DNA from: an uncultured Planctomycetota bacterium
GTDB taxonomy: Bacteria > Planctomycetota > Planctomycetia > Isosphaerales > Isosphaeraceae
Direction of reading: 5' to 3'
Length of the DNA stretch: 64,000 bases
NCBI GenBank assembly: GCA_963845755.1
Contig: CAWJTV010000006.1
Span: 32,001 to 96,000 of the forward strand
Part shown: piece by piece, positions 1 to 64,000 of the stretch
Position numbering within the stretch: the first letter of the stretch is position 1
Layout: each line of letters begins with the position of its first letter
Notes under the pieces: generated by a model
Databases searched by the model: none
What the model was told of the DNA's origin: nothing
The model's input: the letters and a program-made list of their open reading frames with translations, nothing else
Program-made: the position numbers and the translations under genes

Positions 1-1955
1 TCCGACCGAAGTATGGGCAAGGATGGCAGCCCGGGCTCGATCCCCGTCCAAGGCAGGCTGACAGCCGCGGTCTTGGAGAGGATGAGTCAACATGATTACA
101 TCTCAACGGAGGTCAGCCCTGAGCCCTCCCGTCACCCGCCATTTCGAGTTCACCCGGTTTCAGGATGAGGCGATCGCGCTGGCATACCAGGCCTTGATCC
201 CGGTCGTTTCTCGCCACCGGGAACGGTCGCGATCGCGATCTCACGACAACGAGCAGGCCACCACAACGATGCAGGGACTCCGATCAAAGGCCAGAGGAGC
301 TTGACCCGTCATGCTCAATTGCGATCTCTGTGTGGGGACCTATGGCCGGGTCTCCGGGGACCAACAGTCCAAGGAGGACACGATCGCCAGCCAGCTTGAG
401 GCGATCAGGCAGCGCGTCGCGAGCGACGGCTTGGTATGCTCCCCCGAGCTGTGCTTCGTGGACGATGGCTACACCGGGGATACCCTGGTCCACCCGGGCC
501 TCGAACGACTTCGGGACCAGGCCGCTGCTGGGACCATCGATCGCCTCTACATTCTCGATCCCGATCGACTTTCACGCAAATATGCCTATCAGGTTTTGAT
601 ACTCGAGGAACTGGCCCGGTGCGGCGTTGAGGTCGTCTTCCTGCACTCCCCTGGGCCACGGACCCGAAGAGAACCTGCTTGTGCAGGTCCAGGGCATGAT
701 CGCCGAATACGAGCGTGCCAAGATCATGGAGCGGTGTCGCCGAGGCAAGCAGTACGCCGCCCGCCACGGCTCGGTCAACGTGCTCAGCGGCGCGCCGTAT
801 GGCTACCGCTACATCGGCAAGCATGAGGGCGGCGGCGCGGCGCGTTATCAGGTCGTGGCCGACAAGGCGCGGATCGTGCGGAAGATCTTCGGGTGGGTCG
901 GCCAGGAACGATGCTCGATCGGTGAGGTTTGCCGACGTCTGCAACGCGACGGCGTCCCCACGCGGACGGGCAAATCGGCCTGGGACCGCTCGGTGATCTG
1001 GTCGTATCTCAGGAACCCTGCCTACAAGGGGACGGCCGGCTTCGGCAAGACGCCGCGCGGCGCCCTCAAGCCGAAGCGGCTGCGAGCGCAACGCGGCCGT
1101 CCTGAGCAGCCCCGGCGTCCTGTCTCTCGGGTCGATACATCCGCGCAAGAACAAATCTTCATCGATGTCCCCGGTTTGGTGAGCGAGGAACTCTTCGGGA
1201 CGGTTCAAGCTCAACTCGAGGAGAACCGGCAACGCCGGCGCGAACGGCTCCGTGGCGACCGCTATCTCCTCCAGGGGTTAGTTGTCTGCAAACGGTGCGG
1301 CTACGGCTGCTACGGCAAGCCGGTGAGCCGGGCCTCGGCCAAGGGGAAGGTCCCCTACGCCTACTACCGCTGCACCGGCTCCGACGCCTATCGTTTCGGT
1401 GGCCAGCGACTGTGTTGGAACAAGCAGGTCCGCACGGATGTCTTGGACGCCGCCGTCTGGGAAGATGTGCGTCATCTCTTGTCCGAGCCCGAACGGGTTC
1501 GAGTGGAGTACGAACGGCGGCGGCACGGGCCGGAGACAGGCCCAGACCGCGAGGTGAAGCATCTCAACAAATTGATTGCGAATCTAAAAAAGATGATCGC
1601 TCGATTGATCGATGCCTACGGCGAGGGATTACTTAACAAGTCGGAGTTCGAGCCGAGGATCTTGGCAGCGCGCGAGCGCCTGGCCAAACTAGAGGATGAG
1701 TGTCGGCAGCAGATTGACGAGGCCAACCAGGAAGCCGAACTGCGGCTGGTGATCGGCCAGTTGGAGGAGTTCGCGAGACGCGTTTCCCAGGAGTTGCACG
1801 AGCCGGACTGGGCCACGCGACGGGCGATCGTTCGGGCTTTGGTGAAGCAGGTCGAGATCGACGAGCAGGAGGTCCGCATCGTGTATCGGATCAGTCCGTC
1901 CCCTTTTGAGGGAGGCCCCCAACAGGGTTCTTTGCAACATTGTTGGGGGCGTGAT
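1..1955 (+). mobile_element. LSR element 1 (left end outside window), inserted antisense into group II intron RT at the PQGSPI motif
   Basis: Minus-strand RT frame reads ...GRGSPQGSPI, then departs from the expected SPLL at ~1947-1955, where the LSR C-terminal coding sequence ends; exact junction unresolved. Confidence 0.75.
92..304 (+). CDS. small accessory ORF upstream of LSR1
   Basis: 70 aa ORF, purine-rich GAGAGGA upstream, stop 6 nt before the recombinase ATG. Confidence 0.5.
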   Translation: MITSQRRSALSPPVTRHFEFTRFQDEAIALAYQALIPVVSRHRERSRSRSHDNEQATTTMQGLRSKARGA

Positions 1956-2204
1956 CGGCGAGCCCTGGGGGCTCCCTCTCCCCTCGTCCTTGTTCCGGGT
2001 GGTCCGATGACGATGGCCCCGCGCGTCGGTCTCTTCCACCGGTGCCTCCAGCCACATCTTGATCAGCTTCAGGACGAAGCGGTCGCTGATGCGCCGGGAC
2101 AGCGATTTCATCAACTCGGCATGGGGTATCGCGTCGAACGAAACCCTACCTTGATACCTCATTCAACAAGCCACTCGCGTCCACGCCCGAGGAGATCGAG
2201 GTAA
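311..2204 (+). CDS. large serine recombinase LSR1 (one frameshift near 655)
   Basis: YGRVS catalytic motif, DDGYTG, DRLSR, GAPYGY, YLLQGLVVCKRCG and YYRC zinc ribbon, coiled coil; ORFs 311..826 and 627..2204 join; recombinase-like sequence ends ~1950 (QHCWGR). Confidence 0.92.
1953..2138 (-). pseudogene. ltrA: group II intron RT, middle fragment (FDAIPH...PQGSPI)
   Basis: FDAIPHAELMKSLSRRISDRFVLKLIKMWLEAPV...GSPQGSPI = RT subdomains 3-4. Confidence 0.92.
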
Positions 2205-2476
2205 CCGACCCGACTCATCCCCTCTTCGGTCGCCACTTCCCCGTCCTCTCGGTCTGCCGGCCACCCCACGGCACCCCGTTCGTGCTCGTGGCCTATCGCG
2301 ACGCGATGCGGCTGCGCATCCCACTGTCTTCGACCAGCCTGGCACCGAGCCCGATCCACCCTCCTCGGACAAGATGGACCGCGGAAGCCATCCAGGAACT
2401 TCTTTCCTTGGTCACGGAGGGTGACACGTCATGCCCCAAGCCCAAGACGTCTGGTCAGTGCTCCCGTCAGCCCTGA
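2135..2476 (+). CDS. start-less accessory ORF of LSR element 2 (EVTDPTHPLFGRHF motif); 116 aa when completed in the circle
   Basis: Open frame from the att core to TGA 2476; in-frame RBS and ATG lie at 4570-4586 at the other end of the element. Confidence 0.7.
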   Translation, partial: RTKPYLDTSFNKPLASTPEEIEVTDPTHPLFGRHFPVLSVCRPPHGTPFVLVAYRDAMRLRIPLSSTSLAPSPIHPPRTRWTAEAIQELLSLVTEGDTSCPKPKTSGQCSRQP

Positions 2477-2664
2477 GACAGCAGGTGATCGACGACATCA
2501 CGGCCATCTACGCGGAGGTTATCCATGAGCATTTCCGAACACATTACCCCGTTCCATCTCGGCCGCAAGGCCCTGATCTATGTCCGCCAGTCCAACCCAC
2601 ATCAGGTCCTCACCCACCAGGAGAGCCGTCGTCTTCAGTACGCCCTCCAGCAGCGGGCTCGTGA
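2431..2664 (+). CDS. small ORF overlapping the LSR2 start
   Basis: GGAGG RBS then MPQAQDVWSVLPSALRQQVIDDITAIYAEVIH; overlaps both neighbours. Confidence 0.45.
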   Translation: MPQAQDVWSVLPSALRQQVIDDITAIYAEVIHEHFRTHYPVPSRPQGPDLCPPVQPTSGPHPPGEPSSSVRPPAAGS

Positions 2665-4571
2665 GTGTGGCTGGGCGGCCCGAGGACATCGAGATCATCG
2701 ACGCCGACCTCGGCCAGACGGCCAGCACCACTCAAGGCCGGCAGGGATTCCAGGAGATCGTCACTCGGGTCACCCTCGACCAGGTCGGCATCATCTTCTC
2801 TTATGATGTCACCCGACTGTCACGCAACTGCACCGAATGGTACCCAGTCCTCGACCTCTGTGGATTCCGCCGTTGCCTCATCGGCGACCGAGACGGGATC
2901 TACGACCCCGCTACAATCAACGGTCGCCTCTTGCTCGGGCTGAAGGGCCAGATCTCCGAGCTGGAGCTTCATACGATCAAGGCTCGCTTGACGGCCGGCC
3001 TGCTCAACAAGGCACAGCGCGGCGAGCTGGCCCTGTCCCTCCCCGTGGGACTAACACGCGACCCACTGGGCCGCGTCGTGAAGCGACCGGATCGCGAAGT
3101 CCAGGACCGCCTCGACCTCGTCTTCGCCACCTTTCTCCGCATCCGCACCCTCAGTGGGGTCGTCCGTGCATTTCGAGATGAGGACTTGTTGCTACCTCGA
3201 CATGACGACTTCGGCGAAGTCGTCTGGCGCCGCCCAACCGTCCCCTCCGTCCGCTCCATCCTGAAGAACCCGGCGTACGCCGGGTCATTCGTCTACGGCC
3301 GCACCCGGACCGTGAGAGACGGCCCGGGCCGTCGGCCGGTCCAGAAGCCGTTGCCGATGTCCGAGTGGCGAATCCATATCCGGGATATCTATCCCCCCTA
3401 CATCGATTGGGCCACTTATGAGAAGATCCAGGGCATGATCCGCGACAACCACAGCGAATACGATCGGAACCAGACCCGGGGTGTCCCCCGGCCGGGGAAG
3501 GCCCTGCTCCACGGGCTCGTCGCCTGCGGCGAGTGCGGCCACAAGCTGACAGTGCAGTACAAGTTCAAGACGCAATATATTTGCAACTCGATGTGGAAAC
3601 AGCACCGCGCTCCGGTCTGCCAGCGGCTCCCTGCGGACCCGATCGATGACCACGTCGTCCGCCGCTTCTTCGAGGCGTTAGCCCCCGCGGAGTTGGACGT
3701 CTACGACCGGGTCCGGGCCTCGCTCTCGGAAGAACAAGAGCAGATCGGGCGGGCGCGACGGCAGCAACTCGATCGGCTCCGCTACCAGGCTCGACTCGCC
3801 GAGCATCAGTACCAAAAGGCCGACCCCGACAACCGCCTCGTGGCCGCCGAGCTGGAGCGCCGATGGGAGGTGGCTCTGCGGGAGTTGAAAGAGGCCGAAG
3901 AGGCATGGGAACGCGAGCAACACGAACAAGCGACACTGGAGCGTCTCGACCCCGAGACACGGCGGGCACTTACCGAAGCCGGGGAACGAATCCCGGAATG
4001 GTGGCGGGCCGACCGTTTCTCGCAGGAACAGAAGAAGGCGCTACTCCGGAGCCTGATCGACAAGGTCGTCGTCCAACGTACGGCGCCGGACATCGTGCGC
4101 TGCCGGGTTGTCTGGAAGGGAGGTGAGACGACGGACGCCGACCTCGCGGTCACAGTCGGTGCCTGGTCACGCCTGTCAGGCGGCCAAGTGATGGAGCAGA
4201 CGATCCTGGAACTGGCCCGGCAAGGAAAGACCGACCAGGAGATCGCCCGGAGATTGACCGAGGAAGGCCACCGTTCGCCACGGCATGCAATCGTCCTGCC
4301 GAGTACGGTCCAGGCCATCCGTCTGCACCATCGCCTGTACCGCGACCGGAGACGAGCACATCCGCGGCGGATCGCGGGGTTCCTGACCGTGCCGCAACTC
4401 GCCTCGAAGTTGAAGCTTCCCCGAAGCTGGATCTACGACCGCATCCACAATTGCAAGATTCAAGTTGATCTCGATGCCACATGGAAGCTCTATCTGTTCC
4501 CCGACAACCCTGAGACTCTCACCCGGTTTCGGCAACTCGTGGCTGGGAAGCTCAACACCTTACGTTTTTAG
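2525..4571 (+). CDS. large serine recombinase LSR2 with C-terminal HTH-like extensions (frameshift near 2675)
   Basis: YVRQS, DADLG, TRLSRN, LLHGLVACGECG, DPDNRLVAAELERRW; GGAGG RBS before ATG 2525. Confidence 0.92.
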
Positions 4572-4591
4572 GAGGGCATCAAGATGCCGTC

Positions 4592-5109
4592 TCGAAGTAA
4601 CCGGAAAGATCGCCGTCGACCACCTCGGTATGCCCGTTCCGGACCAGCCGTTCGACTTGCCTCACGGCGTCGAGGGCGCTCCGTCCTGGGCGATACCCGT
4701 ATTGCTCCGGCTCCAGGTCGGCCTCGAAGATCGGCTCCAAGACCAGCACCGCGGCCATCTGCGCTACGCGGTCCTTGATGCAGGGAATCCCCAGCGGCCT
4801 TTGCTTGCCATCCGGTTTAGGGATGTACACGCGTCGGATCGGCTGGGGTGAGTACGTCCGCTTCTTGAGGTCGTCCGCCAATTCGTCCAGCCATCGGTCC
4901 AGTCCGTATGCTTCGATGTCGTCGAACGTCTGGCCATCGACCCCGGCGGCGCCACCGTTGGCACGGCAGCGGGCGTAGGCTTCCTCCAGGACGTCGCGGC
5001 GATAGACCTTGTCATACAGCGCATAGAACCGATAGTCAGGCGACCCCTTCGCTTTGGTGTGCAACGCCGTCTGGAGTTTCTGAACCGTCGGTGGAGGTGC
5101 TAGGCTCAT
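4592..5109 (-). pseudogene. ltrA: group II intron RT, N-terminal fragment
   Basis: RFYALYDKV, GAAGVDG, RVYIPKPDGKQRPLGIP, DRVAQ, YGYRPGRS, VVDGDLSGYF. Confidence 0.95.
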
Positions 5110-5630
5110 TGCCAATCTCCTGGCTCTCATGCCCCTTGTGACGCTGACCTTGAACTGAGGCCCCTTTGCTCCGCCGGCGTTACCCGGCTTCCTCGCTCAT
5201 ACGGGCCTCTCCGCCACCTCGGGCGGCCCGACCTGGCCCTCGCGGGTTGTCGGTTGAGGGTCACGCGCCCTCACCGCCGAGGCTTCCCGTGTTGCGTCGG
5301 ATCTCCTCTGCAGGCATGCCACCGCCAATACCCCGGTGGAACCCTGGGAGCGTGTCGCGTCGTGAGGGGTAACCCCCTCTGTCTCCCAGGACGGCGGCCT
5401 TCCCCGTATAGCAACCGGGTCGGCTTCCACATCGGGTTGTTTCGGGGCTTGCACGGCGTTCACTGTCGTTGCGGCCTGCCTGCTCGCCGAACCGCCACAG
5501 CGGCCCGTTGTCTCGAAGGCTTCGACGGCTTTGTCACCTCCGCCGCCGCTCCGATCGCTACCGGATGGAGCGACCAGTTTTCCGGGCGGGATTCGCACCC
5601 GCTGAAGATCCGAGCCTTTTCACGGCGCAC

Positions 5631-5645
5631 TGCTATCGGAACCCC
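5631..5645 (-). repeat. outer 15 nt of a 38-bp GGGG-type (Tn3-like) terminal IR; 5' exon of the intron
   Basis: GGGGTTCCGATAGCA matches the IR at 30818-30855 at 14/15. Confidence 0.7.
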
Positions 5646-5770
5646 AGCCCGCGTTCGGTGAGTTGGTCCAACAAGGTATCCAGGAGGAGCTGTCCGGCTT
5701 GGCCATTGACCAGGCGAGCGCGGAACTCGCTGAGCACGGTGTGGTTGAACCCAGGATCGTCCAGTTCTAG

Positions 5771-7236
5771 TACTACTCCGTTAAAATTTCCATTTGTTGG
5801 GTGTAGAGATGAGCACAAGGGTGGCAATACGGACAATCCGGTCGCGCCCGTGGGCTCAGCAACCGCTGCAAGGCGCGACGGATCGCCGGCAAGGTGATCC
5901 GTCGCGCCTTATCCCCTTTTTTTCTCGGCACGGCCGGGTGCTCTTTCTCTCGAAGTTGTTCCAGGACCAGGAAACCGAACGCCAACATCACCAGGCAGAC
6001 ATGGTGATGGAAGCCGCGCCACGAACGGCCCTCGAAATGATCCAGACCCAACTCCTCCTTCATCTGTTGGTAGCCTTGCTCGACCGGCCATCGGCTCTTC
6101 CACAATCGGACCGCCCGCAGCCGCGGGGTGTCGGCCGGCAGGTTGCTGAAGGCGTACTTCAACGTGCCGTCGGCCTGCCGCTCGATCAACAGCCAAATCG
6201 GCTCGGCCCCGGCACAGTCGCCCGTGGCCCAGCCGCCGCCGGGCCAGACCCGCAACCAGGCGAAGTGGCCCGACAGCTTCCCTTTGGTCCCCTCGCGCCA
6301 GGTCACCTTGTGCAGGGTCGTCCGTGCCGCCAGGTCCTTCAGGCTCACGGGCCGGGGGGTACCCTCGGCCAACCGGGGCCGCCGCCGCGGCCGTCCGCCC
6401 GTCCCCTCAGGCCGCGCCGCTGGCCCGGGTGGCTCCCACTGAGGCTCGGCGGTGAAGACGACCATCTCGTCGGTGACACCCACGATGTACGCCAGCCCAC
6501 GAGCGGCCAACCCCTTGCGAAAGTCCTCCGAGACCCCGTAACCGGCGTCGGCCACGGCGAGCCACCCCGGCAGCCCTTCGCCGCGCACCATGTCCAGCAA
6601 TCCCAAGGCGATCTCGCCTTTGGTCTGGGCTCGACGGACGGCCTCCGGAACACCCGCCGCGCCCAGTCGCTTCGGATCCTGGATCCAGGAGTCGGGCAAG
6701 AACAGCCGCATTGCCAACGGATAATGGCCCTTGGGGCTAACGTAGTGGACCGAGGGGGCCACCTGGCAATTGGCCTTCTTGCCCAAGGCCCCGCAATATT
6801 GCCTCTGGACACCGACGGAGTGCTTCCCCTGCTTGGGGAAACCCGTGTCGTCGAAGACGAAGATCCCTTGGGGGCTGGCGAAGGTCTGGGCCAGGTGCTT
6901 TCGATAGTCGCGTGCGAGCTCCTGGTCGTCCCAGGGGCTCTGGTTGACGAACTGCTGGAGGGCCTGCTCCTTGTCCTTGACGTCCAGGTCCGGCGGGAGC
7001 GTGACGCGACCGGAGAGGGGCTCGATGCTCTTGCGTTCGCCGTCCTGGAGCAGCCCTTGGAGAGAGACCCCGCTCCAGGCGGCCTGCGCCTTGTGGGAGA
7101 AGCCATCGCGGAACACGTCCGCATAATCCCGAAGTCGCTCGAGGACTTCGGGCGTCAGTTCGGGGGTGTAAGTCTTGCTCATAATGATCATACGAACAAA
7201 GGCCCCGAGAAGTTCGTAGGATCTAACGGAGTAGTA
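5771..7236 (-). mobile_element. IS701-family element
   Basis: 13-bp perfect IRs TACTACTCCGTTA; CTAG duplicated at 5767-5770 and 7237-7240. Confidence 0.95.
5773..7191 (-). CDS. IS701-family transposase
   Basis: DDTGFPKQGKHSVGVQRQYCGALGKKANCQV, ADAGYG, RWPVEQGYQQMKEELGLDHFEGRSW. Confidence 0.95.
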   Translation of the reverse strand: MIIMSKTYTPELTPEVLERLRDYADVFRDGFSHKAQAAWSGVSLQGLLQDGERKSIEPLSGRVTLPPDLDVKDKEQALQQFVNQSPWDDQELARDYRKHLAQTFASPQGIFVFDDTGFPKQGKHSVGVQRQYCGALGKKANCQVAPSVHYVSPKGHYPLAMRLFLPDSWIQDPKRLGAAGVPEAVRRAQTKGEIALGLLDMVRGEGLPGWLAVADAGYGVSEDFRKGLAARGLAYIVGVTDEMVVFTAEPQWEPPGPAARPEGTGGRPRRRPRLAEGTPRPVSLKDLAARTTLHKVTWREGTKGKLSGHFAWLRVWPGGGWATGDCAGAEPIWLLIERQADGTLKYAFSNLPADTPRLRAVRLWKSRWPVEQGYQQMKEELGLDHFEGRSWRGFHHHVCLVMLAFGFLVLEQLREKEHPAVPRKKGDKARRITLPAIRRALQRLLSPRARPDCPYCHPCAHLYTQQMEILTE

Positions 7237-7239
7237 CTA

Positions 7240-8248
7240 GAGTCGCCTTACGTTTGCATTGCATACGCCGCACGGTGTCCGAACCAGCCCGCGATATCCT
7301 CGGGGAGTCACGTCATGCAAGGCCGAGACGAACGCCGCATAGACCGCCTCCTTCGTCCGCGCCGCCATCGATCGCATCGCACCTTTAATCTTCGAGGCCA
7401 TCTCCTCATAGGGCGTCAGGTCCGGACTCCACGGCGGCAACGGCACCAAGTCGGCCCCGGCCCCCGCGACAGCCTCGGCCGCCTCCTCCGACTGGTGCGA
7501 CGACAGGTTGTCCCAGATGACCACGTCGCCGGGCTTCAACTCCGGGACCAGGACATCCTCCACGTAGTTCTCGAACATGGCCTGATTGGTGGCGCCGGGA
7601 AGGCCAACGCCGCCGTCACCCCGGAGAGGCGAACCCCGCAGGTGAGCGTGATCGAATCCCAGTGGCCGGGGGTATCGGTGTAGACGCGCTGGCCCACCGG
7701 GGCACGGCCGTAGGTCCTCGTCATGGACGTGTTGGCCCCGCATTCGTCCACGAAAACCAGCCGGTGCGGGTCGATGCCGGAGAGGGCCTCACAGAAATCC
7801 CGCCGTTTCTCCTGGACCTCCGGGCGATCCTGCTCGTTGCGCGCGGGACCTTCTTCTTGCGCGGCAACCCCAGCTTGTCCAGGGCGCGACAGATGGCGGC
7901 GGTGCTGCAAGCGACGCCGAGGCGCTTTTGCAACTCTTCGAGGGTGGCGTCGGGCTGCTGGCGGACCAACTCGCGGAGCCGCTCGTAATCCTCCGGTCCC
8001 AGCGCCGGCGGATGACCGCCGCGGTGGGGCTTGGGCGCGATCGAGCCGGTCCGGCGGTGGATCTGCAACAAGCGAACGACGAACGAGAGGCTGACGACGA
8101 AGCGGCGAGCGATCTGACGGATCGAGCCCTCGCCGCGCTCGACCGCGTCCAGGACGCGTTGTCGGAGATCGTGGGAATACGGGGACATGGGTCACCTCCT
8201 CACGAGAATCTCCGTTCAAATCGTATGCCATCCAACCGTTCGGCGCTC
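7240..8248 (-). mobile_element. IS630-family element, copy 1 (split transposase 8188 to ~7250)
   Basis: TA flanks; YSHDLRQRV HTH, FVDECG, IWDNLSSH, LPPWSPDLTPYE; near-identical to 24033-25041. Confidence 0.93.
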
Positions 8249-8399
8249 TAAGGCCAGGGCGTACTTCCAGTCGATGCGGCCGCGGACGGCATCGGCGGCC
8301 TGGCGGTCGGAGAGGCCCTCGAGGTATTGGAGGACACAGACCCAAGCCAGGCGTGCGGGTGAGGCGGCCGGCTGACCACGAGTGGGGAACAGCGCGGCG

Positions 8400-8810
8400 A
8401 AGCGGTACGTCGCCGGCTCGATCCACTGGCGGACCGGGACGGTCTTCGCCACCTGTGGGCCGAAGCGAGATGCGAAGCTCTTCCTGGCCCATCTGGAGGA
8501 CCTGCGGCATCGGCTGAGGCGCTATCGGAAGGTCCATGTGATCTGCGACTGCGCCAAGTTCCATCACATCGACGAGGTGCGGGTCTACCTTTGGGAGCAC
8601 CGCGATCGGATCGAACTGGTGATGCTGCCGGCGTACAGCCCGGACGCTAATCCGATGGAGCGGGTCTGGTGGCTGGTGCGGGAGCATGTCACGCGGAACC
8701 ATCGGTGGCACGACTCGGCGAAATTGGTGGGGATGGTCATGCGGTATCTGGAGTCGGAAGCGCCCTTCCGGCTTGAGGATGAGGAATACAAGATCCCCAG
8801 GGCCGCGTAA
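8400..8810 (+). pseudogene. C-terminal part of another IS630-family transposase
   Basis: VICDCAKFH, LPAYSPDANPMERVW; 5' part missing, abuts the IS1182 remnant. Confidence 0.85.
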
Positions 8811-9081
8811 TTACTTGCCCTCTTGCGAGGACCTATTTAGAATGATGCCACACCTCGACGTTCAGCCGCCGGGTCACGGCCGTTCCCAGGTCATCGGCAA
8901 GATTCGCGCCCCGGCCGACCGGAGACGAGATGACTCTTTTGTCAGCTTGCGCACATGTCAGGCCGCCCGTTCTCCGCTCCGGTCGGTGAATGGATCGGCC
9001 GGATCGAGGGGCGATGAATCGCGTAGGACCGTCGGCCCACGAGGCCAACAACCCTAAGGACCTTCATCAGGGCGAGTCAGG

Positions 9082-10145
9082 ATGAAGACGATCCCCACCG
9101 AGCCGATCGGCAGCATTCCCAGGCCCCTGAGCCTGATCGGGGCGCTCGCGGAGACCGACGGCACAGACCCGGCGCTCGATCCGCTCTACGACGAGGCGAT
9201 CCGCGACACGATCGAGCGATTCGAAGCCACCGGCTCGCCGGTGATCACCGACGGCGAGCAGCGGAAGTACCACAATTTCTGGACGTACTGCGTGCAGGGG
9301 CTGCCGAACACCGCCCCGGACGGTTTCAAGATCCCGTTCTCGGCCGGCCATACGCGCCGGATGCTGCGGCTGACCGCCGGGCCGTTCCGCTACCGCCGGC
9401 ACGCCGACAGCTACCTCGAGGCGGCGCTGAAATACGCCAGCAGGCCGGTGAAGCAGGCGGTCATCTCGCCCTCGGCCCTGAGCCTGATGTACCCGCCCGA
9501 TGAGATCCCCGGCTATCCGCGCCAGCGATTCATCGAGGACCTGTTGCGCGAGCACGAGACCGAGGTCCGCAACTGCCTGCGCAAGGGCGCCCACTCGGTC
9601 CAGGTCGACTTCACCGAGGGGCGGCTGGCCGTCAAGATCGACCCGTCCGGGGAGCTCCTCCACCGCTTCATCGACCTGAACAACCTGGCGCTCACGCGGT
9701 TTTCCGCCGAGGACCGCCGGCGGATCGGCGTCCACACGTGCCCGGGCAGCGACCGCGACTCCACGCACAGCGGCGACGTGGACTACGCGCTGCTGCTGCC
9801 CAGCCTGTTCCAGCTCCGGGTGGGGAACTTCTACGTCGCCCTAGCGGGCGAAACGGACCGCGGCCGCGTCCTGGAGATCATCCGTCGGCACGTCAAGCCG
9901 GGGCACCGGATCTTCGTCGGAGTCATCGACCCGATCGACCCGCGGGTCGAGACGCCGGAGGAAGTCCGCGACCGCGTGCTGGAGGCGGCGCGGTACATCC
10001 CGGTCGATCAGCTCGTCACGTGCGACGACTGCGGCTTCTCGCCTTTCTGCGACGACACGACGACCACACGCGAGACGGCGTTCGAGAAGATCCGGGCGCG
10101 GGTCGTCGGCACCGCGCTCGCTGCGGAACGGCTCGGGGGGGATGA
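9082..10145 (+). CDS. cobalamin-independent methionine synthase II family protein (MetE C-terminal barrel only)
   Basis: IGSIPRP, ITDGEQ, GVHTCPG and DDCGF zinc-ligand motifs, GVIDP; stop TGA 10143-10145 is out of frame, likely from an indel in a G7 run. Confidence 0.85.
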
Positions 10146-13011
10146 TGGCGAACCAGGACGACGAGGAGGAGCAACTCCGGACGGTCGCACTTCAGAACGC
10201 TCAGAGCATCCTCGCCGCCCGCCTGGAGGCCGAGGAGGCGCTCCGGCGGCAGTCCGAGTGGCTGCGGGTGACGCTCGCCAGCATCGGCGACGCGGTGATC
10301 AGCACCGACGCCGAGGGCAGGGTCACGTTCCTGAACGGCGTCGCCGAGGCCCTAACCGGCTGGACGAAGGAGGAGGCCGAGGGCCGCCCGCTGCCCGAGG
10401 TCTTCCGGATCGTCAACGAAGAGACCCGCCGGCCGGCCGAGAATCCGGCGCTGCGCGCCCTGCGGGAGGGGACGATCGTCGGGCTGGCCAACCACACCGT
10501 CCTCATCGCCCGCGACGGGACGGAGCGGCCGATCGACGACAGCGCCGCGCCGATCCGGGACGACGCCGGGGCCAGGACGGGGCGGTCCTGGTCGTCCGCG
10601 ACGTCACCGAGAGGAGGAAGGCCGAGAACGAGACCCGTCGCAAGGAAGCCGAGCTGATGGACTTCCTCGAGAACGCGAACGTCGGCCTCCACTGGGTGGG
10701 CCCCGACGGCATCCTCCTCTGGGCCAACCGGGCGGAGCTGGAACTCCTCGGCTATACCCGCGAGGAGTACTTCGGCCGGCACATCGCCGAGTTCCACGCC
10801 GACCGGCCGGTGATCGACGACATCCTCCGCAGGCTCCTGGACAAGGAGGATCTGCGCGAGAACGAGGCGAGGCTGATCTGCAAGGACGGCTCGATCAGGC
10901 ACGTCCTGATCAACTCCAGCGGGCTGTGGGAGGGCGGCGTCTTCCTCCACAGCCGCTGCTTCACCCATGACATCACCGATCGGAAGCAGGCCGAGGAGGC
11001 CCGTGCGCGGCTGGCGGCGATCGTCGAGTCGTCCGAGGATGCCATCGTCGGCAAGACGCTCGAAGGCATCATCACGAGCTGGAACCGGGGGGCCGAGCGC
11101 CTGTTCGGCTACGCGGCCGCGGAGGCCGTCGGCAATCCGATCACGCTGATCATCCCGCCCGAGCGGCTGGATGAAGAGCCGGCGATCCTGGAGCGGCTCC
11201 GCCGCGGGGAGTCGCGTCGATCACTTCGACACCGTCCGCGTCGCCAAGGACGGCCGGCGCATCGACATCTCGCTCAGCATCTCTCCCGTGCGCGATGGCA
11301 AGGGCCGGGTGATCGGGGCATCGAAAGTTGCCCGCGACATCACCCAGAGGAAGCGGGCCGAGAACTTCCTCCGGGAGCAGGGACGGCTGCTCAAGCAGGT
11401 GGCCGACGCCTCGCTGACGATCCACTCGGCGGGGTCGCTCGACAGCGTCATGAGGGTCATCGCGGGGGAGGCCAGGCGCATCCTCGGCGCCCACCGGGCG
11501 GTCTCCAGCGTGACCGTCGGGGAGGATGGGGCCCAGGCGATCAGCGCCGTGTCCGTATCCGAAGAGTACGAGCAGTGGCGCGAGCCGCGCATCCCGCCGG
11601 CCGTGGAGGGCGTCCGCGGCGAGGTCAGCCGGACCAACCGGCCCATGCGGCTGACGCCGCGCCGAGCTGGAGGCCCAGCCGACGTGGCGAGGAGAAGGCG
11701 TGGGAGCGGCGCCCTTCCCTCCGCTGCATTGCTGGATGGCGGCCCCGCTGGTCAGCCGCGGCGGGAGGAACCTGGGGATCATCCAGGTCGCGGACAAGAA
11801 AGATGGAGCGTTTTCCGAGAGCGACGAGGCGATCCTCGTCCAGCTCGCGTCGGTCGCGTCCGTGGCCGTCGAGAACGCCCGGCTCAACGGCGAGCTGCGG
11901 GATCAGGACCGGCGCAAGGATGAGTTCCTGGCGCTGCTGGCCCACGAGCTCCGCAACCCCCTGGCCCCGCTCCGCAACGGGCTCCAGATGATCCGCCTCG
12001 CCGCCCACGACGCGGGCGTCGTCGCCCAGGCCCGCGCGATGATGGACCGGCAGCTAGGCCACATGGTCCGCCTGATCGACGACCTGCTCGACATCTCGCG
12101 CATCAACCAGAACAAGATGGAGCTGCGGCGGGAGCTGCGTCCTCCTGGAGGACATCGTGGCCAGCGCCGTCGAGACGGCTCGCCCGCTCATCGAGATGGC
12201 CGGGCACGAGCTGACGGTGTCGCTGCCGGCCGATCCGGTGCCGCTCGACGCCGACCTGACGCGGCTCGCCCAGGTCTTCAGCAACCTGCTGACCAACAGC
12301 GCCAAGTACACCCAGCGCGGCGGCCGGATCTGGCTCTCCGCCGAGCTCCGCGGGGACGAGCTCCTGGTCACGATCCGGGACACCGGGATCGGCATCCCGC
12401 CCGAGGCCCTGCCGGGGCTCTTCGACATGTTCTCCCAGGTGGACCGCAGCATCGAACGCGCCACCGGCGGGCTCGGGATCGGGCTGGCGCTGGTCAAGGG
12501 CCTGACCGAGATGCACGGCGGGAGGGTCGAGGCGGCCAGCCCGGGACTCGGCCGGGGGAGCACCTTCATCGTGCGGCTGCCGGTGGCGGAGCCCCTCCAG
12601 CCAACGCCGGTGCACACCGGTGAGGAACCGACGGCGGCCGCGGCCGGGCACCGGATCCTTGTCGTGGACGACAGCGTCGACTCGGCCGTATCGCTGGGCA
12701 GGATTCTCAAGATGTTCGGCCACGAGGTCCGCACGGCGCACGACGGGATCGAGGCGGTGGAGGCGGCGCAGGAGTTCGGCCCCGAACTGATCCTGATGGA
12801 CGTTGGCATGCCGCGACTGAACGGCTACGAGGCGTCGCGGCGAATCCGGCAGCAGCCGTGGGGGCGAGAGGTCACGATCATCGCGTTGACCGGCTGGGGG
12901 CAGGAGGGAGACCGCGTGCAGTCGAGGGAAGCCGGCTGCGACGGGCACCTGGTCAAGCCGGTCGATTTCGCCGAGCTCCAGAAGCTGCTCGCCGAGCTGG
13001 ATAGACGCTGA
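10142..13011 (+). CDS. hybrid sensor histidine kinase PAS-PAS-PAS-GAF-HisKA-HATPase-REC (several frameshifts)
   Basis: [63 protein letters not shown] across ORFs 10142, 9082, 11171, 11700 and 12157. Confidence 0.9.
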
Positions 13012-13068
13012 GCCGGCGCCGCGACCCACCGTGGAATCGACCCGGTTCGGAGGCCCAGGCAAGGAACT

Positions 13069-13185
13069 ATGACCGCTGCACCCCTGGACCGTCTGACCCA
13101 CCACTTCGCCATCTTCGAGATGGATGGCGAGAGGTGCCGGTTCCGGGAGTCGATGAAGATGAAGAAGAGTCGAAAGGCCGAGTGA
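13069..13185 (+). pseudogene. istB: IS21 helper ATPase C-terminal remnant
   Basis: Translates to MTAAPLDRLTHHFAIFEMDGERCRFRESMK. Confidence 0.75.
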
Positions 13186-13377
13186 CACCGGTTCGTCGCG
13201 ATCCCGAGAGTCAAGGTGAGGTCGTCGAACTCGGTGCGGACCAGGCGACTGCCGGCGTGAGCGCGCAGAAGCTGGGACAGGAGCAAGGAACGCCTCCATA
13301 GGGGTAGAAACAGGGAACCCACGCAAAGAGGGGACAACCTATCTATGTTCTTGGATCATCAAAAGTGCGGAAGAGCC
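13186..13377 (-). mobile_element. ISL3-family left-end remnant
   Basis: End GGCTCTTCCGCACTTT followed by a short LSQLL..RLVRTEFDDLTLTLGI frame. Confidence 0.5.
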
Positions 13378-13381
13378 CCTT

Positions 13382-13978
13382 TTATGCGCTCATTTCCAGA
13401 CGTACTCGGCCGGTGCGCTGTACTTCATCCGCAGCAGCGTCTTCGAGGCCTTTGCGATTCCGTCGGCCAGCGCGGTGCCGACGTTGCTCCCCGGTGATCG
13501 GTTCCTGGTGAACAAAACGACGTACCAGAGGCGATTCGTGCGCCGCGGCGACGAGGTGGTGTTTCGCGTGTCGTTGGAGCTGGGGCTGAACTGGGTCAGG
13601 CGTCTCATCGCGCTGCCCGGCGATACCGTCGAGGTGAAGGACAACGAGGTGTTCGTCAACGGGCGGCAGTTGCCGCACGAGCCGGCGCCGCGGGCGAGCC
13701 TCGGGGCCGCGGCGCAAGTGGTCAAGGGGGAACTCTTCGAGGAAACCAACGCCGGCCGCCGCTATCGGATTCTCCTCGCCACCGACACGAAGCCGTTACC
13801 GGACTACCCCAAGGCGAAGGTGCCGGACGGGATGTGCTTCGTGCTGGGCGACAACCGGAACAATTCGCGCGACAGCCGCACGATCGGCTTCGTGGCCCTT
13901 GGCGACGTGCTCGGCGACGTACAGTACAGGTACTGGCCAGCCGCGACGTGGACCCGGTTCGGCGTCCTGACCGAATAA
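13382..13978 (+). pseudogene. lepB: signal peptidase I, apparently 5'-truncated
   Basis: FEAFAIPSASAVPTLLPGDRFLVNK, VRRLIALPGD, FVLGDNRNNSRDSR; frame runs back to the ISL3 end without a clear start. Confidence 0.8.
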
Positions 13979-14090
13979 GCAACTACCTGATTCCAATCAT
14001 GAACCCGCCTCTCAACGGAACCTCCGGACCCATGCATGGTGGTTTCAGTGCTGTTCGATCTGGGCTATCTACGATCCGCCGCCAACGCCC

Positions 14091-14672
14091 TCACGTCGCC
14101 CCCTCGGCTTGCCTGAGATAAGCATAAAGCGTCGGCCTGGAAATGCCGACCACCTGGCAGATTTCGCCCACCGTCTGTTTTTTCTGCCGGTACAGCTCGA
14201 CGGCCAGGGCACGCTGCTTGTCGCCGAGCTTCGGCCTTCTGCCGCCCTTCCTCCCCCTCGCTCTGGCCGCCGCCAGCCCGGCATGCGTCCGTTCGCGGAT
14301 CAGATTCCGCTCGAATTCCGCCAGGGCGGCGAAGATGTGGAACACCAGCTTGCCGCCCGGCCTCGTCGTGTCGATGGCCTCCGTCGTGCTCTGGAAACCG
14401 ATCCCCTGCTCCTCCAGCTCGCCCATCAGCTCGATCAGATGCTTGAGCGACCGCCCCAGCCGGTCGAGCCGCCACACCGCCAGCGAATCACCCGGCCGCA
14501 GCATCTCCAGCACACGCTCCAGCCCGTCGCGTTTCACCTTGCCACCGCTGGAATTGTCCTCGATGATCTTCCCGCACCCCGCCGCCTTGAGGGCATCGCG
14601 TTGCAGGCTCAGATTCTGCTCGATGGTCGATACGCGGGCATAACCGATCTTCATCCCCTTCGCCTTTGCCAT
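14091..14672 (-). CDS. small serine resolvase/invertase with C-terminal HTH
   Basis: IGYARVST, RLDRLGRS, AEFERNLIRERT, GISRPTLY. Confidence 0.95.
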   Translation of the reverse strand: MAKAKGMKIGYARVSTIEQNLSLQRDALKAAGCGKIIEDNSSGGKVKRDGLERVLEMLRPGDSLAVWRLDRLGRSLKHLIELMGELEEQGIGFQSTTEAIDTTRPGGKLVFHIFAALAEFERNLIRERTHAGLAAARARGRKGGRRPKLGDKQRALAVELYRQKKQTVGEICQVVGISRPTLYAYLRQAEGAT

Positions 14673-14689
14673 CCCTTGCCCCCTTACCG

Positions 14690-14832
14690 CCGTGAGTTAC
14701 GAAACCCGTCGCAAGCCATCGAATATTTACCTTGATTTCTTTATGCAATTCCTTTACACGGAAAGCAAGGGAAATCCGATCCAGCGGCGAACGTCGCCCG
14801 CCTGTAAAGAAAACCCACGTTTGATTTACCAC
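14690..14832. promoter_or_regulatory. probable res site/promoter of the resolvase
   Basis: AT-rich, imperfect IR GTAAAGAAAAC-CCAC-GTTTGATTTAC directly upstream of the gene. Confidence 0.5.
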
Positions 14833-14951
14833 CGAGCAGAGGTGGTCATGCGGATAGGAGCTACGCGGGGGTGTCAGCTCGTCAACCTCAGCGCGGCCGA
14901 GTCGCCGCCGGGAATGGAAAGGGTGACCTATGGTTCATCGTTTACGGCTAG

Positions 14952-16840
14952 ACCCTAACCAAGCGTGATTTATGGTCCGCCTGGCCCGATTCTGAAGAAA
15001 ACGCTCGAAAACCCCGCAAGTTCTTGGAATAATGGAGGTAGGAACACATCCTCACCATTCCAAGACAAGGGGGCCTTCGAGTGAGCGCTACTCTCCGAAA
15101 AAAGCAGGCGGCACGCAAGAAGAGATTCTTCCAACAGGGGCGGCGGCGGATCCAGAAACGGCTCGCCAATACGCCTGGACCGGAGCGGCCGATACCCATG
15201 ATGACCGCCTCCAATATCCACTACGAACCGGCTCAGCGCACCCGCGGGCTCAGTGCCGGCGGCATCGGGGCCATCTTCCTCCTGGCTCAGAAGGTCGGAC
15301 TTATCCAGGAGATCGATTCCAGGCTCCACCTCCTCAAGCGGCATCTGCCGTATCACGAATCCGACCACGTCCTGAACATCGCCTTCAACATCCTCGCCGG
15401 CGGCCTGTGCATCGAGCACCTCGAATTGCGGCGCAACGACGAGGTCTACCTCGACGCGCTGGGAGCCCAACGCATCCCCGACCCAACCACGGCTGGCGAC
15501 TTCTGTCGCCGCTTTTCCGAGGCCGACGTCCTGACCCTGATGGACGCGATCCATGAGGCGCGGCTGCGGGTCTGGGCCCAGCAGCCACCCGAGTTCTTCG
15601 CCGAGGCGATCCTCGAGGCCGATGGCAGTCTCGTTCCCAGTGACGCCGAGTGCAAACAGGGGATGGATTTCGCCTATGACGGGCAGTATGGCTACCATCC
15701 GCTGGTGATCTCGCTGGCCAATACGGCCGAACCGCTTTACCTGGACAATCGCAGTGGCAACCGTCCTTCCCAGGAACGGGCTGACGAGTTCCTGGATAAG
15801 GGCGTCGCCTTGGTCCGTCGGGCGGGCTTCCGCGCGATCCTGATGCGGGGCGACACCCGCATCGCCCAGACCAAGCACCTGGATGGATGGGACGCCGCCG
15901 GCGACATCCGGTTCCTCTTCGGCTACGAGGCCTCCCCGTCCCTCCAAGCCCGAGCCGACCAACTGCCGGCCGGCTCGTATCGTCTCCTGGACCGACCACC
16001 GCGGTACCAAATCCAGACCGCCCCGCGGCAGAAGCCGGAACGGGTCAAACCCGAGATCGTCCGCCGTCGCGGCTACGAGAACCTCGAACTGATCGAGGAG
16101 ATGGTCGCGGAGTTTCAATACCGGCCCTTGGCTTGCCGGAAGCGTTATCGGATGATCGTCCTCCGCAAGCGGATCGGGGTCGCCAAGGGACAGCTCCGCT
16201 TGTTCGAGGAATACCGGTACTTCTTTTACATCACCAATGACGGCCGAGGAGGTCGTGTTCTCGGCCAACGATCGTTGCGACCAGGAGAATCTGATCGCCC
16301 AGCTCAAGAGCGGAGTCCACGCGTTGACGACCCCCGTGGACGACCTGGTGAGCAACTGGGCGTACATGGTGATGGCCTCGTTGGCGTGGAGCCTCAAGGC
16401 CTGGAGCCGCGTTGCTGGTCCCCGTGGCGCCACGTCACCGTGCCCAACACGAGTCGGAGCGGCGCACGTTGTTGCGGATGGAGTTCGCGACCTATCGCGA
16501 GGCGTTCCTGCGGATGCCGTGCCAGCTCGTGCGGGCGGGCCGCCGGTTGATCTACCGGTTCCTGTCGTGGAATCCGTGGCAAGCGGTGTTGCTGCGGCTG
16601 GTCGAGCGGCTGCACGCATGCCGGCTGTGTTGACCGGTTCGCCCCTGAAGTCGGGGTCCGGATGCCCCGATCCGCATGGGCCATCGAACGAAGAAAGGGG
16701 GTGGGTGATGTCAACGAGCAATTCGGGTCAGCAGGACGGGGCCAGCCTACCCCCGAGTTGTAGAGAGTACGTCTTGAGATAATATAAATACTCACATAAA
16801 TGATACATGGCCGCTTTTTTTTCTCACGCTTGTTTTGGGG
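14952..16840 (+). mobile_element. IS1380-family element
   Basis: 17-bp imperfect IRs ending CAAGCGTGA; CTAG(A) on both flanks. Confidence 0.88.
15081..16633 (+). CDS. IS1380-family transposase (frameshifts near 16240 and 16410)
   Basis: PDPTTAGDFCRRF, GYHPL, MRGD, RCDQENLIAQLKSG, SNWAYM. Confidence 0.9.
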
Positions 16841-16888
16841 CTAGATCGGCCGGTCGGGTCCGCTGTGATGACAGGCTCGGCTGGACCT

Positions 16889-17533
16889 CTACTCGCATGG
16901 GAACACCTCCGTGAGGGTCCTGGGCCGCCCATGTCGGCCCGCCGCCACGTCCCGGACGAGGTCCAGAACCGTGACCGAGACGATGTCGTCCGGGTCAAGC
17001 TGGACCGCCTGTGCCGCACACCGCCCGGCCTCCATGTCCTCGCCCGCCAGGCAGTGGGCCAGCGCCAGGTTGCGGACCAGCACGGGATCATCTGGCCCGA
17101 AAGCCACCGCCGCCCGACACAGCGCCAGCGCCTCTTCGGTGCGCCCGATGTCCATTGCAGCTCTACCGGCGTCCCGCACCAGGTCCGGGTGATTGGGCCT
17201 CTCCGCATTGGCCTTGGCGAACCACAGGAACGCCATGTCCAGGTCACCGAGAAGTTGGTAGATCTTGCCCAGCGCCCACATCGACGGCCAACCCTCCGGG
17301 TGGATCTCCAGCGCTCGCTCGAAGCAGCGAGCGGCCCACCTGAGGTGCCATTGGCCATACCCTCCTGGTCGCCTCGACGGCTCCTGGCCGTAGGGGAGGA
17401 GGTGGACGCTCGTTAGTTCCCATCCCCTGGCGGTGAGGTCCTTGTGCTTTTCTGCATCAGCCTTGGTGAACGCCTTCGCCATCTCGAAGCCCTCGGCCGC
17501 TCGGAATTCACGCGTTCCAGGTCTTGCCATCAT
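16889..17533 (-). CDS. TPR-repeat protein (start may be 17482)
   Basis: FERALEIHP..WALGKIY, AVAFGPDDP..NLALA repeats. Confidence 0.8.
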   Translation of the reverse strand: MMARPGTREFRAAEGFEMAKAFTKADAEKHKDLTARGWELTSVHLLPYGQEPSRRPGGYGQWHLRWAARCFERALEIHPEGWPSMWALGKIYQLLGDLDMAFLWFAKANAERPNHPDLVRDAGRAAMDIGRTEEALALCRAAVAFGPDDPVLVRNLALAHCLAGEDMEAGRCAAQAVQLDPDDIVSVTVLDLVRDVAAGRHGRPRTLTEVFPCE

Positions 17534-17584
17534 CCCCGCCCGAGATCGCCAGCCAAGAACGGTCGGTGATAGCGTCGCCGGACC

Positions 17585-18156
17585 CTAGCCATCCAGCGCC
17601 CTATCCCAGAGTGGATGAGACAGATCGGCACGCGGGGATGAGACCAGTGACTTGCCGGGCTCGCCGGGAATGAGGCCAAGACGAGAGACGCTGGATGTTA
17701 GGTAGCGTTCGACGAAGTCGCTGAAGGAACTGGCTGCCTGGCCCACCCGGTACTCCCCTCGGTCCGAGAAGATCGCCAGGACGACATTCCCCGACGTCAC
17801 TTCGGGGGTCAGTCGAATAGCGAAGGTGGGGAGACTGATGGAGTGGTCAGCGAACGCGAAATACGACGCCTGGTCGGCGAGGAACAGGTCGGGATGAAAC
17901 CGCTCGGTGGCCGGCTCGACCTGGTGGAGCGGGAAGAAGCGGAAGAGATCGTCGTCCCAGCCGAAGGGCGGGTTCAAGTCCTCGGGTCCCATCCCGTCGA
18001 TCGCAAGGAAGTAGCCTCGCAAATCGTTGGGGAGCCGAACAGCGTATCGGGACTCGAATTCCTCCAGCCGCCCGGCGGGGACGCCGGTGGCAGCTTCACG
18101 CCTCGAGCTGACCAGGAGGTCCTTAGCCTCTCACCCAGGCTGCTCATCGCGTCCAC
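17585..18156 (-). CDS. SMI1/KNR4-like immunity-family protein (frameshifted)
   Basis: ORFs 17974..18156 and 17585..18022: YFLAIDGM, FRFFPL, FAFADHSI, ASSFSDFVERY. Confidence 0.65.
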
Positions 18157-18200
18157 ATCCTACCACGAGTAGCGGCTCGGCTCGCCGAGTCATCTGCCTA

Positions 18201-19618
18201 GACCGACAATCCTCAATTGAGACACCAACAGCTTGATGACCCGGCTAGAATTACCCGGATTCGCTAGCTTCGCAACCACCAGGGAGGCTCTCGCCATGCC
18301 GGGCAAGACGGCCAAGGTCACCATCACCGAACGTCAACACGATCTCCTGGAGACGATCCACAAGGCCCCCACCGCCTCGTCTCAACTCCGCCAGCGTGCG
18401 GCCATCATCCTCTGGGCCTTCCAGAAGCGGGACAACGCGGAGATCGCCGCCGCAGTCGGGCTGTCGCGGCGGCAGGTCAGCACCTGGCGACGACGTTGGG
18501 CCGATGCCTGGGAGCGGCTCATCCGCATCGAGTGCACCCAGACCCACGCCGCGTTGCGCCGGGCCGTCGAGCAGGTCCTCCGCGATGAGCCCCGCGCCGG
18601 CTCCTCCGGCAAGTTCACTCCCGAGCAGGTCGTGGCGATCCTGGCACTGGCCTGCGAGCCCCCGGAGAAGTCCGGCCGGCCGATCACTCACTGGACGGCC
18701 AAGGAGTTGGCCGACGAGGCCATCAAGCGCGGCATCGTGCCCTCGATCTCGGTCACTCAAGTGGGTCGCTATCTCCGCGAGGCCGCCTTGCAGCCGCACA
18801 AGAAGCGGTATTGGCTCAACACCCGCGAGAAAGATCCGGTGGTCTTTGCGGGGCGGGTCCAGGCGGTCTGTGACACCTACCAGGAGGCGCCGGCCCTGGC
18901 GAGGGACCAGGGGACGCACACCGTCAGCACCGATGAGATGACCGGGTTGCAAGCGCTGGAGCGGAGTGCCCCCGATCAGCCGATGACCTACGGGAGGCCC
19001 GAGCGGATCGAGGCCGAATATACGCGGCATGGGACGCTGACTCTGATCGGCAACTTCGACGTGACGACCGGCGAGTTGATCACCCCCACGATCGGCCCGA
19101 CGCGGACGGAGTTGGATTTCGTCGAACACATCGCGCACACGGTGGCGACCGACCCGGAGGCGGGGTGGATCTTCGTGGTGGATAATTTGAACATCCATGG
19201 CTCGGAGATGCTGGTGCGGTTGGTGGCCAAGGCGTGCGGGATCGCGGAGCCGTTGGGGAGGAAGAACGTGCGCGGGATCCTCGAAGTCGGTGGCCAGCCG
19301 GCAAGCGTTCCTGTCGGAGAAGGGCCACCGGATCCGGTTCGTGTACACGCCGAAGCACAGTTCGTGGCTGAACCAGATCGAGACGGTCTTCGGAGTAATC
19401 ATGAGGAAGGTGATTCGGCGCGGCTCGTTCAGTTCGGTGGACGACCTGCAGAGCAAGCTGTGGAACTTCATCGCGTATTTCAATCGGGTGTTTGCCAAGC
19501 CGTTCCACTGGACCTACACCGGTCGCCCGCTGCGGGTGAAGGTGGCGTGAAAAGAGGCAAACGACGAAGGATGGAGAAGCCACCTTGCTCATGCTCACTC
19601 AATTGAGGATTGTCGGTC
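18201..19618 (+). mobile_element. IS630-family element
   Basis: Perfect 21-bp IRs GACCGACAATCCTCAATTGAG, TA on both flanks. Confidence 0.95.
18296..19550 (+). CDS. IS630-family transposase (frameshift near 19283)
   Basis: STDEMTG, EYTRHGT, VVDNLNIH, YTPKHSSWLNQIE. Confidence 0.92.
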
Positions 19619-19994
19619 TAGTCTCAACACTAAATGAGGCTTTACACCAGGGATTCGACGTAAGTCCCAAAACGACGCCTCAGAGTCCGGGTGATCCTCA
19701 TCCGCACATGATACCGCGCCACGACGAATCCCGCACCAGGCCCGAGACGTCCATTCGCTGCCAACTGACCGGATCGGTAAGGCATAGCCGCTACTGAACA
19801 TCGACACCCCAATTGACAGCGATCAGCGAGTAAAGTTACCCCCTTTGCGGACGAGTTATTTTACTGTACTAATGTGCGCAAAGGAAACGAACGTTCGTTT
19901 CATCGCTGATTGACCGCTGTCCGGCAACCGAAAAGAGAAGGACGAAACCAATGAAATCTATCGACAGCCGCCATTCCCATCCGGGGCTCTTCGC

Positions 19995-20558
19995 ATGACC
20001 CCATGGCTGCTGCATCAATCGCTGGCACCGGATGAAGAAGCCCACATCCGCCAACTCCCTGCGCTGGAATTGCCGCTGGGCGACGCGCCCGACCTTACAG
20101 GGATCACCAGCATCGCCGCCTGCCGCAGGCGACTGGCGGCGCTCTATCCCGAGGAGCCGCCGGAAGCGCTGGCGCGGCGGCTGGAGCGCCTGTGGAGACT
20201 CTACGGTGGCGTGCAGAAGGAAGACATCCTCGCCGTCCCGCTGCGAAACCACAAAGCGCTGGCGCTGGCCGAGGTCAGCGGGCCATACCGCTATGAAACC
20301 GGTGGAGATGGTCGTCCCCGGCACCTCATTCCGGTCACCTGGCACGACAAGACCCTGCGCATCACCGGCTCGTTGAAGGACGCCATCGACCGCAGCGGCC
20401 AAGCCATGGCGGAGATTGAACACCTCGACGCGCGCCTCGCCATCCGCGACCGGCTGCCGCATGCCCACAACCGCTTCGCCAGGTGGAAATGGCTGATGGC
20501 CATGTTTACGGTGCTGGGTGCCCTGGGCATTGTCCAGCAGTTCGCGTGGCGGCACTAA
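19995..20558 (+). CDS. hypothetical protein resembling the N-terminal domain of Mrr-type restriction proteins, with a C-terminal TM helix
   Basis: DILAVPL..ALAEVSGPYRY..HLIPVTW pattern; hydrophobic tail WLMAMFTVLGALGIV. Confidence 0.5.
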   Translation: MTPWLLHQSLAPDEEAHIRQLPALELPLGDAPDLTGITSIAACRRRLAALYPEEPPEALARRLERLWRLYGGVQKEDILAVPLRNHKALALAEVSGPYRYETGGDGRPRHLIPVTWHDKTLRITGSLKDAIDRSGQAMAEIEHLDARLAIRDRLPHAHNRFARWKWLMAMFTVLGALGIVQQFAWRH

Positions 20559-20746
20559 AGATGAAACCGGATGCACCACATCAATTCGCGAGCGTAGCCA
20601 TGGATAATCTTCTGACGGTCGCCTTCGAGGCCTTATGCTGAGCTCAGCATAAGGCTTCTAATGCCCAGTCCCCTATTATGCGGAGTCCGCCCCCGCCGGC
20701 CCCTGGCTTCTGGGGCTGGCGAGTGCGACCGCTTTGCATAATCTGA

Positions 20747-21754
20747 TCACAGGCCCTCCAGGAACTTCAGCACCTCATCGTGCGCCCGATAACGCAGCGG
20801 AAGGCTCGGCATCTCCTCGATCCGCGACAGCGCCTGCTCCTTCAAGGCCAGATTTGCCTCGATGTACCGGTGTGTCGTTGCCGTCCCCTCGTGCCCCAGC
20901 CACAACGCGATCACCGTGATATCGACCCCCGACTGCAGGAGGTGCATCGCCGTCGTATGTCGGAGGGTGTGCGGAGAGATCCGCCGCCCCTTCAACGTCG
21001 GGCACTGGGCACCTGCGATCTTTACCGCTTTCTGAAGGCGTTCTTCCACTCCCGAGCGGGAGAGCGCGCCGCCATGGGTGTTGGGGAACAAGGGCGACGA
21101 GGGCTCTGGGCCGATCCGCGGCAGCCACTCCTTCAGGCGGGCCGCCGTGCTGGGCCACAGCGGAATAACCCGCTGCTTCCGGCCCTTGCCTTCGATCCGC
21201 ACGGTCCGCGATGGGCTCAGCTCCACGTCCGACCGCCGCAAGCCGATCGCTTCGGAGACCCGAATGCCGGCGTTGTACATCACCGCCCAGAGGACCCGGT
21301 CCCGCTGGCCGCTTCAGGTCGATTCGGCCGGAGCGGCGAGGATCGCCGCCATCTCCTCCCGGGACAAGTAACCCAAGAGGCGATGCTGGAACCGCTTGGT
21401 CGGGATGGCCAGGACGCGATGCACGGCGAGCAGACAGGTCGGGTCGCGGGCAGACGCGTACTTTAGGAACGAGCGCAGCGCCGCCAGGCGCACATTCCGT
21501 GTGGCGATGGAATTGCCGCGCCCACGCTCCAGATGGTCCAGGAACGCGAGGACCGCCGGGGCATCCAGGTCGGCCAGCGTGAGCGCCGTCGGGGCCCGGC
21601 CCCGGTGATCGGCGAAGTAGCGTAGCAAGAGGCGGAACATGTCGCGGTAGGACGCCACGGTGCGGGCGCTGGCATTCTGCTGGGTGATTAGTCGCTGGCA
21701 GAAGAACTCCCGGACGAGCGTGGCGAAGTCGGAGGCGGTTGCCGTCGTGCTCAT
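20747..21754 (-). CDS. ritC: tyrosine recombinase RitC (frameshift near 21315)
   Basis: YNAGIRVSE, GKGRKQR, SPHTLRHTTAMHLL, WLGH, THRY. Confidence 0.9.
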
Positions 21755-22707
21755 GAGGGGACTCCTTGATCGGGGGCGGCGAACTGCTCGAACCGGGCCG
21801 CGGCCAGGGCGAGCAGTTCGGGGATGGCGGTAAGGTACCAGTAGGTGTGCTTGACCTGGGCGTGACCGAGGTAGGTCGCCAGTGTGAGGACGGCATGGTC
21901 GAGATCCACGCCTTCGGCATACCAGCGCAGGAGGCGCCTGCAGGCAAACGTGTGACGAATGTCATGGATCCGCGGCGCGCGCCCATCGGGACACGCGGGG
22001 CCGGGCAGGTGCGCGCGGAGACACCGAAACGTGTACTCAACGGCCCGGTAGGAAAGGGGAGCGCCACCTTCGGAGACGAAGAACGCAACGGTTGCCGGGA
22101 GGGGATGGCAGCCGTCCCGGAAGCGCGCGTAGGTGTCCAGGGCCTGCACGGTCGTGGGATGCAGCGCGATCAGCCGCGATTTGTGGAACTTCGTATCGCG
22201 AATCAACAGCGTCCCCTGGCCCCGATCGATGTTGTCACGGGTCAACCCCAAGGCCTCCGAGATCCGCAATCCGGTGCAGCTCAGCAGGCCGATCAGCGTC
22301 GCATAAGTCCTCTGGCGCAGGCCGGTCGGCGACCTCAACCGGCGGGCGGCGGCCAGCAAGGCTCCCAGCTCGGACTCCGTGTAGATGTGGGGGGTGGGCC
22401 GGCGCGGGGCCGGGCCCAGCAGGCCCTCGGCTGGGATCTCGGTGCCGGGGTCGAAGATGGCGCGGTAGCGGGCAAAGACGGGGACCACGCCGAGCCGCCG
22501 GGCCTGGTAGATCGGCGTGGCGTCGGCCGGGAGCCGGGCCCAGCGCACGGCCAGTTCCGTCGTCAAGGGTCCGCGATGACCCGAGTCGTCGGCATAGCGG
22601 GCGAACGACCGGAGCGCCCAGCCCTCGAAGTGGAGCTGCGCGCCGAGCCGATGCCGGGACTCGAGATACGCTTCAACCAGTTCGGTCATCGAGCGGGATT
22701 CGCTCAT
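21751..22707 (-). CDS. ritB: tyrosine recombinase RitB
   Basis: TGLRISEAL, TKFHKSR, RIHDIRHTFA, YLGH, TYWYL. Confidence 0.92.
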   Translation of the reverse strand: MSESRSMTELVEAYLESRHRLGAQLHFEGWALRSFARYADDSGHRGPLTTELAVRWARLPADATPIYQARRLGVVPVFARYRAIFDPGTEIPAEGLLGPAPRRPTPHIYTESELGALLAAARRLRSPTGLRQRTYATLIGLLSCTGLRISEALGLTRDNIDRGQGTLLIRDTKFHKSRLIALHPTTVQALDTYARFRDGCHPLPATVAFFVSEGGAPLSYRAVEYTFRCLRAHLPGPACPDGRAPRIHDIRHTFACRRLLRWYAEGVDLDHAVLTLATYLGHAQVKHTYWYLTAIPELLALAAARFEQFAAPDQGVPS

Positions 22708-23961
22708 AGCTGCTCCTCCGGCCAGGGCAATGCGACCGCGGCGAGGGCCGGCAGGTCGACCTTGGTGTAGATGGCGGTGGTATCGAGCGAGAGGTGTCCG
22801 AGGAGGTCGGCCACCTCCTTGAGGCTGGCGCCATGGCGGTGCAAGCGGGTGGCCGCGGTGTGCCGCAGAACGTGGGTGCCGGCCCACTGGGCGCACCCGT
22901 TCAACCTGAGCATAAGCACGATGCATCGCGGCACAGATCGAATGTCGGCTAATGGCCGTCCCGACCGGCAGGGTGTGGCGGACGAAGACCCGACGGCAGG
23001 CTGTCACGGGTCGGCCCGGCCGGAGGTACTCCGCGATCGCGCAGCCGACCCCCTCCGATAGGGGCAATTCTCTCACCCGACCCCCCTTTCCGCTCACGAC
23101 GCGCAGGATGCCCCCGCGCCAGTCCAGTTCCTCGAGGCACAGCGCCGCGACCTCGCCGCCGCGTAAGCCAAGGTCAACCTGGCAGCGGGCCATGGCATAG
23201 TCGCGGCAACCCGCAGGGGTCGAACGGTCGAATGCGTCCAGGAACCGGCGAAGCTGGTCATCGGACATCGTCCGGGGGAGACGATCCAGCGACCGGCGCG
23301 GGATGCGCGGGACGGCGGCCACCAACGTCGGGGCACAATAGCCGTGGAGTTGGAGGAACCGGAGGAGGCTGCGCAAGGAGCTGGCCACCACTTGGGCTTT
23401 ACCGGGTCGACAGCGGGCAGCGTATCCCTCGACGAAGGTGATCGGGTCCGCGGGACGGAGGTCTACCCAGTCGAGCGGCCCGTCGCCGAACTTGCCGCCC
23501 AGGAACTCGCGGGCGTACTGGAGTCGATAGGAGCACGTCACCTCAGTCAAGCCGCAGATATCGCGGAGGTGCTTTCGATAGCTATCGAGCACCACATCGA
23601 CCGGGGACGGAGGTGAGGCGGGCCGCGGTCGCTGCATCGGCCCACCGGGGAGCCGCATCAGGTGGTTTAGCGCGGCGAGGACGAAGCGGAGTGTGGTCGG
23701 CGCCGGGCCGGGGCAACGGCATGCGGGAAGATGATCGGTCAGGAACGAGCGGATGGTTACCCGGCTGAGTTCCCCAATGGCCAGGTGCTCGGACGCGAGC
23801 CAGCAGCCGAAGTGCTCGACGGATCGAACATATTCCTGGATGAGGTGCGGGGGATGCCCGCGCGCGATGAGGTAAGCGACGTACTCCGGGACCCACCCTC
23901 CCAGAGGATTGGCCCGGATGCGATCCCGGACGCTGGGGCGACGGAAGACGTGGTCGAGCAT
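22704..23961 (-). CDS. ritA: tyrosine recombinase RitA (frameshift near 22900)
   Basis: LGLRGGEV, GKGGRVRELPL, THVLRHTAA, LLGH, TAIYTKVD. Confidence 0.9.
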
Positions 23962-24032
23962 GGATGCCCTCCTTTCGGGTTGCAAGACCGTCGGAGAGCA
24001 TCGCGGATTTTGGGGGCCATCTCAAAGAACTA

Positions 24033-25041
24033 GAGCCGCCTTACGTTTGCATTGCATACGCCGCACGGTGTCCGAACCAGCCCGCGATATCCTCGGGAGT
24101 CACGTCATGCAAGGCCGAGACGAACGCCGCATAGACCGCCTCCTTCGTCCGCGCCGCCATCGATCGCATCGCACCTTTAATCTTCGAGGCCATCTCCTCA
24201 TAGGGCGTCAGGTCCGGACTCCACGGCGGCAACGGCACCAAGTCGGCCCCGGCCCCCGCGACAGCCTCGGCCGCCTCCTCCGACTGGTGCGACGACAGGT
24301 TGTCCCAGATGACCACGTCGCCGGGCTTCAACTCCGGGACCAGGACATCCTCCACGTAGTTCTCGAACATGGCCTGATTGGTGGCGCCCGGGAAGGCCAA
24401 CGCCGCCGTCACCCCGGAGAGGCGAACCCCGCAGGTGAGCGTGATCGAATCCCAGTGGCCGGGGGTATCGGTGTAGACGCGCTGGCCCACCGGGGCACGG
24501 CCGTAGGTCCTCGTCATGGACGTGTTGGCCCCGCATTCGTCCACGAAAACCAGCCGGTGCGGGTCGATGCCGGAGAGGGCCTCACAGAAATCCCGCCGTT
24601 TCTCCTGGACCTCCGGGCGATCCTGCTCGTTCGGCGCGGGACCTTCTTCTTGCGCGGCAACCCCAGCTTGTCCAGGGCGCGACAGATGGCGGCGGTGCTG
24701 CAAGCGACGCCGAGGCGCTTTTGCAACTCTTCGAGGGTGGCGTCGGGCTGCTGGCGGACCAACTCGCGGAGCCGCTCGTAATCCTCCGGTCCCAGCGCCG
24801 GCGGATGACCGCCGCGGTGGGGCTTGGGCGCGATCGAGCCGGTCCGGCGGTGGATCTGCAACAAGCGAACGACGAACGAGAGGCTGACGACGAAGCGGCG
24901 AGCGATCTGACGGATCGAGCCCTCGCCGCGCTCGACCGCGTCCAGGACGCGTTGTCGGAGATCGTGGGAATACGGGGACATGGGTCACCTCCTCACGAGA
25001 ATCTCCGTTCAAATCGTATGCCATCCAACCGTTCGGCGCTC
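24033..25041 (-). mobile_element. IS630-family element, copy 2
   Basis: TA flanks; near-identical to 7240-8248; transposase 24981 to 24041 in two frames. Confidence 0.93.
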
Positions 25042-25216
25042 TAACAGGGCGAAATCCGGCTCAAAGGCGTCGATCTCGGCATTCGGCCGCTCTGAACTCC
25101 ACATAATCTCATCCCAGCCCCTCCAGGTTCGGACGCGTCTGAGGCTTCATCCCAAATTGCTTCGGTGTCGTCGGACCGACGCGCGCAGAGCTCCGTTCCG
25201 CAAAACGCCCGTGAAT

Positions 25217-25274
25217 CCAAAACTAACCGCGTCCCCGTTCCCGTCCCAAAACTGACCGCGCCTCCGTTCCCGTC
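25217..25274. repeat. 29-bp tandem duplication
   Basis: CCAAAACTAACCGCGTCCCCGTTCCCGTC / CCAAAACTGACCGCGCCTCCGTTCCCGTC. Confidence 0.8.
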
Positions 25275-25289
25275 CCCCGCGTTTTTTAT

Positions 25290-26843
25290 GACACTCCTCG
25301 CTGAACACCACCGCGAGATTTGCCGACGATAAGCCGTTTTGCTCTTGAAAGTTAGGGCCTGCGTCCCCGTGAATGAGGATTGGAGACCCCTCACCACGGA
25401 GGACGCAAGCATGGGCACCGAAGCACCCACCATCGTCACTATACCGGTCCACTGCGCACCCAAGAAGGCCCCGTGTCCCCAGTGTGGCAAACACGGCCGC
25501 CGCAAACGGAAGCTGCCACCGCGCCGGGTCCGCACCGTCATGTACAAGGCGATCGCCTACCTGGAGATCACCTGCGGCGAGTATCAGGCCCGGTGTGCCT
25601 GCTGCACCACGTTCCGCAATACCCTCGATGATGTCCTCCCCAGGGCCCTCTACGACAACAAGGTCCGCGACTTGGTCCTGGACCGCATCCTCAAGGATGG
25701 AATGAACATCGAACAGACCTTGGAGTCGTTGCGCCGCGAGTTCGTCCTCGAGCTCTCCACGGGCTTCGTCTACGACGTGCTCCGCCAGCGGGTCGAACAA
25801 CTCAATTTGGCAGCGCATCGTCGGATGGTCCTGGAGCAGTTCAGCGGCACGCTCTGCGTCGATGAGTTGCACCTGGGGCGATTCACGTTGCTGCTGGCCA
25901 CCGACCCGATCCGCGACCTGCCGGTGGCCTTCGCCTTGGTCGGCGCCAATGATCAGGAGCACATGCGGCGGTTCCTTCAGAACCTCAAGACCTGGGGCCT
26001 GATGCCCCAGGTCGTCATCACCGACGGCTCGAATCTCTACCCGGCTGTGCTCGAGGGACTGTGGTCCGGGGCCGACCATCAGTTGTGCGTCTTTCACATC
26101 CTCAAGGAGATCAATAAGCTGGTCCTCGATGCCGTGCGGCGGCTGCGGATGGCGATGAGCGGCCGCGGCCGGGCCGGGCGAAAGAAGAAGCGGGGCCGCA
26201 AGCCGGCCCGGGGCCGCAAGCCGGCCCGGCGCCGCGCCGCGGCCCGGCGGGGCCTGACGCTGAAAGAGAAGTCGGCCTTCGTGTTCCGGCACCGGCATCT
26301 GATCGTCAAGCGCCGGGAGAAGCTGACCGAGTCCGAGCGGGACGATCTGGCGCGGATGGTCTCGTACCTGCCGGAATTGGTGACCCTGCGCCGCTTCGTC
26401 GATCGGATCTATTGGCTCTTCGACACGCCCAAGGACTACCATCAGGCGAGCTGCCGCCGGGCCGTGATCGTGAAGGATCCCGCCTTCCAGGGTGTCCCCG
26501 AGTTGGTCAAGGCGCTGGAGCAATTGAGCCTGGAGAAGTTCCCCAAGATCATGGCGTACTTGAACAATCCGGTGAGCCAGCGGGTGCGAACCAACAATCA
26601 CGTGGAGCGGACCAACCGGATGGTTCGGTCGTGGGAGAAGGTGCGGTACAAATGGCGGCGGCGGAAGACGCTGGTCCGGTTCGTGGTCTTGCGGCTGGAC
26701 GCGATCTGGAGCCAGGAGAGTTCGAGGGAGGCCCAGGAACCGAAGGCGCACAAGCTTCTGTCAGGACGAAGGACACAGCATCCTTCGGGTAAAGAATCAC
26801 GTCGAGCGGCGTGAGAATACGGTGGTGTTCGGCGAGGAGTGTC
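25290..26843 (+). mobile_element. ISL3-like element
   Basis: 24-bp IRs GACACTCCTCGCYGAACACCACCG (23/24); AT-rich 8-bp flanks TTTTTTAT/CTTTTTAT. Confidence 0.9.
25411..26814 (+). CDS. DDE transposase, ISL3-like, with N-terminal zinc finger
   Basis: CPQCG..CACC, LCVDE, VITDGS, QLCVFH, TNNHVERTNR. Confidence 0.88.
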   Translation: MGTEAPTIVTIPVHCAPKKAPCPQCGKHGRRKRKLPPRRVRTVMYKAIAYLEITCGEYQARCACCTTFRNTLDDVLPRALYDNKVRDLVLDRILKDGMNIEQTLESLRREFVLELSTGFVYDVLRQRVEQLNLAAHRRMVLEQFSGTLCVDELHLGRFTLLLATDPIRDLPVAFALVGANDQEHMRRFLQNLKTWGLMPQVVITDGSNLYPAVLEGLWSGADHQLCVFHILKEINKLVLDAVRRLRMAMSGRGRAGRKKKRGRKPARGRKPARRRAAARRGLTLKEKSAFVFRHRHLIVKRREKLTESERDDLARMVSYLPELVTLRRFVDRIYWLFDTPKDYHQASCRRAVIVKDPAFQGVPELVKALEQLSLEKFPKIMAYLNNPVSQRVRTNNHVERTNRMVRSWEKVRYKWRRRKTLVRFVVLRLDAIWSQESSREAQEPKAHKLLSGRRTQHPSGKESRRAA

Positions 26844-26863
26844 CTTTTTATACCCTTTTTATA

Positions 26864-27097
26864 CTCGTGGCTCGGTTCACGAGTAATACGCGACACTCCC
26901 AGGAGCAGACCCACCTCTTGATCGAGGTCACGAGTGAGGCTAGCAAACATGCAGGGCTACTCACGGATTCGGTCATCTCCTGCGTAAATCTCGCGACCAT
27001 CCACGAGACTCGGATCGATCGAACGATCGGAAGCCTGCCTGCATCGGTCATGGCCCTGGTCGATGCCTGCCTGAGGGTAGCCTTGGCGTTGCCGTGA
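26864..27097 (+). pseudogene. PemK/MazF toxin C-terminal remnant
   Basis: FTSN...AGLLTDSVISCVNLATI..IGSLP..VDACLRVAL; N-terminus and antitoxin absent. Confidence 0.75.
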
Positions 27098-27126
27098 TGC
27101 GGTCATAATGGTGGTCCCTTCGCGAA

Positions 27127-28529
27127 TCACTTCGGTCGCCATCCGCCCGAGGCGGAGGTGTCGGTCACGACCGGCGTCTTTCCCGTGTCCAGATCGGCCG
27201 AGCCGTCATCGGGCAGGGTTTGCAGATAGGTCCCCACCAGGGCTTGATCAGAAGACGGATCTGTCCCATGCTCTCGTCGGTACGTTTCTTCGGCCAGCGT
27301 CAGGATCAGGTCGTGATACCCCCTTCGTTCTCGATTACGACCGGATGGCGAATACCAATCGTTCAGGAACGGGTCGGTGTCCCAGGTCGTGAGGAGCCAG
27401 CCCGCGAGTTCCTGAGGGGTGAGCGCGCGGCGCCGGCCGGCGCCTGGGGACTGACGGGGTAGAGTAGCAAACCAATTCTCCCGGATCTCGCGTAGACTCG
27501 AACGGCCGGGGGCTTTGTCCGCATTGCCGGGTCTTCGACATGCCCAAGCCAATTGGCGAAGACCAGCCGGGTGGCCCGCCGGCTTCGTTCGGGCTCTCGC
27601 GATGCGAAGTGGTGCGCGATGAAAACGTAGACGGCCAGGTCGGGAGGGAGTTGATAGCTCCCCAGGCGATAATCGAAGTCGTCCCTCATCGAATTGGCGA
27701 CCTCGTCATGACGTGGCTGTTCCAGCATTCTCATGATGAACAAGTAATCCAGCTTAAGCGAGAAGGCATCCCACTCGGGCCTTGGCTGAGTCGTGATGGC
27801 CTCGTCCAGGGCCTGCCGAAGCAGCGGGACCGCGGTCCGCCGATCGGCGGACCAGCTCTCGAGGCGGGGCTTTACCTGGGCAAATAGTCGGTTGGCGATC
27901 GTTCGTTCGATCATGCTCCCCCGGCGTCGAAAGTGCGTCAACACGCGGAGCATCGCACGATAGCAGTCCCAGGCGCCGGCCTGATCACCGCGTTCCTCCC
28001 GCCGCGAGCCTTCCAGGAACGCCAACCAAGCCAGCTTGTCGGGCTCGACATACCGGTATTCAGGAAAGTAACCCCCGCCGACCCGCGATACGAGCCCATC
28101 CGATTGATTGGCAGCATCCTGAAACAGTGCGAGCGCTGGTCCATTCGCCTCGACCCATGCGCGGAGCCTCGGAGCGGCCTTCGACCAGCCGACCGTCGCT
28201 GCGCTGTCTCGCACCTTCTGCGGCAAGTCGGGCAGCGGTGTCAGCTTCTGATTCGCCCGCCGGAGAAACGTGAAGGCATTCTGCTCGTCGGGGATCTGGA
28301 ATCGCTGAAACGCTGCGACATCGAACGGATCGCCGATGTCCGGGAGCCCATTGAGGCTGTTCAGCCACCAGATCCCGAAGATCCCGGCGACCAGTGCCAG
28401 GAGGAGAGTCAGGACCAGAGTGATCCACGCGAGCTGTCGCAGCCGCTTACGCAGCAATTGAAGCATCTTCTGCGAACCGCGACTCGGCACTGCCGGAGGA
28501 GCTACGGTCACTTCATCCGAACTCGACAT
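27127..28529 (-). CDS. membrane-anchored hypothetical protein (frameshifts near 3' end)
   Basis: N-terminal TM helix then LPDIGDPFDV; continues in ORF 27127..27552. Confidence 0.65.
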
Positions 28530-29151
28530 GCGACTGCCCTCTCCAGGTGTCACCGGGTGTCCGCGGGAATGCAGACGTCATTCCGATGGCAGTTTCCCGA
28601 CAATTGTAAGATCAGGAGGAGATCCGATCAACCGGCATCATCCATCCGGGTGCAGTCGCGTTCCTGTGGGTGCCGATCCAGGGGCAAGGCGACCCGTCCC
28701 CGGACGCTCGAGAGCGACCCCGCCGCCGATACCCAGAACGCCCCGCTCGACCGTCTCCGCTGACGAATGCCCCTGGCCGTTGCGACCCGGCCTCCGCTGG
28801 CCCTCCTGCCCGTACGGCCTCATCCCTTCCACGGGACGGCTCATCGGCGCGATCGGTCTCTCGACCGCCACGCTGCCGGTGCGCGTGGCGAATGAGTGCA
28901 GACCGAGGCTCGGCTGACCGCCCTCCGGCACAGGATCTTCGACGGCAAACTGGACCGGGCTCGGCCCGATTTCCTAAGGGAGGTGCGGTGGTCGGACGTT
29001 GCGGCCGCAGCCCGACAAAGTGGCCCTGGTACCCCTCCGAGCCTGGCGAGTGGCCCCGATCGGCGGTCCCAGCGAGCGCAAGCCGCGTGCCACCCTGTCG
29101 GCTCCGTGGCAGCCCTGAGGGTTGCGCGCTTCGGTGTCGTCGGACGAATGG

Positions 29152-29739
29152 GTGCGCCGTGGCCAAGGTTTGTCTGGTCTTGTCGGGAGTGCCCCGACCC
29201 CGCTGGAAGAAGGCGGGTCAAACGTTCCGCCTACCTTCAACCGAAAGGATCGAGGGGACCACAGCATGCGGAAGAAGCGACGTGAGGCCCAGCGTCAAAG
29301 GGCCAAGAGTCGTTCGCGAGTTAGGCCACGCAGGGGTAAGGCTGGATTGCTTGAACTCCAGTCCCAGGGGGTGTGACCGACCGCCGCCGGGAAAGACGCG
29401 GAAACCCGGATTCCTGTCTCCCGGGGATCGGCCATTCGCCCCCGTGATCTTCCGGCAGGACACACCCTGCAATGAGCAGGGGCAAGGGATCAACGGAGGC
29501 CCTCAACGTGGAACGGACCTGACAGACAACCACGGGATCGCCTAAAGGTCGCAAGGCCCAGGGCGACAGAGTCCCCGTAGTAGGCATCGGCCCAAGGGGG
29601 ACAGGACACAGGGCTTCACCAAGAACGGGGTGACTCGGATGAGTCATTCAGCCCTGCTCAGGCTTGAAGCGCTGCGGAAGTGGTTGGACCGTGACACCAA
29701 TGTAGATCCTGTGTCTGGAGAGCCGGATGCACGAAAACG
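29152..29739 (+). ncRNA. ORF-less group II intron A (5' end to first half of domain V)
   Basis: GTGCG start; EBS1 CCATTCG (29432-29438) complementary to exon CGAATGG; short ORF stub; ends GAGCCGGATGCACGAAAACG. Confidence 0.8.
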
Positions 29740-30471
29740 GTGCGCCGCGGAACGCGGTGTTGAATCCCTGACTCAGACAGGAGGAGCTCGGAGGGTTGCT
29801 CCTGGGTCATCCGATTGACCTGAAGGCGAAAGCCGGAGGGGAAAGGAGCATGTCGGAAAAGCGGGGGCCACTGGAAGACGCTGAAGGTGTCGTCCCGCAA
29901 GACCCGCGTGATAGGGCGAAAGCTGCATTGCCTGAATCCCAATCCCCAGCGGTGGAAGACGCACACCCGCTGCTACAGCGTCTGGAATGCAGCGCCACCA
30001 GGGGCGGATCGTTCGCGTTTTGCGATCGGCCACCTCCGACTGGCGGGGCGATGAAGAACGACTTCATTGAAGGGGATGAGTGGGGCGCCTCAGTCACGCT
30101 CGATACGTTCAACACCAACGGAACGTGGGATGGCCTAACGGGCGCGAGCCCCAGGGTCACGGAGTCTCCGTAGTAGTCCGAGGTGGGGAAAGCCCACCAC
30201 ATGGCGAAGGGAGACAGGTAGTCTGACGACCGAGACGTCAAGGTACGCGAGATGCGGTACGCCGAAACGATCTTGGGAGTTATCAGCGAACGTGGCGGCA
30301 CACGTTCAAAGCATAGACCACTGGCGAGCTGCTTGAGATCGAAAGACTCACGAGCGGTTCTGAGGGGGGCGGACGGAAAAGGACACAGCCGGTTACCCGT
30401 CACTGCCGCGGCATGACGAGCCCATAAACGAACTCCGGCATAAGCCGCACCTCGCCGGCCGCCTACCCTAC
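29740..30471 (+). ncRNA. complete ORF-less group II intron B (IIA-like), inserted in domain V
   Basis: GTGCG start, domain V GAGCTGCTTGAGATCGAAAGACTCACGAGCGGTTC at 30326-30360, CCCTAC end; RT stub MRYAETILGVISERG. Confidence 0.88.
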
Positions 30472-30603
30472 CCCGTCCGGTTCGATGAGCGGGGTGAGGA
30501 AACGGGGCATGGTCGAGATGGTGGGACACCCGCAGACGAAAGGGCGGGCTAACAGGGGAAAACAAACTTCGACCTAAACCACCGCGCCTCACCTCGACTC
30601 TAC
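30472..30603 (+). ncRNA. 3' end (second half of domain V plus domain VI) of group II intron C
   Basis: CCCGTCCGGTTCGATGAGCGGGG...CTCGACTCTAC. Confidence 0.85.
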
Positions 30604-30855
30604 ACGGAGAAAAAACCAACGGACTTGGCTCGTAGCCCCAGATCCACCGGGTTTTTCCTTCTCGAAACCCGTCTCTGGGGCCCTGATTCGAGAAATCGCA
30701 TTCGAGAACGGTTATCGAGAACCCAGAACTCGGGGAATTACGCGGGATCGGCCGAAACCCTTAAGGCTTCTCGATTACCATCGTTTGCAAGAGAGGCTCT
30801 GAACACCTGTTATCCGGAAGATCGTTGTTTTTTTCGCGATTACTATCGGAACCCC
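30604..30855. mobile_element. small non-autonomous element with 38-bp GGGG-type IRs; left IR cut by the intron
   Basis: Right IR 30818-30855; inner 23 nt of left IR 30604-30626; five internal TCGAGAA copies. Confidence 0.65.
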
Positions 30856-31159
30856 ATGTCCGTCGCGCGGGCGCTCAAGAGTGGGCCTGCACCGGGCCGA
30901 ACCCCAGGAATCGCGGGAGAAAGGGTACCGCCTCAAGCATGGCGGCGATCGGACGGACGAGAGGCCTGGCGCGTGTCGCATCGCGAAGGGATTCCGTTGC
31001 TGCTCGATCGCCACGTCCGACCATCCGGATTGCTCGCCAAATTGTCATGCAATAGTATGATATATTCTCTGGTGCCACTGTAATCGCGCAAGTCGCTGGG
31101 GCCGTTCGATCACGGGCATTTCATGGGGCGGCAAAAGGTGGGGCGACGCAACGCCATTT

Positions 31160-31174
31160 TGGCTCGATTTTTGC
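31160..31174 (+). promoter_or_regulatory. sigma54 -24/-12 motif
   Basis: TGGCTCGATTTTTGC upstream of the desaturase. Confidence 0.65.
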
Positions 31175-31262
31175 GACATGTTGAAGATGGATCGTGCCGA
31201 TATGAGGCCCGCCTGGCAATGCCTTTCACCCGACAGGATTGCATCAAGAAAGGAGGTCCGCC

Positions 31263-32237
31263 ATGACCGAGCCGCCCGACCCGAATGAGTCGACCGAACT
31301 GCCTGTCGCCGATCCCAATGCCGAGTTGCCGGCCCCTGACGAGGCCCCGGAGCGGATCTCGCTGGCTGTGCGACTGGCGGTCCTCGTCGTCATCATCGTC
31401 CCACTCCTCGGTGTGGTGGCCGCCCCGTTCATCGTCTGGGGCTGGGGATTCCGCTGGACCGATCTGGGCCTCCTGTTGAGCCTGTACGTCTTGACCGCCC
31501 TGGGGATCACCGTCGGCTACCACCGGCTGTTCGTCCACCGCTCCTTCGAGACGAACATCGTGGTCAAGTTCGTCTTCGCCGTCCTCGGCTCGATGGCCGT
31601 CCAGGGGCCGCTCCTGATGTGGGTCGCCAAGCACCGCCGACACCACCAGCACGCCGACACGGCGGGCGACCCACATTCGCCCCACGGCCACGGCGCAGGC
31701 GTCCTCGGCGTCTTGCGAGGCGTCTGGCACGCCCATATCGGCTGGCTGTTCGATCCCGACCCGCCGGACCTCGACCGCTACGTCCGGGACTTGAGACGGA
31801 GTCGTGCCCTGCGGGTGGCGAACGTACTATTCCCCGTGTGGATCGCCCTCGGCCTGCTGATCCCGGCAGCCCTCGGGGGGCTGATGACGAGGACGTGGGC
31901 GGGCGCCTGGACGGGCCTCATCTGGGGTGGGGTGGTCCGCATCTTCCTCGTCCATCACGTGACGTGGAGCATCAATTCGGCCTGCCACCTCTGGGGCCTG
32001 CGGCCCTATCGGAGCGACGACGAGAGCCGGAATAACGCGGTGTTCGGAGTCCTGGCGATGGGCGAGGGGTGGCACAACACCCACCACGCCTTCCCGACCT
32101 CGGCGCGTCACGGGCTGCGGTGGTGGCAGATCGACGTGAGTTACTGGGTGATCTGGGCGCTTGCCCGCCTGGGGCTCGCCTGGGACGTGAAACTCCCGAC
32201 CATGCAGGCCCAACGTCAGCGGCAACGGACCGCTTGA
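31263..32237 (+). CDS. acyl-CoA (delta-9-type) fatty acid desaturase
   Basis: His boxes HRLFVH, HRRHH, HNTHH; GEGWHN; AGGAGG RBS. Confidence 0.95.
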   Translation: MTEPPDPNESTELPVADPNAELPAPDEAPERISLAVRLAVLVVIIVPLLGVVAAPFIVWGWGFRWTDLGLLLSLYVLTALGITVGYHRLFVHRSFETNIVVKFVFAVLGSMAVQGPLLMWVAKHRRHHQHADTAGDPHSPHGHGAGVLGVLRGVWHAHIGWLFDPDPPDLDRYVRDLRRSRALRVANVLFPVWIALGLLIPAALGGLMTRTWAGAWTGLIWGGVVRIFLVHHVTWSINSACHLWGLRPYRSDDESRNNAVFGVLAMGEGWHNTHHAFPTSARHGLRWWQIDVSYWVIWALARLGLAWDVKLPTMQAQRQRQRTA

Positions 32238-32300
32238 GCGGCGGGGGTCGAGGACAGCTCCCATCGTAAGGGGGAAAGGAAACGGGTCGCTCCGTCTCAA

Positions 32301-32337
32301 TCCTCCCCCTGACGAAGGGGGGATCCAGGAGGGTGAA
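32301..32337. repeat. degenerate REP of the C-run/TTGCGAA/G-run family
   Basis: TCCTCCCCCTGACGAAGGGGGGATCCAGGAGGGTGAA resembles the REP reconstructed at 44433/46037-46066. Confidence 0.6.
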
Positions 32338-32461
32338 TTCGCAGCGACCCAAGGGCCTGCGCAAAGCAATCGTTACGCGCTCTCGGCGGGTGACTCCGCG
32401 GAAAAACCTGGCCGATCGCAACGCGGCTTTTCCATCGGGCAGCCGGCGGCCCCATTACTGA

Positions 32462-32521
32462 CTATTTCAAAACGGGGACTGGCTCCGGGTCTCCGAGGTG
32501 CCAGTCCCCGTTTTGAAATAG
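32462..32521. repeat. perfect 22-bp inverted repeat between convergent genes; degenerate copy at ~34863-34920
   Basis: CTATTTCAAAACGGGGACTGGC-N16-GCCAGTCCCCGTTTTGAAATAG. Confidence 0.85.
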
Positions 32522-32546
32522 CCTCTTAACCAGAGTCGCGGCGAGT

Positions 32547-33053
32547 TCAGGAAGCCGATTGGTCGATGCGATCCCAGGCATCGCGAGTGGCGACCTTGGC
32601 CTTGTCCCAGGTGAGTCTTGAACGAGACTTGCCCGACTCCCAGTCCCTTCGAAGCTGGGGCTCCGCTTCATCGAACGACAAGTCCGCATACTTGGCCCGG
32701 GATTCCCAACCGTGCTGGTAGGCCGGCCGGTATTCCTCGTAGGAAGCCGCCTTGTCGTAGTAGGGACGATGCGGATAGTTTTCTCGCCAGTAGGTGTCCT
32801 CGACGGTCGGATCGATCGACTCAGCGACGCCCTTGCCGGCCAGTCCGCCCGCCACCCCACCGATCACCGCGCCCGCGACGGCACCCACGGGTCCGGCCAT
32901 CGCGCCCCCCGCGGCCCCGGCCGCCGCGCCGGCTGCCGCCGCGCCCAGTCCGGCTCCCACCGGATGCGCACCCGGCTGGCCCGTGATGGGATCGGGATTG
33001 CTGTCAGTGCCCCGCGCACCCGAGTCGTCCCCGTTCTTTCTCTCTCGCGCCAT
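32547..33053 (-). CDS. conserved hypothetical glycine-zipper protein
   Basis: [17 protein letters not shown]...[25 protein letters not shown]. Confidence 0.8.
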
Positions 33054-33103
33054 CGTAATCTCCTTGTTGAGAAAGTGTGAACATTTTCCAGGGAGGAGAG
33101 TTG

Positions 33104-33118
33104 GCAAACGCTGTGCCA
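33104..33118 (-). promoter_or_regulatory. sigma54 -24/-12 motif
   Basis: TGGCACAGCGTTTGC, full consensus match. Confidence 0.75.
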
Positions 33119-33177
33119 GGTCGTGGAACCACCTCGAGATCATCGGGATCGACGACCACACGAGAAACGGGCGCCCT

Positions 33178-33375
33178 TCGGCGATGGTCTCCTCCAGGAC
33201 CACTTTCGCGTATCCCAGGTCATCAGCCGCGATGCTGCCGGAGACGTTCGAGGTCATCCTGCACGTCGCCCCGCGGCCGAGGGCCTTCTCGGCGAATGGG
33301 CAGGCCCGGTTGCCGAAGACACTCTTCTCCTCGTCCGCCTCGATGATGGAGAAGTCGCCTTGGATGCGACGTTTC
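33178..33375 (-). pseudogene. methanogen output domain 1 (MetOD1)-like remnant
   Basis: [40 protein letters not shown]. Confidence 0.65.
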
Positions 33376-33503
33376 GGGTGACGGGCGGAAATGAGCCGAT
33401 GTGAGAGGTTGGCTACGGCTCGCGCACTCGGCATGCCATATGCGTCGCTTGTTCGAAGGTTTCCCATTCACAAGGATCGAACCGCGAACCGAGCGGCTAG
33501 GGG

Positions 33504-34919
33504 ATGACGATGTTGGGGAAAAGATTCCATACAGGATCGATCGTGGTCGTGATCGCGTGCCTTGCGATCGCGACGGAGAGGTCGGGGACCGCCCTCGGCC
33601 AGCAGGGGACAGCCACGAAGCGGGCGCGAACGAAACGGGCCCCTACGAGGAAGTCGGTCACCAAGTCTAAATCGCGACCGAAGACGGGAACCGAGGAGAA
33701 GTCCGTCGCCGACCGCATCGTGCTTCGCGACCGCAAGGAACTGTTCGGGCAGGTCGATGATTCCTCCACCGACACGGTCCTGACGGTCCTTGCCCGGCGG
33801 GAAATGGTCCGGAAGACGCTCCCCGACTGGTCGAAGAAGTGGGAGGACGCCGAGAGAGGGATGATCGTTGCCGCCCTGCGTCAACGTCGAGATCGGCTGG
33901 CGATCTGGAGACGAGAACGTCCCCCGCAGCCGGCGCCGGACGATCGAATTACCGCCTGGCTCGATCGCGAGCTGTCCGAGACCCCCGGATCAGTCGCCCC
34001 ATCGCCGCTCATCGCAATTCGGCTCGGCCGGAGCGACGTGTCGGCTGTGGAGCGTCGGAGCCAGTCGGCGGCTCAGGCCTTGAAGTCGGCCTGGCTGCTC
34101 GGGCTTGCCGAACCGGAATTGATGCCATCTGCTCGGCTGAAAGACTTGATAGCGGATCGTGGCTTCAGCCGCGAGGGTGACGAATCGATCGCGCTGGATC
34201 GCATGCTGCCGCCGACCTTGGAGCCCGAGGACCGTTGGCTCCTGCGTCGTGCCGCGACCGAGGTTCTCCACGATGAAAACCTCCGATATATCCGATTCGG
34301 CAGTTCTGTCCTGCCCGAACCGGTGCCGGGACAGCCCATCGATCCAGCGACGGCCGCCACGCTCGTTGAAGGTACGATCCGGGACGTGCTCGGAGTGGGG
34401 GCTGGTGATGCGTTGCCATTGCGGTTCCGCGCCGCCGCCGCTCGCGATCGAGTTGGCTTGGTGGTCACGAGCATCGAAATCGCGCCCGACCTCGGAAGCG
34501 CGGCTGCCGAATCGATTCTCTACTACCGCAGGGGAAGCGACTGGGGTCGGAGCATCTGGAGATCCCAAAGGCTCGAGGTCGGCGCCGTCCCGCCTGTGGT
34601 TGTCTCCCTCGTCGCCCATGATCCACAAGTCAAAGCCGTGATGAACCTGATCGATGCGATCGGAGCGGGGTTTGTGTCGCCCCAGATGAAGGAACGGGGC
34701 TTGATCGTGGGTGCGACGGTGGGCGGGGCTGTGGTGTTGGCCCGAACCGCCCTCGTTCGATCTCTGATGGGGCTTGCGTTCAATGTCGAAAGCAAGTCGC
34801 CCTGTCCTTGTACCTCAGCTTGGGCGCCCGAGCATAAAATGAATCATCGTCCCGTTAGAGCCCCTAAAAGAACGGGGACTAGCTCCGAGTCTTCGAGGTG
34901 CCCGTCCTGCTTTTCTTAG
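33504..34919 (+). CDS. secreted hypothetical protein
   Basis: 471 aa ORF, signal-peptide-like N-terminus. Confidence 0.7.
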   Translation: MTMLGKRFHTGSIVVVIACLAIATERSGTALGQQGTATKRARTKRAPTRKSVTKSKSRPKTGTEEKSVADRIVLRDRKELFGQVDDSSTDTVLTVLARREMVRKTLPDWSKKWEDAERGMIVAALRQRRDRLAIWRRERPPQPAPDDRITAWLDRELSETPGSVAPSPLIAIRLGRSDVSAVERRSQSAAQALKSAWLLGLAEPELMPSARLKDLIADRGFSREGDESIALDRMLPPTLEPEDRWLLRRAATEVLHDENLRYIRFGSSVLPEPVPGQPIDPATAATLVEGTIRDVLGVGAGDALPLRFRAAAARDRVGLVVTSIEIAPDLGSAAAESILYYRRGSDWGRSIWRSQRLEVGAVPPVVVSLVAHDPQVKAVMNLIDAIGAGFVSPQMKERGLIVGATVGGAVVLARTALVRSLMGLAFNVESKSPCPCTSAWAPEHKMNHRPVRAPKRTGTSSESSRCPSCFS

Positions 34920-35017
34920 GCGCCCCCCCATGAGGGCCGGCGATTGAGAACGGGAGTCCCTGGACTGATTCGGCGCGTTCGCATCTGCGGGCCCGACGCT
35001 TTCCAATTGCCTCCGGC

Positions 35018-35557
35018 TCAGCGGGCCGCCGCAGATGCCTTCGGAGCGGCCTTGCTCGCATCAGCCCCCCGTGCATGCTGCTCGACCACCCGGTTGAGTC
35101 CTTGCTGGAGGGCATCCCGGTGCGCCTGCTCCTCCAACAGGACGGCCGATAGGTCCTCGACACTCTCGGTGTCGCCCAAGGCCCCGAAGGCGTGGACCCA
35201 GGCGGCGTGCCAATGAACCGACTGGTCCTTGGCCGTCAGGTCCTGCCTCAATTGGTCCAGGGCATCGGAGCCCAGCTCCACAAGCTTATCCTTGAACTGG
35301 CCAAACGCCCGGCCGATCCCGCCGACCGCGGACGGCACCGGGGTATGGCCATACCGGGTGGCAATCGTCTCGATGATGGTCGCGTGGCGTTCGTCGGCTG
35401 CGGCGATCTCGTGGTAGAGCACGCTGAGCGCGGCATCCGGTGGGGAATCGGCCCTGGCCTCGGCACCAGCCGCCAGCGATCGCTCCGTGTCGATGCCCTT
35501 CACCAGTTCTGAGGCGATCCAGGCACGGTCGCTTGTGGCTTGAGCCATTGCTATCAT
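35018..35557 (-). CDS. ferritin-like helical protein
   Basis: Two D/E-E-x-(x)-H motifs (ADERH, EEQAH) in predicted helices. Confidence 0.6.
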   Translation of the reverse strand: MIAMAQATSDRAWIASELVKGIDTERSLAAGAEARADSPPDAALSVLYHEIAAADERHATIIETIATRYGHTPVPSAVGGIGRAFGQFKDKLVELGSDALDQLRQDLTAKDQSVHWHAAWVHAFGALGDTESVEDLSAVLLEEQAHRDALQQGLNRVVEQHARGADASKAAPKASAAAR

Positions 35558-35625
35558 ACACTCCCCGGGATAGACAGACGCCGACTGCTCCGAGAACCCC
35601 TTGATCACCCAGTGAGGGTTAGCTC

Positions 35626-35640
35626 GCAAAAGGGATACCA
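35626..35640 (-). promoter_or_regulatory. sigma54 -24/-12 motif
   Basis: TGGTATCCCTTTTGC. Confidence 0.65.
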
Positions 35641-35893
35641 TTTCCCGGTCGCCACCAGGTTTCTCGACGGAGTGTTCCGCAGCGGACACCCAGGCTTCAC
35701 CCTGGCGATCGAACTCAACCTCCGGGTGCGCGGACCCGTTCCCGGTCTCGGCTCTCGTCCCCGCCGCGCGCGACGTGATGGCGAACATCCAGGGGAGGAC
35801 CGATCCGGTTCCCGTACGATTCGTTCAGTCGCCCGGTCGCCCTCCGAAGGTTCCTGCGTCAAGTGATTGAGATTGACATGGCATGCAGCGTCC

Positions 35894-35908
35894 CGGCATG
35901 GGACTTGC
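35894..35908 (+). promoter_or_regulatory. sigma54 -24/-12 motif
   Basis: CGGCATGGGACTTGC. Confidence 0.65.
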
Positions 35909-35974
35909 CTCGTAGCAAAGCCCGGAGGATCCTCTACCCGATCCGCGCCGAGTCCTGACCCGGAGCCTTCATCG

Positions 35975-36412
35975 ATGGACAACTCGAATCGAACGACCCT
36001 GACGGCCGTCGATGTGATGACGGCCAACCCGCGCACCTGCTCCGCCTACAGTACGATCCTGGAGGCCAGCGTACTTTTCCAGGACGCCGACTGCGGCGCC
36101 GTGCCCGTCGTCGACGGAGGTCGGCCGATCGGAATGCTGACCGACCGTGACGTGGCCTTGGCCGTGGCCAACAACCCGGACCTGGCCAATCGGCCCGTGG
36201 CCGACTTCATGAGCAAGGATGTCATCTCGGTCGAGCCGGACGCCTCGATCGAGGAGGTCGCAACGATCTTTGGTCAGCACGGGGTCCACCGCCTGCTGGT
36301 CATCGACGCTGCCGGTCAGCTCCAGGGCATCGTTGCCTGGGGCGACTTGGCCCCCCACATGTCCCAGGCGAGACTCGGCCGCCTCGTGGATGAGGTGAGC
36401 GAAGGGACGTGA
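35975..36412 (+). CDS. CBS-domain protein
   Basis: DVMTANP, CGAVPVVD..IGMLTDRDV, HRLLVID..GIV. Confidence 0.9.
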   Translation: MDNSNRTTLTAVDVMTANPRTCSAYSTILEASVLFQDADCGAVPVVDGGRPIGMLTDRDVALAVANNPDLANRPVADFMSKDVISVEPDASIEEVATIFGQHGVHRLLVIDAAGQLQGIVAWGDLAPHMSQARLGRLVDEVSEGT

Positions 36413-36485
36413 ACTCCGGCGATGTCAGGGACGATTCCTCGGCGCCGCCCGGGCGGCGACACGCCCGGGATGTCTGGCCCCTATC

Positions 36486-38324
36486 TTATGCGGGCAGGGC
36501 CTGCGCCACGGCATCCTTTTTCTGATCCGAAAGCACCGCGCTCAGGATGCGGGCCTGCGCGTCGGCCAGCGTGAAGACGACGCGCGAAGCCCCGATACTC
36601 ACCAGCTGCTCGGCGGCGCTGGCGGCGCCGTCGTCCTGACCCCACCGGCCCACAACGATCGGCAGTTCGGCGAACTGGGCTCGCAGTCGCCGGACCAGAT
36701 AACGGGCCAAGGTCAATCCCTCCGGCGGGAGGTGGGAGATGACGACGAGCGTGGGAGCCTGCTCGACCACCCACTCGATGACCTGCAAGGACGAGTCGGT
36801 GTCCGCGATCAGCTCCATGCTGCAACCCGCGGGGGCCAGGAGCTGCCCCAGCATCCGCAGCACCAGCGCGTCGGACGTGTCGTCCGCCACCAGGCCCACG
36901 ATCGGCATCGGCACGGCGGCCGGTTCCCGATCATCCGATCCGGTCCCCCCATCGGCCGAAAGGGCCAGGGACGCCAGGCTGAAATCGGGTGTCCCTTCCA
37001 GTCCGTCCAGGATCTCGCCAACCACTCCCCAAACGAACGCCTGCATCGTCTCATCCAGCTCGTCGCGTTCCGCTCGGGATAAGGCCGGCACCAGCACGTC
37101 ATCGAAGACCTCGACGCGCGGTCGCTTCTTGAGCTGCGCCTCGACCACTTCGATGGCTCCCTCCCGGTCCAGCGCCACGAGCCGTTGGTAGAATCGCACG
37201 TTCGGCTCGAGCTCGGCATCCTCGCGGAGCAGGATCCCGAAGAACCACATGGCGGGTACATATTTTCCCAACACGGCCAGACAGACCGTCAAGGGGGTCG
37301 ACAGGAGCAGACCCAAGGTCCCCCACAGCCAGGTCCAGAACATGGCGGCGACGAGCAGGCCCAGGGCCGAGATCCCGGTCGTCTTGCCGTAGATGACCGG
37401 CTCCAGGAAGCTGGTGAGTACCGCCTCGACCACCCCGAAGAGGGCGACGACTTCCAGCGGCTTCGCCCAGCCCGGGAATTGTGCGAAGGAAAAGACCAGC
37501 GGCAAGATGAACGCCACCGCCGGCCCAACGTAGGGGATGAACCGCAACATCGCTGCCAGACAACCCCAGAGCACTGCAAAGGGCACGCCGATCAGCCCCA
37601 GCCCCGCCCCAATGACTAGCCCGAAGCCCGAATTGACCAACGCGAAGGTCGCCAGATAGCGGCTGATCCGCTGGCCGATCTCCTGCATCGTCCGGGTCGT
37701 CAGGCTGACCTGGCGGTGCCCGAAAAGCCCGACGATCCGGTCGCTGAGCTCCTCGCGGCCCATGAGCAGGAACAAGACCAGGATGAGCACGAAGCTGCCG
37801 ACCCCGAGGAATTCCAGATAGGGACCCGTGGCCCCCCGGAGCTGCTCCTGGATGGACGGCCGGTCGATCACCTCAACTTTCTGAATCGGCGTCTCCCCCC
37901 CCGGCTGGGGAGCGGGCGGCTTCTCCATCTTGGCCGTCACACGATCGGCCAGATCCTTCAGCCGGTTGGCCGCCGTCTGCTCCCCCGGTTTGATCACCCG
38001 GTTGAGCTTGACCTCGATGTTCTCCTGGTAATCGGGCAGGCGGATGGCCAATGAGGTCAATTGTTGCGCGACGACGTAGCCGATACCGCCCAGGAGACCC
38101 AGGCTGAGGACGACCGTCAGGACGACCGCTGCAACCCGGGGCAAGCCGAATCGCTCCCCGAGGCGAGCCGCCGGTGCCAGGGCGAAGCTCAGGAGCACCG
38201 AAAGCGCCAGCGGTTTGAGGACCTCGCCCGTGAAGTACAGGAAGGCGATGGTGGCGAAGATCAGCAGCGTCATCTGGAACGGGTCAGTCCGCAGGGAATT
38301 TGAAGTCTTGGAGGGCGCGGTCAC
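36486..38324 (-). CDS. AI-2E family transporter with C-terminal cytoplasmic domain
   Basis: PLALSVLLSFALAP, LRFIPYVGP, LEPVIYG, GLLLSTPLTVC; GTG start after GAGG. Confidence 0.9.
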   Translation of the reverse strand: MTAPSKTSNSLRTDPFQMTLLIFATIAFLYFTGEVLKPLALSVLLSFALAPAARLGERFGLPRVAAVVLTVVLSLGLLGGIGYVVAQQLTSLAIRLPDYQENIEVKLNRVIKPGEQTAANRLKDLADRVTAKMEKPPAPQPGGETPIQKVEVIDRPSIQEQLRGATGPYLEFLGVGSFVLILVLFLLMGREELSDRIVGLFGHRQVSLTTRTMQEIGQRISRYLATFALVNSGFGLVIGAGLGLIGVPFAVLWGCLAAMLRFIPYVGPAVAFILPLVFSFAQFPGWAKPLEVVALFGVVEAVLTSFLEPVIYGKTTGISALGLLVAAMFWTWLWGTLGLLLSTPLTVCLAVLGKYVPAMWFFGILLREDAELEPNVRFYQRLVALDREGAIEVVEAQLKKRPRVEVFDDVLVPALSRAERDELDETMQAFVWGVVGEILDGLEGTPDFSLASLALSADGGTGSDDREPAAVPMPIVGLVADDTSDALVLRMLGQLLAPAGCSMELIADTDSSLQVIEWVVEQAPTLVVISHLPPEGLTLARYLVRRLRAQFAELPIVVGRWGQDDGAASAAEQLVSIGASRVVFTLADAQARILSAVLSDQKKDAVAQALPA

Positions 38325-38407
38325 AGCAGTGTACCTCGTGGTCGCTCGGGCGGCTGGAGAGAGACGGATCGATGCAGGGCGAGCCAAATGCACGTCGATC
38401 AGGACAA

Positions 38408-38422
38408 GCGATCCCCGTGCCG
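38408..38422 (-). promoter_or_regulatory. sigma54 -24/-12 motif (variant)
   Basis: CGGCACGGGGATCGC. Confidence 0.5.
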
Positions 38423-38646
38423 TTGCCTGATCGGGGGCGCACTTTCCCGGCGGCCGAGGGCCGCATGGGGATGCCGCAGGCCGAGCCGGCGAGATAATAC
38501 GAACCCGAGACCATCCACGACGATCCAAACTCCGGACTTCCCCGCGGATGGCGAGCGAGTGGTCAAGGGTGACGTCGTGTGCTCGAAGTCGGCCGGGGAC
38601 AGGTAGACCGGGGCCGAGTGTTGTCGCTCGCTGATCGTCGATGGGT

Positions 38647-39072
38647 TCACCGAGCGGCGACACCCTTTTTGCTGAGACGCTCTCCCGTGAAGGCGAAGCT
38701 CCCCGAGGTCCACGTGTAAGTCCAGTGAACATCCCCGCGGATCGTGTCGCCTTCGGGTTTTCCCTTGTACGTGAGCTTGTATCCGGAACCGGCGAATGTC
38801 CCGTCAACCGCGACGCTCAAGATCCCGCGGTCGAACACGACGCTCCTGGCCGCCCGCGTCACGCCGTCGGTCTTGTAGGTCGCTCTCAGGGCCTGACCTT
38901 CCCGGATCACGTTAACAACGCAGTCGCGCGATTTCCCGTCCGGGCACACGCACGTCACTTTCCATCGGCCGACCGCGTCTTCCGGGGGTGCGGCTTCGCA
39001 GGCCGGAACGAAAGAACAGGCCGCCATCAAGACGACGGCGCAGCCGCCGGTGTTACGCGTCAAATCCAGCAT
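38647..39072 (-). CDS. secreted beta-rich hypothetical protein
   Basis: Signal-like N-terminus, DAVGRWKV, LTYKGK..GDTIRG; GAGGAG RBS. Confidence 0.7.
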   Translation of the reverse strand: MLDLTRNTGGCAVVLMAACSFVPACEAAPPEDAVGRWKVTCVCPDGKSRDCVVNVIREGQALRATYKTDGVTRAARSVVFDRGILSVAVDGTFAGSGYKLTYKGKPEGDTIRGDVHWTYTWTSGSFAFTGERLSKKGVAAR

Positions 39073-39168
39073 CGCTGGTGCTCCTCATCTCTTAAGGGCG
39101 GTTGCCCTTCGCTGTTCCTGCGTGTCGCCGTGGCAACTCCTCAGCCGCGGTCGCCGCATCGGTAGAGA

Positions 39169-39183
39169 GCAAGTGCCGTACCG
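39169..39183 (-). promoter_or_regulatory. sigma54 -24/-12 motif
   Basis: CGGTACGGCACTTGC. Confidence 0.65.
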
Positions 39184-39272
39184 GAGGAGGACGAAGAGTG
39201 CCCCGCCACTCTCCGGTGGCGGAGCAACTCTACCTCCAAGCTCGCGCGAGCTTGGTCAAGGCCGCGCGTTCG

Positions 39273-39542
39273 TCAGTCCGATCCGTGCTGCTTGACGAGT
39301 TTGTTGTAGAGGCCAAGGAGCAAGATCGTCGGCACCCAGTGGCCGACGAACTGGGCACCTTTGTCGTTGCCCGTGAATTTCAGGGCGGCCGAGAGCCCGA
39401 TGGCGCCGATCGCCAGGCCCAGGTAAGTCCCGGAAGGGACCGCGCTCGTATATTCCTCGATGGCCTTCGTGATCGTGCCTTCCCTGTGCTCATGCGGGGC
39501 GACGCCCCGGTCCGGGCGATCGATCTTGGCTGTCTGCGTCAT
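39273..39542 (-). CDS. small membrane hypothetical protein
   Basis: EGTITKAIEEYT..FVGHWVPTILLLGLYNKLVK; AGGAG RBS. Confidence 0.75.
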   Translation of the reverse strand: MTQTAKIDRPDRGVAPHEHREGTITKAIEEYTSAVPSGTYLGLAIGAIGLSAALKFTGNDKGAQFVGHWVPTILLLGLYNKLVKQHGSD

Positions 39543-39650
39543 GTCGGTACTCCTGGGTATCCCCTGATAGGTGTGCAAGACCGCGAGCAGGCGGAAACGC
39601 AATCCGATTCCGCTCACGGCTCGGTTGAAACGATGGAACCATGATTTCTG

Positions 39651-39665
39651 GCAAACTCCGTACCG
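39651..39665 (-). promoter_or_regulatory. sigma54 -24/-12 motif
   Basis: CGGTACGGAGTTTGC with upstream AT-rich tract. Confidence 0.7.
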
Positions 39666-39821
39666 CCACCATCGAAATTGCTTGAGTGTTTTATATAATA
39701 TGAAATATATGAACTTTTAGATTATGCGTTTTTTCAATCGCAAATGCCGTCGGCGTAACGGCATGAGCCGAGGATGGAGCCACGAGGATGTCAGTGTCAC
39801 CGGGGGAAAGGGCGACGGATC

Positions 39822-39988
39822 CTCCCCTTCTCCCCGCCGGGGAGAAGGTGTCCGAAGGGCGGATGAGGGGGTCGCCCGATCGGTATCGACCGCCTGCGCA
39901 ACCCGGGTGTTTGCCGCTCTAGCCATGGAGGTTGGCGCCTATAGAGCACCCTACGGACCGTGTGCAACTCGACCGTGAAGCGCCCTAG
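39822..39988. repeat. REP-like hairpin pair followed by IS630-type MITE ends
   Basis: CCTTCTCCCCGCCGGGGAGAAGG..GGATGAGGGGG; ends ...CCGCTCTAG (39922) and ...GCGCCCTAG (39988). Confidence 0.7.
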
Positions 39989-40047
39989 AAGGCCGACGGC
40001 GTAATGCGACGAATATGTTTTATATATTTTGATATAAATATATTAAC

Positions 40048-42768
40048 TCAATCCCTTGTAGGACTTCGTGGCAGCTCCACTCGGTCCCAATAATCGGCGG
40101 GCGGAGGCCTGGTCGGCATGGGGATCGACCGCCGACGCCCAGGGCGGAGGCGGTTTATCAGCAAGTGACCGCAAGGGACCAGCAGGGGGCGGACGAGTAG
40201 AGCGTCGATCGTGATTCCGACGACCAGCGCGAAGCCGAGTTGGCGAAGCGACGCGAGCGGGCTGAACAAGAACGACGCGAAACTACACGCGGTGATCGCC
40301 GCGGCCGAGGTGATCAGCCCGCCGGTCTGGCCGACCGCGCGGGTGAGCCTCGCATGGAGGTCCCGCAGGTGCGACTCCTCGCGGACGCGGGCCATCAGGA
40401 ACACGTTGTAATCCACGCCGACCGCCACCAGGAGGACGAACGTGAAGTAGGGCACTTTCCAGTCGATCCCGGCGGCGCCCAAGATCGAGACGAACAGGAG
40501 ATGCGTCGCCCCCAGGGCGAAGGCGTAAGTCAGGACCATCGTGGCGACCAGATTGAGGCAAGCCAGGGGATCGCGAAGGGTCAGGATGAGGACGAAGAAG
40601 ACACCGATCGGCACCACATACCAGCTCTGGACCTGGTCCGCGTGGATCAGGCCCCGGATGTCGGCCGACTCGGAGTTCTCTCCGGTAAGCCGGGCCGTCA
40701 CGCGCAGGCCCTCGACGTCGCCGAGGAACTCGTTGGTGCGGCGCCGGATGGTCTCCACTTGATCCATGGCGGCGGCCGAGTAGATCCGGTCGGCCTGGAT
40801 CAGGTCAATCCGCGAGCGTAGGCCGTCGGGTGTGATGTAGGCGGCGAAGCTTCGGCACAGCTCGGGATGCTCGCGAACGGTTTCCGGGGTGATCAGGAGC
40901 CGGTCCAGGGCCCGGCGACCGACAGGATCCCCGAGGATCGAGGAGACCTCGTGGCGTGCGTGTGCGGCCCCCGCGGCGAGTTGCCCTGCGCCGGCGGCGG
41001 CGCGGGTCAATTCGAGGAGCATGACGGCGCGCGGGTCGTTCGCTCGGTCCCGGCCCTCCGATTGGGCCGCCTGCGGGCCCGCCGGTCTGGCCGACACGCC
41101 AGGCGGGGCCAGCAGGGGCACCTCCGCCTGCTTCGGATTCGCCGGGAGAACCTCGCGTCTCGCGACAGACCCGCCAGTCAGCAGCCCCCGGATCCGTGCC
41201 TCAATCCAGAGCACCGCGCGGAGTTTGGCCGCCCCCTCGTTCAACCCGTCCTGGAGTTGGCGCGAACCGGACTCCATCCGTGCATAGCCCGCGTTCACCG
41301 CGCGGAGCCGCTCCGAGAGTCTCGCGGGATCCAGGGCCCTGGTGGTCCCGAGCGGCTGCGTCGCCGACCGTACTTCCCGGAGCCGGGGCTGTCGGGCCAA
41401 GAACCGGCTGACGTCATCGATGAGCGCCAGGCCCTCCGAGCTTCTCAGGTCGGAGTCCGAATCCAGCACCAGGGTTAGCGGTGATAGCGCCCCCACATCG
41501 AAAAGGGTGGCGAGCCAACGGAGATTCCTTACCGAACTCGTACTTCCCGGCATCTCCGTCATCACATCCTGGACGAAGCCCGATTTGAAACCCAGGACCG
41601 CCAAGGGTGTCATCACCAGGACGGTGGCCAGCCAGGTCGCGATCGGACGCCTTAGCGATGCGCGGGCGACGCGCTCCCACACCCCCAACGAGGGGGCTGT
41701 CAGGCCCGCGAAGGCAGCGGGACGGTGTCGAGCCAGGATGATCAGCAGCGCGGGCGTCATCGTCAGGGACGCCGCGAGGGTGACCGCCAGTCCCAGCGCG
41801 ACGCTCGGGCCGGTGCTCGAGAATAGCTTGAACTGCGTCGTCCCCATCAGCGACAGCCCGACGATCACCGTCCCGGCGCTGGTCAAGAGCGCAGGCGACG
41901 AACGTTCGAGGGCAACCCGCATCGCGCGGGCGGGGTCTCTGGCGTCCCAATGCTCGCCGAAACGCCACGAGACGAACAGACAGAAATCCGTCCCGCTGCC
42001 GAACAGGAGTGCCACCAGGAATAGCTCGACGAGCGGCGAGAGTTCCCACCCGGCCAGGTTCATCCAGGCCAGGATGCTCCGAGAAATTACCAGGCTGGTA
42101 CCGATCGTCGCCAGAGGGATGAGAGCGAGCCAGGCGGAGCGGTAGACGGCGAGCAGGACGCCGAGGAGCAGCACGACGGTCGCCACTGCGGCGCGGTTGA
42201 GCGAGGCCTGGACGCCGGCCATGTAATCGCGCCCGATCATGGCGTCGCCCGTCCAGCGCACTTCCAGCCCCTCCGGCAGCACGAGCCGGTCTGCTCGGGC
42301 CTGTGCCTGGAGCCAGGCGACCGCTTCGTGGGTCACCGGAGCGACGATCGACGTGGACAGCTCCACCACGACGAGCGCGGCCGCCCCGTCCTTGCTGAGA
42401 AGCCGCCCGGCGACGTCCGGTGGCGAGTCCGGCCCGAGTACGCGTAGTACGGCCTTCGGACGACCTTGCACCTCGATCCGCTCCATCAGGCGTCTCGCAT
42501 AGCTGATGTCGGTCTCCACCAGACCGCCCGTCCGATGAAGGGCGGCGACCGCGAGCGACTCATAGGCCTGGTCGGGCCACGCCAGGCGCAATGCCTCGCC
42601 GGCGCGGAGGCTCTCGGCGTCCCTCCCCAGAAGATTCCCCTGACCCTCGGCCGCGAGCCTCGTCAGGTCGGGGGCGCAAAGGCCCACCCCGACGGCGGAC
42701 GCGACCCAGAGCGCGACGACCCAGCCGGGTCGGCTTGTCACCAGAAACCGCAGGAACACCAACGGCAT
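40048..42768 (-). CDS. MMPL family transporter
   Basis: FGSGTDFCLFVSWRF, AVGVDYNVFLMARVREE, GGLITSAA, DALLVRPLLVP. Confidence 0.93.
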   Translation of the reverse strand: MPLVFLRFLVTSRPGWVVALWVASAVGVGLCAPDLTRLAAEGQGNLLGRDAESLRAGEALRLAWPDQAYESLAVAALHRTGGLVETDISYARRLMERIEVQGRPKAVLRVLGPDSPPDVAGRLLSKDGAAALVVVELSTSIVAPVTHEAVAWLQAQARADRLVLPEGLEVRWTGDAMIGRDYMAGVQASLNRAAVATVVLLLGVLLAVYRSAWLALIPLATIGTSLVISRSILAWMNLAGWELSPLVELFLVALLFGSGTDFCLFVSWRFGEHWDARDPARAMRVALERSSPALLTSAGTVIVGLSLMGTTQFKLFSSTGPSVALGLAVTLAASLTMTPALLIILARHRPAAFAGLTAPSLGVWERVARASLRRPIATWLATVLVMTPLAVLGFKSGFVQDVMTEMPGSTSSVRNLRWLATLFDVGALSPLTLVLDSDSDLRSSEGLALIDDVSRFLARQPRLREVRSATQPLGTTRALDPARLSERLRAVNAGYARMESGSRQLQDGLNEGAAKLRAVLWIEARIRGLLTGGSVARREVLPANPKQAEVPLLAPPGVSARPAGPQAAQSEGRDRANDPRAVMLLELTRAAAGAGQLAAGAAHARHEVSSILGDPVGRRALDRLLITPETVREHPELCRSFAAYITPDGLRSRIDLIQADRIYSAAAMDQVETIRRRTNEFLGDVEGLRVTARLTGENSESADIRGLIHADQVQSWYVVPIGVFFVLILTLRDPLACLNLVATMVLTYAFALGATHLLFVSILGAAGIDWKVPYFTFVLLVAVGVDYNVFLMARVREESHLRDLHARLTRAVGQTGGLITSAAAITACSFASFLFSPLASLRQLGFALVVGITIDALLVRPLLVPCGHLLINRLRPGRRRSIPMPTRPPPADYWDRVELPRSPTRD

Positions 42769-43090
42769 GAACGGGAACTCCACCGACCGGGAGTCGCCAC
42801 CCGATCGCGTCGGATCGGAGAGGGAGTAGAGGGTCAGGCCGACAGGCGGTCGAGATGTCCCGGAGTCGCGGCTGCTCGAGAACGTCGGTCGGGCTCGTAT
42901 TCTCTCGCATTTAATAAACAAACAATCACATTAATAATAAGTTTTATTTATTATAATTTGTATAATACAGAAGATTCTTTGGAACCGGATTTCCTTCCCG
43001 TTTCGGCCGGGATCTTGTCGTGATAGCCCGATGTTCTCCGGGGGCAGGGCCTGAGGCTCGCACCTCCCGGAGTCCATCGGGTCCCGAGCT

Positions 43091-43933
43091 TCAATCACGC
43101 GCGATGGGAACCCTACGGACCCCCAGGATCGGCACGGGCTGGAGCAACTCACCCGATCCAACGAGCGACCCGAAGATCGCCGTCGCCATCGAGATGACCA
43201 CACCGATCAGCGTCCACCAGGACGCTTCCCGCACCCTCTCGGCGGCCTGGGCGGCGGCTCGTTGGACCTCCGGCTGGCTGGCGACGTCGCGCGTCATTTC
43301 GGGCAACGATGAGGGATCGGCCCAGACGCGGTCGATCCGGCCCTTGATCTCGACTTCCGCCTTGCGGGCCTGCTCCTCGCTGAAACCCGCCTTCTTCAGA
43401 TCCGCGACGAATCGATCCCCACCCAACTCGTTGGAATACCTTTGATGAAGGGCCTGTGCCAGGCCCGGCGAGGGCGATGATTCGTTGGCATCGGGGCGGA
43501 ATGCGGCATCCGTTGCCGAGGCCATCCCGATCATGGCACCGAACCCGGTCCGGATGCCGGCGCCTAGCAACCAGACCATCCCGATGAACAGTGTCCCCCA
43601 GAGGATCATCCCGTAGAGGACGGCTTCGAGCTTGCTCTCGCCGACGGCCAGCCGGCTGGTCGTCCAGCCGCCGAAGAACATCGCCAGCAGGAGCGTCAGG
43701 ATCGAATAGATCGCAGCCCCGGCGCCGAAGTGCTCGGATGCACCTCGTACGGCCGCCTCGATCCCGAGGGCCACGCCGAGCATCGACAGGACAACGTAAA
43801 CCGACAGGGCAATCATCGCGCCGGCGGCGATGGCCCCCCAACTGATCCGACTTCGTACCGACAACAGGTCGGCGGCCTTTGGTGAATCCATCGTCTTCGT
43901 CATCTGCAAAACCTCGCTCTCCAGTGGGGCCAC
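43091..43933 (-). CDS. membrane hypothetical protein (RISWGAI type)
   Basis: SRISWGAIAAG, four hydrophobic segments; start may be 43903. Confidence 0.8.
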   Translation of the reverse strand: MAPLESEVLQMTKTMDSPKAADLLSVRSRISWGAIAAGAMIALSVYVVLSMLGVALGIEAAVRGASEHFGAGAAIYSILTLLLAMFFGGWTTSRLAVGESKLEAVLYGMILWGTLFIGMVWLLGAGIRTGFGAMIGMASATDAAFRPDANESSPSPGLAQALHQRYSNELGGDRFVADLKKAGFSEEQARKAEVEIKGRIDRVWADPSSLPEMTRDVASQPEVQRAAAQAAERVREASWWTLIGVVISMATAIFGSLVGSGELLQPVPILGVRRVPIARD

Positions 43934-44001
43934 ACCCGCGCCCGTCCCACCTCGGGACGCGACCGCCAGGCGACGTCCGTACCGACGGGTTAATTATGAG
44001 G

Positions 44002-44016
44002 GCAAATTATGCGCCG
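44002..44016 (-). promoter_or_regulatory. sigma54 -24/-12 motif
   Basis: CGGCGCATAATTTGC. Confidence 0.7.
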
Positions 44017-44154
44017 AAAGATGATAATGCGTGTTTTTCCCTGTGTCAGATAGGGCGTCGGGGTTCCGACCGAGGCTAGAGCGCCTCACAGTTGGGTTGC
44101 ACACGCTCGAAGCCTGCTCTCGAAGAACCCCCCGGAACCCCCCCCTTCGCAAGG

Positions 44155-44388
44155 CAGTGAGTTCAGGGTCTTCGTAGGTGCAGTGCCACTGTTAAGGTGG
44201 CGACGAGCGGGTGGTTTGGGTAAGGCCATTTTTTACCCAATACACCCAGATTGACAACCGAATTCAATTTGTGAGCAGAGTAATGGTATGTTCGATTTCA
44301 TGAAATTCCCATATTATAAATTGATAATCGCCAGATTCGATTTGAGGCGAAAGAGTTTACGGCAATTCCGAAGACCCTGAACTCACTG
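44155..44388. mobile_element. 234-bp MITE of the adjacent IS4 element
   Basis: 20-bp IRs CAGTGAGTTCAGGGTCTTCG; 11-bp duplication CCTTCGCAAGG. Confidence 0.92.
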
Positions 44389-44450
44389 CCTTCGCAAGGG
44401 GGGGATATTGATCGGGAAAAGCCCGTTTCCTGTCCCCCCCCTTGCGAAGG

Positions 44451-46036
44451 CAGTGAGTTCAGGGTTTTCCTCTGGCTCTAGGGGGCCCCGTCTTTTGCTC
44501 ATGTGTTTGCTGGAGAACCCGGTAGGTCAACGTATGGTTGCCGAGCACACGCTTCTTGACTTTCTGATGACCGCCACGGCCGGAGCTCGGCGCTTTCCAC
44601 CAACGGTCGCTCCAGGCGCCGCGCAACCGCTCCCGCAAGTACGTGCGCACCTCACTCGCCGTCGGCACGGCGCCCAGCAACGACAGCAACGTCTTGACCT
44701 CAACCAACTCGCTGACCGACACCATTTGCCGCTCCACGTCACCGAAGAGCTTCTCGTTGGAGATCGCCTTCGCCTCGCACTCTTGATGCGAGGCCAGGTG
44801 CGTACGCACGACTTGCAGGGCGTTGTACAGGAGCAGGCAGAACGACAACTGGAACAGGACCGCCTTCGGCTGCGTGCCGATGAGGTGCTTCAGCGCGAAC
44901 ACGTCGGTGATCTGCTGGAAGACCGTCTCCAAACCCCAGCGACTGTGATACGTCGCGAGCATCGCCGCTGCGGGATACATCGTCTCGTCCCACAGGTCCG
45001 TGATCACGCCGAGCTCCTTGCCGTCGGCCAGATGCTTGGTGATCCGGCGCACGTACACGCGGTCCTCCCTCGGGACCTTGCCCAGCCAGCCCCACTCCTG
45101 CACGATCCGTCGCCCGTCGGCGTCGCGGAGCTCCTGCGCCGGCCGGGACGCATCGGCAACGAACGTCGTATTGCTGCAGTAGCGGATCAGGAAATGGCCG
45201 CCGGCCTTCAACACCTCCCGGGGAAAACTCAGGTTGCAGTAGAGGCGGTCCAGGACGACCAACCACGGCTTCTCCAGGCCGCCGGCCAGCGCCGCGAGCT
45301 TCGGCAGCAGGCCCTCGGTGAGAGCCGCTTCACCGGCTTCGCCGTCGAGGTGGCCCACCATCGCGACGGCCAGGCCCGTCCGCAGGTCCAAGCCCACCGA
45401 CGCCCGCGCACCGAGGATCCCCGCCTGCAAGCCGCGCAACGGCTTGAGGAGCCGGCGAACGTGCTTGATCGCCTTGCCGTCGGCCCCGAAGACTTCGAAC
45501 CCGGCCCAACACGCCGGCAACGGCTCCACGGCCAGGGTCTCAGGCAGGACCGCGTTGAGCCGCTGGGTGCCTTCGGCGAGCAGGGCCTCGCTGAGGGGCC
45601 GGGGCAGGTTCCCCAACTTGTCATAGGACGAGGTGATCGAGACCGGCAGCGTGCCCTGTTCCTGGGCCCGCGTGAAGGCCTGGTAGCCACTCCCCTCGTG
45701 CTCGATCAAGGCATCGGTGATCAGAGGGGCCAGCGTGCGGAACTTCAACTGCTTCTCGAAGCAGGGCCCGCGATGTCGCGCCGAGAGATCATCCAGCCAC
45801 GAATCCGCCATCGCGTAGTGCAGCAACCGCCACACCGAGTCGGCCAGAGGAAGCCGACTGAGCACCTCGGCGGCAAACGGGGTGTCGTTGAGAACCGAAG
45901 GACTCCGGACAGCTGCGGAAAAGACGGCGACCTCCATAACCGAAGGACTCCTGAGAGGACCGAAGGTGCAATCCGATGGGTATTTATGATACGGACCTCG
46001 GATCCGCGGTGGAACGCCAAGACCCTGAACTCACTG
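44451..46036 (-). mobile_element. IS4-family element
   Basis: IRs CAGTGAGTTCAGGGTYTT; 11-bp duplication CCTTGCGAAGG. Confidence 0.95.
44459..45937 (-). CDS. IS4-family transposase
   Basis: GADGK, VLDRLY, YHSRWGLETVFQQI (YREK-like motif). Confidence 0.92.
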   Translation of the reverse strand: MEVAVFSAAVRSPSVLNDTPFAAEVLSRLPLADSVWRLLHYAMADSWLDDLSARHRGPCFEKQLKFRTLAPLITDALIEHEGSGYQAFTRAQEQGTLPVSITSSYDKLGNLPRPLSEALLAEGTQRLNAVLPETLAVEPLPACWAGFEVFGADGKAIKHVRRLLKPLRGLQAGILGARASVGLDLRTGLAVAMVGHLDGEAGEAALTEGLLPKLAALAGGLEKPWLVVLDRLYCNLSFPREVLKAGGHFLIRYCSNTTFVADASRPAQELRDADGRRIVQEWGWLGKVPREDRVYVRRITKHLADGKELGVITDLWDETMYPAAAMLATYHSRWGLETVFQQITDVFALKHLIGTQPKAVLFQLSFCLLLYNALQVVRTHLASHQECEAKAISNEKLFGDVERQMVSVSELVEVKTLLSLLGAVPTASEVRTYLRERLRGAWSDRWWKAPSSGRGGHQKVKKRVLGNHTLTYRVLQQTHEQKTGPPRARGKP

Positions 46037-46371
46037 CCTTGCGAAGGGGGGGTTCCGGGGGGTGAACTCGCGGGGCCATAGGGCGTGCGCCATGCAAAAG
46101 TTAAGCGCTCCAGAACCCAGGCTCTCGACAGGCCGCTCAAACCTGGCGGCCGTGGACCCAGGAGAAATGGGCGGGTCCGGCGCGACCCAGGCTAGGGGGG
46201 CCGACCCGTGCCACGGTCGTTACGCTCAAGGATTTGCCGGAGTGGAAGTCGTGGCTCGACGGCTTTTTTCACTCGATTGCCGACTGGGGCTGTCCGATAC
46301 GATCGAGCAGTCGCTGTTCCGTTACGCCAATGAACGGGGTTACCGGGAGCCGCCCAAACGCTGAGGTTATA

Positions 46372-46635
46372 TCATCCTGTCGGCCTTGGTTCGGCGTGGA
46401 AGGCAAGGATGGTCGGCTCGTCGCACGGGTCGGCGAGGATCGCCTCCCAGATCGCAATCTTGTGACGGACATACCCGACCAGATCGCCACCGTCGGCCAC
46501 CATGATATCCAGGAGACTGCGATCATGACGGTGCGATGCCAGGACAAGGGCGGTCATTTCTTCATCGCATTCAAGGGCCTCGCACGCTTTGCGAATACGA
46601 CGGATCTCCCCTGCAGTTGCTCTATTGGAGGTCAT
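46372..46635 (-). CDS. small hypothetical protein
   Basis: ATGA overlap with the upstream ORF. Confidence 0.5.
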   Translation of the reverse strand: MTSNRATAGEIRRIRKACEALECDEEMTALVLASHRHDRSLLDIMVADGGDLVGYVRHKIAIWEAILADPCDEPTILAFHAEPRPTG

Positions 46636-46883
46636 CGCAAAGCCCCACATCGTTCGTCCGCATTTTCAAGGACCGACAGGGAGAAAGTCGGCCCTCGATC
46701 GGTCGGCGGCAAATCGGAGTGACCTGGAACGGCCGCCGGTGCCTCGGGCGAGGAACAAGGCGGCAGGACTGCGGGGCGCCTGCGGCAAGCCCACCAGTAG
46801 GTCAACGAGCCCATGACGCCGGTCAGGAGCATGCCGGCCCGGAAGAGGAACAAGCGAGGACCGACGGCGACGTAGAAAGCCAT
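46632..46883 (-). CDS. small single-TM protein
   Basis: TAATG overlap with the hydrolase stop; hydrophobic N-terminus followed by RRR. Confidence 0.5.
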   Translation of the reverse strand: MAFYVAVGPRLFLFRAGMLLTGVMGSLTYWWACRRRPAVLPPCSSPEAPAAVPGHSDLPPTDRGPTFSLSVLENADERCGALR

Positions 46884-48430
46884 TAATGGGGACCTCCGGG
46901 ATCGAGAAGGACGACGTCGGATAGGACGAGCCGCGGTCCGGCTTCGGCGATGACCGGGGGGCAGTTCCGACCGCCGCAGATACTGCTCCGGCCGGCAAAC
47001 CGATCGGCGATCTCCTCGACCAGGCGCAGGCCGAATAGGGGGATCGTCGTCCGCGTGGCTCCACACTGGTTGGCGAAGACGACGGGCACGTCGAGGTCGC
47101 GCGCGACCTTGGCCGGGATTTCGGCCGAGAGGGGGCCAAGGCCGCCGAAGAGCCAATGTCCACGGCTGCCGGGCCCGGAGGCGAAATCCGGCCAGGCGGC
47201 GGCGATCACCGCCAGGTCGATCCGGCCGCGATAGTCGTCCCACACCGGGCGCCGAATCATGTCGGCGCAAACCGCCAGGCCAATCCCTCCCCAGGGCGTC
47301 GGGACGACCAGCGGCGAACATCCGCGTCGGAATCGGAACGGTTCCCAGAAGACCAGATGCCGCTTGCGATAGACGTGAACCGAGCCATCGGGCAGGCAGA
47401 GGGCCAGCGCGTCATAGAGGTGACGGCCATCGCGCTCGGCGAAACCGCCTGCGATCCCCATCCGCCACTGACAGCTACGTCGGGACAGGTGCCGCAACGT
47501 CGGCCCGTCGAACCCCTCGGAATACGGGGCGAAGTCGGGAATCAGGCCATATCCCGTATTGAACAGCTCGGGCAAGACCGCCAGGGCCGCATGCGACAGG
47601 TGGGCTTCGGCGAGCAGGAGGTCGGCCTGCTCGACGTTGGCGGCGACTTGTCGGGACTCTGACTGCATCTGCACCGCGGCGATCGTGATCTTCAAGGGAC
47701 CCTCGCTCCGACGGATAGTCCGGATCCTTGGGCGGGGCCCGGGCAAAGAACGAGACCGACGGGTCTGCGAGGGCGGGCGTTCGACGGCAGGCCGGGCCAC
47801 CCCCTCGGTCAACAGGAAGGGCGCGAGGCCGTGATGGACTTCCTGGGAGGTGCCGACGAATCCGCCACGGGCGAACAGCTCGCGGACCCGGCGTGCCGAA
47901 GCGTGTAAGACGTCACCTTCTACCCCCGCGACACAGACATCGTAAATGAGCCATCCCCATGGACTATCGCGACTCCCGTCGACCAGGATCAACCGCCCGC
48001 CGGGCTTCAGGACGCGATGCATCTCCTCGATCGCACGTTGTTGATGCGGATAGTGATGGAAGCTATTGGCGCACGTGACCACGTCGAAGGCACCGTCGGG
48101 GAAAGGCAGCCGCTCGCTATCACCCTGGACCGGCGCGACCTGCCCCCGATGGGCCCGCCAGCGCGCGCGTCCTTTGGACAGCATCGCCGCGACCAGATCG
48201 ACACCCCAGACTTTCGCATGGGGCAAGGCTTCCCGGATACGCGACGCGAAGACCCCGGTGCCGCACCCGACGTCGAGGATCATCGATGGCCGATCGCCGA
48301 TCCCGTCCCGGATCCGAGTGATGATGGCCCGATGCGCGGGGCGGAACAACAACCACTGGAGGATACTCCGATCATAGTTCTCACTCCAGCGCCCAAACTC
48401 TCGGGTCGCCTGATCCTTGTCGTAGGACAT
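46883..48430 (-). CDS. class I SAM methyltransferase in frame with a carbon-nitrogen hydrolase (own TTG start at 47695 possible)
   Basis: ILDVGCGTG, LPFPDGAFD; LPELF, YRKRHL, AVCAD (Glu-Lys-Cys triad). Confidence 0.85.
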   Translation of the reverse strand: MSYDKDQATREFGRWSENYDRSILQWLLFRPAHRAIITRIRDGIGDRPSMILDVGCGTGVFASRIREALPHAKVWGVDLVAAMLSKGRARWRAHRGQVAPVQGDSERLPFPDGAFDVVTCANSFHHYPHQQRAIEEMHRVLKPGGRLILVDGSRDSPWGWLIYDVCVAGVEGDVLHASARRVRELFARGGFVGTSQEVHHGLAPFLLTEGVARPAVERPPSQTRRSRSLPGPRPRIRTIRRSEGPLKITIAAVQMQSESRQVAANVEQADLLLAEAHLSHAALAVLPELFNTGYGLIPDFAPYSEGFDGPTLRHLSRRSCQWRMGIAGGFAERDGRHLYDALALCLPDGSVHVYRKRHLVFWEPFRFRRGCSPLVVPTPWGGIGLAVCADMIRRPVWDDYRGRIDLAVIAAAWPDFASGPGSRGHWLFGGLGPLSAEIPAKVARDLDVPVVFANQCGATRTTIPLFGLRLVEEIADRFAGRSSICGGRNCPPVIAEAGPRLVLSDVVLLDPGGPH

Positions 48431-48486
48431 CGCAACTCCCTTCGCCCGGCCGGGGCCGGAGTGAGCTCTCAGGGAATCATTGTAGA

Positions 48487-48501
48487 GCAAATTGCATGCC
48501 G
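48487..48501 (-). promoter_or_regulatory. sigma54 -24/-12 motif
   Basis: CGGCATGCAATTTGC with upstream AT-rich tract. Confidence 0.75.
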
Positions 48502-48805
48502 ATATTTACGAATTGTTGATTGAGCAAAAATATATTTGGATAGGCTCTTCAATGTCGAGAATGGGTCCCGCACCTTCGAAACTCGACACGGCATGTCAAT
48601 CCTGGTCGGACTGTTTGGCATGGAGGGATTCGGCCGTTATTCCATCGACCCCCAGGTGATCAGCCGGTGAGTAGGAGCGATCCTCCCACCACGGCATCCT
48701 GTCCCATCGCCTTCGGCTTGAGAAGCCGGGTTCGTGTCGCCCGTTGTTGGGATCTGGCTCAAGAGCCCAGCCGGAATCGCCGGAGACGATGAAGCTACCC
48801 GAGGG

Positions 48806-49155
48806 TTCCTCGTCGCCATCATCGTCCCGCTTCTCGGCGTGGTGGCCGCCCCGTTCATCGTCTGAGGCTGGGGATTCCGCTGGACCGATCTGGGCCTCCT
48901 TTAGAGCCTGTAAGTCTTGACCGCCCTGGGGATCACGGTCGGCTACCACTCGCTGTTCGTCCACCGCTCCATTGAGACGAACATCGTGGTGAAGTTCGTC
49001 TTCGCCGTCCTCGGCTCGATGGCCGTCCAGGGGCCGCACTTGATGTGGGTCGCCAAGCACCGCCGACACCACCAGCACGCCGACACGGCGGGCGACCCGC
49101 ATTCGCCCCATGGCCACGGCGCAGGCGTGCTCGGCGTCCTGCGAGGTGTCTGGCA
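48806..49155 (+). pseudogene. partial, stop-containing copy of the desaturase (~31380-31730)
   Basis: Near-identical DNA with TGG>TGA, TTG>TAG and TAC>TAA changes. Confidence 0.92.
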
Positions 49156-49167
49156 ACCTCGAGCACC

Positions 49168-49402
49168 TAGAGCGCGTAACATTCGGGTTGCGCACACAAG
49201 GACGGCCGATTTCCGGCGGCCTGAAGGGCCGCAGAAACCTAGCCCCGGGTGAAACCCGGGGTCCTCGGCACCCACCCAACTCCGGCGGCCTGAAGGGCCG
49301 CAGGACGACCCTCCGGCACCCTTTCAGGGTGCATGAGGAGGGCGCGTGCACCCGATTCCCGGGGTTTCACCCCGGGCTGGGTTGCTGCGGCCCTGCGGGC
49401 CG
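49168..49402. repeat. IS630-type MITE end followed by a GCCTGAAGGGC/CCCGGGTGAAACCCGGG REP cluster
   Basis: TAGAGCGCGTAACATTCGGGTTGCGCAC; direct and inverted REP units 49218-49401. Confidence 0.7.
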
Positions 49403-49887
49403 CTTCCGTGGGGAACCTGCCGTTGAACGCGTCCGACACAGCCGAGTTGAATCCGGTGCTGCCGAACGGGAAGTTCTGGAGCGCCGAGGCCAGGCTGGTC
49501 GAGCCGAGCCCGGAGCCGAAGAGGATCGGTCGGAGCCGCGAGGACGCCTGGGACGCCCCGGGGAGGATCGACAGCCCGTTGCCGAGCCGGAACGCCGCGG
49601 TCTGCTGGGCGTTCCTGGCCTGCAAGTTGAACGCACTCAGGGCGTCCTGCGACGCGGCGATCGGCAGGCCGTTCCCATCGGTCGTACCGTTCGGGAAGAC
49701 GGCGGAAGTGGACACGATCGGGAAGTTTTGCGCGAACAAACCGAGCAGATTGCCGACCTGGCTGAGAAGCTGGTTGCCCATGAACTGCCGCAACAGAGGG
49801 CCTCTTCATGGGATCCCGGGATGTCGTTCATCAACGTCGGGAGGCGGACCGTGTCTGTGCGGGATCCTTCTCGCAATCGATCCTACG

Positions 49888-49902
49888 GCACCAGGCGTGC
49901 CA
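49888..49902 (-). promoter_or_regulatory. sigma54 -24/-12 motif upstream of a gene remnant (~49403-49793)
   Basis: TGGCACGCCTGGTGC. Confidence 0.5.
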
Positions 49903-50142
49903 CCAGGCAGGCATCGAAACGATAATGTCTCAAATTAACAATTTGCTCGCGGACATGGTGTTTGTGGCTTCCAATCCCTACAGAGGTACGAGGCCCCCTG
50001 CGCCCAATCTGCGACGGGAGGATGACCGGCGGACCTGACCAGGCGGGGGCTGAGCGCGGAGACCGACGAAAAAAGGGGATGCCGAAGCACCCCCGTTTGA
50101 TCGATTGGCCGTTAATGTCTGTTCGAGCCCGGCTCGACCGAA

Positions 50143-50667
50143 TCAGGTCGCAACCACGGCCGCTTCCCGGGTGCTCATGTCATAGCCGCCGCACCGTCGC
50201 AGGATGGCGGTCCCCTCGTCCGAGCGGCTGCCGGCATTGACGGTGACGATGGCCCGCCCGGCCTCGAATTCGCCGTGATAATACTTGGCTTCATGCTCGG
50301 GAATCCCGGCACCGACCAGGGCACCGACGAGTCCGGCGATCCCGGCTCCGGCGGCGGCGTTGGAGAGGATGACCCCCAAGGTCCCGGCCGCGATGGCGGG
50401 GCCGACGACGGGGATCACGCCCGCCAGGACTCCGAGGCCCGCCAGGGCACCCAATCCCAGGCCGGTCAAGGCCCCGGCCACGGCGCCCGATCCGGCATGC
50501 GAATTGTAGTCGGTGGCCGTGAGATCCCCTTCACCTTCGGCATGGCGCATCGCGACGCCGATTTGGCTCTGATCGAACCCGGCTTGGTGAAGCTCGGTGA
50601 TGGCTTGGTTGGCGTGGAGTCGGTCCTCGAACACGCCGACGACGGTAGAAGCTTTTGGAGTTTTCAT
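50143..50667 (-). CDS. general stress protein (YflT/17M-like N-terminus, glycine zipper)
   Basis: VVGVFEDR..A..EL..AGF..IGV; GAGIPEHEAKYY..G..IVTV. Confidence 0.85.
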   Translation of the reverse strand: MKTPKASTVVGVFEDRLHANQAITELHQAGFDQSQIGVAMRHAEGEGDLTATDYNSHAGSGAVAGALTGLGLGALAGLGVLAGVIPVVGPAIAAGTLGVILSNAAAGAGIAGLVGALVGAGIPEHEAKYYHGEFEAGRAIVTVNAGSRSDEGTAILRRCGGYDMSTREAAVVAT

Positions 50668-50681
50668 GACCGATTTAAGGA

Positions 50682-50696
50682 GCAAATCTCGGGCCG
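50682..50696 (-). promoter_or_regulatory. sigma54 -24/-12 motif
   Basis: CGGCCCGAGATTTGC, very close to the start codon. Confidence 0.55.
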
Positions 50697-50854
50697 CCGA
50701 ATCGAGAAACGGCCATTAAATCTCGGTATTAGGTTGATTTTTTGATATCCACAAGCGGAATTCACGAAGTGATCGAGCTACGGCGGATCAGATATTAACC
50801 GGAAGCCGTCCAGGTTGCTGGACGGCCACCGGGCCGATGCTTTAGATTGGAGGA

Positions 50855-51196
50855 ATGGATACCAACGCCGAGTTCCCTGAACCGCTCCGGCATCAAGAGC
50901 GGTTCGCCGCGCGGCTCCGCCGCGCCACGGAAGGACTGGAAGAAGCCCGGCGCGAGCGGATCCGGGCCATTGTCGAAGCCTATCAGTCGGGGTTGTCCGT
51001 CGGTCAGATTGCGGCCGCCACCGGTCTCAGCTCGAGCCGGGCCCACCAGCTCCTCGGCTCGGCCGAGGCCCGCGAGATCCTCCGCCACCGCCAACGGTTG
51101 AAGGAGCCGGAGCCGCCGTCGAAGCGGCCGAGCAAGCGTGAAGAACGAGCGGCGGCGCGGGCCTTGCGGGATCTTCCGCCGTCGGAGCGGGACTGA
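50855..51196 (+). CDS. small HTH protein
   Basis: GLSVGQIAAATGLSSSRAHQLL. Confidence 0.65.
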   Translation: MDTNAEFPEPLRHQERFAARLRRATEGLEEARRERIRAIVEAYQSGLSVGQIAAATGLSSSRAHQLLGSAEAREILRHRQRLKEPEPPSKRPSKREERAAARALRDLPPSERD

Positions 51197-51491
51197 ACGA
51201 GCGCGGTTCCTGCTCCGTCTTGTCGCGAGTGAATCGATGCCTTCGCTTAAATTCTCAATCACCCTAACGCGGCGGAGCCGCAACCAAAGAGGGAAGCGGA
51301 TCACGCGCAGATCAGATCCGGATCAGAATGGACCACGGATCACACGGAACTGAAAATCCATCGCGACATCGCTCACATCGCTAGGGTCCGTCGCAACCGG
51401 GGTCCATTCGCCGCAACCAAGAAGAATGGGAAGAACGGCGTTCTCCCGTCAGAATGGGATTGGAAACGGCCCTATCCCGAAGGAGAACGCC

Positions 51492-53039
51492 ATGAAGACG
51501 CTGTCGCGCTTCGTCACCAAGTTTACCAGCTTGATCGTCGCCGTGCTCTCGTGTTTTGATCGCGTCCTCTTCAAGGGCTATCTGCCCTTCACCAACGGGC
51601 CGGCCCTCGAAGGCTTCGTCAACCACGTCCTCAAGATCAAGCGTTGCGACTTCATGGCCTTCGCCGAGAAGCAGTCCGAGGCCCTGGTCAACTTCGCCAA
51701 GCGGATGGCCCAGGAGGCCGGCGCCGAATACCGCTATCTTCAGGGCTTCCACCGCAAGGACAAACTGGTCGATGACATCCTCCGACAACGACCGATCTTC
51801 GAAGGCTTGGTCTGCGTCTTCTGTTGCATGGAATGCTGCACCAGCTTTCGGTTGGTTCACGGCAAGGATCGCCCCCGCCTGGTCAATGCACGCCGGCAAC
51901 AGCGCGTCTTGTACTTCTACTTCCTCGATCCGGACTTGGGCCTGATCTACATCCGGCTGACGACCTGGTTCCCGTTCACTGCCCAGGTCTACGTCAACGG
52001 CCACTCCTGGCTGGAAAAGCAGCTACTCCAACAGCGGCTGGGATTCGATCTGAAAGACAATGCCTTCACGGCCCTGGACGATCCCACGGCCGCCCAGGAG
52101 TTGGCCGATTCGTTCGCCCAGTTGAACTGGGCCAAGATCCTCAACCGCCTGGTGCGCCAGGTCAATCCTTTGATGAACGAGCGGTGGTTTCGCAGCTACA
52201 GCTATTATGGGGTCGTCAACCAAGCCGAGTATGCCACCGACTTGATCTTCACCGGCCGCGAGGCGTTGGCTGGTCTTTATCCGCGGCTGCTGGACCACGC
52301 CGCGGTCAACTTCTCGGCGAAAGAGATCTTGAGTTTCCTGGGGCGGAGATTCCATCCGCGGTTCGAGGGGGAGGTGCTGACGGATTGCCAGAAGGGTCGT
52401 TGGCCCGGGGCGCGAATCAAGCACCGGATGAAGAACAATTGGCTGAAGATGTACGACAAATTCGGCTGGGTGCTGCGGATCGAGACGGTGATCAATAACC
52501 CGTCCGAGTTTCGGGTGCGGCGGCTACGGCCCCGTCAAGGGCGCCGGGAGATGGTCTGGTGCCCGATGAACAAAGGGGTGATCAACCTGTATCGCTACCG
52601 CGAGGTGGCATTGGCGTCGAACCGCCGCTACCTGGACGCGTTGGCGGTGGTGGACGATCCGGCGCCGGCTTATCGACAGGTCGAGGAGCTGACCGAACCG
52701 GTGGTGGTCTCCGGGCGAAGTCATGCCGGGTTCAACCCGGCCAGCGCCGGAGACGTGAAGTGGTTCCAGGCGGTGCTCCGGGGCGAGAACTTGCTGCGTG
52801 GCTTCCGCAACGCCGACATCCGAGAGGCGGTGTACGGCTCGACCGAGGATGCCGGGGAGCGGCGTCGCCAAAGCCACGCGGTAGGTCGCCTGCTGAAGCG
52901 ATTGCACGTGCGCGGGTTGATTGTGAAGGTGCCTCACAGCCATCGGTGGCACGTCAGCCCGAAGGGGCATCAGATGCTCGGTGCCATCGTGCGGTTGTAC
53001 CATGATGGAGTCCCGGCAGCGGTCGGTCGAGCGGCGTAA
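51492..53039 (+). CDS. putative transposase/Rep-like protein with C-terminal wHTH, paralog 1
   Basis: SCFDRV, YFYFLDPDLG, VNGH, QAEY, KMYDK, RIET, LKRLHVRGLI; AAGGAG RBS. Confidence 0.8.
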   Translation: MKTLSRFVTKFTSLIVAVLSCFDRVLFKGYLPFTNGPALEGFVNHVLKIKRCDFMAFAEKQSEALVNFAKRMAQEAGAEYRYLQGFHRKDKLVDDILRQRPIFEGLVCVFCCMECCTSFRLVHGKDRPRLVNARRQQRVLYFYFLDPDLGLIYIRLTTWFPFTAQVYVNGHSWLEKQLLQQRLGFDLKDNAFTALDDPTAAQELADSFAQLNWAKILNRLVRQVNPLMNERWFRSYSYYGVVNQAEYATDLIFTGREALAGLYPRLLDHAAVNFSAKEILSFLGRRFHPRFEGEVLTDCQKGRWPGARIKHRMKNNWLKMYDKFGWVLRIETVINNPSEFRVRRLRPRQGRREMVWCPMNKGVINLYRYREVALASNRRYLDALAVVDDPAPAYRQVEELTEPVVVSGRSHAGFNPASAGDVKWFQAVLRGENLLRGFRNADIREAVYGSTEDAGERRRQSHAVGRLLKRLHVRGLIVKVPHSHRWHVSPKGHQMLGAIVRLYHDGVPAAVGRAA

Positions 53040-53183
53040 ACCGCCGAAACATGCGCGCACGGCGCAGAGATCCTACGGAGGTAGACTCTACGCTTTTTCG
53101 GGACTGCGCCGAAAAAGTGGCCCCTGCGGGGCAGTTGTCCGGCTATCATGACGCGCTGCACCTTGTGACGCAGGAGCCCTCCG

Positions 53184-54971
53184 ATGATCCTTCCTCCGCC
53201 GGGGCACCAATCGGTTCCCAAGCCCAAACCCAGGCGTCTTCCTCCACAGGGACCCAAGCGACCCAACCCCAAGTCCCATCGTCGGCGTCGGCCCAAGCCG
53301 GACCCGACTCTCTTCGGTCCCGATCCCTTGAGTCGGCATTATGCCTCCCGGCTCGAAGGCGTCTACGATTGCATCGATCGGCTGACCATCAACGCCTACT
53401 TCCCGATCGCGCAGACTCCGGGAGGTTTTCGCACCTGGTGGCGCGACCTGTTCGACTCGGACGACCATCTCGACAATACCCACCTGATGCGCCTGGCAGG
53501 CCGGTTCAGCCGCCGCATGCGGGGCTGGGCCAAGAAGCACGGGATTCCGGTGATCGACTGTCGCGCCGGCGAACGGAAGCATGAGATCGGCGAACAGTAC
53601 CTGCCCACCGATCCCACGCGCACGGGGATCTTCTGTGTCTTGGTCAACCGCGCCCCGGCCCCCATCTGGGACGTGCAACGCTACGGCAACGACGGGATCA
53701 ACCTCCGCCGCAAGGAGCCGTTCCCTTACGTCAATCACTACTTCTTTCATATCTGGGATGCCGACTGGGGACATCTGACCGTCCGCATGTGCGGCCACCC
53801 TCCCTTCGGCGCCCTGGTCATCCTCAACGGCCATGAATACGTGGCCAACCAGGCGACGCGGCAAGGAATCCGCTTCACCAAGGAAGGTAACTGCTTCACC
53901 GATTGGGACAATGCCGCAGACCTGAACCAGCTCGCAGATACCTTGCGCCAAGCTGGCGCGATAGGGCGGCTGGAACAGGTCCTGCGGTATTGGCTGTCTC
54001 AGTGCCTCTGTCTGGCCTTGGATGTGGCCGAACAGAAGAAGATGCACTGCCAGTACGCGTTCTCGATCTATCAGGTCGAGTACAGCCGCAACCTGCTGTT
54101 CCGGGGTGGTCGGGATCTGGAAACGGCCTTTCAGGGCCTGATCGATCGCACCCGAGCCCAGTTGGATCTCAAGAGGGTGATCACGATCTTCGGTTACAAG
54201 CACCGCCCCAACACCCGGGAACGGACCAAGCGCGACCCTCGTTTGCAAGTCGTGACCGAGAGACCTACGTATGATCTGACGGTGTTCAAGATCCACTGCG
54301 GGAGCTTGACCCTGAAGATGTATACCAAAGGCGGCCGCGTCTGGCGGACGGAGGTGATCGTGCACAACCTTCGAGATCAACAGCATTGGCATCGCTCGCT
54401 GTGGGCGTTGCCGGAGATCGCGGGGCACTTGAGGGACATCCTGGAGCGGTTCCTGGCGGTGGTCCGGTGCGTGGACGCCGCCACGCTGGATGATGGGACG
54501 TTGGAAGCGTTGCTCTTGCCCTCGCAGGTGGGTCGCAGCCGCGTGGCGGGGATCGATGTGAATCGCCCGCGGATGGTGGCCGTGTTGCAGGCGGTGGTGA
54601 TGTTGTCGAGTCGTCCCGGTGGCCTGGTCAGCCGAGAGCTGGCGGCCCAAGTTCGGGATCTGACGGGTCAGAGCGAGGCGGAGTACGGTCCACGACAGGC
54701 GTCGTACGACCTGAAGAAGCTGCGGGCCAAGGGGTTGGTGGAGCGTGTGCAGAAGTCGCGGCGTTACGCGGCCACGGAGTCGGGTCTTCGGACGATGGCC
54801 GCGGTGGGAATCGTGCGTGAGCAGGTGCTCAAACCGATTCTGGCCAAGGCGTGTCAGCCCGAATCCGATCCCCCGCTCCCCCTCGAGAATCGCGGCCCGT
54901 TGGAGAATCATTATCAAGCCATCCAAGACGAAGTCCGCAAGCTGTTGCAGACCCTCAAAGTACCGGCGTAG
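53184..54971 (+). CDS. putative transposase/Rep-like protein with C-terminal wHTH, paralog 2
   Basis: DCIDRL, YFFHIWDADWG, LNGH, QVEY, KMYTK, RTEV, LKKLRAKGLV; AGGAG RBS. Confidence 0.8.
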   Translation: MILPPPGHQSVPKPKPRRLPPQGPKRPNPKSHRRRRPKPDPTLFGPDPLSRHYASRLEGVYDCIDRLTINAYFPIAQTPGGFRTWWRDLFDSDDHLDNTHLMRLAGRFSRRMRGWAKKHGIPVIDCRAGERKHEIGEQYLPTDPTRTGIFCVLVNRAPAPIWDVQRYGNDGINLRRKEPFPYVNHYFFHIWDADWGHLTVRMCGHPPFGALVILNGHEYVANQATRQGIRFTKEGNCFTDWDNAADLNQLADTLRQAGAIGRLEQVLRYWLSQCLCLALDVAEQKKMHCQYAFSIYQVEYSRNLLFRGGRDLETAFQGLIDRTRAQLDLKRVITIFGYKHRPNTRERTKRDPRLQVVTERPTYDLTVFKIHCGSLTLKMYTKGGRVWRTEVIVHNLRDQQHWHRSLWALPEIAGHLRDILERFLAVVRCVDAATLDDGTLEALLLPSQVGRSRVAGIDVNRPRMVAVLQAVVMLSSRPGGLVSRELAAQVRDLTGQSEAEYGPRQASYDLKKLRAKGLVERVQKSRRYAATESGLRTMAAVGIVREQVLKPILAKACQPESDPPLPLENRGPLENHYQAIQDEVRKLLQTLKVPA

Positions 54972-55160
54972 AAACATCGACAACAAATTGTCGATGCCCG
55001 GCCCATAAGGGCCTAGCGAGGCTTCGCCTCTAACCAACTGACGCATGAAGACCGGGCTCTGGGCAAAGGGCTCCGGGGAGTCGAAAACAGAGGCAATGCC
55101 CCCGTTCCTGAAACCGCTGAGCGGTTGGTGGTCCTTCGGACCCAACCCCCGGAGCCCGTT

Positions 55161-56817
55161 ATGAGTTTACAACACGTCGCCTCCGACGTCACTGGCCGCA
55201 AGTCGGCCATGAGCTGGCCGCGCACCATCGCCGAAGTCATCGACCACCACGTGACGCTCGAACTGGAATCCCTGGATCGGGTCTATCTCAACATTTACCA
55301 GCCTCAGCTCCAAACGCCTCGGGCCGTGTTCTACTTCCTCCGCGACCATTATGGGCAGGGTGCGATCTCATCCCATCAGATGAAGGAAATCACCGAGCGA
55401 TTCCTCGACGCGATCGACCAATTTGCGGAGGACGATCAGATCCCGATCATCAGCTTCGAGAAGGGTCGGCGCAAAGAAGACCTGGCGGCCGAGTACCTGG
55501 CTCAATTCTCCGAGACCGAGGGCGTGCTCTTCATCGGAAAGGCTCAGGAGAAGGCCAGGACCTTCCGCACCGAAGGTCGGCGCAATGCCCGTGGGGAGAC
55601 CTACCCTTGGATCGTCGAATCCACCGCGATGATCAATCAATATGACTTCTATGCCGTTGACGCCGACTTCGGGCTGTTCTTCCTCAAGTACAGCTCGTAC
55701 TTCCCCTACGGGGCCAAGCTGTGTTTCAACGGCCATGAATATCTCAAACGTCAACTCGCCAAGGAGGGGATCGGCTACGAGGAATTGGCCAACGGGATCT
55801 TGAGCTGCGCCAACCCCCAGCGGATGCAGGAGTTGGCCGACAGTTTGACGCCGGCGCGGATCCTCTTGTTCTTGAGCAAATGGCAGAACCATCTCCCCGG
55901 TCCGTTCACCGTGGACCAGCAGCGGGCCGGGTATCGTTATCAGGCCTCGATGAGTCAGGTGGAGTTTGCCCGCACTCAGGTCTTTGATCGACCGGTGCAT
56001 GGCCGGATCTTCTTCGAGGAGGTGCTCCGCGAGAACATCGACCTGGGGCGTCCCGACAACCTGCAGCTCATCTTCCAGCGGCGCGTGATCAAGACGACGC
56101 CGGGTCCGTTCCGCACCCGCGTGGTGCGCGAGGGGGTCATCCCGTCGCTGTACGTGGACTATAAGACGAGTCGTCTGAAACAGTATTTCAAAGAAGGCCG
56201 TGCGTTGCGGACGGAGCTGACCGTCAACGATGCCGGGGAGTTCGGCCTGGGTCGGAAGCTGGAGAATCTTCCCGCGTTGCGGGAGTTGGGCTTTCAAGCC
56301 ACACGACGGCTATTGGACGTCGAGAAGACCAGCCAAGACTTCGCCTTCTCCGAGGCGGTGTTCCGGGAAGTGACCGGTCCGTGCCGCGTGGGCGAACAAC
56401 GGGCGTCGGCCTTGCGGTTCAGTGACGAGCTGGTGCAGGCGTTGTTGAGCGTGTTGTTGGTGCTGCGGCTGTTGCCCCGGGGATTTCGCAGTGGTGATCT
56501 GCGGGAGCATCTGGCTTCACTGCTGGGGGTTGATCCCAGCCAATGGACCCAGGGCCGGCTGACGTACCAACTCCGCCGCTTGCGTCTGCACGGCCTGATT
56601 GAACGCGCCCCCGCATCCCATCGCTACACGGTGACCGCCAAGGGGCTCCGGGTGGCGATGTGGTTCACGCGGTGTCATGCGCGGTTGTTCCGGCCGGCAC
56701 TCGGGGAGATCTTCGCGGAAGAGTTCCCCGACGGCACTCCGCTGCGCCGCGCTGGACCGTTTCGATCGAGAGGTGAACCGACATATAGAGAAAGCAAAAG
56801 TTCCTGTGGCAGCTTGA
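55161..56817 (+). CDS. putative transposase/Rep-like protein with C-terminal wHTH, paralog 3 (frameshift near 56750)
   Basis: ESLDRV, YDFYAVDADFG, FNGH, QVEF, KQYFK, RTEL, LRRLRLHGLI; shifted frame ends LDRFDREVNRHIEKAKVPVAA*. Confidence 0.8.
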
Positions 56818-56857
56818 TCCAAAAACTTGACTCAAGTGCGCCAAATCTTCTCCTTAA

Positions 56858-57769
56858 GAGCAGCTCGGAAAAAATGAGTTCACTGGCCCAGGAGCCTCAA
56901 ACAGATCAAGGAACATGCTAACTTGAGGAACGCGTCTTGAATCTCGGTGAGCCGATCCAAACGGCGGCGCAGCCGGCCGAAGGAGTGCAGCCACGCGATG
57001 GTCCGCTCTACGTACCAGCGGGACTTGCCCAAACCGCTGCCGTGCTCCGTATTGCGGGCCGCCAGCACCGGCGTGGTCCCCCGGCCGCGCAAACCCTGCC
57101 GCACCGGTTCCGAGTCGTAGCCCCGATCCCCCTGCAAGCGGTCGGGCTTCTGCCGCTTCGGCCCCGGCTTGCCGCCCACCGGCGGCATGTCGTCGAGCGT
57201 CGTGAAGACCTGGGTGATCTCGGGGACGTTGGCGGCGGTCACCGTCGCCGCCAGCGGCACGCCTTGGGCGTCGGTCATCACGTGGTGCTTGCTGCCGGAT
57301 TTGCTCCGGTCCGTCGGATTCGGGCCGGTATCCTCGCCCCCTTCCGGGGCCTTGGCGAAGGAGGCGTCGATCAGCGCCCGCTCCCAGTCGATCGCGTCAG
57401 CGCCGCCGTCGAGCTCGGCCAGCAAGACGGCGTGCAACTGGCGCCAGACACCGGCCTGCTGCCACGCCTGCAGGTAGGACCGGCAGGTCTTGCCGCAGCC
57501 GCAGCCGAGGTCGGCGGGCAAGTCGTCCCAGGCGATGCCGGTCTTGAGCACGAACAAGATGCCGGTGAGGATCTTGCGGTAGTCCAGGGGTTTGCGTCCC
57601 GGGAAGCGGAAGCGGCGCGGAGGCGGGGGTGGCAGCAAGGGCTCCAGGCGCTTCCACAGCGCATCGGAGACAAGGGGTTTCATGGTGGTCCTCCTTCGGT
57701 TCGGGAGATCACTCTCCGAAGGACTCAAGAGCAGACAGCGTGCCAGTGGATTCATTTTTTCCGAGCGCC
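56858..57769 (-). mobile_element. IS5-family element
   Basis: IRs around GCTCGGAAAAAATGA..CACTGGC; TTAA on both flanks. Confidence 0.92.
56880..57683 (-). CDS. IS5-family transposase
   Basis: GILFVLKTGIAW, IDAS, GSKHH, GDRGYD, RWYVERTIAW. Confidence 0.95.
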   Translation of the reverse strand: MKPLVSDALWKRLEPLLPPPPPRRFRFPGRKPLDYRKILTGILFVLKTGIAWDDLPADLGCGCGKTCRSYLQAWQQAGVWRQLHAVLLAELDGGADAIDWERALIDASFAKAPEGGEDTGPNPTDRSKSGSKHHVMTDAQGVPLAATVTAANVPEITQVFTTLDDMPPVGGKPGPKRQKPDRLQGDRGYDSEPVRQGLRGRGTTPVLAARNTEHGSGLGKSRWYVERTIAWLHSFGRLRRRLDRLTEIQDAFLKLACSLICLRLLGQ

Positions 57770-58085
57770 TTAAAGGGGTCTAAGTGGCTTCGGTCGATCA
57801 GACCGAGGCAGTTCCGCATCCTGCATTTGACGTGCATTGGGCTAGGGGCTCCCGGAACCGGACTGGTGCGTTGTTTCTCGAGGTGCTTTCCCTTAGAATC
57901 GGCGTGGCGAGGGCCGTGGATACGCAAGGATCCGGCCTCGACCGCCAGGATGCGGCGCCCGAGCCCCCGTTTCGCCCTTTACGCCGATTCAGGCTGTCGT
58001 CGTCAACGCGGACGAGCTGGGCCTGGCCGAAGGCACACTGTTGTGCGTCGGCAGCAGACCGGCTCCGACGACTGGAGATCCTTTC

Positions 58086-61000
58086 ATGCGGTTGGCTTCC
58101 CGCTCTCGCCCCGGGGCGTCCCGTCGCAACAACCCGCCGGCACGGTGGCGCAAGTCACCTTCCTGCAAGCCCGACCGGGTGCATTTCCCGCGGTGGGAAC
58201 GGCTGGAGGACCGGTTGTGCCCGTCCACCAACTATGTCGTGGTGGCCCAGACGGGAGACACGCCGGTTCCGGCCGACGGCTCGGGACCCGGCGAACCCCT
58301 GACGCAAGTATCCTCGGCGTCGGTCAATGATTCAGCAGCCGTTGCCTTCCTCGGGGTTTCCGACTCCGGCTTCGGACTGGTGGACGAAGCGACGTCCGGC
58401 GCGGATGGGTCGGTCGACCTCTCGGCCCTGAGCTACGGCAATCGGGATTCCGGCTCTCCCCAGATCGACGACAGCGGCGACGTCATCGCGACGGACTCGG
58501 TCACCACGGAGAGTGTTTCCCAGCCATTCCTGCTCGACTCGTACATTCGGACGTGGCGGCCGGACGGCACCGATGGCTCGGGGCCTCTCGCCCACGGTTC
58601 CGCCGATTCGGTCACGCTTTCCGCGGGCAGCGACGTCGTCCTCCAGCCGACCATCTCGCCCGACGGTACGCAGTTTGCGTATGAGGACGTGACCTGGAAT
58701 GAATTGGATCTGTACATCGATGGCCACCAGGTTCCGGGGTTTTCCGCACTGTCCGGTGGCGCGGCGCTCACCGTGAGCACGCCGGGGCTCCCGGCCGTGA
58801 TCGCCAACGATGGTGCCGTCGTCGTCAACTATCAAAACGCGATCGAAGTCTTCCAGCTCGGCCAATCCCCCGTCACGATCGCCGGCGCGTACATGGGATT
58901 TTCCGGCCTGAATACCAGCCCGGGGATCAGTGCCGACGGCCAGATCGTCGTGTTTTCCGGAGACCTGACCGCCGCCGGGGCCGCCGCACTGAACGCGGCG
59001 CAACCCGGGTTTGCGCCGCTCGAGCCAGGGCCCGGTGTGTTCGCCAGCATCGCAAATCCGTCGGGCGGACGGATCCTCGTCCAGGTCGCCGACGTGGCGG
59101 ACTCCGGGAATGATATCGCCAGCTTTAGCGCGTATGATCAGGTCGGTGTCAGTCCCGTCCCCACGGGGACCTCCGATGGGGAATCGTCGGTCCCGGTGAC
59201 CTACGTCGCCTCCAACGCCTCGGGCGACAAGGAACTCTATGCCAGTCCCCTCGAATTCCAGCTCACGAATGGTTCGGTCGACCTGACGGATCCGACCACC
59301 CTCAAGGTCTCACCGCCTGAACTGCTCCTCGCCGAGGGCGACATGATCGACGGCGTCTCCGGTACGGTCGATGCGCGCTCTTCGTCACGGATTCTCCGAA
59401 CGGAAATGACCAGATCGCCGCCTCGGTGGAAACCGGCTCCGGAGCCCAGGCGGTCCTGCGCGTTTCGCTGCCGGACGTCACGATCGACTCGGTGAAGACC
59501 ACGGACTCGCGAGAAGCCATCGTCGATTACGACATCAACAACCCGGACCTGACGCAGCCCTTCTACATCCAGATTTACCGCTCCGACCAACCCACGTTCG
59601 AGAGCGACGATCCCAACAACGTGGCGGTGGGGCAGCCGTACGCGGTCACCAACTTGCAACCAGGGCACCCTCAGACGCCTCCTTCCATCGACCTGAGTCA
59701 ACAGAATAGTAACTGGGGGGCACAAGGAACCAGTCAACCGGGACAAGACAACCTGATCCTGCCCTTGGCCCCGGACCCGAGCCTTCCCTACGTCCTTGCC
59801 GTGGTGGTGGATGCTCAGGGGAAGGTACCGGCCAACTTAACGACCTACGACAGTCGAGCTCATTTCAAGATCTGGGTCATCGCCGACGTAACCTATGGAT
59901 TCCAGATCACGAGCACGCCGCCGGATTGGCCCCAGCAGATGGCCGCCGCGCTCCAGGGCTTCTTGCCCGCGGGCGCGGACTACGCTTCGGCGGCATCGCC
60001 TTCAACTGGAACAGCAGCCTGTTGTCGGGGACGGGCCAAGCGGTCATCGGCGGGCACCGGCTCTACCAGCAGATCCTGGGACAAGCCGACGCGCTCAACG
60101 CCCAGCTCGGGACCAACGACGTCATCGACGTCCACCTCATCGGCCACAGCCGGGGATCGGCAGTGATCGGCCAGGCGATGCAAGACCTGGTGAACCAGCG
60201 CTCTCCCGAGGAGCCGGCCCTCCAGGAGGGATACTATAAGCTGACCTTTCTGGATCCCCACCCGGCGAATATCCATACGTCCGTTGACGTCAGCATGGCC
60301 GCTCCGCCGCCCTTCGCCCTGGCCGCGCTCCTCATCTATTCGATTCGCAGCACCGCCTATAATGACCCGTCCGTGACTGTTCCCAGCCGGGTCAACCAGG
60401 TGGAGGACTTATACCAGCAGAACTCCAACCTCGAGATCTTGACGACTTGCCCGTCCTGCCTCGTGCCCGATGGGGATTGGAAAGAGGCGTTCTTCAATCT
60501 CCAGGGAGATCCAACACAGATCCAGATCCAAGACCCGACGAAGACCGTCAACGCGCAATACAACCTGAGCCCCCTGGGCCTTGGGCACAGCAACGTCTGG
60601 GAATGGTATCGGGATCACGTCATACAGACCCTCGGCACCGGGGCGGCGCCACCGTTTCCCGCCTCGTCGGGAGGCTCGGCTCCCCCGCCCGGTAACCTGA
60701 ACTTGCAGCAACTCCTCTATCCCCAGTACATCGACGCTCAGGACGAAGCGACCGCGCTGGCCGGTGACCTGACGATGGCCAGCACCGACCTGGACCAGGG
60801 TAACTACTCGCAATCGATCGGCGTCTTGCAGACGTTCGTCGGTGCCGTCGGGGCGGCGCCGGCGGCGGACTTCACCCAGAATTCCGCCGGTGTCCTTGTC
60901 TCGATCGTCCAGGGACTCATCGGCGACCTCGGTTCCACGGACATCGCCAACGTCAACAGTTCCACGGCCCAGGGCCCGAATGCCACGGCGACCGTGGCGG

Positions 61001-64000
61001 CCGACGATCCGGCCGATCATCAACAAATGTCGGGGACCTTGACGACCGACAGTTCCTTCACCGGCACGGCCCAGTTCTCTTTAGAGAATTACACGAAGGA
61101 CCCCGATGCCGACCCGGTCGGTCAGGTGTCCCGGGGGAGCTTCGACGTGCAGGCCATGGGGATCGACGCCGGCACCGGGGCCAGCGCCAGGTCACGTTCA
61201 ACGCCCAGGTCCCCACGCCGCAGCTCAAACAGGCGACGCTGTCCTATTTCGGCGATGACGGGCAATGGCACACGGCCGCCGAATACAACGGCTCGGCGTG
61301 GGTGCAGGTCGGGCCTTCCGGCGACACGCCCATGAACGAACAGGATGCGCCGGCCGGTCCCGGCCTCAATACCATCAGCCTGCCCCTCCAGTTCGATGAC
61401 TCCTCCGCGCCGGCGGTGGATGACCTGTCTGGTACGGTGTTCGTGCTCACGGTGCCGGCGCCGATTTCCCTCAACCCCGTGCCGGGCGGCACGGTCGACA
61501 CCCCTTACGCCGAGACGATTGCCGCGAGCGGCGGGACCGGGAGCATCACACTGGCGGTGAGCAACGTCACCGGCTCCATACCCGGCCTGTCGATCCCCAC
61601 CGGCGGGACCAACAGCCTGACCATCACGGGAACACCCACGGCGGCGGGGAACGGTCAGCTTCACCGTGGCGGCCACCGACAGCGTGGGCCTTGCCGAGTC
61701 GCAGAGCTACACCCTGGCGGTGACCCAGGCCGATCCCTCGCGGTCCACGATCTCCCTGGTCCCCGCCAGCGTCGAGCGCGGGTGGGACGGCGACGGTCAC
61801 GCTGACCGCCGTCAACGTCTCAGGCGTGGCGGAGACCAGCGGCGGTCTCTCGGTCGCGTTCGGCCTGGGGAGCGGCGGCGGCACCGGAACGTTCGGACCC
61901 GTCACCGACAACGGCGATGGGACCTACACCGCCGTGTTCACCGGCAACATTGCCGGGACCAACACGATCACCGCGACCGTCAACGGTCAGCCGGTGACAA
62001 CTTCGGCACCGGCCGTCACCGTCACCCCGGGGGCCGTCGATCTGGCCGAATCCACCGTGTCGGCGATGGCCCCGGCCCTGCCGGTCGGAGGCACTACAAC
62101 CGTAACCCTGACGACCCGGGATAGCTACGGGAACCAGGAAACCACCGGCGGCCTGCCGGTCGGCTTCGCGCTCGACACCGGGGTCGGATCGTTCAGCCCG
62201 GTCACGGACAACGGCGACGGGACCTATTCCGCCACGTTCACGGCCACGAGCCCGGGGACGGGCACGTTCGAGACGACGATCAACAATCAATCGCTCACGT
62301 CCCTGCCACCCGGCATCACGGTCGTGGCGCTGAGCCTCGAAGGATCGACCATCGCGGTGGCGCCGCCGTCGGTCCCGATCGCGAGCACGACCACGGTCAC
62401 CCTGAAGGCCATCGATGCCGACGGTACCCAGGAGACGACGGGCGGGTTCACGGTCGTTTTCGAATTGGGGACGGGGACGGGCGCCGGGACGTTCGGTCCG
62501 GTCACGGACAACGGCGACGGCACCTACACGGCGACGTTCTCGGCCACGGCCGTGGGCAGCAACGCGATCCTCGCCACGATCGACGGCTTCCCCATCGCCA
62601 CGGCCGCCGAGGTGACGATCACCGACGGCTTGACCGTCACCACCAATCCCACGAGCCAGACCGTCAGCGCCGGCAGCCCCGTGTCGTTCGTCGCGGCCGC
62701 GTCCGGCGTCCCGGCCCCCACCGTGCAGTGGCAGGTGAGCAGCGACGGCGGGACCACCTTCACCGATGTCCCCGGCGCCACCGCCGACACGCTGGCGTTC
62801 ACGCCCACCTCGGCCGAGAGCGGCGACCTGTACCGCGCCGTCTTCACCAATTCGGCCGGCAGCGCCACGACCACGGTGGCCACGTTGACCGTCAGCTCGA
62901 CACCCAGCAATCTGGTCATCGACGCGGGCGCAAACGCGTTTCCTAACTTCCGCCTCGAACTACCCCAGAACGGGTATTTCGGGTACGAGCCCACCGTGAC
63001 GCTCAGCAACGGCAACATCGTCGTCGTGGGGGGGGCCCTCAACCTGGGGCAGGCCGTGTTCCTTTATAACGGCGAGACGGCCGCGCTGATCAGTACCCTG
63101 ATCGGTGACAGTTCCGTCACCGCCCTGACGAACGGGAATTTCGTGGCCACCGGCAATGGCACGGCAACCTGGGTGAACGGGAGGACCGGGCTCAGTGGCA
63201 CGGTCTCCGCTGCAAACAGCCTCGTCGAGGACGCCAACAGCGGCAGCGACCAGGTCCCCATGGTGGTCCCTCTCACCAACGGGAACTACGTCGTCGTGTT
63301 CGCCGACTGGGACGGCGACACGGGGGCGGTGACGTGGGGGAACGGGACGACGGGGACCGTCGGCACCGTCTCCGCCGACAACAGCCTGGTCGGCAGCAAC
63401 CCCGGCGACGAGGTGGGGACGCTCGGCGGCTCCACGACAGGCGTCACGCCTCTGGCCAACGGCAATTATGTGGTGAGCAGCCCATACTGGAACAATCAGG
63501 AAGGCGCGGCGACGTGGGGGAACGGGACGACGGGCGTCACCGGCACCATCACGGCCGCCAACAGCCTCATCGGAGGCGGGGCCTACGGTGAGCTCACGGT
63601 GACCCCGCTCACCGATGGCAATTACCTCGTCTCCAACGATCAATGGAATAACGGCGCGGGCGCGGTGACCTGGGGAAGCGGAACGGCGGGCGTCGACGGC
63701 GTCATCTCCGCGTCCAACAGCCTGGTCGGCAGTACGGAGGGGGACGCGGTGGGCGAGCACATCATCGCCCTCGCCAACGGCAACTACGTGGTCGGCAGCC
63801 GGTCGTGGAATAGCAGTGCGGGGGCGGTGACGTGGGGCAACGGAGCGACGGGGATCAGCGGGATGATCTCCGCCATGAACAGCCTCGTCGGCAACCCCGG
63901 CGACGACGTGGGCGGGGGGACCGGCGGCGGCAGCGGTATCGGTGGCGTGACCGCGCTCGCCAATGGCAATTACGTCGTGGACAGCCCGACCTGGAATGGC
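58086..64000 (+). CDS. giant secreted multidomain protein (planctomycete LEDR leader, alpha/beta-hydrolase, Ig/invasin-type repeats, GAVTW repeats); frameshifted, runs off the window
   Basis: ERLEDRLCPS; HLIGHSRG; three TDNGDGTY repeats at 61900-62530; repeated NSLVG..LANGNYVV..GAVTWG units after 63000. Confidence 0.85.

Follow-up and report, generated by a model that had tools for sequence, protein, structure and literature searches.

Two IS-sized large serine recombinase elements interrupt conserved reverse transcriptase motifs of a group II intron in a planctomycete genome

RESULTS

A group II intron with a twice-interrupted reverse transcriptase gene

The analyzed DNA (the window) is a stretch of 64,000 nt from an uncultured Planctomycetota bacterium of the Isosphaeraceae (contig CAWJTV010000006.1, assembly GCA_963845755.1). 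The locus described here holds a minus-strand group II intron whose 5′ end is at position 5630 and whose reverse transcriptase (RT) gene is interrupted twice. The 5′ RNA of the intron (domains I-IV region) spans positions 5131 to 5630 on the minus strand; it starts with GTGCG, the reverse complement of positions 5626-5630, and contains a match to the Rfam model group-II-D1D4-4 (RF02003; 5464-5604, minus strand, 100.9 bits). The RT ORF runs from 5130 to 4597 on the minus strand (M...VDGDLSGYF, RVT_1 profile positions 1-81) and is picked up again from 2138 to 1954 on the same strand (DAIPHAEL...RGSPQGSPI), this middle fragment lying between both insertions. It shares 76% identity with a paralogous intron on contig C22, in which the sequence DLSGYFDSIPH is unbroken. 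The locus belongs to the group II introns, since it contains both the 5′ domains of the ribozyme and, within domain IV, an ORF for an RT/maturase (RF02003, RVT_1 in the ORF pieces, 5′ GTGCG). We will henceforth refer to the element inserted after PQGSPI as A and to the one inserted at DLSGYF|D as B.

The window copy of the intron is a fragment. The window locus lacks domains V-VI as well as the 3′ half of its RT gene. According to the original prediction, leftward extension of the contig should reach the SPLL..YADD half of the gene; what lies to the left of A is instead the N-terminal half of another intron's RT, which is itself interrupted at PQGGI and preceded by IS21 genes, and an Rfam search of this flank (L084) returned no intron RNA at gathering score. 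Although the same RT is thus not continued at the left end of A, the target there is still an RT, pointing to a rearranged locus rather than an unrelated target. The rearrangement presumably followed insertion, leaving A between the N-terminal halves of two different RT genes. As the RT/maturase ORF is split by insertion, the intron has probably lost its mobility. The window locus is also crowded with other insertion sequences (ISs), and the genome as a whole is IS-rich.

Structure and gene content of element B

Element B occupies positions 2139 to 4596 (2458 bp, plus strand). TCGAA is found at both ends (2134-2138 and 4592-4596), and AA (2137-2138 and 4595-4596) is the proposed central dinucleotide. 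In line with the original prediction, excising the 2458 bp in silico restores ...GYFDAIPH in frame, and rejoining the element ends gives an inverted repeat consisting of ATCAAG (4578-4583) and CTTGAT (2150-2155), arranged as 11+2+11 nt about AA. The copy of B on contig C11, 74% identical to that in the window, has the same geometry and keeps five of the six repeat positions.

The recombinase gene of B (LSR-B, about 681 aa; 2525-4571, plus strand) has one surplus base near 2677 in the window. It is an uninterrupted 681-aa ORF on contigs C11 and C26, and an independent short-read contig equals the window over 2475-2738 except for one base absent at 2677. The protein is composed of Resolvase (PF00239, residues 16-167, E = 2.3e-19), Recombinase (PF07508) and Zn_ribbon_recom (PF13408) domains, the latter two above cut-off; a PDB sequence search retrieved two catalytic-domain fragments only.

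Two small ORFs precede LSR-B. The first, orfX (2135-2476, plus strand; 113 codons and a stop), is open to the left end, lacks an in-frame start codon ahead of the conserved EIEVTDPTHPLF motif, and is conserved right up to this end in 76 of 80 metagenome relatives. A weak DUF5372 match, found in both versions of orfX, stays below cut-off. At the right end of B, directly after the LSR-B stop, lies GGAGGG followed by 7 nt and ATG (4571-4586, plus strand), and joining of the ends places this ATG in frame with orfX in the window, C11/C26 and plasmid pWW53 copies. Many metagenome loci share this layout; in others, the LSR stop abuts TCGAA. The second small ORF, orfY (2431-2664, plus strand), begins before orfX ends and extends into the beginning of LSR-B. 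Its first ~35 codons are conserved, with tblastn matches in 76 of 80 relatives; its C-terminal part overlaps LSR-B in a different frame and in some cases contains stops.

Structure and gene content of element A

Element A fills positions 1 to 1953 of the window (plus strand) and consists of 2017 bp plus a 2-bp core, the size of 2019 bp being derived from the comparison of an occupied with an intact intron. Its left end (C6:31937) precedes the first position of the window by 63 nt. The right end (...GGGGGCGTG) is at 1953, directly after the PQGSPI codons of the RT gene as originally predicted, and is followed by AT (1954-1955), the proposed central (crossover) dinucleotide, which occurs at both junctions in cases with AT in the empty site. 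The element has perfect 23-bp terminal inverted repeats, the right one (TTTGCAACATTGTTGGGGGCGTG; 1931-1953, plus strand) matching the left end exactly in reverse complement, and the same or a similar repeat is present in relatives. Joining the ends yields a perfect palindrome centered on AT, at a spacing identical to that of the CC core of the sister family A2.

The main reading frame of the A recombinase (LSR-A) extends from 311 to 1953 on the plus strand and passes the right end without a stop. In the window it is broken near 646-652, where 2 nt are missing near 646 relative to the sister copies. The protein, of about 600 aa, has the same domain order as LSR-B (Resolvase, Recombinase, Zn_ribbon_recom; PF00239 at residues 10-113, E = 5e-16, and PF07508 and PF13408 above cut-off). 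The serine contexts read from the sequence are YVRQS in LSR-A and YGRVS in LSR-B.

When both ends are joined, and only then, a coding stretch at the left end (1-95, plus strand, frame 3, stop TGA at 93-95) extends the LSR-A frame by a C-terminal tail of about 50 codons. The LSR-A gene needs the joined ends for its completion. None of the 36 parsed relatives has a stop for this frame within the element, and in 22 of them the stop falls at +158 beyond the junction. The tail motif SR..LR..YG.GF is maintained across phyla via synonymous codon changes. Diversity by codon position in the tail is only weakly periodic among close copies; the case for coding rests on the distant relatives. Overlapping the tail stop by its ATG (ATGA) is a small conserved ORF of 70 aa (92-304, plus strand), matched by tblastn in 25 relatives at 51-78% identity with gaps of whole codons; a Pfam search with it gave no match, and neither do the small ORFs of B match a family.

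Copies and empty sites in the genome

Element A is present in five to six copies of 94-98% identity with identical ends, distributed over at least four different intron families. All six copies lie in RT genes, at one and the same codon and in both orientations. The original prediction that both elements lie antisense to the RT therefore stands for B and for A relative to the right-hand RT; A is in the sense orientation relative to the left-hand RT. Intact introns provide the empty site of A in two family-1 and five family-2 copies; in cases with AT at the empty site, AT is doubled and stands at both junctions of the occupied site. All six A copies in this genome have frame-breaking indels. 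These copies may be inactive; alternatively, the indels may be errors of the long-read assembly like the one at 2677.

Of B there are three copies, two of which (window and C11) are at the F|D codon of an RT gene, and five intact family-3 introns represent its empty site. The third copy, on C26, lies in a REP-like repeat. It is 100% identical to the C11 copy over 2452 nt, indicating recent movement. The sister family A2 (about 2.0 kb, six copies) is likewise located in a REP-like repeat; its empty site was missed by a regular-expression search and recovered by BLAST of the flanks.

Relatives in other genomes

As the original prediction expected, most homologs of both elements adjoin RT genes that are interrupted at the corresponding codons. 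RT halves broken at PQG were found at the junction in 46 of 69 assessable A-type loci, from Planctomycetota, Chloroflexota, Acidobacteriota and Pseudomonadota records; 30 of these retain both halves, with A in the sense orientation in 16 and antisense in 14. For B-type metagenome loci, RT halves broken at F|D flank the element in 40 of 73 assessable cases, all antisense. On plasmid pWW53, a single RT gene harbors an A-type and a B-type element, each at the motif that its counterpart occupies here.

An RT flank is absent from 21 of 69 assessable A-type and 33 of 73 assessable B-type loci. Across 400 genomes of the phylum, B-type relatives of 33-48% identity were found at 17 loci outside the genome studied here, and not one of these has an RT flank, so that RT targeting is confined to the closer clade recovered from metagenomes. 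The idea that IS-sized recombinase elements use RT motifs as attB thus holds for most homologs, but not for A2, one B copy in this genome and the loci just listed.

DISCUSSION

Comparison with known serine recombinase systems

Both LSR-A and LSR-B have the architecture of large serine recombinases (LSRs), with an N-terminal resolvase-type catalytic domain followed by a Recombinase domain and a zinc beta-ribbon. The joined ends resemble an attP with two half-sites, namely the A palindrome about AT and the B inverted repeat about AA with TCGAA common to the target, about one third of the parsed A loci having a target dinucleotide other than AT. Both enzymes are predicted to recombine attP with attB. 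We know of no characterized serine integrase that tolerates mismatched target dinucleotides, and the crossover model may therefore be incomplete for A. In size (under about 2.5 kb), defined ends and genes for their own movement, A (2019 bp, five to six copies), B (2458 bp, three copies) and A2 (about 2.0 kb, six copies) correspond to insertion sequences.

Serine integrase elements interrupting a gene include phiC31, Bxb1, A118, SPbeta, skin and the gin element of Bacillus cereus (for gin, see PMC5595907). Like A and B, these elements encode an LSR with catalytic, recombinase and zinc-ribbon domains and enter coding sequence site-specifically at a short shared core, such that precise excision would restore the gene. 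They are, however, phages or islands of several genes that use a single site per genome, whereas A and B measure 2.0-2.5 kb, encode only the recombinase plus one or two very small ORFs, occur in several copies and target a motif of another mobile element. The serine integrase of phiRv1 of Mycobacterium tuberculosis uses the repeated REP13E12 as attB. This system shares with A and B an LSR attachment site that is a repeated, probably mobile sequence with several sites per genome, but phiRv1 is a ~10-kb prophage-like element with a separate directionality factor and a single lineage-specific repeat as target, while A and B target protein motifs conserved across phyla.

The clostridial transposons Tn4451/Tn4453 (TnpX) and Tn5397 (TndX) are moved by an LSR. 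As would be the case for A and B, the LSR acts as transposase via a circular intermediate and several target sites are used; these transposons nevertheless carry cargo genes and have loose targets around GA, in contrast to the long, specific targets of A and B. According to PMC10083194, the TndX-like multi-targeting LSR clade is marked by a DUF4368 domain. Searches at E ≤ 0.01 and at E ≤ 1 found this domain in neither LSR-A nor LSR-B, which sets both apart from the TnpX/TndX clade.

To our knowledge, IS607 is the only IS family known to use a serine recombinase. It resembles A and B in being IS-sized and in its type of enzyme, but IS607 TnpA is small, has an N-terminal helix-turn-helix and shows little target choice. 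Membership of this family was rejected for A and B, whose proteins of about 600 and 681 aa begin with the catalytic domain and continue with PF07508 and PF13408.

An attP within the integrase gene is found in SSV1-type archaeal integrases and in Myxococcus phage Mx8. There, as in A, integration alters or splits the recombinase gene, although those enzymes are viral tyrosine recombinases while A is an IS-like LSR element in which only the last ~50 codons are separated. Finally, IS110/IS1111 and IS3-type elements are small, target repeats (REP, attC) and create an expression signal at the circle junction. Small size and repeated targets are common to A and B, for which a functional circle junction is likewise predicted; the enzymes of the IS110/IS1111 and IS3-type elements differ (DEDD or DDE), and their junction builds a promoter, not a completed reading frame. 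A full-text literature search, whose reach ended before subscription journals including the original pWW53 paper, returned no description of LSR elements targeting RT motifs.

Probable preference of two element families for reverse transcriptase motifs

We consider it very likely that A and B represent two element families, unrelated in detail, that are IS-sized, have an LSR as sole enzyme and prefer the DNA of conserved group II intron RT motifs. The attachment site of A would be RT motif 4 (PQG-x-x-|-I/V-SP) and that of B RT motif 3 (D-x-x-x-x-F|D). By analogy with serine recombinase chemistry, the LSR would join both element ends into a circle carrying attP, which would then recombine with the RT motif (attB) through a 2-bp staggered exchange. 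For A, AT would be kept at one junction and the target's own dinucleotide at the other. The palindromic attP of A, centered on AT, would allow entry in either orientation, and the non-palindromic AA center of B would restrict it to the antisense orientation relative to the RT. A gene appears to straddle attP in each family (the last ~50 codons of LSR-A; the start codon of B orfX), so that the full gene set would exist only in the circle.

An alternative is that the elements are mainly passengers, copied within a composite intron by retrohoming, with RT supplied in trans and a minor role for the recombinase. Introns can carry cargo in domain IV, intact sister introns in the same genome could supply the RT, and contigs C24 and C16 share a 5.1-kb composite of 99.8% identity. 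This stretch nonetheless lies at the start of both contigs and may be one locus assembled twice. The occurrence of A in at least four intron families here and many more elsewhere, in both orientations, together with the identical B copy in a non-intron repeat, makes this explanation improbable.

We regard it as equally doubtful that A is mainly an invertible segment flipped in place between its inverted repeats, as in Hin/Gin, with the orientations reflecting switching. The perfect 23-bp inverted ends and palindromic center would suit inversion, both orientations occur within one intron family (C3 versus C47), and head-to-head and tail-to-tail RT arrangements in the window, L016, L051 and L021 indicate recombination between inverted copies. 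Inversion cannot, however, account for copies in different introns and genomes or for empty sites; neither orientation restores the RT gene, and LSR-A belongs to the large serine recombinases rather than to the small invertases. A third possibility, that the nesting arose by chance in a genome full of mobile DNA with RT genes as merely frequent IS landing pads, would fit the many ISs at the locus and a family-1 intron (C24) with two more unrelated insertions, but is extremely improbable and in our view already refuted by the cross-genome tabulation, given that each element is inserted at its own invariant codon in all RT-associated copies, both in this genome and across phyla, whereas the other C24 insertions are at other positions.

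Beyond the preference of A and B for RT motifs, a broader joint reading is conceivable, though we hold it only tentatively. It combines a guild of recombinase-only retroelement parasites, a directionality switch based on attP within a gene, and joining at mismatched centers. Different LSR lineages would each hold a different conserved RT motif, and the position of attP inside a gene would provide each element with its own switch. In the integrated state, the recombinase of A would end in a truncated or random tail and B would lack orfX, and the circle would supply the full set; two forms of one gene could thereby run excision and integration with no separate directionality factor. In addition, A enzymes might join ends with unmatched central dinucleotides, the mismatch being sorted by replication.

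The elements would extend the known insertion sequences by a type that depends on a large serine recombinase for its movement. Their target, a protein-coding motif of another selfish element that is conserved across phyla, suggests parasitism of a parasite via sequence-specific integration. For dozens of natural pairs of enzyme and site, the attachment sites are defined at single-base resolution, and with one example residing on pWW53, a well-studied Pseudomonas plasmid, the system is open to direct testing. The palindromic site, the apparent mismatch tolerance and the circle-completed recombinase gene bear on direction and orientation control in serine integrases, which is also relevant to genome-engineering tools.

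Among short contigs from four public runs, no circular junction or excision product was found; these contigs left most of the stretch uncovered (0.11 of sampled words in the best run), and the result thus has no bearing on excision. Whole contigs of about 2.0 kb are present in other assemblies. In the genome studied here, three contig ends terminate exactly at the two att cores.

Results and Discussion

Two serine recombinase elements interrupt one intron gene

The window carries a group II intron on its minus strand. The intron has its 5' end (GTGCG) at the reverse complement of positions 5626-5630 and is matched by Rfam group-II-D1D4-4 at 5464-5604 on that strand (100.9 bits). Its reverse transcriptase (RT) gene is found in pieces. 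The first runs from 5130 down to 4597 (minus strand), ends with VDGDLSGYF and matches positions 1-81 of the Pfam RVT_1 profile. The second, from 2138 to 1954 on the same strand, begins with DAIPHAEL and loses sense past RGSPQGSPI. Element B occupies the space between the two pieces, while element A lies left of position 1954. TCGAA is present at 2134-2138 and 4592-4596, a spacing of exactly 2458 bp, and excision of this stretch joins GYF to DAIPH in frame. Both elements encode, on the plus strand, a large serine recombinase (LSR) with Resolvase, Recombinase and Zn_ribbon_recom domains. In line with the original observation, the RT gene is thus cut at DLSGYF^D by a 2458-bp element whose removal restores the frame, and again at PQGSPI by a second LSR element, both being antisense to the RT.

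In domain content, LSR-A and LSR-B belong to the large serine recombinase family; the elements themselves, judged by their size, copy number and termini, are insertion sequences in the working definition of the term. The intron is itself nested among insertion sequences: just past its 5' end, positions 5633-8800 hold several transposase ORFs (such as 5773-7191, minus strand), together with frameshifted transposase pieces at 7237-8188 (minus strand).

Copies of element A in the genome

A BLAST search of the genome assembly (14.3 Mb, 49 contigs) revealed six copies of element A with 94-98% identity, on contigs C6 (containing the window, at 32001-96000), C24, C3, C16, C47 and C22. When one occupied and one intact intron are compared, the element measures 2019 bp, with the 2-bp core counted once. 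Every copy is bounded by the same perfect inverted repeat of 23 bp, which on the right occupies window 1931-1953; leftwards, the window copy extends to 63 nt upstream of the window start. An RT gene flanks every copy and is cut after PQGG-I/S/V and before I/V-SP, the element being in sense orientation in C22 and C47 and antisense in C3 and C24/C16. Empty sites are carried by two intact family-1 introns (C13, C45; centre AT) and five intact family-2 introns (C41, C47; centre GT). C24:1-5128 and C16:1-5129, both at contig starts and each with an element A, are reverse complements with 99.8% identity, and may therefore represent either an inverted duplication or a single locus assembled twice. 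Three contigs terminate exactly at att cores within family-1 intron RT genes (C38 start and C29 end at the A core, C17 start at the B core), which suggests additional element copies that the assembler left unplaced. A single family-1 intron at C24:1-7000 (L085) contains A together with two unrelated insertions (~2.5 kb and 1.53 kb) placed elsewhere in it, three nested insertions in all.

For the window copy, the missing SPLL..YADD half of the RT had been expected on extending the contig leftwards, but it is absent there. The left flank instead holds the N-terminal half of another intron-type RT (C6:31554-31943, plus strand), ending with GTPQGGIT, so that the window copy is placed between two RT N-halves facing each other. 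No intron RNA was detected around this RT in the extracted locus (L084), and istA/istB-like ORFs of the IS21 type are found immediately upstream (C6:29087-31035; L084:3087-5035). Head-to-head RT layouts around A-type elements recur in loci L016 and L051, and a tail-to-tail layout in L021. Such an arrangement probably arose by recombination between two inverted A copies. A short contig from a public run, with a loose end at window 1956, places a family-1 RT C-half next to the right end of A, in the orientation opposite to that of the family-1 copies assembled in the genome.

All six A copies contain frame-breaking indels, at differing places, and in the window LSR-B carries one surplus base. 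Over window 2475-2738, a short-read contig from soil agrees fully with the window save for one base omitted at 2677, which restores the LSR-B frame. Some frameshifts in the window, and in the genome at large, may therefore be assembly errors; the assembly probably contains indel errors, and its other frameshifts are to be read with care.

Copies of element B in the genome

Two other copies of B, on C11 and C26, share 74% identity with the window copy and 100% with each other over 2452 nt. On C11, B interrupts the RT of a family-3 intron at GDIKSCF^D, and five intact family-3 introns carry the empty site; the C26 copy is found within a REP-like repeat and not in an RT gene. The shared core is AA, and joining the ends places ATCAAG and CTTGAT around it at 11+2+11 nt, as had been noted; the C11 version retains 5/6 of these inverted repeat positions. 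About a dozen more LSR genes with 33-48% identity to LSR-B are present in the genome, none with an RT match nearby (C20:716153, C48:17447, C13:344178, C13:347809, C21:78982, C19:9019, C19:35862, C22:63496, C40:81040, C20:742686, C25:10866 and C9:4855-6876).

The centre of element A

Insertion into an AT site leaves AT at both A junctions. In family-2 introns (GT), the N-side junction retains GT and the C-side junction is AT. Among parsed relatives, 16/36 have AT at both junctions, while most others have AT at one junction, on either side, with GC, AC, CT, AG, TT or another dinucleotide at the other; matched pairs other than AT (CT, AG, CG) occur in a few lineages. A fixed cut at the centre would fit, provided that mismatched overhangs are joined and the strands then separated by replication. 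Such joining conflicts with the behaviour of phiC31 and Bxb1. Alternative cut positions were considered as well, and no single one fits all loci without mismatch.

A sister family, A2, has a recombinase with 47% protein identity to LSR-A and six copies of ~2.0 kb with 96-99% identity (C42:185853-187483, C11:819763-821395, C11:827481-829111, C18:9665-11299, C13:234819-236434 and C20:3530-5140). Its target is a REP-like hairpin repeat with dozens of empty copies in the genome, where it is inserted with a matched CC at a spacing from the inverted repeat equal to that of A's centre. This CC core supports the proposed position of the centre.

Genes running across the joined ends

The LSR frame meets no stop within the element in any of the 36 parsed A-type loci. 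Across the joined ends, it runs on for ~50 codons, with a stop at +158 in 22/36. Past the inverted repeat, the motif SR..LR..YG.GF is retained in this tail across phyla despite synonymous codon changes (CGN/AGA among others); close copies show codon-position diversity that is only weakly periodic. A2 has the same cross-junction design. In the window, the tail occupies 1-92 with its stop at 93-95 (plus strand), overlapped by the ATG of a 70-codon ORF (92-304, plus strand) conserved in 25 relatives.

In element B, the small ORF orfX (2135-2476, plus strand) is conserved up to the left end in 76/80 relatives, has no in-frame start ahead of its conserved core, and weakly matches DUF5372, below the cut-off. 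At the right end of B, GGAGGG-ATG (4571-4586, plus strand) is in frame with orfX across the junction, an arrangement shared by three versions of B, those of the window, of C11/C26 and of pWW53. One B subgroup differs in that its LSR stop lies directly against TCGAA. From these reading frames we infer that the complete gene set of A and B would be present only in a circle, the proposed joined-ends form carrying attP. Neither circle nor excision joint was seen in the public runs, which cover very little of the stretch.

Comparison with known systems

The recombinases of A and B differ from IS607 in the domain order that defines the latter. DUF4368, a mark of the TnpX/TndX clade (PMC10083194), was found in neither LSR-A nor LSR-B. 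A search of the full-text literature, with subscription papers outside its reach, retrieved no description of such elements. To our knowledge, the closest analogues include phiRv1, for which REP13E12 serves as attB, SSV1 and Mx8, in which the integrase gene contains attP, and gene-interrupting serine-integrase elements.

Relatives in other genomes and plasmids

A-type elements were surveyed in one genome per species. The best 80 of 581 relatives (44-89% identity) include Singulisphaera acidiphila DSM 18658, many Planctomycetota MAGs, Chloroflexota, Acidobacteriota, Pseudomonas, Paraburkholderia and Mycoavidus, and several of the contigs, ~2.0 kb long, consist of the element alone. After exclusion of 11 loci ended by contig ends, in 46 of the 69 assessable loci one or both junctions abut an RT half that breaks off 3-8 residues past PQG, these counts being approximate as element ends are imprecisely located in some distant loci. 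Both N- and C-halves are present in normal order in 30 of the 46 (16 sense, 14 antisense); two are head-to-head, two have C-halves on both sides and 12 have a single RT flank. An unsplit RT is found nearby in 2/69 and no RT in 21/69. The expectation that most homologs would be flanked by RT genes split at the same codons thus holds for LSR-A.

For LSR-B it holds among the metagenome loci assessed. In a metagenome scan yielding 80 loci (52-91% identity), seven had both flanks too short; among the other 73, 40 have RT halves that break off at D....F^D, at both junctions (18), at the sole judgeable one (18) or at one with the other side RT-free (4), and the RT is antisense to the recombinase in 40/40. 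The remaining 33/73, mostly of a group with 52-55% identity, have no RT. An RT flank was likewise absent from all 17 B-type loci (33-48% identity) that came from other genomes in a sample of 400 from the phylum.

A plasmid protein search matched 27 records, among them pDK1 (NC_014124.1). On the TOL plasmid pWW53 (NC_008275.1:74913-84172; L185), a single RT gene carries two insertions, a B-like element at DADITSF^FDEIDH and an A-like element at TPQGAVI^ISPLLANI. Both stand in the order and orientation seen in the window, but on pWW53 the C-terminal RT part is in place. The split gene is located between xylS and benABC-type genes, where the record annotates just 'recombinase family protein' pieces.

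Follow-up and report, generated by a model that had tools for sequence, protein, structure and literature searches.

The insertion and its recombinase

The window, i.e., the whole 64,000-nt stretch of DNA that was analyzed, carries at positions 2134-4596 a 2.46-kb element composed of two small open reading frames (ORF1 and ORF2) and a large serine recombinase (LSR) gene, with copies of TCGAA on both sides (2134-2138 and 4592-4596). The element is inserted antisense in the reverse-transcriptase (RT) gene of a group II intron, and the halves of the RT gene form its flanks on the minus strand. The features are, in order of position:

1947..2138, minus strand: continuation of the interrupted RT gene left of the element (RVT_1 positions 79-127 of 205, E 0.044; a reading of the sequence)
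2134..2138, plus strand: TCGAA core, left copy, in which AA (2137-2138) is the most probable crossover dinucleotide
2138..2476, plus strand: body of ORF1, from codon 5 (ACG) to the stop at 2474-2476; in the integrated state no start codon precedes GTG 2282; modelled with a disordered leader, then an SH3-like barrel and a helix
2139..2170, plus strand: P' arm of attP, with the half-site consensus and 11-nt spacers on both sides; its CTTGAT (2150-2155) mirrors ATCAAG of the right arm, and the arm doubles as ORF1 codons 5-16
2431..2664, plus strand: ORF2, a small conserved ORF that starts at an ATG of its own and overlaps ORF1 (at its 3' end) and the LSR gene (at its 5' end)
2525..4571, plus strand: LSR gene (LSR2), its frame broken by one extra G at 2675
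4565..4594, plus strand: P arm of attP, with a G-rich AGGAGGG (4570-4576, also the Shine-Dalgarno sequence) and ATCAAG (4578-4583)
4584..4596, plus strand: ORF1 from its ATG (4584-4586) through codons 2-4 to the first base of codon 5, ending with the right TCGAA
4594..5130, minus strand: the target, N-terminal portion of the group II intron RT/maturase gene that the element interrupts (TIGR04416 positions 2-136 of 353, E 7e-51; RVT_1 positions 1-81 of 205, E 3.1e-10)
5464..5604, minus strand: ribozyme of the host group II intron, domains D1-D4 (RF02003, 100.9 bits, E 3.3e-22)

Both an RT/maturase ORF and ribozyme domains are present, identifying the target as a group II intron. A related, uninterrupted copy of this intron in the same genome (L080, 74% identical) runs through a single TCGAA and represents the empty site; the element is a discrete insertion. 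Its relatives usually target the RT gene as well, on the antisense strand, and group II intron RT genes are the preferred target of the family. The left-hand part of the RT gene is cut again further on by a second LSR element. Two paralogs, L002 and L003, share 74% DNA identity with the element in the window. In L003 the AA dinucleotide is the sole part common to the two cores, and three repeat-collapsed contigs end within a few bases of the crossover dinucleotide.

The extra G in the LSR gene, located by comparison with intact LSRs, follows the Trp codon at 2672-2674 within the run GGG (2673-2675) and could be a true mutation or a homopolymer sequencing error. An alignment of 19 intact LSRs revealed an invariant YxRxS catalytic-serine region, and the window copy has the same sequence. 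The intact LSR of L003 matched Resolvase (PF00239, E 2.3e-19), Recombinase (PF07508, E 2.5e-15), and Zn_ribbon_recom (PF13408, E 6.1e-08), and hence contains the resolvase catalytic, recombinase, and zinc-ribbon domains that characterize LSR elements. ORF2 was found in all 22 family loci examined; its conserved portion comprises the ~31 codons preceding the LSR ATG, and it differs from the paralog by synonymous changes. No family in NCBIfam matched ORF1, ORF2, or the extra ORF of L078, a relative described below.

Division of ORF1 between the element ends

The frame of ORF1 is open leftward through the left TCGAA, and the first ATG, GTG, or TTG in it is GTG 2282, located 3' of the EEIEVTDPTHPLF motif. 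The sequence-only reading had proposed that this frame lacks a start codon before the motif, that AGGAGGG and an ATG stand at the right end of the element, and that joining the ends across TCGAA yields a 116-aa protein; each of these proposals was confirmed. At the right end, the LSR stop codon (TAG, 4569-4571) overlaps AGGAGGG, a Shine-Dalgarno sequence of the GGAG type, and the ATG begins 10 nt ahead of the crossover at the end of the right TCGAA. With the ends joined at the shared TCGAA the ATG is in frame and adds three residues to the 113 of the left-end ORF (P0001). The att site therefore lies inside the element's own coding sequence, with the crossover between ORF1 codons 4 and 5, such that the gene is split on integration.

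We collected 71 related loci with an ORF1 alignment, in addition to the two paralogs, and counted layouts in up to 74 copies. The hosts of the 71 loci were Planctomycetota, Chloroflexota, Proteobacteria (including Wolbachia), Cyanobacteria, Acidobacteriota, and others. The split layout recurred in the two paralogs and in most of the 71 loci, far beyond chance. An ATG within 23 codons upstream of the motif's D codon was found in none of 74 copies, and only a GTG in 11. A right-end arm with an ATG was present in 53 of the 61 copies with enough sequence (51 at the first search and 2 further downstream), by a search pattern that itself required ATG and that was relaxed for 5 of the 10 loci without a match. 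When the ends were joined, 46 of 50 junctions were in frame and free of stops; 2 were not evaluable and 2 were off by one base (L028 and L056). Loss of frame across the rebuilt attP of homologs had been named in advance as the observation that would speak against a split gene, and the frame was instead kept, together with the right-end ATG.

In L002 and L003 the frame is likewise open from the left end, and the order GGAGGG, 7 nt, ATG, 10 nt, crossover is retained. L048, L026, and L078, in which a passenger gene follows the LSR gene, still have a GG-rich tract and ATG at their extreme right end. Leaders of 18, 19, 20, 22, 23, and 30 codons were observed, each in frame, with linker indels that always comprise whole codons, and the DPTHPLF motif is invariant across the family. 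A wider search recovered 742 representatives at E≤1e-3; the leader segment was present in 110 of the best 150, mostly preceded by residues that had been called from the flank. In a distant subfamily (L071 and L073) the gene has an ATG of its own, ~13 nt in from the left end; the split is thus not universal among genes resembling DUF5372, a Pfam family discussed below. A border of these two copies at a shared TTCTTC was considered and ruled out by comparing them with one another.

The geometry of attP limits how much of this conservation can be read as evidence of translation. The att sites have the layout ATCAAG-N11-AA-N11-CTTGAT, and each lineage has the same dinucleotide at both ends (AA, GA, CA, or TT); these are the imperfect inverted-repeat arms and the identical 2-bp crossover expected of LSR att sites. 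Reverse-complemented, the left arm reads GGGGT-ATCAAG, i.e., a symmetric attP half-site. Because the Shine-Dalgarno sequence and ATCAAG both belong to this half-site, their conservation is not independent evidence of translation signals, and conservation of frame alone says little, since attP geometry fixes the frame (11 + 2 + 11 = 24 nt from ATG to CTTGAT). Conservation of leader residues (L-D/N-T-P) also partly mirrors constraint on the DNA, with conserved third positions in codons 10, 11, and 13. The ATG itself is not explained by recombinase binding alone, because the left-arm triplet symmetric to it is highly variable (entropy 1.3-1.6 bits), encoding Q, C, Y, or F. We also compared the attP and attB half-sites for the canonical displacement of the outer motif by 5 bp. 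In the B' arm GATATC lies ~5 bp nearer the crossover than the P' TATC, but this comparison was dropped, as the B arm fits imperfectly and RT coding also fixes the target motif.

ORF1 might alternatively be an ordinary gene whose translation, in integrated copies, begins at an internal or a non-canonical codon: the EVTDP Val, where this is GTG as in the paralogs, or a near-cognate start, for which the invariant ACG would be a candidate. The right-end ATG would then be kept solely by the recombinase arm and the adjoining LSR C-terminus. L002, L003, and nine other copies do have a GTG upstream of the motif inside the element, the DUF5372 profile starts at the EVTDP Val, and the ATG sits within the P arm. 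However, the lineages use GTA, GTC, GTG, and GTT alike for this Val, which the paralogs encode as GTG, such that the third base varies freely and GTG occurs in only a minority of copies. The codons upstream of Val evolve as coding sequence, with mainly third-position changes in codons 23-25 (E, V/I, E; codon 24 also changes at its first position), and they belong to the first strand of the AF2 model (residues 20-23), which begins upstream of Val. The whole-codon indels of the leader and the unconserved left triplet count against this alternative too, as does the lack of any right arm without an ATG, observed under a search pattern that required one. Nor is GTG 2282 taken as a start, because conservation upstream of the GTG is the strongest in the protein. 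The sequence-only reading had said that a lack of conservation there would weigh against it, and we found the opposite. The stretch ahead of the sole occasional start, a GTG, thus reads as coding in these comparisons, and we regard translation of ORF1 from an internal start as unlikely.

A circular assembly was also identified, of a relative and not of the window copy or its paralog. L078, a 3228-bp metagenome contig, is interpreted as circular because its ends carry a terminal direct repeat (127 nt), leaving a unit of 3101 bp. Its LSR gene is whole only across the contig ends, and at its joined element ends ORF1 is intact (933-1403), with ATCAAG-ATG included. A scan of L078 positions 300-1500, around the joint, for sigma-70-like promoters returned 0 sites; it addressed a single promoter type, and the hosts are varied. 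Pieces of the paralog element were detected in 20 sequencing runs, all as Logan contigs and with no RNA run listed. No go-back joint was found on L003:1300-4200, where the pieces were of low depth and had loose ends with other flanks, and this result has no bearing on circles or expression.

The intact ORF across the L078 joint weighs against another reading, in which the stretch from the left end to the motif is untranslated (attP arm plus spacer) and the window ORF1 is a decaying gene that has lost its GTG start. That the window has GTA where the paralogs have GTG, that its LSR frame is broken at 2675, and that the AF2 model leaves the leader disordered would all fit this reading. Yet dozens of copies whose LSR genes are intact share this start-less layout, no stop interrupts any of the 46 junctions, AT-rich Wolbachia copies included, and the indels stay in frame. 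Decay of the window copy by loss of a GTG was rejected on account of the free variation of the Val third base family-wide, and we consider an untranslated leader very improbable.

The flanks were weighed in the same manner. In many copies the frame remains open 9-30 codons into the left flank, and gene callers often place the start there, as would be expected if integrated ORF1 were translated as a fusion by ribosomes entering from a host ORF. Most flanks, however, lack an in-frame start ahead of the next stop codon, insertion is usually antisense to an RT gene, and in several Wolbachia copies a stop codon of the flank directly precedes the first element codon. Such fusions therefore have next to no chance of accounting for ORF1. 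Overall, the proposal that the attP acts as a recombination-gated switch gains support at the sequence level, since the frame is kept in homologs, the internal GTG is excluded as a start, and a circular relative has ORF1 intact.

The ORF1 protein as a putative recombinase cofactor

ORF1 appears to be only a distant relative of DUF5372 (PF17342), a Pfam family without an assigned function. Scores of 17.1 bits (P0001), 16.5 (L003), 17.2 (L035), and 15.9 (L064) all fell below the 25-bit gathering cut-off, with the matches starting at the VTDPTHPLF motif, i.e., at Val. In the nearest ESM Atlas clusters PF17342 was annotated on 61%, 31%, and 72% of members, and a few homolog clusters carried this annotation beforehand. 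Foldseek returned no match of ORF1 to the PDB at E≤0.001, and a wide VIA-align search gave a best Z of 5.4, to KOW, SH3, Tudor, and PsaE barrels. The modelled fold is therefore best described as a generic small barrel, from which no function is implied.

The sequence-only reading had suggested that the full protein may promote integration, targeting or maintenance of the circle; complex modelling pointed to the recombinase as a direct partner. The L003 LSR modelled with ORF1 gave ipSAE values of 0.62, 0.60, and 0.62, compared with 0.00 for the best of three controls; 116 of 157 solved complexes and 2 of 215 mismatched pairs attain this mark (counts that apply only approximately, our own alignments having been used). 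The three runs agreed in at least 72% of contacts, with a partner pLDDT of at least 62. On the LSR side the modelled interface comprises residues 333-339 (zinc ribbon), 384-403 and 471-489 (base of the coiled coil), and 502-536, and on the ORF1 side residues 27-32 (DPTHPLF), 55-61, and 77-97. ORF1 is thus predicted to bind the LSR at the zinc-ribbon/coiled-coil junction, the site of recombination directionality factors (RDFs). For verified RDFs of unrelated folds, binding is in every case predicted at the DBD2/coiled-coil junction (PMC12286644).

We propose, as the probable explanation of the whole, a minimal LSR element in which attP splits ORF1 and an LSR cofactor is translated only from the circle. 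The element is a minimal transposon-like unit, moved by its LSR and inserted at TCGAA in the group II intron RT gene. Its attP falls within the first codons of the accessory gene ORF1, with the Shine-Dalgarno sequence, ATG, and codons 2-4 at the right end and codon 5 onward at the left end, and integration therefore parts ORF1 from its translation start. The 116-aa protein would then be translatable only from joined ends, in an excised circle or in head-to-tail copies, on transcripts that probably run out of the LSR gene across the joint. Once made, the DUF5372-like protein (an SH3-type barrel plus helix) is predicted to bind the LSR and may alter its behavior, and the element would thus "sense" whether it is free or integrated. 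In the version that we prefer, the circle-made cofactor would favor or stabilize re-integration, or restrain further excision, while the vulnerable circle exists. Among the points against this explanation, an RDF-like protein produced solely once the element has been excised would invert textbook LSR logic, an internal GTG in 11 of 74 copies could act as a start when integrated, and the LSR frame of the window copy is broken.

The same split-gene anatomy would also accommodate the opposite direction of effect, with ORF1 as a classical excision-promoting RDF. The split would then lock integrated copies, and any circle would supply the factor in trans and, by burst-like positive feedback, drive burst excision of sister copies as a bistable switch. 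The predicted binding site is that of known RDFs, and genomes contain several copies (8 loci in one Planctomycetota MAG and 8 in one Wolbachia chromosome). At some insertion sites, L016, L026, L050, and L056 among them, an in-frame ATG supplied by the flank could start the cascade. Under the canonical model, however, a circle-made RDF would inhibit the circle's own integration, and no trigger for the first excision is evident. We give this alternative a modest chance, and favor the version set out above.

Relation to known systems and significance

State-dependent expression in mobile elements is already known; the form considered here is the split accessory gene of an LSR element. In Tn4451/Tn4453 of Clostridium, transposons moved by an LSR (the large resolvase TnpX) through a circular intermediate, joining of the ends reportedly generates an expression signal that the integrated form lacks, a promoter for the recombinase gene. 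The parallel lies in LSR-driven movement and in a signal gained at the joint; what the joint completes in the present element is a coding sequence, that of a separate accessory gene. The present element is also much smaller (2.46 kb), lacks resistance cargo, and inserts into group II intron RT genes. In the IS911/IS3, IS30, and IS110/IS1111 families the circle junction assembles a promoter for the DDE or DEDD transposase from -35 and -10 halves. Circularization there too turns on element genes by uniting the ends, but the parts united are promoter halves, as opposed to a translation start joined to an ORF body within a serine-recombinase attP.

A second parallel is with the archaeal "suicidal" tyrosine integrases (SSV1, pTN3, and pT26-2). 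Their att site lies in the integrase gene, which integration splits and which is complete in the circular form alone (PMC8371274). Such split integrase cases are described as exclusive to archaea (PMC8371274). The likeness lies in an att site within a gene of the element itself that is whole only when circular. The archaeal split gene is the tyrosine integrase itself, whereas here, in bacteria, the serine recombinase is unsplit and a small accessory gene is split, with just its first four codons and Shine-Dalgarno sequence separated from the ORF1 body. Because the split gene is not the recombinase, we regard this as an analogy and not as membership. As for RDFs (SPbeta SprB, Bxb1 gp47, phiC31 gp3, and others), the RDF study indicates that they too are small proteins with no conserved fold, encoded beside the LSR and predicted at the junction of DBD2 (the zinc ribbon) and the coiled coil (PMC12286644). 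Known RDFs differ in being expressed from the integrated prophage to trigger excision, whereas ORF1 would be untranslatable from most integrated copies. Literature searches returned no published description of this layout, judged from titles and the starts of abstracts, and in the library searched no paper mentioning DUF5372 and none on a serine recombinase inserted into a group II intron RT gene or on circle-junction start codons of insertion sequences.

If correct, the proposed mechanism would give an element a purely cis-encoded way to tell "free" from "integrated," with the recombination site gating translation of a recombinase cofactor. It would be a third mechanism beside junction promoters (Tn4451 and IS circles) and archaeal split integrase genes. 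The analysis also brings into view a putative family of serine-recombinase cofactors with several hundred members, of practical interest because LSR/RDF pairs serve as genome-engineering tools, and it points to group II intron RT genes as a dedicated landing pad, which would make the element a parasite of a parasite. More tentatively, and as a possibility that we hold to be somewhat short of an even chance, these loci may represent an undescribed, widespread family of minimal serine-recombinase transposons that home to one conserved RT-gene motif and whose attP is a translational switch for a circle-only, RDF-like cofactor. Directionality could then be reversed relative to the phage paradigm (an "integration-phase" factor) or set by a bistable burst switch, and a location within intron domain IV may allow the element to be carried along in retrohoming.

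A 2.46-kb insertion in a group II intron

Positions 2134-4596 of the window constitute a discrete insertion of 2.46 kb, because it splits a group II intron reverse-transcriptase (RT)/maturase gene on the minus strand into the halves that flank it and because L080, a 74%-identical uninterrupted intron elsewhere in the genome, has a single TCGAA exactly at the position of the insert. Besides a large serine recombinase (LSR) gene, the element contains ORF1 and a small ORF2 that overlaps both of its neighbours.

Features of the element and its surroundings
311-826 and 627-2204: ORFs of a second LSR, frame-shifted near 630-830
Left flank, minus strand: RT gene continued, RVT_1 positions 79-127
2431-2664 (conserved part 2431-~2527): ORF2, a small ORF with its own ATG
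Right flank, minus strand: RT gene, TIGR04416 positions 2-136 of 353 (E 7e-51) and RVT_1 positions 1-81
5464-5604, minus strand: intron ribozyme, RF02003, 100.9 bits

The sequence-only reading, that a start-less gene at the left end is completed by a start at the right end, was borne out at each point. TCGAA is present at both ends (2134-2138 and 4592-4596), and the ORF1 frame (stop 2474-2476) extends open leftward across the left TCGAA, with GTG 2282, well 3' of the EEIEVTDPTHPLF motif, as its first ATG, GTG or TTG. At the right end, AGGAGGG (4570-4576), overlapped by the LSR stop TAG (4569-4571), is followed by ATG (4584-4586), 10 nt short of the end of the right TCGAA. When the ends are joined at the shared core this ATG is in frame with the left-end ORF, and 3 residues plus the 113 of the left-end body (P0001) give the claimed protein of 116 aa. 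In some lineages the LSR stop overlaps ORF1 codons 2-3.

A single additional G (2675, in the GGG run 2673-2675) disrupts the window LSR frame just after the invariant Trp50, and deleting it restores the spacing of all intact LSR homologs. This G may be a mutation or a homopolymer sequencing error, and the window LSR may be defective. ORF2, found in 22 of 22 family loci checked, could encode a separate peptide, or act as a coupling device or a frameshift partner. Its ATG overlaps a near-invariant Cys codon of ORF1, and its conserved part is an amphipathic peptide of ~31 residues (M-P-x-x-P-x-x-V-W-x-x-L-P ... E-V-I) ending at the LSR ATG. Past that point ORF2 runs on inside the LSR gene, in the -1 frame, for another 35 to >52 codons before a stop, AT-rich Wolbachia copies included.

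A right flank of 90 nt or more was available for 45 copies. Of these, 30 were inserted in RT genes of several subfamilies, antisense and in every case immediately behind D-[I/L]-x-x-[C/F/Y]-F (TIGR04416 position ~135); the other 15 (L003, L023, L027, L032, L040, L043, L051 and eight Wolbachia copies) lie in non-RT sites. The antisense strand of this RT motif is thus a dedicated target of the family (right flanks of L007-L058 and window 4597-4615). The element lies in intron domain IV and, speculatively, might travel with the intron during retrohoming. A second, different LSR gene (window 311-~1945) belongs to another insertion, which cuts the same RT gene farther downstream, after G-S-P-Q-G-S-P-I-T-P, so that the intron RT was hit twice.

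The same genome holds two copies (L002 and L003) of a 74%-identical relative. L002 interrupts a different group II intron RT gene, matching the window in profile position (TIGR04416 5-136 and 134-351), and L003 lies in an unrelated site. Each has an intact LSR of 681 aa, an open left-end frame, and GGAGGG, 7 nt, ATG and 10 nt to the crossover all kept. Resolvase, Recombinase and Zn_ribbon_recom domains were identified on the intact LSR of L003. The L003 cores, TAGAA and TCCAA, have only AA in common, which points to AA as the crossover dinucleotide. At L003 position 1507, contigs of two runs join a third, different left flank to the element's left end, indicating further insertion sites in related populations.

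Conservation of the split layout

Searching with P0001 returned 78 homologs, none named beyond 'hypothetical protein'; many were called with N-terminal extensions into flanking DNA, yet the leader (the stretch before the DPTHPLF motif) aligns. Scanning species-representative genomes with a profile yielded 71 loci from Planctomycetota, Chloroflexota, Gamma- and Alphaproteobacteria, Cyanobacteria, Acidobacteriota and others, which with the window and the two paralogs made 74 copies. Nearly all begin with the crossover base, ACG-A.. and CTT-GAT/AAT-ACC-CC, in frame with the motif. No ATG occurred within 23 codons 5' of the motif's D codon in any of the 74, and a GTG did in 11; several Wolbachia copies have a flank stop codon directly before the first element codon. 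Sequence was sufficient in 61 copies, of which 51 showed the right arm, that is, a G-rich tract, ATCAAG (variants ACCAAC, ATCACT, ATCAAT and ATCAAC), ATG and 10 nt, after which the flanks diverge. Two more (L026 and L048) carry the same arm farther downstream, behind a passenger gene, and the remaining eight comprise disrupted copies (L017, L044) and members of distant subfamilies whose ends differ (L059, L071-L075). The prediction that homologs keep frame across their rebuilt attP held in 46 of 50 junctions, which were in frame and stop-free; L028 and L056 were off by one base, and L043 and L047 were not evaluable, their contigs beginning at the left end. Three repeat-collapsed contigs (2449-2455 bp) break within a few bases of the crossover, independently confirming the element boundaries.

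Conservation of frame or of the Shine-Dalgarno (SD) sequence is not usable alone. The arms are inverted repeats of each other (ATCAAG-N11-AA-N11-CTTGAT), bordered by G-rich tracts. The 'Shine-Dalgarno' and ATCAAG double as recombinase-binding sequence, and site geometry dictates the frame from ATG to CTT (24 nt). The 'invariance' of ATG among right-end matches likewise follows from the search pattern, which required ATG. Other features do carry weight as evidence. No right arm with a non-ATG triplet was seen, either with that pattern or with a relaxed one applied to 5 of the 10 loci that lacked a match. The left-arm triplet symmetric to ATG varies widely (entropy 1.3-1.6 bits; Q, C, Y and F codons), and recombinase binding therefore makes no demand for ATG. 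In cargo-bearing elements the ATG stays at the extreme end, not beside the LSR stop. All leader lengths (18, 19, 20, 22, 23 and 30 codons) are whole-codon variants, and most variation in leader Pro codons 7, 12, 16 and 21 falls at third positions. Codons 23-25 (E, V/I, E), just 5' of the occasional GTG, also vary mainly at third positions, codon 24 at its first position too (V/I). The Val codon of EVTDP is GTG in L002 and L003 and GTA in the window; that GTA marks a lost GTG start is ruled out by family-wide variation, the codon being GTA, GTC, GTG or GTT across lineages.

Several relatives differed in cargo or ends. L048 has a passenger ORF of ~95 aa with two CxxC pairs after the LSR stop, and L026 is ~0.8 kb longer, with its passenger before the right end. 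Eight AT-rich copies (L062-L069) occupy varied non-RT sites on one Wolbachia chromosome, most with LSR frames in pieces (569 + 117 aa in L064) and with ends and ORF1 leader intact. In the distant subfamily L071/L073 (both 3922-6777; element 2.86 kb, LSR 704 aa, ORF1 41% identity), an ATG of ORF1's own lies ~13 nt in from the left boundary, and a perfect TTGACA stands at the extreme right terminus, as if a promoter half, not a start codon, were set at the joint.

A joined form exists in a relative. Metagenome contigs searched with a degenerate motif across the predicted joint yielded one match, L078 (3228 bp), distinct from the window's copy, whose perfect 127-nt terminal direct repeat indicates a circular assembly with a 3101-bp unit; a head-to-tail tandem would assemble identically. 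Only when the contig ends are joined is the L078 LSR gene whole, and its ORF1 homolog is intact across the joint (933-1403), ATCAAG-ATG at 1002-1010 included. A passenger ORF of 158 aa without a family match (432-908) lies between the LSR gene and the right end.

ORF1 protein and its predicted recombinase contacts

The only Pfam match of ORF1 was DUF5372, sub-threshold and beginning at the VTDPTHPLF motif, and its Atlas neighbours were DUF5372 clusters. A profile search found 742 cluster representatives at E<=1e-3, and 110 of the best 150 of these included the leader. In the AF2 model (mean pLDDT 77.7) the leader (residues 1-19) is disordered, a four-stranded SH3/KOW-like barrel starts at residue ~18-20 and a helix spans 83-95. 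Modelling the L003 LSR with its ORF1 on our own alignments (A4 and A5) gave ipSAE values of 0.62, 0.60 and 0.62, versus 0.00 for the best of three controls; among solved complexes 116 of 157 come up to this mark, and among mismatched pairs 2 of 215, counts that apply only roughly here. At least 72% of contacts agreed between runs, with partner pLDDT of at least 62. The invariant motif DPTHPLF and the helix are predicted to contact the zinc ribbon (333-339), both coiled-coil bases (384-403, 471-489) and strands 527-536 of the LSR. The leader falls outside this predicted interface, which fits a leader that is attP sequence plus translation start rather than a functional peptide.

According to PMC12286644, verified recombination directionality factors (RDFs), whatever their fold, are all predicted to bind the region contacted by ORF1 in our model, and it is there that the RDF of SPbeta reportedly anchors the coiled coil. 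The main alternative to an integration-phase role is that ORF1 would be a classical excision-promoting RDF, giving burst-like positive feedback, which we consider rather unlikely.

Known systems and the proposed switch

End-joining turns on element genes in IS circles and, reportedly, in Tn4451, where Lyras and Rood (in 2000) are said to have found that the TnpX joint forms a promoter. In bacteria, the integrase gene intP of Mx8 is altered by integration. Archaeal 'suicidal' tyrosine integrases have att inside their own gene, which is whole only in the circle, and such cases are exclusive to archaea according to a review (PMC8371274). Here, by contrast, a separate, RDF-like accessory gene is cut four codons past its start by the attP of a serine recombinase, in a 2.46-kb element of bacteria. 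Our literature search, limited to the main texts of papers outside subscription journals, found no paper on DUF5372, the split layout or the RT target.

We propose that ORF1 would lack a usable start in the integrated state, and that translation from GTG 2282 would give a product without this motif of the interface. Excision would join the SD and ATG to the ORF1 body directly behind the LSR gene, and transcripts leaving that gene would then permit LSR and cofactor to be made in a coupled manner; on the plus strand of L078, no terminator-like site was found from the LSR gene up to the joint. The cofactor would then alter the coiled-coil behaviour of the LSR. If the switch is real, we tentatively lean towards a role in the integration phase, in which ORF1 may promote or stabilise re-integration, or restrain further excision, while the element exists as a non-replicating circle.

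Follow-up and report, generated by a model that had tools for sequence, protein, structure and literature searches.

A group II intron relic and its clade within the terminal inverted repeats of Tn3-family transposons

We report that a degraded group II intron, found in a 64,000-nucleotide stretch of DNA from an uncultured Planctomycetota bacterium (the whole stretch is referred to below as the window), very probably derives from an endonuclease-less, ORF-carrying lineage whose clade has the terminal repeats of Tn3-family transposons, and of their miniature derivatives, as its retrohoming sites. The identity of the targets and the recurrence of one insertion position (between nucleotides 15 and 16 of a 38-bp repeat) indicate that the clade uses transposon ends as its landing site.

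Intron fragments in the window and their local history

The 5' and the 3' junction of the intron are preserved in the window on two truncated fragments, which lie on opposite strands and 25 kb apart. The fragment with the 5' junction occupies the minus strand, together with two recombinase elements:

5631..5645, minus strand: 5' exon, GGGGTTCCGATAGCA, equal to positions 1-15 (the outer 15 nt) of a 38-bp terminal inverted repeat of the Tn3 family
4588..5630, minus strand: 5' part of the group II intron, with domains I-III and the start of the reverse-transcriptase (RT) ORF
5434-5438, reverse complement: EBS2, AACCC, assigned by covariation
5408-5413, reverse complement: EBS1, TGCTAT, assigned by covariation
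2139..4587, plus strand: large-serine-recombinase element of ~2.45 kb, inserted in the intron RT gene between ..GYFxT and ..IPHAEL
1947..2138, minus strand: RT fragment corresponding to residues 179-242 of the protein of genome G084 (tblastn, 90.6%), ending at the QGSP motif
1..1956, plus strand: large-serine-recombinase element of ~2.03 kb, which starts 63 nt before the window

An earlier note on this DNA had named GGGGTTCCGATAGCA as the 5' exon; it is indeed the reverse complement of 5631-5645, and the intron (5' end at 5630, minus strand) begins directly behind it with GTGCGCCGTGAAAAGG. The window intron has the 5' GUGCG and the domain I-IV architecture of group II introns (Rfam), and the match to group-II-D1D4-4 (RF02003) at 5464-5604 of the minus strand (100.9 bits, E 2.4e-21, cut-off 49) is the sole Rfam match above the gathering score in the 64-kb window. 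Over 4588-5630 the fragment is 90.7% identical to nt 1-1043 of a complete intron in G084. The start of the RT ORF (4579-5130, minus strand) carries RVT_1; the gene is cut at 4587/4588 and resumes at 2138. Between these points lies the 2.45-kb element, a later invader and no part of the intron, with an ORF at 2580-4571 that encodes Resolvase, Recombinase and Zn_ribbon_recom domains. The 2.03-kb element abuts the RT fragment at the QGSP motif. Its right end adjoins the N-terminal half of the window intron's RT and its left end the N-terminal half of a different RT gene, so that the rest of the window intron is missing there. Two serine-recombinase elements interrupt the RT gene, the 3' third of which is absent.

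The fragment with the 3' junction, on the plus strand, is joined to a miniature element:

29152..30473, plus strand: stack of other intron sequences, lying within domain V of the intron that ends at 30603
30474..30603, plus strand: orphan intron 3' fragment, comprising the terminal 7-12 nt of domain V together with domain VI, and ending in the 3' splice site ..CTCGACTCTAC
30604..30626, plus strand: 3' exon, ACGGAGAAAAAACCAACGGACTT, positions 16-38 of the miniature element's left terminal repeat
30604..30855, plus strand: body and right end of a miniature Tn3-derived element, 267 bp when the 15-nt exon is included
30818-30855: right 38-bp repeat of the miniature element, intact

The stack severs the intron end from its upstream part and contains a domain V-VI match of another intron (30324-30403) as well as a repeated family (29121-29739). 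Domain VI of the orphan fragment, read by eye, has a long insertion and a bulged A seven nt from the end. The fragment shares 95-98% identity with the 3' ends of copies C13 and C22 of the same genome and 76.5% with the G084 intron, whose domain V 3' strand (CCCGTCCGGTTC) is identical. That the intron ends at 30603, as had been proposed, is supported by the C13/C22 homology and by the equivalent end of the Rfam domain V-VI match in a complete relative, and the exon ACGGAGAAAAAACCAACGGACTT begins behind it. From there to 30855, 253 nt align at 79.8% identity with an uninterrupted copy of 266 bp elsewhere in the source genome (C26:172881-173146), by which the window element can be recognised as a 267-bp miniature with a split left repeat.

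Joined together, the two exons form a 38-mer that agrees with the intact repeat (30818-30855) at 31 of 38 positions, just as had been claimed; the binomial probability of such a match is 4e-13 at p=0.25 and 5e-9 at p=0.35. Since the junctions sit on two separate fragments, this composite is a reconstruction and not one intact insertion, and its outer flanks share no 5-bp duplication (GGGCT vs ATGTC). A complete relative in G084 carries the same two exons, GGGGTTCCGATAGCA^ACGGAGAAAAAAAC, around a single intron.

Two histories could account for this arrangement. To one of them, in which two independent insertions into two copies of the repeat were each truncated by nested elements and recombination, we give close to an even chance. 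It accommodates the differing flanks and the missing target duplication. The different RT gene at the other side of the 2.03-kb recombinase element suggests a deletion or exchange between two element copies, and fits a deletion that removed the 3' part of the intron; domain VI of the 3' fragment is closest to other subfamilies, and independent hits on several repeats per genome are seen in G084 and G097. However, two insertions would each have to lose exactly the complementary half, and no second miniature-element remnant was found beside the 5' junction.

The other history, which we rate as plausible and somewhat short of even, starts from a single intron that entered the miniature element's left repeat, was split by an inversion between repeated elements nested in it and then lost its middle. 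The two exons complete one repeat (and surround one intron in exactly this form in the complete relative), each fragment lacks what the other has, and an inversion that broke once within the intron would produce the observed order and the opposite strands. The G084-type intron has a domain V 3' strand identical to the one at 30474, which points the same way, and the invading elements would be able to mediate recombination at both inner ends. Against a single insertion stand the outer flanks without a 5-bp duplication, the ~660 nt of intron (from the C-terminal half of the RT to domain V) that occur nowhere in the assembly, and a domain VI part far closer to C13/C22 (95-98%) than to the G084 type (76.5%); nor are the breakpoints traceable. 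The choice between the two histories is not informed by the flanks (both single-copy in the source assembly; no Pfam match in the flank peptide), by a genome of the same genus (G001), which has neither flank, or by the flat GC skew.

Recurrent insertion and guide-target pairing

Matches to the intron family were present in 71 of the 121 genomes of the bacterial family. We collected 124 candidate 5' junctions from 30 search-made loci, 88 fetched regions (80 of the ~150 listed matches with an intact 5' end, and the 8 closest relatives) and 4 source-genome copies. Copies with the guides of the window clade account for 13 distinct 5' junctions in 11 assemblies and share 87-100% mutual identity in the parts present; six members tested form one clade (first 430 nt, FastTree, midpoint rooting). 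Their 5' exons are:

Window: GGGGTTCCGATAGCA
C11 of the source genome: GGGGTTGCGATCTCA
G084:C34: GGGGTTCCGATAGCA
G084:C5: GGGGAGTGAGTAGCA
G097, first: GGGGTTCCCGTAGTA
G097, second (L062, minus strand; a weak case with a 26-nt intron stump, counted among the 13): GGGGTCCCGCTCGCA
G064: GGGGGTTGAGTAGCA
G029: GGGGTTTCGATAGCA
G095: GGCCTTTCGATAGCA
Three public contigs: GGCCTTCCCGTAGCA
One public contig: CCGATTCCGATAGCA

Three of the 12 loci from the public scan were not recounted, their flanks being identical to those of junctions already in the set; another five were dropped as unrelated introns that share the exon end TAGCA alone and have no matching EBS.

All 13 clade junctions follow a 15-mer of the Tn3-repeat kind, which agrees with the expectation that the exons of other copies would be related, and each of these 15-mers resembles the outer 15 nt of some transposase-linked repeat. 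The outside flank differs at every junction. For 9 of the 13 the 5' exon alone is known; the known 3' exons (3 of 3) continue the repeat from position 16. G occupies -15 in 8 of the 13, and at one junction (L159) CCGA replaces GGGG/GGCC at -15 to -12 while 11 nt of the motif are kept. Two G084 introns are complete (2,006 nt), 99.95% identical and inserted at 15/16 of two repeat types. The one at G084:C5 splits the left repeat of an element of 1,010 bp whose repeats agree in 34 of 38 positions and which has a target duplication (AAGTA).

Guide sequences were derived by covariation from an alignment of 120 family copies. EBS1 corresponds to six consecutive columns, each with four to six pair types; per position, pairing with the exon (-1 to -6) holds in 94-101 of 117-118 copies. 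EBS2 is marked by two columns in the loop CGAAA-N6-AYGTG, for which pairing with -13 and -14 holds in 91 and 88 of 119 (G-C pairs in 59 and 52, A-T pairs in 20 and 25). In the window the corresponding exon motifs are ATAGCA (IBS1, -6 to -1) and GGGTT (IBS2, -14 to -10), so that EBS1 TGCTAT matches repeat positions 10-15 and EBS2 AACCC positions 2-6. The earlier note had the EBS1 loop (5406-5415, reverse complement GTTGCTATAC) pair across the junction with ATAGCA^AC: the pairing of TGCTAT with exon -1 to -6 stands, but its extension to +1/+2 is found family-wide in 9 of 31 copies and does not. A delta-delta' pairing beside EBS1 was rejected on the same count, as the base 5' of EBS1 pairs with +1 in 9 of the 31 copies with known 3' exons. 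Among these 31 the window clade has a single copy (L061), in which that base does pair with +1, possibly by chance.

The guides vary with the target: at GGCC-type repeats, the copies long enough to read (2 of 2) carry EBS2 AAGGC, matching GCCTT. This guide-target covariation (AACCC/GGGTT vs AAGGC/GCCTT) shows a natural retargeting of EBS2. Pairing may be imperfect, with two IBS1 mismatches at C11 and 3 of 5 positions paired with EBS2 at the G084:C5 site.

We regard it as very improbable that the repeat-like exons are incidental, either through ectopic landing or through a 15-mer carried along by exon co-conversion. The L159 junction with its 11 nt of motif, the several imperfectly paired sites and the more distant family members in unrelated sequences would be compatible with such an origin; nevertheless, the 3' exons also continue the repeat, the invaded element at G084:C5 has its second repeat as well as a target duplication, different repeat variants are met by different EBS2 sequences, and all 13 junctions agree, by which an incidental origin is largely refuted.

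Specialised insertion remains the preferred reading, and the intron that would perform it can be described from a complete relative (L060), in which Rfam matches to D1-D4 (106.7 bits) and to domain V-VI bracket the 2,006-nt intron; the RF00029 match spans 7861-8006 and, at 32.1 bits (E 6.5e-4), lies below the cut-off of 40. Its protein (448 residues) has RVT_1 and GIIM and gave no match to an HNH/En (endonuclease) domain. Protein identity to rhizobial plasmid ltrA genes is 50-56%.

GGGG stands at -15 to -12 in 31 of 96 distinct family junctions (vs 23 of 2,112 positions at other offsets), and the base composition is flat upstream of -15. Targeting of position 15/16 of such repeats, which had been ascribed to the intron family, holds for the window clade, whereas distant family members differ in their guides and lie in repeats of other kinds. 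Where EBS2 is GACC or GTCC, sister clades occupy GGGGTCAGACC.. or GGGGAC.. motifs, which in the source genome flank two Y1 (IS200-like) transposase genes in inverted orientation (one locus checked) and also form 66-82-bp inverted doublets; at the one locus, this arrangement has the appearance of a REP/RAYT-like one. Another clade of the family has AT-rich targets.

The 38-bp repeat as a transposon end

Its genomic surroundings identify the 38-mer as a terminal inverted repeat of the Tn3 family. The 13-mer GGGGTTCCGATAG occurs six times in the 14.3-Mb source genome, two of the occurrences being inverted and 266 bp apart (C26). In a sample of related genomes a 17-mer (<=1 mismatch) was present in 16 of 61, with inverted pairs spaced 256 bp, 544 bp, 6,882 bp and 6,712 bp. 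The 6,712-bp element (G033) has repeats matching in 36 of 38 positions, a 5-bp duplication (GTGAT) and genes for a Tn3 DDE transposase with DUF4158 (in two overlapping frames), a resolvase and a subtilase; ORFs with Resolvase and HTH_7 are found in this element and in that of G012:C17. Tn3-family transposases were detected in 39 of the 121 genomes of the bacterial family. Their 3' ends were inspected at 19 loci, and the repeat adjoins or overlaps them in G033, G080, G105, G022, G136, G119 and G025. The supposed linkage of the 38-mer to a transposase is borne out both by these relatives and by the G033 element that it bounds. The GGGGTTCCGATAGCA 15-mer likewise opens repeats beside Tn3 transposase genes in relatives, and variant repeats (GGGGTTGCGAT.., GGCCTTCCCGTAGCA.. 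and GGGGCGTGAGTAGCA..) adjoin more distant Tn3 transposases. Repeats at the transposase 3' ends are:

Transposases 85-100% identical to that of G033 (seven genomes, three with open frames of 1,018-1,080 residues): GGG(G/C)TTCCGATAGCAACGGAG..
64% relative (G017): GGGGTTGCGATAGCAAACGG..
74% relative (G003): GGCCTTCCCGTAGCAGGCGG..CTAAG
39-43% relatives (six loci): G(G/C)(G/C)(C/G)(C/T)GTGAGTAGC(A/T)(A/T)TGGAAC..A(A/G)G

Repeats of ~38 bp that begin with GGGG match their partners in 29-37 of 38 positions in six elements. A 5-bp target duplication accompanies two of seven repeat-bounded elements (GTGAT in G033, AAGTA in G084:C5) and is absent from the other five examined, the window composite included. 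A TAAG motif at the inner end is typical of Tn3-family repeats; B-type and GGCC-type repeats end in ..TAAG, ..CAAG or ..CTAAG, and the window type (A-type) ends in ..AACGATCTTCA, without it. We presume that the 256-267-bp elements with Tn3-type 38-bp repeats, and likewise the transposase-less elements of 1.0-6.9 kb (L061, L028), fit the descriptions of Tn3-derived miniature elements (TIMEs) and mobile insertion cassettes (Szuplewska et al. 2014). They differ from these in that they are the intron's host and that most copies have no clear 5-bp duplication.

Hardly any credence can be given to the view that the 38-mer is a REP-like or other host repeat: the REP-like repeats that flank Y1 transposase genes and harbour sister intron clades, the lack of an inner TAAG motif in the A-type repeat and the miniature copies without target duplications might suggest it, but for the window repeat type it is refuted by elements with Tn3 transposase, resolvase and 5-bp duplications that the repeat bounds, and by its overlap with the transposase 3' end in seven genomes.

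A search for the cognate transposase of this Tn3-type repeat within the source assembly (87.9% complete) found no intact one: tblastn with the G033 transposase gave no match, and PF01526 found a single 57-residue Tn3 remnant with no adjoining repeat of the 38-bp type. A relic of the same transposon is present at C40, comprising a resolvase fragment, a subtilase and the right repeat.

Occupied and uninterrupted repeats, for which a count had been suggested, coexist in the source genome. Three junctions are occupied (two in the window and one at C11), and four full-length repeats are uninterrupted (C6:62855, two at C26, and C40:91228, the last being a perfect and unoccupied target), to which one variant copy at C24 and two partial ones can be added. 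Across five other intron-carrying genomes, a degenerate 20-mer of the uninterrupted repeat had 2 to 23 matches per genome (vs 1-5 for the control), the 23 being found in G084, which has two introns. As uninterrupted repeats outnumber occupied ones, occupied ends are a minority, and with most copies empty, homing is at best inefficient or recent. The family copies of the source genome are all defective: in the window the RT is interrupted at two places, a recombinase element divides C22, C13 lacks an ORF, and C5 and C11 are stumps (that of C11 measuring 272 nt). Judged from these copies, the window intron lineage is extinct in the source genome.

Proposed mechanism and relation to known introns

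We propose that the intron RNA would pair with the outer half of the repeat (EBS2 AACCC with positions 2-6 and EBS1 TGCTAT with 10-15) and would reverse splice at 15/16, entering the strand on which 5'-GGGG is read inward. By the geometry of replicative transposition, this strand is the lagging-strand template when a fork enters the transposon end. Since the protein has RT and maturase domains only, cDNA priming would most likely proceed from nascent DNA at the replication fork, as extrapolated from RmInt1 and RmInt2, for which a retrohoming bias to the lagging-strand template is described (PMC4615759). Insertion would move the cleavage end ~2 kb away from most of the repeat section that the transposase binds. 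In the account of Tn4430, protection by TnpA covers the inner ~30 bp of the 38-bp repeat, the outer part and the flank being contacted solely in the paired-end complex (PMC10250215); from this protection pattern we infer that a split repeat should be a dead end. The invaded transposon end should, by the same analogy, be disabled at the DNA level and immobilised, as the earlier note had surmised, and the insertion may benefit the intron.

A coupling of retrohoming to transposition is conceivable, given that Tn4430 is reported to transpose into replication forks (2026 preprint, 10.64898/2026.05.30.728999) and that the users of the beta clamp are said to include Tn3-family elements, IS608 and a group II intron protein (PMC11417375). 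A far broader scheme, in which the whole intron family lives on DNA transposon termini, reprogrammes EBS1/EBS2, keeps its insertion ~15 nt inside a terminus that starts with GGGG, times retrohoming to transposition and sterilises the invaded end (a hyperparasite limiting transposon spread), seems to us unlikely.

Specialisation on repeated structured DNA motifs (terminator stem-loops and integron attC sites), and not on genes, is known from group IIC and IIC-attC introns, of which the IIC introns lack EBS2 and recognise a hairpin. The window lineage is like them in being specialised on a repeated motif and not on a gene, but unlike them it has EBS2-IBS2 pairing (by covariation) and is inserted inside the repeat.

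Homing of a group II intron into transposon terminal repeats is itself already known, from RmInt2 of Sinorhizobium meliloti GR4, all genomic copies of which are described as lying in the inverted repeats of ISRm17 (Martinez-Rodriguez et al. 2014, PMC4615759). As portrayed there, RmInt2 shares with our lineage the lack of an endonuclease, the residence in terminal repeats of a transposable element (with two opposite-strand sites per element) and recognition through EBS1/EBS2 with tolerance of IBS2 mismatches (PMC4615759). The differences are that the host here is a replicative transposon of the Tn3 family, with its miniature derivatives, and not ISRm17; that the window clade enters several diverged repeat families at the fixed position 15/16 and retunes its EBS2 (AACCC or AAGGC); and that it occurs in planctomycete-type genomes. 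RmInt1, too, has an RT without D/En domains, resides inside another mobile element (ISRm2011-2) and reads its target by RNA pairing, over about -14 to +1 (PMC4615759). It lies inside the IS, however, and not in a terminal repeat, and has a critical distal T-15 (PMC4615759), where G stands in 8 of the 13 clade junctions.

The novelty, then, lies in which transposon family is entered, in a position that stays the same in diverged repeat families and in the natural retargeting of EBS2; we found no published report of a group II intron in a Tn3-family repeat (in a literature search that mostly did not cover subscription journals). The window clade would represent a second, independent group II intron lineage specialised on transposon terminal repeats, and a broader one than the RmInt2 case, in that it spans many genomes and enters several repeat families at one fixed position. 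Many genes for resistance and catabolism travel on Tn3-family elements. An RNA-guided element that naturally splits the ends of these transposons could serve as a probe of the cooperation between outer and inner repeat halves, and an intron in transposon ends as a case study of parasite-on-parasite control.

Of nine intron copies in Pseudomonas putida, two are listed as REP-associated (PMC1525189). Head-to-tail tandem intron copies, a further likeness to RmInt2 (PMC4615759), were observed here in a sister clade (G090).

Mobile elements in and beside the window intron

The reverse transcriptase (RT) gene of the window's group II intron is interrupted by two serine-recombinase elements, and an insertion sequence lies 122 nt outward of the intron's 5' exon:

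1-1956 (left end 63 nt outside the window, at C6:31937): large-serine-recombinase element, 2.03 kb
2139-4587: second serine-recombinase element, 2.45 kb; ORF 2580-4571 with Resolvase, Recombinase and Zn_ribbon_recom domains
5768-7240: insertion sequence; DDE_5 transposase at 5773-7191, minus strand

The 2.03-kb element is bounded by perfect 25-nt inverted repeats around a GATC core. Its insertion site falls in the RT motif ..QGSPI|SPLL.., with the N-terminal half of the window intron's RT on its right and that of a different RT gene on its left, the two RT halves standing head to head. Copies of this element (94-95% identity) were recovered inside an intron on contig C22 of the source genome, as well as on C24, C16, C47 and C3. 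The 2.45-kb element interrupts the window intron's RT gene at ..DLSGYF|D.IPH... The DDE_5 insertion sequence has inverted ends (TACTACTCCGTTAAAA) and is flanked by CTAG on each side.

Stacked and tandem introns

The intron whose 3' end is at 30603 holds further intron sequences (29121-30473) stacked within its domain V; they include a 560-nt plus 58-nt repeat family, of which at least eight other contigs also carry copies, and a domain V-VI match at 30324-30403 (37.6 bits). In the related genome G090 (C25:420838-425463, loci L095/L099), at least two intron copies of a sister clade (same intron family, other EBS guides) are arranged head-to-tail, probably followed by a third, and at the copy junction ..CTCGACTCTAC passes into GTGCGCC without a gap. 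This arrangement is shared with RmInt2, for which head-to-tail insertion is on record (PMC4615759).

Targets of related introns

Sister clades have as targets the motifs GGGGACATAACGAAT and GGGGTCAGACCAGGTTTC, which in the source genome occur in inverted orientation on the flanks of two frameshifted Y1_Tnp (IS200-like) genes (L148, C27:322800-327570) and also as 66-82-bp inverted doublets (further sites at C36:198701-198776, C45 and C47), an arrangement that resembles REP/REPIN sequences around RAYT genes. In several sister-clade cases (source genome C13:208948-209726; loci L044 and L089) the targets are palindromic, one example being GGTGTCAGT^TCATTTTTCCG, followed at once by the inverted copy CCGGAAAAATGAACTGACACC. 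Many 5' flanks repeat part of the target motif two to three times in tandem.

An intron on the Buttiauxella sp. plasmid pBTX_57 (L183, NZ_CP033075.1:12945-22288) encodes a protein 59% identical to that of the complete introns of the related genome G084. Read on the opposite strand, its exons, GGGGGCCGCTTGGAAAACG^AAATTATCCTACGTTAAG, make up a 38-mer of Tn3-like type, which this intron divides near position 19 and in the opposite orientation to the window clade's insertions at 15/16.

A relic of the cognate transposon

The source genome retains a relic of the cognate Tn3-family transposon, of which the related genome G033 carries a repeat-bounded copy:

C40:81000-93000 (L001): resolvase fragment, CHAT-domain gene, subtilase gene and right repeat

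The resolvase fragment is 89.6% identical to the G033 resolvase and the right repeat is intact (C40:91191-91228); the left part is missing, and the truncation adjoins an IS66-family transposase. Separately, the window encodes a resolvase homologue (14115-14675, minus strand) that is 46.8% identical to its counterpart in the G033 transposon.

What the first reader, a model, noticed from the sequence alone, without database searches (positions are those of the whole stretch)
29152..30603. ORF-less intron that targets catalytic domain V of other group II introns, in a chimeric A-B-C stack
Seen: intron B starts in the middle of A's domain V (GAGCCGGATGCACGAAAACG^) and is followed by a second domain V half (^CCCGTCCGGTTC). 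B's EBS1 loop CGTTTT (30016-30021) pairs with AAAACG, and the adjacent G matches the first downstream C. The halves do not rebuild A's GCACG/CGTGC stem, and the exon after C matches the target of the 5630 intron. Inference: B is a non-autonomous ribozyme specialised for the most conserved intron structure, and recombination between two B copies fused introns A and C.
Basis: partly seen in the sequence, partly recalled or inferred. Interest (0 to 1): 0.75.

Follow-up and report, generated by a model that had tools for sequence, protein, structure and literature searches.

The report
Intron that homes into other introns' catalytic hairpin
A gene-less self-splicing intron sits exactly inside the catalytic hairpin (domain V) of another intron, and about a hundred relatives from planctomycete genomes and soil metagenomes sit at the same spot in many different host introns, so this lineage appears to parasitise other introns at their most conserved part.

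Summary
The core observation is confirmed. Window 29152-29739 is the 5' part of a multi-copy intron family (A). It breaks after nucleotide 20 of A's domain V (DV). 29740-30471 is a complete ORF-less group II intron (B). 30472-30603 is the DV 3' half plus domain VI of an unrelated intron family (C).

B-clade introns, both with an LtrA-like RT-X-D-En protein and ORF-less, follow a DV 5' half at the same position. This holds in 8 of 8 other family-genome junctions, 8 of 8 genome-collection loci and 73 of 96 distinct metagenome junctions by a strict test. By a loose test it holds in 105 of 116 junctions, and the host sequences fall into 62 clusters.

EBS1 pairs with the DV tetraloop plus 2 nt, and EBS2 pairs with the upper-stem 5' strand. 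Both covary with the host sequence (0 of 5000 shuffles reach the observed pairing).

The A/C chimera is real in this assembly, which holds no orphan halves. Recombination between two B copies is the most economical origin but is not shown. The clause about the 5630 intron's target was not confirmed.

I found no paper describing a DV-homing lineage.

The parts
29122..29151 (+). 5' exon of intron A: the conserved A-family target motif
   Evidence: About 27 nt upstream of the GTGCG start are shared by 13 A-family 5' ends in the genome.
29152..29739 (+). 5' part of intron A: domains I-IV with the ORF deleted, plus the DV 5' half
   Evidence: Positions 1-531 are 93.8-94.0% identical to six full or ORF-less copies. 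Positions 531-588 are 98.3% identical to seven copies. In full copies about 1.8-4.2 kb lies between these two blocks.
29720..29739 (+). DV 5' half of A (lower stem strand, upper stem strand, tetraloop, 2 nt). It is also B's homing site, with IBS2 at 29728-29732 and IBS1 at 29734-29739.
29740..30471 (+). Intron B: a complete ORF-less group II intron of the DV-homing clade (732 nt)
   Evidence: It starts GTGCG. RF00029 matches at 30324-30403 with 37.6 bits. It is 92% identical to G006:C961 and 90% to Singulisphaera sp. GP187 over positions 1-557.
29959..29963 (+). EBS2 of B (ACGCA, in a hairpin loop)
   Evidence: Found by a covariation scan of exon against intron columns. Across 57 copies the mean is 4.07 of 5 pairs against 3.66 shuffled, and 0 of 5000 shuffles reach the observed value. 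In the window copy it pairs only 3 of 5 with A's TGCAC.
30015..30021 (+). Delta (G30015) and EBS1 (CGTTTT, 30016-30021) of B
   Evidence: EBS1 pairs 6 of 6 with AAAACG. Across 59 copies the mean is 4.92 of 6 against 4.52 shuffled, and 0 of 5000 shuffles reach the observed value. The delta pairing is not significant: 11 of 13 against a shuffled mean of 9.8.
30201..30296 (+). Remnant of the B protein gene: start codon, a stop at codon 7, and a deletion junction near 30287-30296
   Evidence: The alignment to ORF-bearing copies covers B 1-557 and 548-732. About 1.7 kb present in L076 is missing here.
30326..30360 (+). DV of B
30361..30471 (+). DVI of B: a long helix with an internal insertion, a bulged A at 30465 and a 3' end AC
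   Evidence: The RF00029 matches in relatives end at the same junction.
30472..30603 (+). 3' part of intron C: DV 3' half (30472-30483), DVI and the 3' end ...CTCTAC
   Evidence: It is 96.2% identical to C13:209595-209726 and 95.4% to C22:132-3. Intact C-family DVs are shown. There are 3 C-type DVIs but only 2 C-type DV 5' halves in the genome.
30604..30640 (+). 3' flank after C. It is not the A-family 3' exon (CACTAGCTT).

Best explanation
B is a decayed, protein-less copy of an LtrB-like (IIA/ML-type) mobile group II intron clade. The natural homing site of this clade is domain V of other group II introns.

Inferred mechanism, by analogy with Ll.LtrB:
- The ribonucleoprotein reverse-splices into DV DNA after nucleotide 20, that is after the GNRA tetraloop plus two bases.
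- EBS1 pairs with the tetraloop plus 2 nt (-6 to -1).
- EBS2 pairs with the upper-stem 5' strand (-12 to -8).
- The near-invariant lower-stem strands lie where an LtrA-type protein reads the distal 5' exon and the 3' exon.

Consequences:
- Insertion splits the host's catalytic hairpin, so the host can act only after the inner intron is removed.
- The window copy has lost its protein gene, and this genome holds no cognate protein. Seven perfect empty targets remain in the genome, so B is probably immobile here.
- The outer element is a dead chimera: the 5' part of family A joined to the 3' part of family C. It most likely arose by homologous recombination between a B copy in an A-type DV and a B copy in a C-type DV.

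Shown here: the anatomy, the site specificity across many hosts, and the EBS/IBS covariation. Inferred: the DNA-level retrohoming pathway, the protein contacts, the splicing order and the recombination. My odds are about 0.9 for DV homing and about 0.55 for B-B recombination as the origin of the chimera.
For: Insertion anatomy.

Site specificity:
- 8 of 8 other distinct 5' junctions in genomes of the same family follow a DV 5' half.
- 8 of 8 genome-contig loci do so. Five of these are the same places as. Three are new: two Gemmataceae MAGs and one MAG labelled Actinomycetota.
- 73 of 96 distinct metagenome junctions pass a strict test, with the AGC/CGC triad at -19 to -17 and GNRA at -6 to -3. 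Most of the rest are DVs with a 1-nt offset or a variant loop, and about 10 are clearly not DV.
- 105 of 116 junctions pass a loose test, and the host sequence 5' of DV falls into 62 clusters.
- 3' flanks: 10 of 16 rows are followed by a DV 3' half. The 6 exceptions match only B's last 100-165 nt or are a host's own 3' end.

Outgroups: 0 of 3 relatives at about 65% identity on Rhodococcus, Streptomyces and Microvirga plasmids lie in DV. Neither does the 68%-identical intron just upstream of the window.

RNA-target pairing:
- EBS1: 4.92 of 6 against 4.52 shuffled, 0 of 5000 shuffles reach it.
- EBS2: 4.07 of 5 against 3.66 shuffled, 0 of 5000.
- Compensatory pairs include AAAACG/CGTTTT against AAAACC/GGTTTT, GCGACT/AGTCGC, TGCGG/CCGCA and TGAAG/CTTCA.

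Protein: the best PDB match is LtrA (5g2x, E 7.7e-109, full length). Pfam finds RVT_1, Intron_maturas2 and AI2M-like HNH.

No cognate protein here: the best tblastn hit is 58% over residues 1-233 only, and A-family proteins are 36% identical.

Chimera:
- A identity runs to the last base before B, and C-type identity starts at the first base after it.
- A-like hosts (L071, L079, L080, L176) and C-like hosts (G109, G086, L056) both carry B-clade introns.
- Flanks that do not fit each other recur in L078, L096, L124 and L150.
- The assembly holds no orphan A 3' part and no orphan C 5' part.
Against: - No splicing or mobility was observed. No public run holds this stretch (best share of words 0.29). 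Laid soil contigs show only relatives and no joint across B.
- The window copy's own DV/DVI score (37.6 bits) is under Rfam's cut-off of 40.
- No Rfam D1-D4 model matches B.
- Delta-delta' covariation is not significant.
- Many copies have 1-2 mismatches in EBS1 or EBS2. The window copy's EBS2 pairs only 3 of 5 with A.
- About 10 of 96 distinct metagenome junctions are not in DV.
- For the recombination step: there is only one B in this genome, which is 87.9% complete, and no reciprocal product.
- The 3' exon lacks one G compared with the B-in-C twintrons of G109 and G086. A homing event shifted by one base would fit EBS1 5 of 6 and delta, but by my hand count it would fit EBS2 only 1 of 5. 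A later 1-nt deletion must otherwise be assumed.
- The same-genus genome G046 has no syntenic locus, so the ancestral state is unknown.
- The exact 5'-end pattern was found in 0 of 400 Planctomycetota genomes sampled outside the family. The taxa behind the soil copies are therefore unknown.
Confidence: 0.8

Rival explanations
1. The chimera was made by reverse transcription, not by DNA recombination. A B copy homing from one host type into the DV of the other would have been copied from unspliced donor precursor RNA, or the RT would have switched templates. Donor 5' flank (A) then became attached to recipient 3' flank (C).
For: The protein of full-length relatives is an En-plus, LtrA-like RT. 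Co-conversion of flanking exon sequence during retrohoming is known from yeast mitochondrial introns (recalled, not checked here). Mismatched flanks recur at other loci, which any flank-exchanging process would give.
Against: The window keeps the full A 5' part together with the A-type 5' exon motif. A cDNA would therefore have had to run through the whole of A and join upstream DNA without homology. No intermediate was seen. The data cannot separate this from recombination.
Confidence: 0.12
2. Assembly artefact. The genome really holds two B copies, one in an A intron and one in a C intron, and the assembler collapsed them and joined the wrong flanks.
For: The genome is a 49-contig assembly rich in intron repeats. 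Several contigs end inside introns, for example C22 and C28. No read set of this organism was available: the best run share was 0.29, from soil metagenomes.
Against: A collapse would leave an orphan A 3' part and an orphan C 5' part. The assembly has 8 A-type DV 5' halves and 7 A-type 3' parts, and all 7 are in intact copies. It has 3 C-type DVIs and 2 C-type DV 5' halves, both in intact copies. Mismatched flanks also occur in independent metagenome contigs. Even if true, this would leave DV homing untouched.
Confidence: 0.06
3. B is an ordinary intron that landed in A's DV once by chance (ectopic retrotransposition), with no specialisation.
For: There is only one copy in this genome. Some clade members do sit at non-DV sites, for example L091, L125, L150 and L188.
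Against: The same insertion point recurs in DVs of hosts from 62 sequence clusters. EBS1 and EBS2 covary with host DV sequence.
Confidence: 0.02

Closest known systems
Euglena gracilis chloroplast psbF twintron (Copertino and Hallick 1991). I saw only the passage in the review PMC8393795. The original, PMC452664, is not held.
   Same: One group II intron is inserted within structural domain V of another, so the inner one must leave before the outer can fold.
   Different: It is a single organellar case in a protein gene. No lineage is known to reuse DV as a homing site, and no mobile RT-En protein is involved. Here about a hundred bacterial and soil copies lie in many unrelated hosts.
Thermosynechococcus elongatus twintrons: ORF-less TeI3 (F3) introns inside TeI4 (F1) introns (Mohr, Ghanem and Lambowitz 2010, PMC2882425; passages read)
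   Same: ORF-less derivatives are mobilised in trans and have evolved to insert at one conserved site of another mobile intron.
   Different: The target there is in DIV, between the first two ATGs of the host's ORF, in one closely related host family. Here the target is the catalytic DV of many unrelated host families, including the clade's own DV (L173).
Nested introns of Methanosarcina acetivorans (Dai and Zimmerly 2003). I saw only the summary in the review PMC4424553. The original, PMC1370365, is not held.
   Same: [quoted passage not shown] This precedent covers both halves of the present reading.
   Different: By that paper's title, homing is into related introns' ORFs, not into the ribozyme core.
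YADD-homing introns (M.a.I5, UA.I3, P.l.I2), named in earlier notes of this scan (e1-1952483, e1-5251876). I did not check them.
   Same: An intron lineage targets the most conserved motif of other introns.
   Different: That motif is protein-coding (the RT active site), not the ribozyme's catalytic hairpin.
Ll.LtrB intron and its protein LtrA (PDB 5g2x)
   Same: The protein of full-length B-clade copies matches LtrA over its full length (E 7.7e-109). The target geometry found here is IBS2 at -12 to -8, IBS1 at -6 to -1 and delta' at +1, which is that of Ll.LtrB as I recall it.
   Different: Ll.LtrB homes into a relaxase gene. No DV targeting is known for it.

Membership tests
Group II intron ribozyme (for B) | 5' end GUGYG | tested here: met
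   GTGCG at 29740-29744. It is conserved in relatives.
Group II intron ribozyme (for B) | DV (AGC triad, 2-nt bulge) followed by DVI with a bulged A near the 3' end | tested here: met
   RF00029 scores 37.6 bits, under the cut-off of 40. The MFE fold gives DV and a DVI with bulged A30465 (z = -2.55). Five of six relatives reach the cut-off (54.4, 49.9, 44.9, 43.9 and 40.0 bits; the sixth scores 38.3), and for the three full-length copies checked (L076, L073, L069) and L031 the matches end exactly at the 3' junction.
Group II intron ribozyme (for B) | EBS1/IBS1 and EBS2/IBS2 pairing with the 5' exon | tested here: met
   In the window EBS1 pairs 6 of 6 and EBS2 3 of 5.
Group II intron ribozyme (for B) | Domains I-IV recognised by a curated covariance model | tested here: not met
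   No Rfam D1-D4 family matches 29740-30320 at E up to 10. Those models cover only some classes, so this says little.
Group II intron ribozyme (for B) | Self-splicing or protein-assisted splicing shown | not testable with these tools
   There is no run of this organism. The laid soil contigs show no joint 29739>30472.
LtrB-like (ML / IIA) mobile introns | Intron-encoded RT-X-D-En protein related to LtrA | tested here: met
   Met in full-length relatives (L076:3758-5593, 611 aa). The window copy has only a 7-codon remnant.
LtrB-like (ML / IIA) mobile introns | Delta adjacent to EBS1 pairs with +1 of the 3' exon | tested here: inconclusive
   11 of 13 pair, against a shuffled mean of 9.8 (752 of 5000 shuffles reach the observed value).
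Twintron | Inner intron lies within an outer intron that is continuous in uninterrupted relatives | tested here: met
   Seven intact A copies read through the insertion point. G109, G086 and G006 show both DV halves of one host around a B-clade intron.
Twintron | Removal of the inner intron restores a functional outer intron | tested here: not met
   In the window the two halves come from different families, and the joined DV lacks the upper stem and the bulge. In L069, L076, L082, L140 and L154 the halves do fit, judged by my own inspection of the flank sequences.
Intron-homing intron lineages (TeI3-type, YADD-homing, M. acetivorans) | Recurrent insertion at one conserved site of many host introns | tested here: met
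Intron-homing intron lineages (TeI3-type, YADD-homing, M. acetivorans) | Target lies in DIV or the ORF of the host intron | tested here: not met
   The target is DV, after nucleotide 20.

The most novel reading that the evidence does not exclude
A widespread soil-bacterial clade of LtrB-like retroelements are hyperparasites of other group II introns. They use the catalytic domain V as a near-universal homing site, reading the tetraloop and upper stem by RNA pairing and probably the invariant lower stem by protein. They silence the host ribozyme until they splice. Their dispersed copies serve as portable homology that recombines the 5' and 3' halves of unrelated introns, as in the A-B-C stack here. 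This would be a natural route to domain shuffling, and to split DVs, among ribozymes.
Probability: 0.5. Interest if true: 0.8.

Novelty: new variant of a known kind. Interest (0 to 1): 0.72.

Why it matters
Twintrons, and introns that home into other introns, are known. The known bacterial and archaeal targets, however, lie in the dispensable DIV or in the protein gene.

A lineage whose home is the catalytic hairpin itself would be new in two ways. First, its target is the one sequence that every group II intron must conserve, which would explain how a single clade can use hosts from dozens of families. Second, each insertion makes the host's activity depend on the parasite's splicing.

It would also offer the following:
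- a natural, programmable reagent against group II introns;
- a system for studying obligatory splicing order in bacteria;
- a concrete mechanism by which intron halves from different families become joined or DV becomes split. This bears on how fragmented, trans-acting ribozyme parts could arise.

In addition, tools that find introns by an intact DV will miss the outer members of such stacks.

Tried and rejected
- Rfam on the window and on relatives' loci gave no D1-D4 model for A or B.
- Uninterrupted copies of the 5630 intron's exon: none exist in the genome, so its target cannot be rebuilt.
- Synteny with the same-genus genome G046 gave only paralogue-level pieces at 68-88% identity, so the pre-insertion locus was not recovered.
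- Public runs: the best share of words was 0.29, in soil metagenomes. Laid contigs of three soil metatranscriptomes and one metagenome carry B-like relatives at 85-99% identity. They show no joint across B and no piece spanning the stack. This says nothing on expression or splicing of this copy.
- Exact 5'-end pattern in 400 other Planctomycetota genomes: 0 matches. This was a sample searched with an exact pattern, so it does not show absence.
- Lower-stem complementarity between the two flanks does not discriminate, because flanks of different loci pair nearly as well.
- Delta-delta' covariation is not significant.
- A homing event shifted by one base, to explain the missing G, fits EBS1 and delta but not EBS2 (hand count from the sequences). 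The question is left open.
- Literature: seven full-text searches and passages of eight papers found no DV-homing bacterial lineage. Simon et al. 2008 (PMC2525955), Dai and Zimmerly 2003 (PMC1370365) and Copertino and Hallick 1991 (PMC452664) are not held, and subscription journals are not searched. Prior description therefore cannot be excluded.
- Earlier scan notes searched by sequence: none.

Full report
**The stretch.** The window is G000:C6:32001-96000 of a 14.3-Mb, 49-contig genome. Records retrieved with the same intron name its family as Isosphaeraceae (Planctomycetota). Across the window Rfam finds a D1D4-4 domain of another intron at 5464-5604(-), and a sub-threshold DV/DVI match at 30324-30403 (37.6 bits, cut-off 40, E 8e-4).

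**Three pieces.** BLAST of the stretch against the genome and direct reading of the junctions show three parts.

- *Piece A (29152-29739).* It is 94% identical over its first 531 nt, and 98.3% over its last 58 nt, to a family with at least seven full or ORF-less copies (C34 twice, C11, C7, C45, C36, C42).
  - In the full copies an ORF lies between the two blocks. In the window they abut, so A has lost its ORF.
  - In all seven copies DV runs on uninterrupted into an A-type DVI. In the window the identity stops after DV nucleotide 20.
- *Piece B (29740-30471).* It begins GTGCG. It has a DV at 30326-30360 and a long DVI with a bulged A at 30465, and it ends AC.
- *Piece C (30472-30603).* It is 96% identical to the DV 3' half plus DVI of a different family (C13, C22). 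That family's 5' domains are of the D1D4-4 type and are 74.5% identical over 557 nt to the 5630 intron.

A and C are therefore not two ends of one intron. Joined, the two DV halves keep the lower stem but lose the upper stem and the asymmetric bulge. A motif count finds 8 A-type DV 5' halves against 7 A-type 3' parts, and 3 C-type DVIs against 2 C-type DV 5' halves. No orphan halves exist, which argues against a collapsed-repeat misjoin.

**B elsewhere.** B is single-copy in this genome. Only distant pieces occur. One is a 68%-identical intron just upstream of the window whose 5' flank is not a DV.

In 121 genomes of the family, 28 have some match. The close ones fall into two kinds:
- with about 1.7 kb between B positions 557 and 548: G006:C961 at 92%, G109:C4 (Singulisphaera sp. 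GP187) at 90%, and G086:C27 at 84%;
- ORF-less: G034:C7 and G061:C92, at 78-79%.

The ORF of the G109 copy encodes 611 aa with RVT_1, maturase and AI2M-like HNH domains. Its best solved relative is LtrA over the full length (E 7.7e-109). The window's B keeps the start codon and a stop at codon 7. Its deletion endpoints differ from those of G034 and G061, so ORF loss has happened more than once.

**Where the relatives sit.**
- All 8 other distinct 5' junctions in the family's genomes follow a DV 5' half at the same register.
- So do 8 of 8 loci from a pattern scan of species-representative genomes. Five are the same places. The new ones are two Gemmataceae MAGs and one MAG labelled Actinomycetota.
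Eight of them start GCGCG and are not introns.
- Of 111 GTGCG matches with at least 25 nt upstream, 96 are distinct. Of these, 73 pass a strict DV test. Most of the others are DVs with a 1-nt offset or a TAAA or GAAC loop. About 10 are clearly elsewhere.
- By a loose test 105 of 116 junctions are in DV. The 40 nt of host sequence before DV fall into 62 clusters. These include A-like, C-like, CGC-triad and B-like (self) hosts.
- Where the 3' end is in reach, it is usually followed by a DV 3' half. In one search this holds for 10 of 16 rows. The six exceptions share only B's DVI region or are a host's own end.
- Relatives at about 65% identity on Rhodococcus, Streptomyces and Microvirga plasmids are not in DV (0 of 3). 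One of them lies in an IS5 transposase gene.

**How the site is read.**
- The loop bases at 30016-30021 pair with exon -6 to -1, which is the GNRA tetraloop plus two bases. Across 59 copies the mean is 4.92 of 6 pairs against 4.52 after shuffling exons among copies, and 0 of 5000 shuffles reach the observed value. At the two variable positions the mean is 1.19 against 0.93 (6 of 5000).
- A blind scan of exon positions against intron columns picked B 220-224 (window 29959-29963) pairing with exon -12 to -8. The mean is 4.07 of 5 against 3.66, and 0 of 5000 shuffles reach it.
- Compensatory examples include TGCGG/CCGCA (17 copies), TGAAG/CTTCA, TGCAT/ATGCA and GCGACT/AGTCGC.
- This spacing is that of Ll.LtrB as I recall it. 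It leaves the invariant lower-stem strands where LtrA-type proteins contact DNA. That last step is inference.

**State of this copy.** No cognate protein gene exists in the assembly, which is 87.9% complete. The best hit is 58% identical over residues 1-233, and A-family proteins are 36% identical. Seven intact A-type DVs offer a perfect EBS1 match and are empty. B is therefore probably immobile here and the stack is a fossil.

**Origin of the chimera.**
- A identity runs to the base before B and C identity starts at the base after it, so both breakpoints lie within B.
- B-clade introns occupy A-like hosts (L071, L079, L080, L176) and C-like hosts (G109, G086, L056) elsewhere.
- Flanks that do not fit each other recur: upper stems in L078, L096 and L124, and a non-DV 5' flank paired with a DV 3' flank in L150.
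- Recombination between two B copies explains all of this.
- Against it stand the absence of a second B, the absence of a reciprocal product, and one missing G compared with the G109 and G086 3' exon.
- RT-mediated flank exchange and misassembly remain possible at low odds.

**Literature.** The known cases are the following:
- the Euglena psbF twintron, with its inner intron within DV (review passage);
- T. elongatus F3 introns in DIV of F1 introns;
- the Trichodesmium inner intron in domain I;
- M. acetivorans nested homing balanced by recombination (review passage);
- plant mitochondrial twintrons in domain IV, domain I or the maturase.

Seven searches found no DV-homing lineage. Three key older papers are not held. 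I did not test that note.

**Verdict.** The recombination step is plausible but unproven.

Noticed in passing
window 4585-5630 (-): This is a D1D4-4-type group II intron, 74.5% identical over 557 nt to the C13 copy of family C. It interrupts a transposase-like reading frame. Its own RT gene is cut off near 4585 by unrelated sequence, and no DV was found for it.
   Followed up: partly
G000:C6:27838-31943 (just upstream of the window): This is a B-related intron, 68% identical in domain I, with a protein 58% identical over residues 1-233. Its 5' flank is not a DV, and about 3 kb of other sequence interrupts it after about 210 nt. It shows that DV homing is limited to a sub-clade.
   Followed up: partly
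window 29122-29151 and the flanks of A-family copies (C34, C11, C7, C45, C36, C42, C9, C25, C28, C40): All A-family copies share about 27 nt of 5' exon (...TTCGGTNNGATCGACGAATGG) and a 3' exon CACTAGCTT. Family A therefore has its own long, repeated target, and I did not work out what that target is.
   Followed up: no
L089:694-1445 (metagenome contig): Two ORF-less B-clade copies lie head to tail. The second starts directly after the 3' end of the first, with no DV 3' half between them.
   Followed up: no
L091, L134 (metagenome contigs): These B-clade copies sit at non-DV sites. The 5' flank of L091 reads like a Walker-A (GxxGxGKT) coding stretch and loosely resembles the DV target, so these may be ectopic hits.
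   Followed up: no
L173 and L032/L033: B-clade introns are inserted in the DV of B-like hosts, so the clade also invades its own kind.
   Followed up: partly
window 49217-49261 (-) and 49358-49402 (+): This is a convergent pair of Acido-Lenti-1-like hairpin RNAs scoring below Rfam's cut-off (30.2 and 29.3 bits against 37).
   Followed up: no
L034 (G060:C733), around the EBS1 loop: A roughly 90-nt insertion with terminal inverted repeats sits inside the EBS1 hairpin of a B-clade copy. It looks like a miniature transposable element.
   Followed up: no
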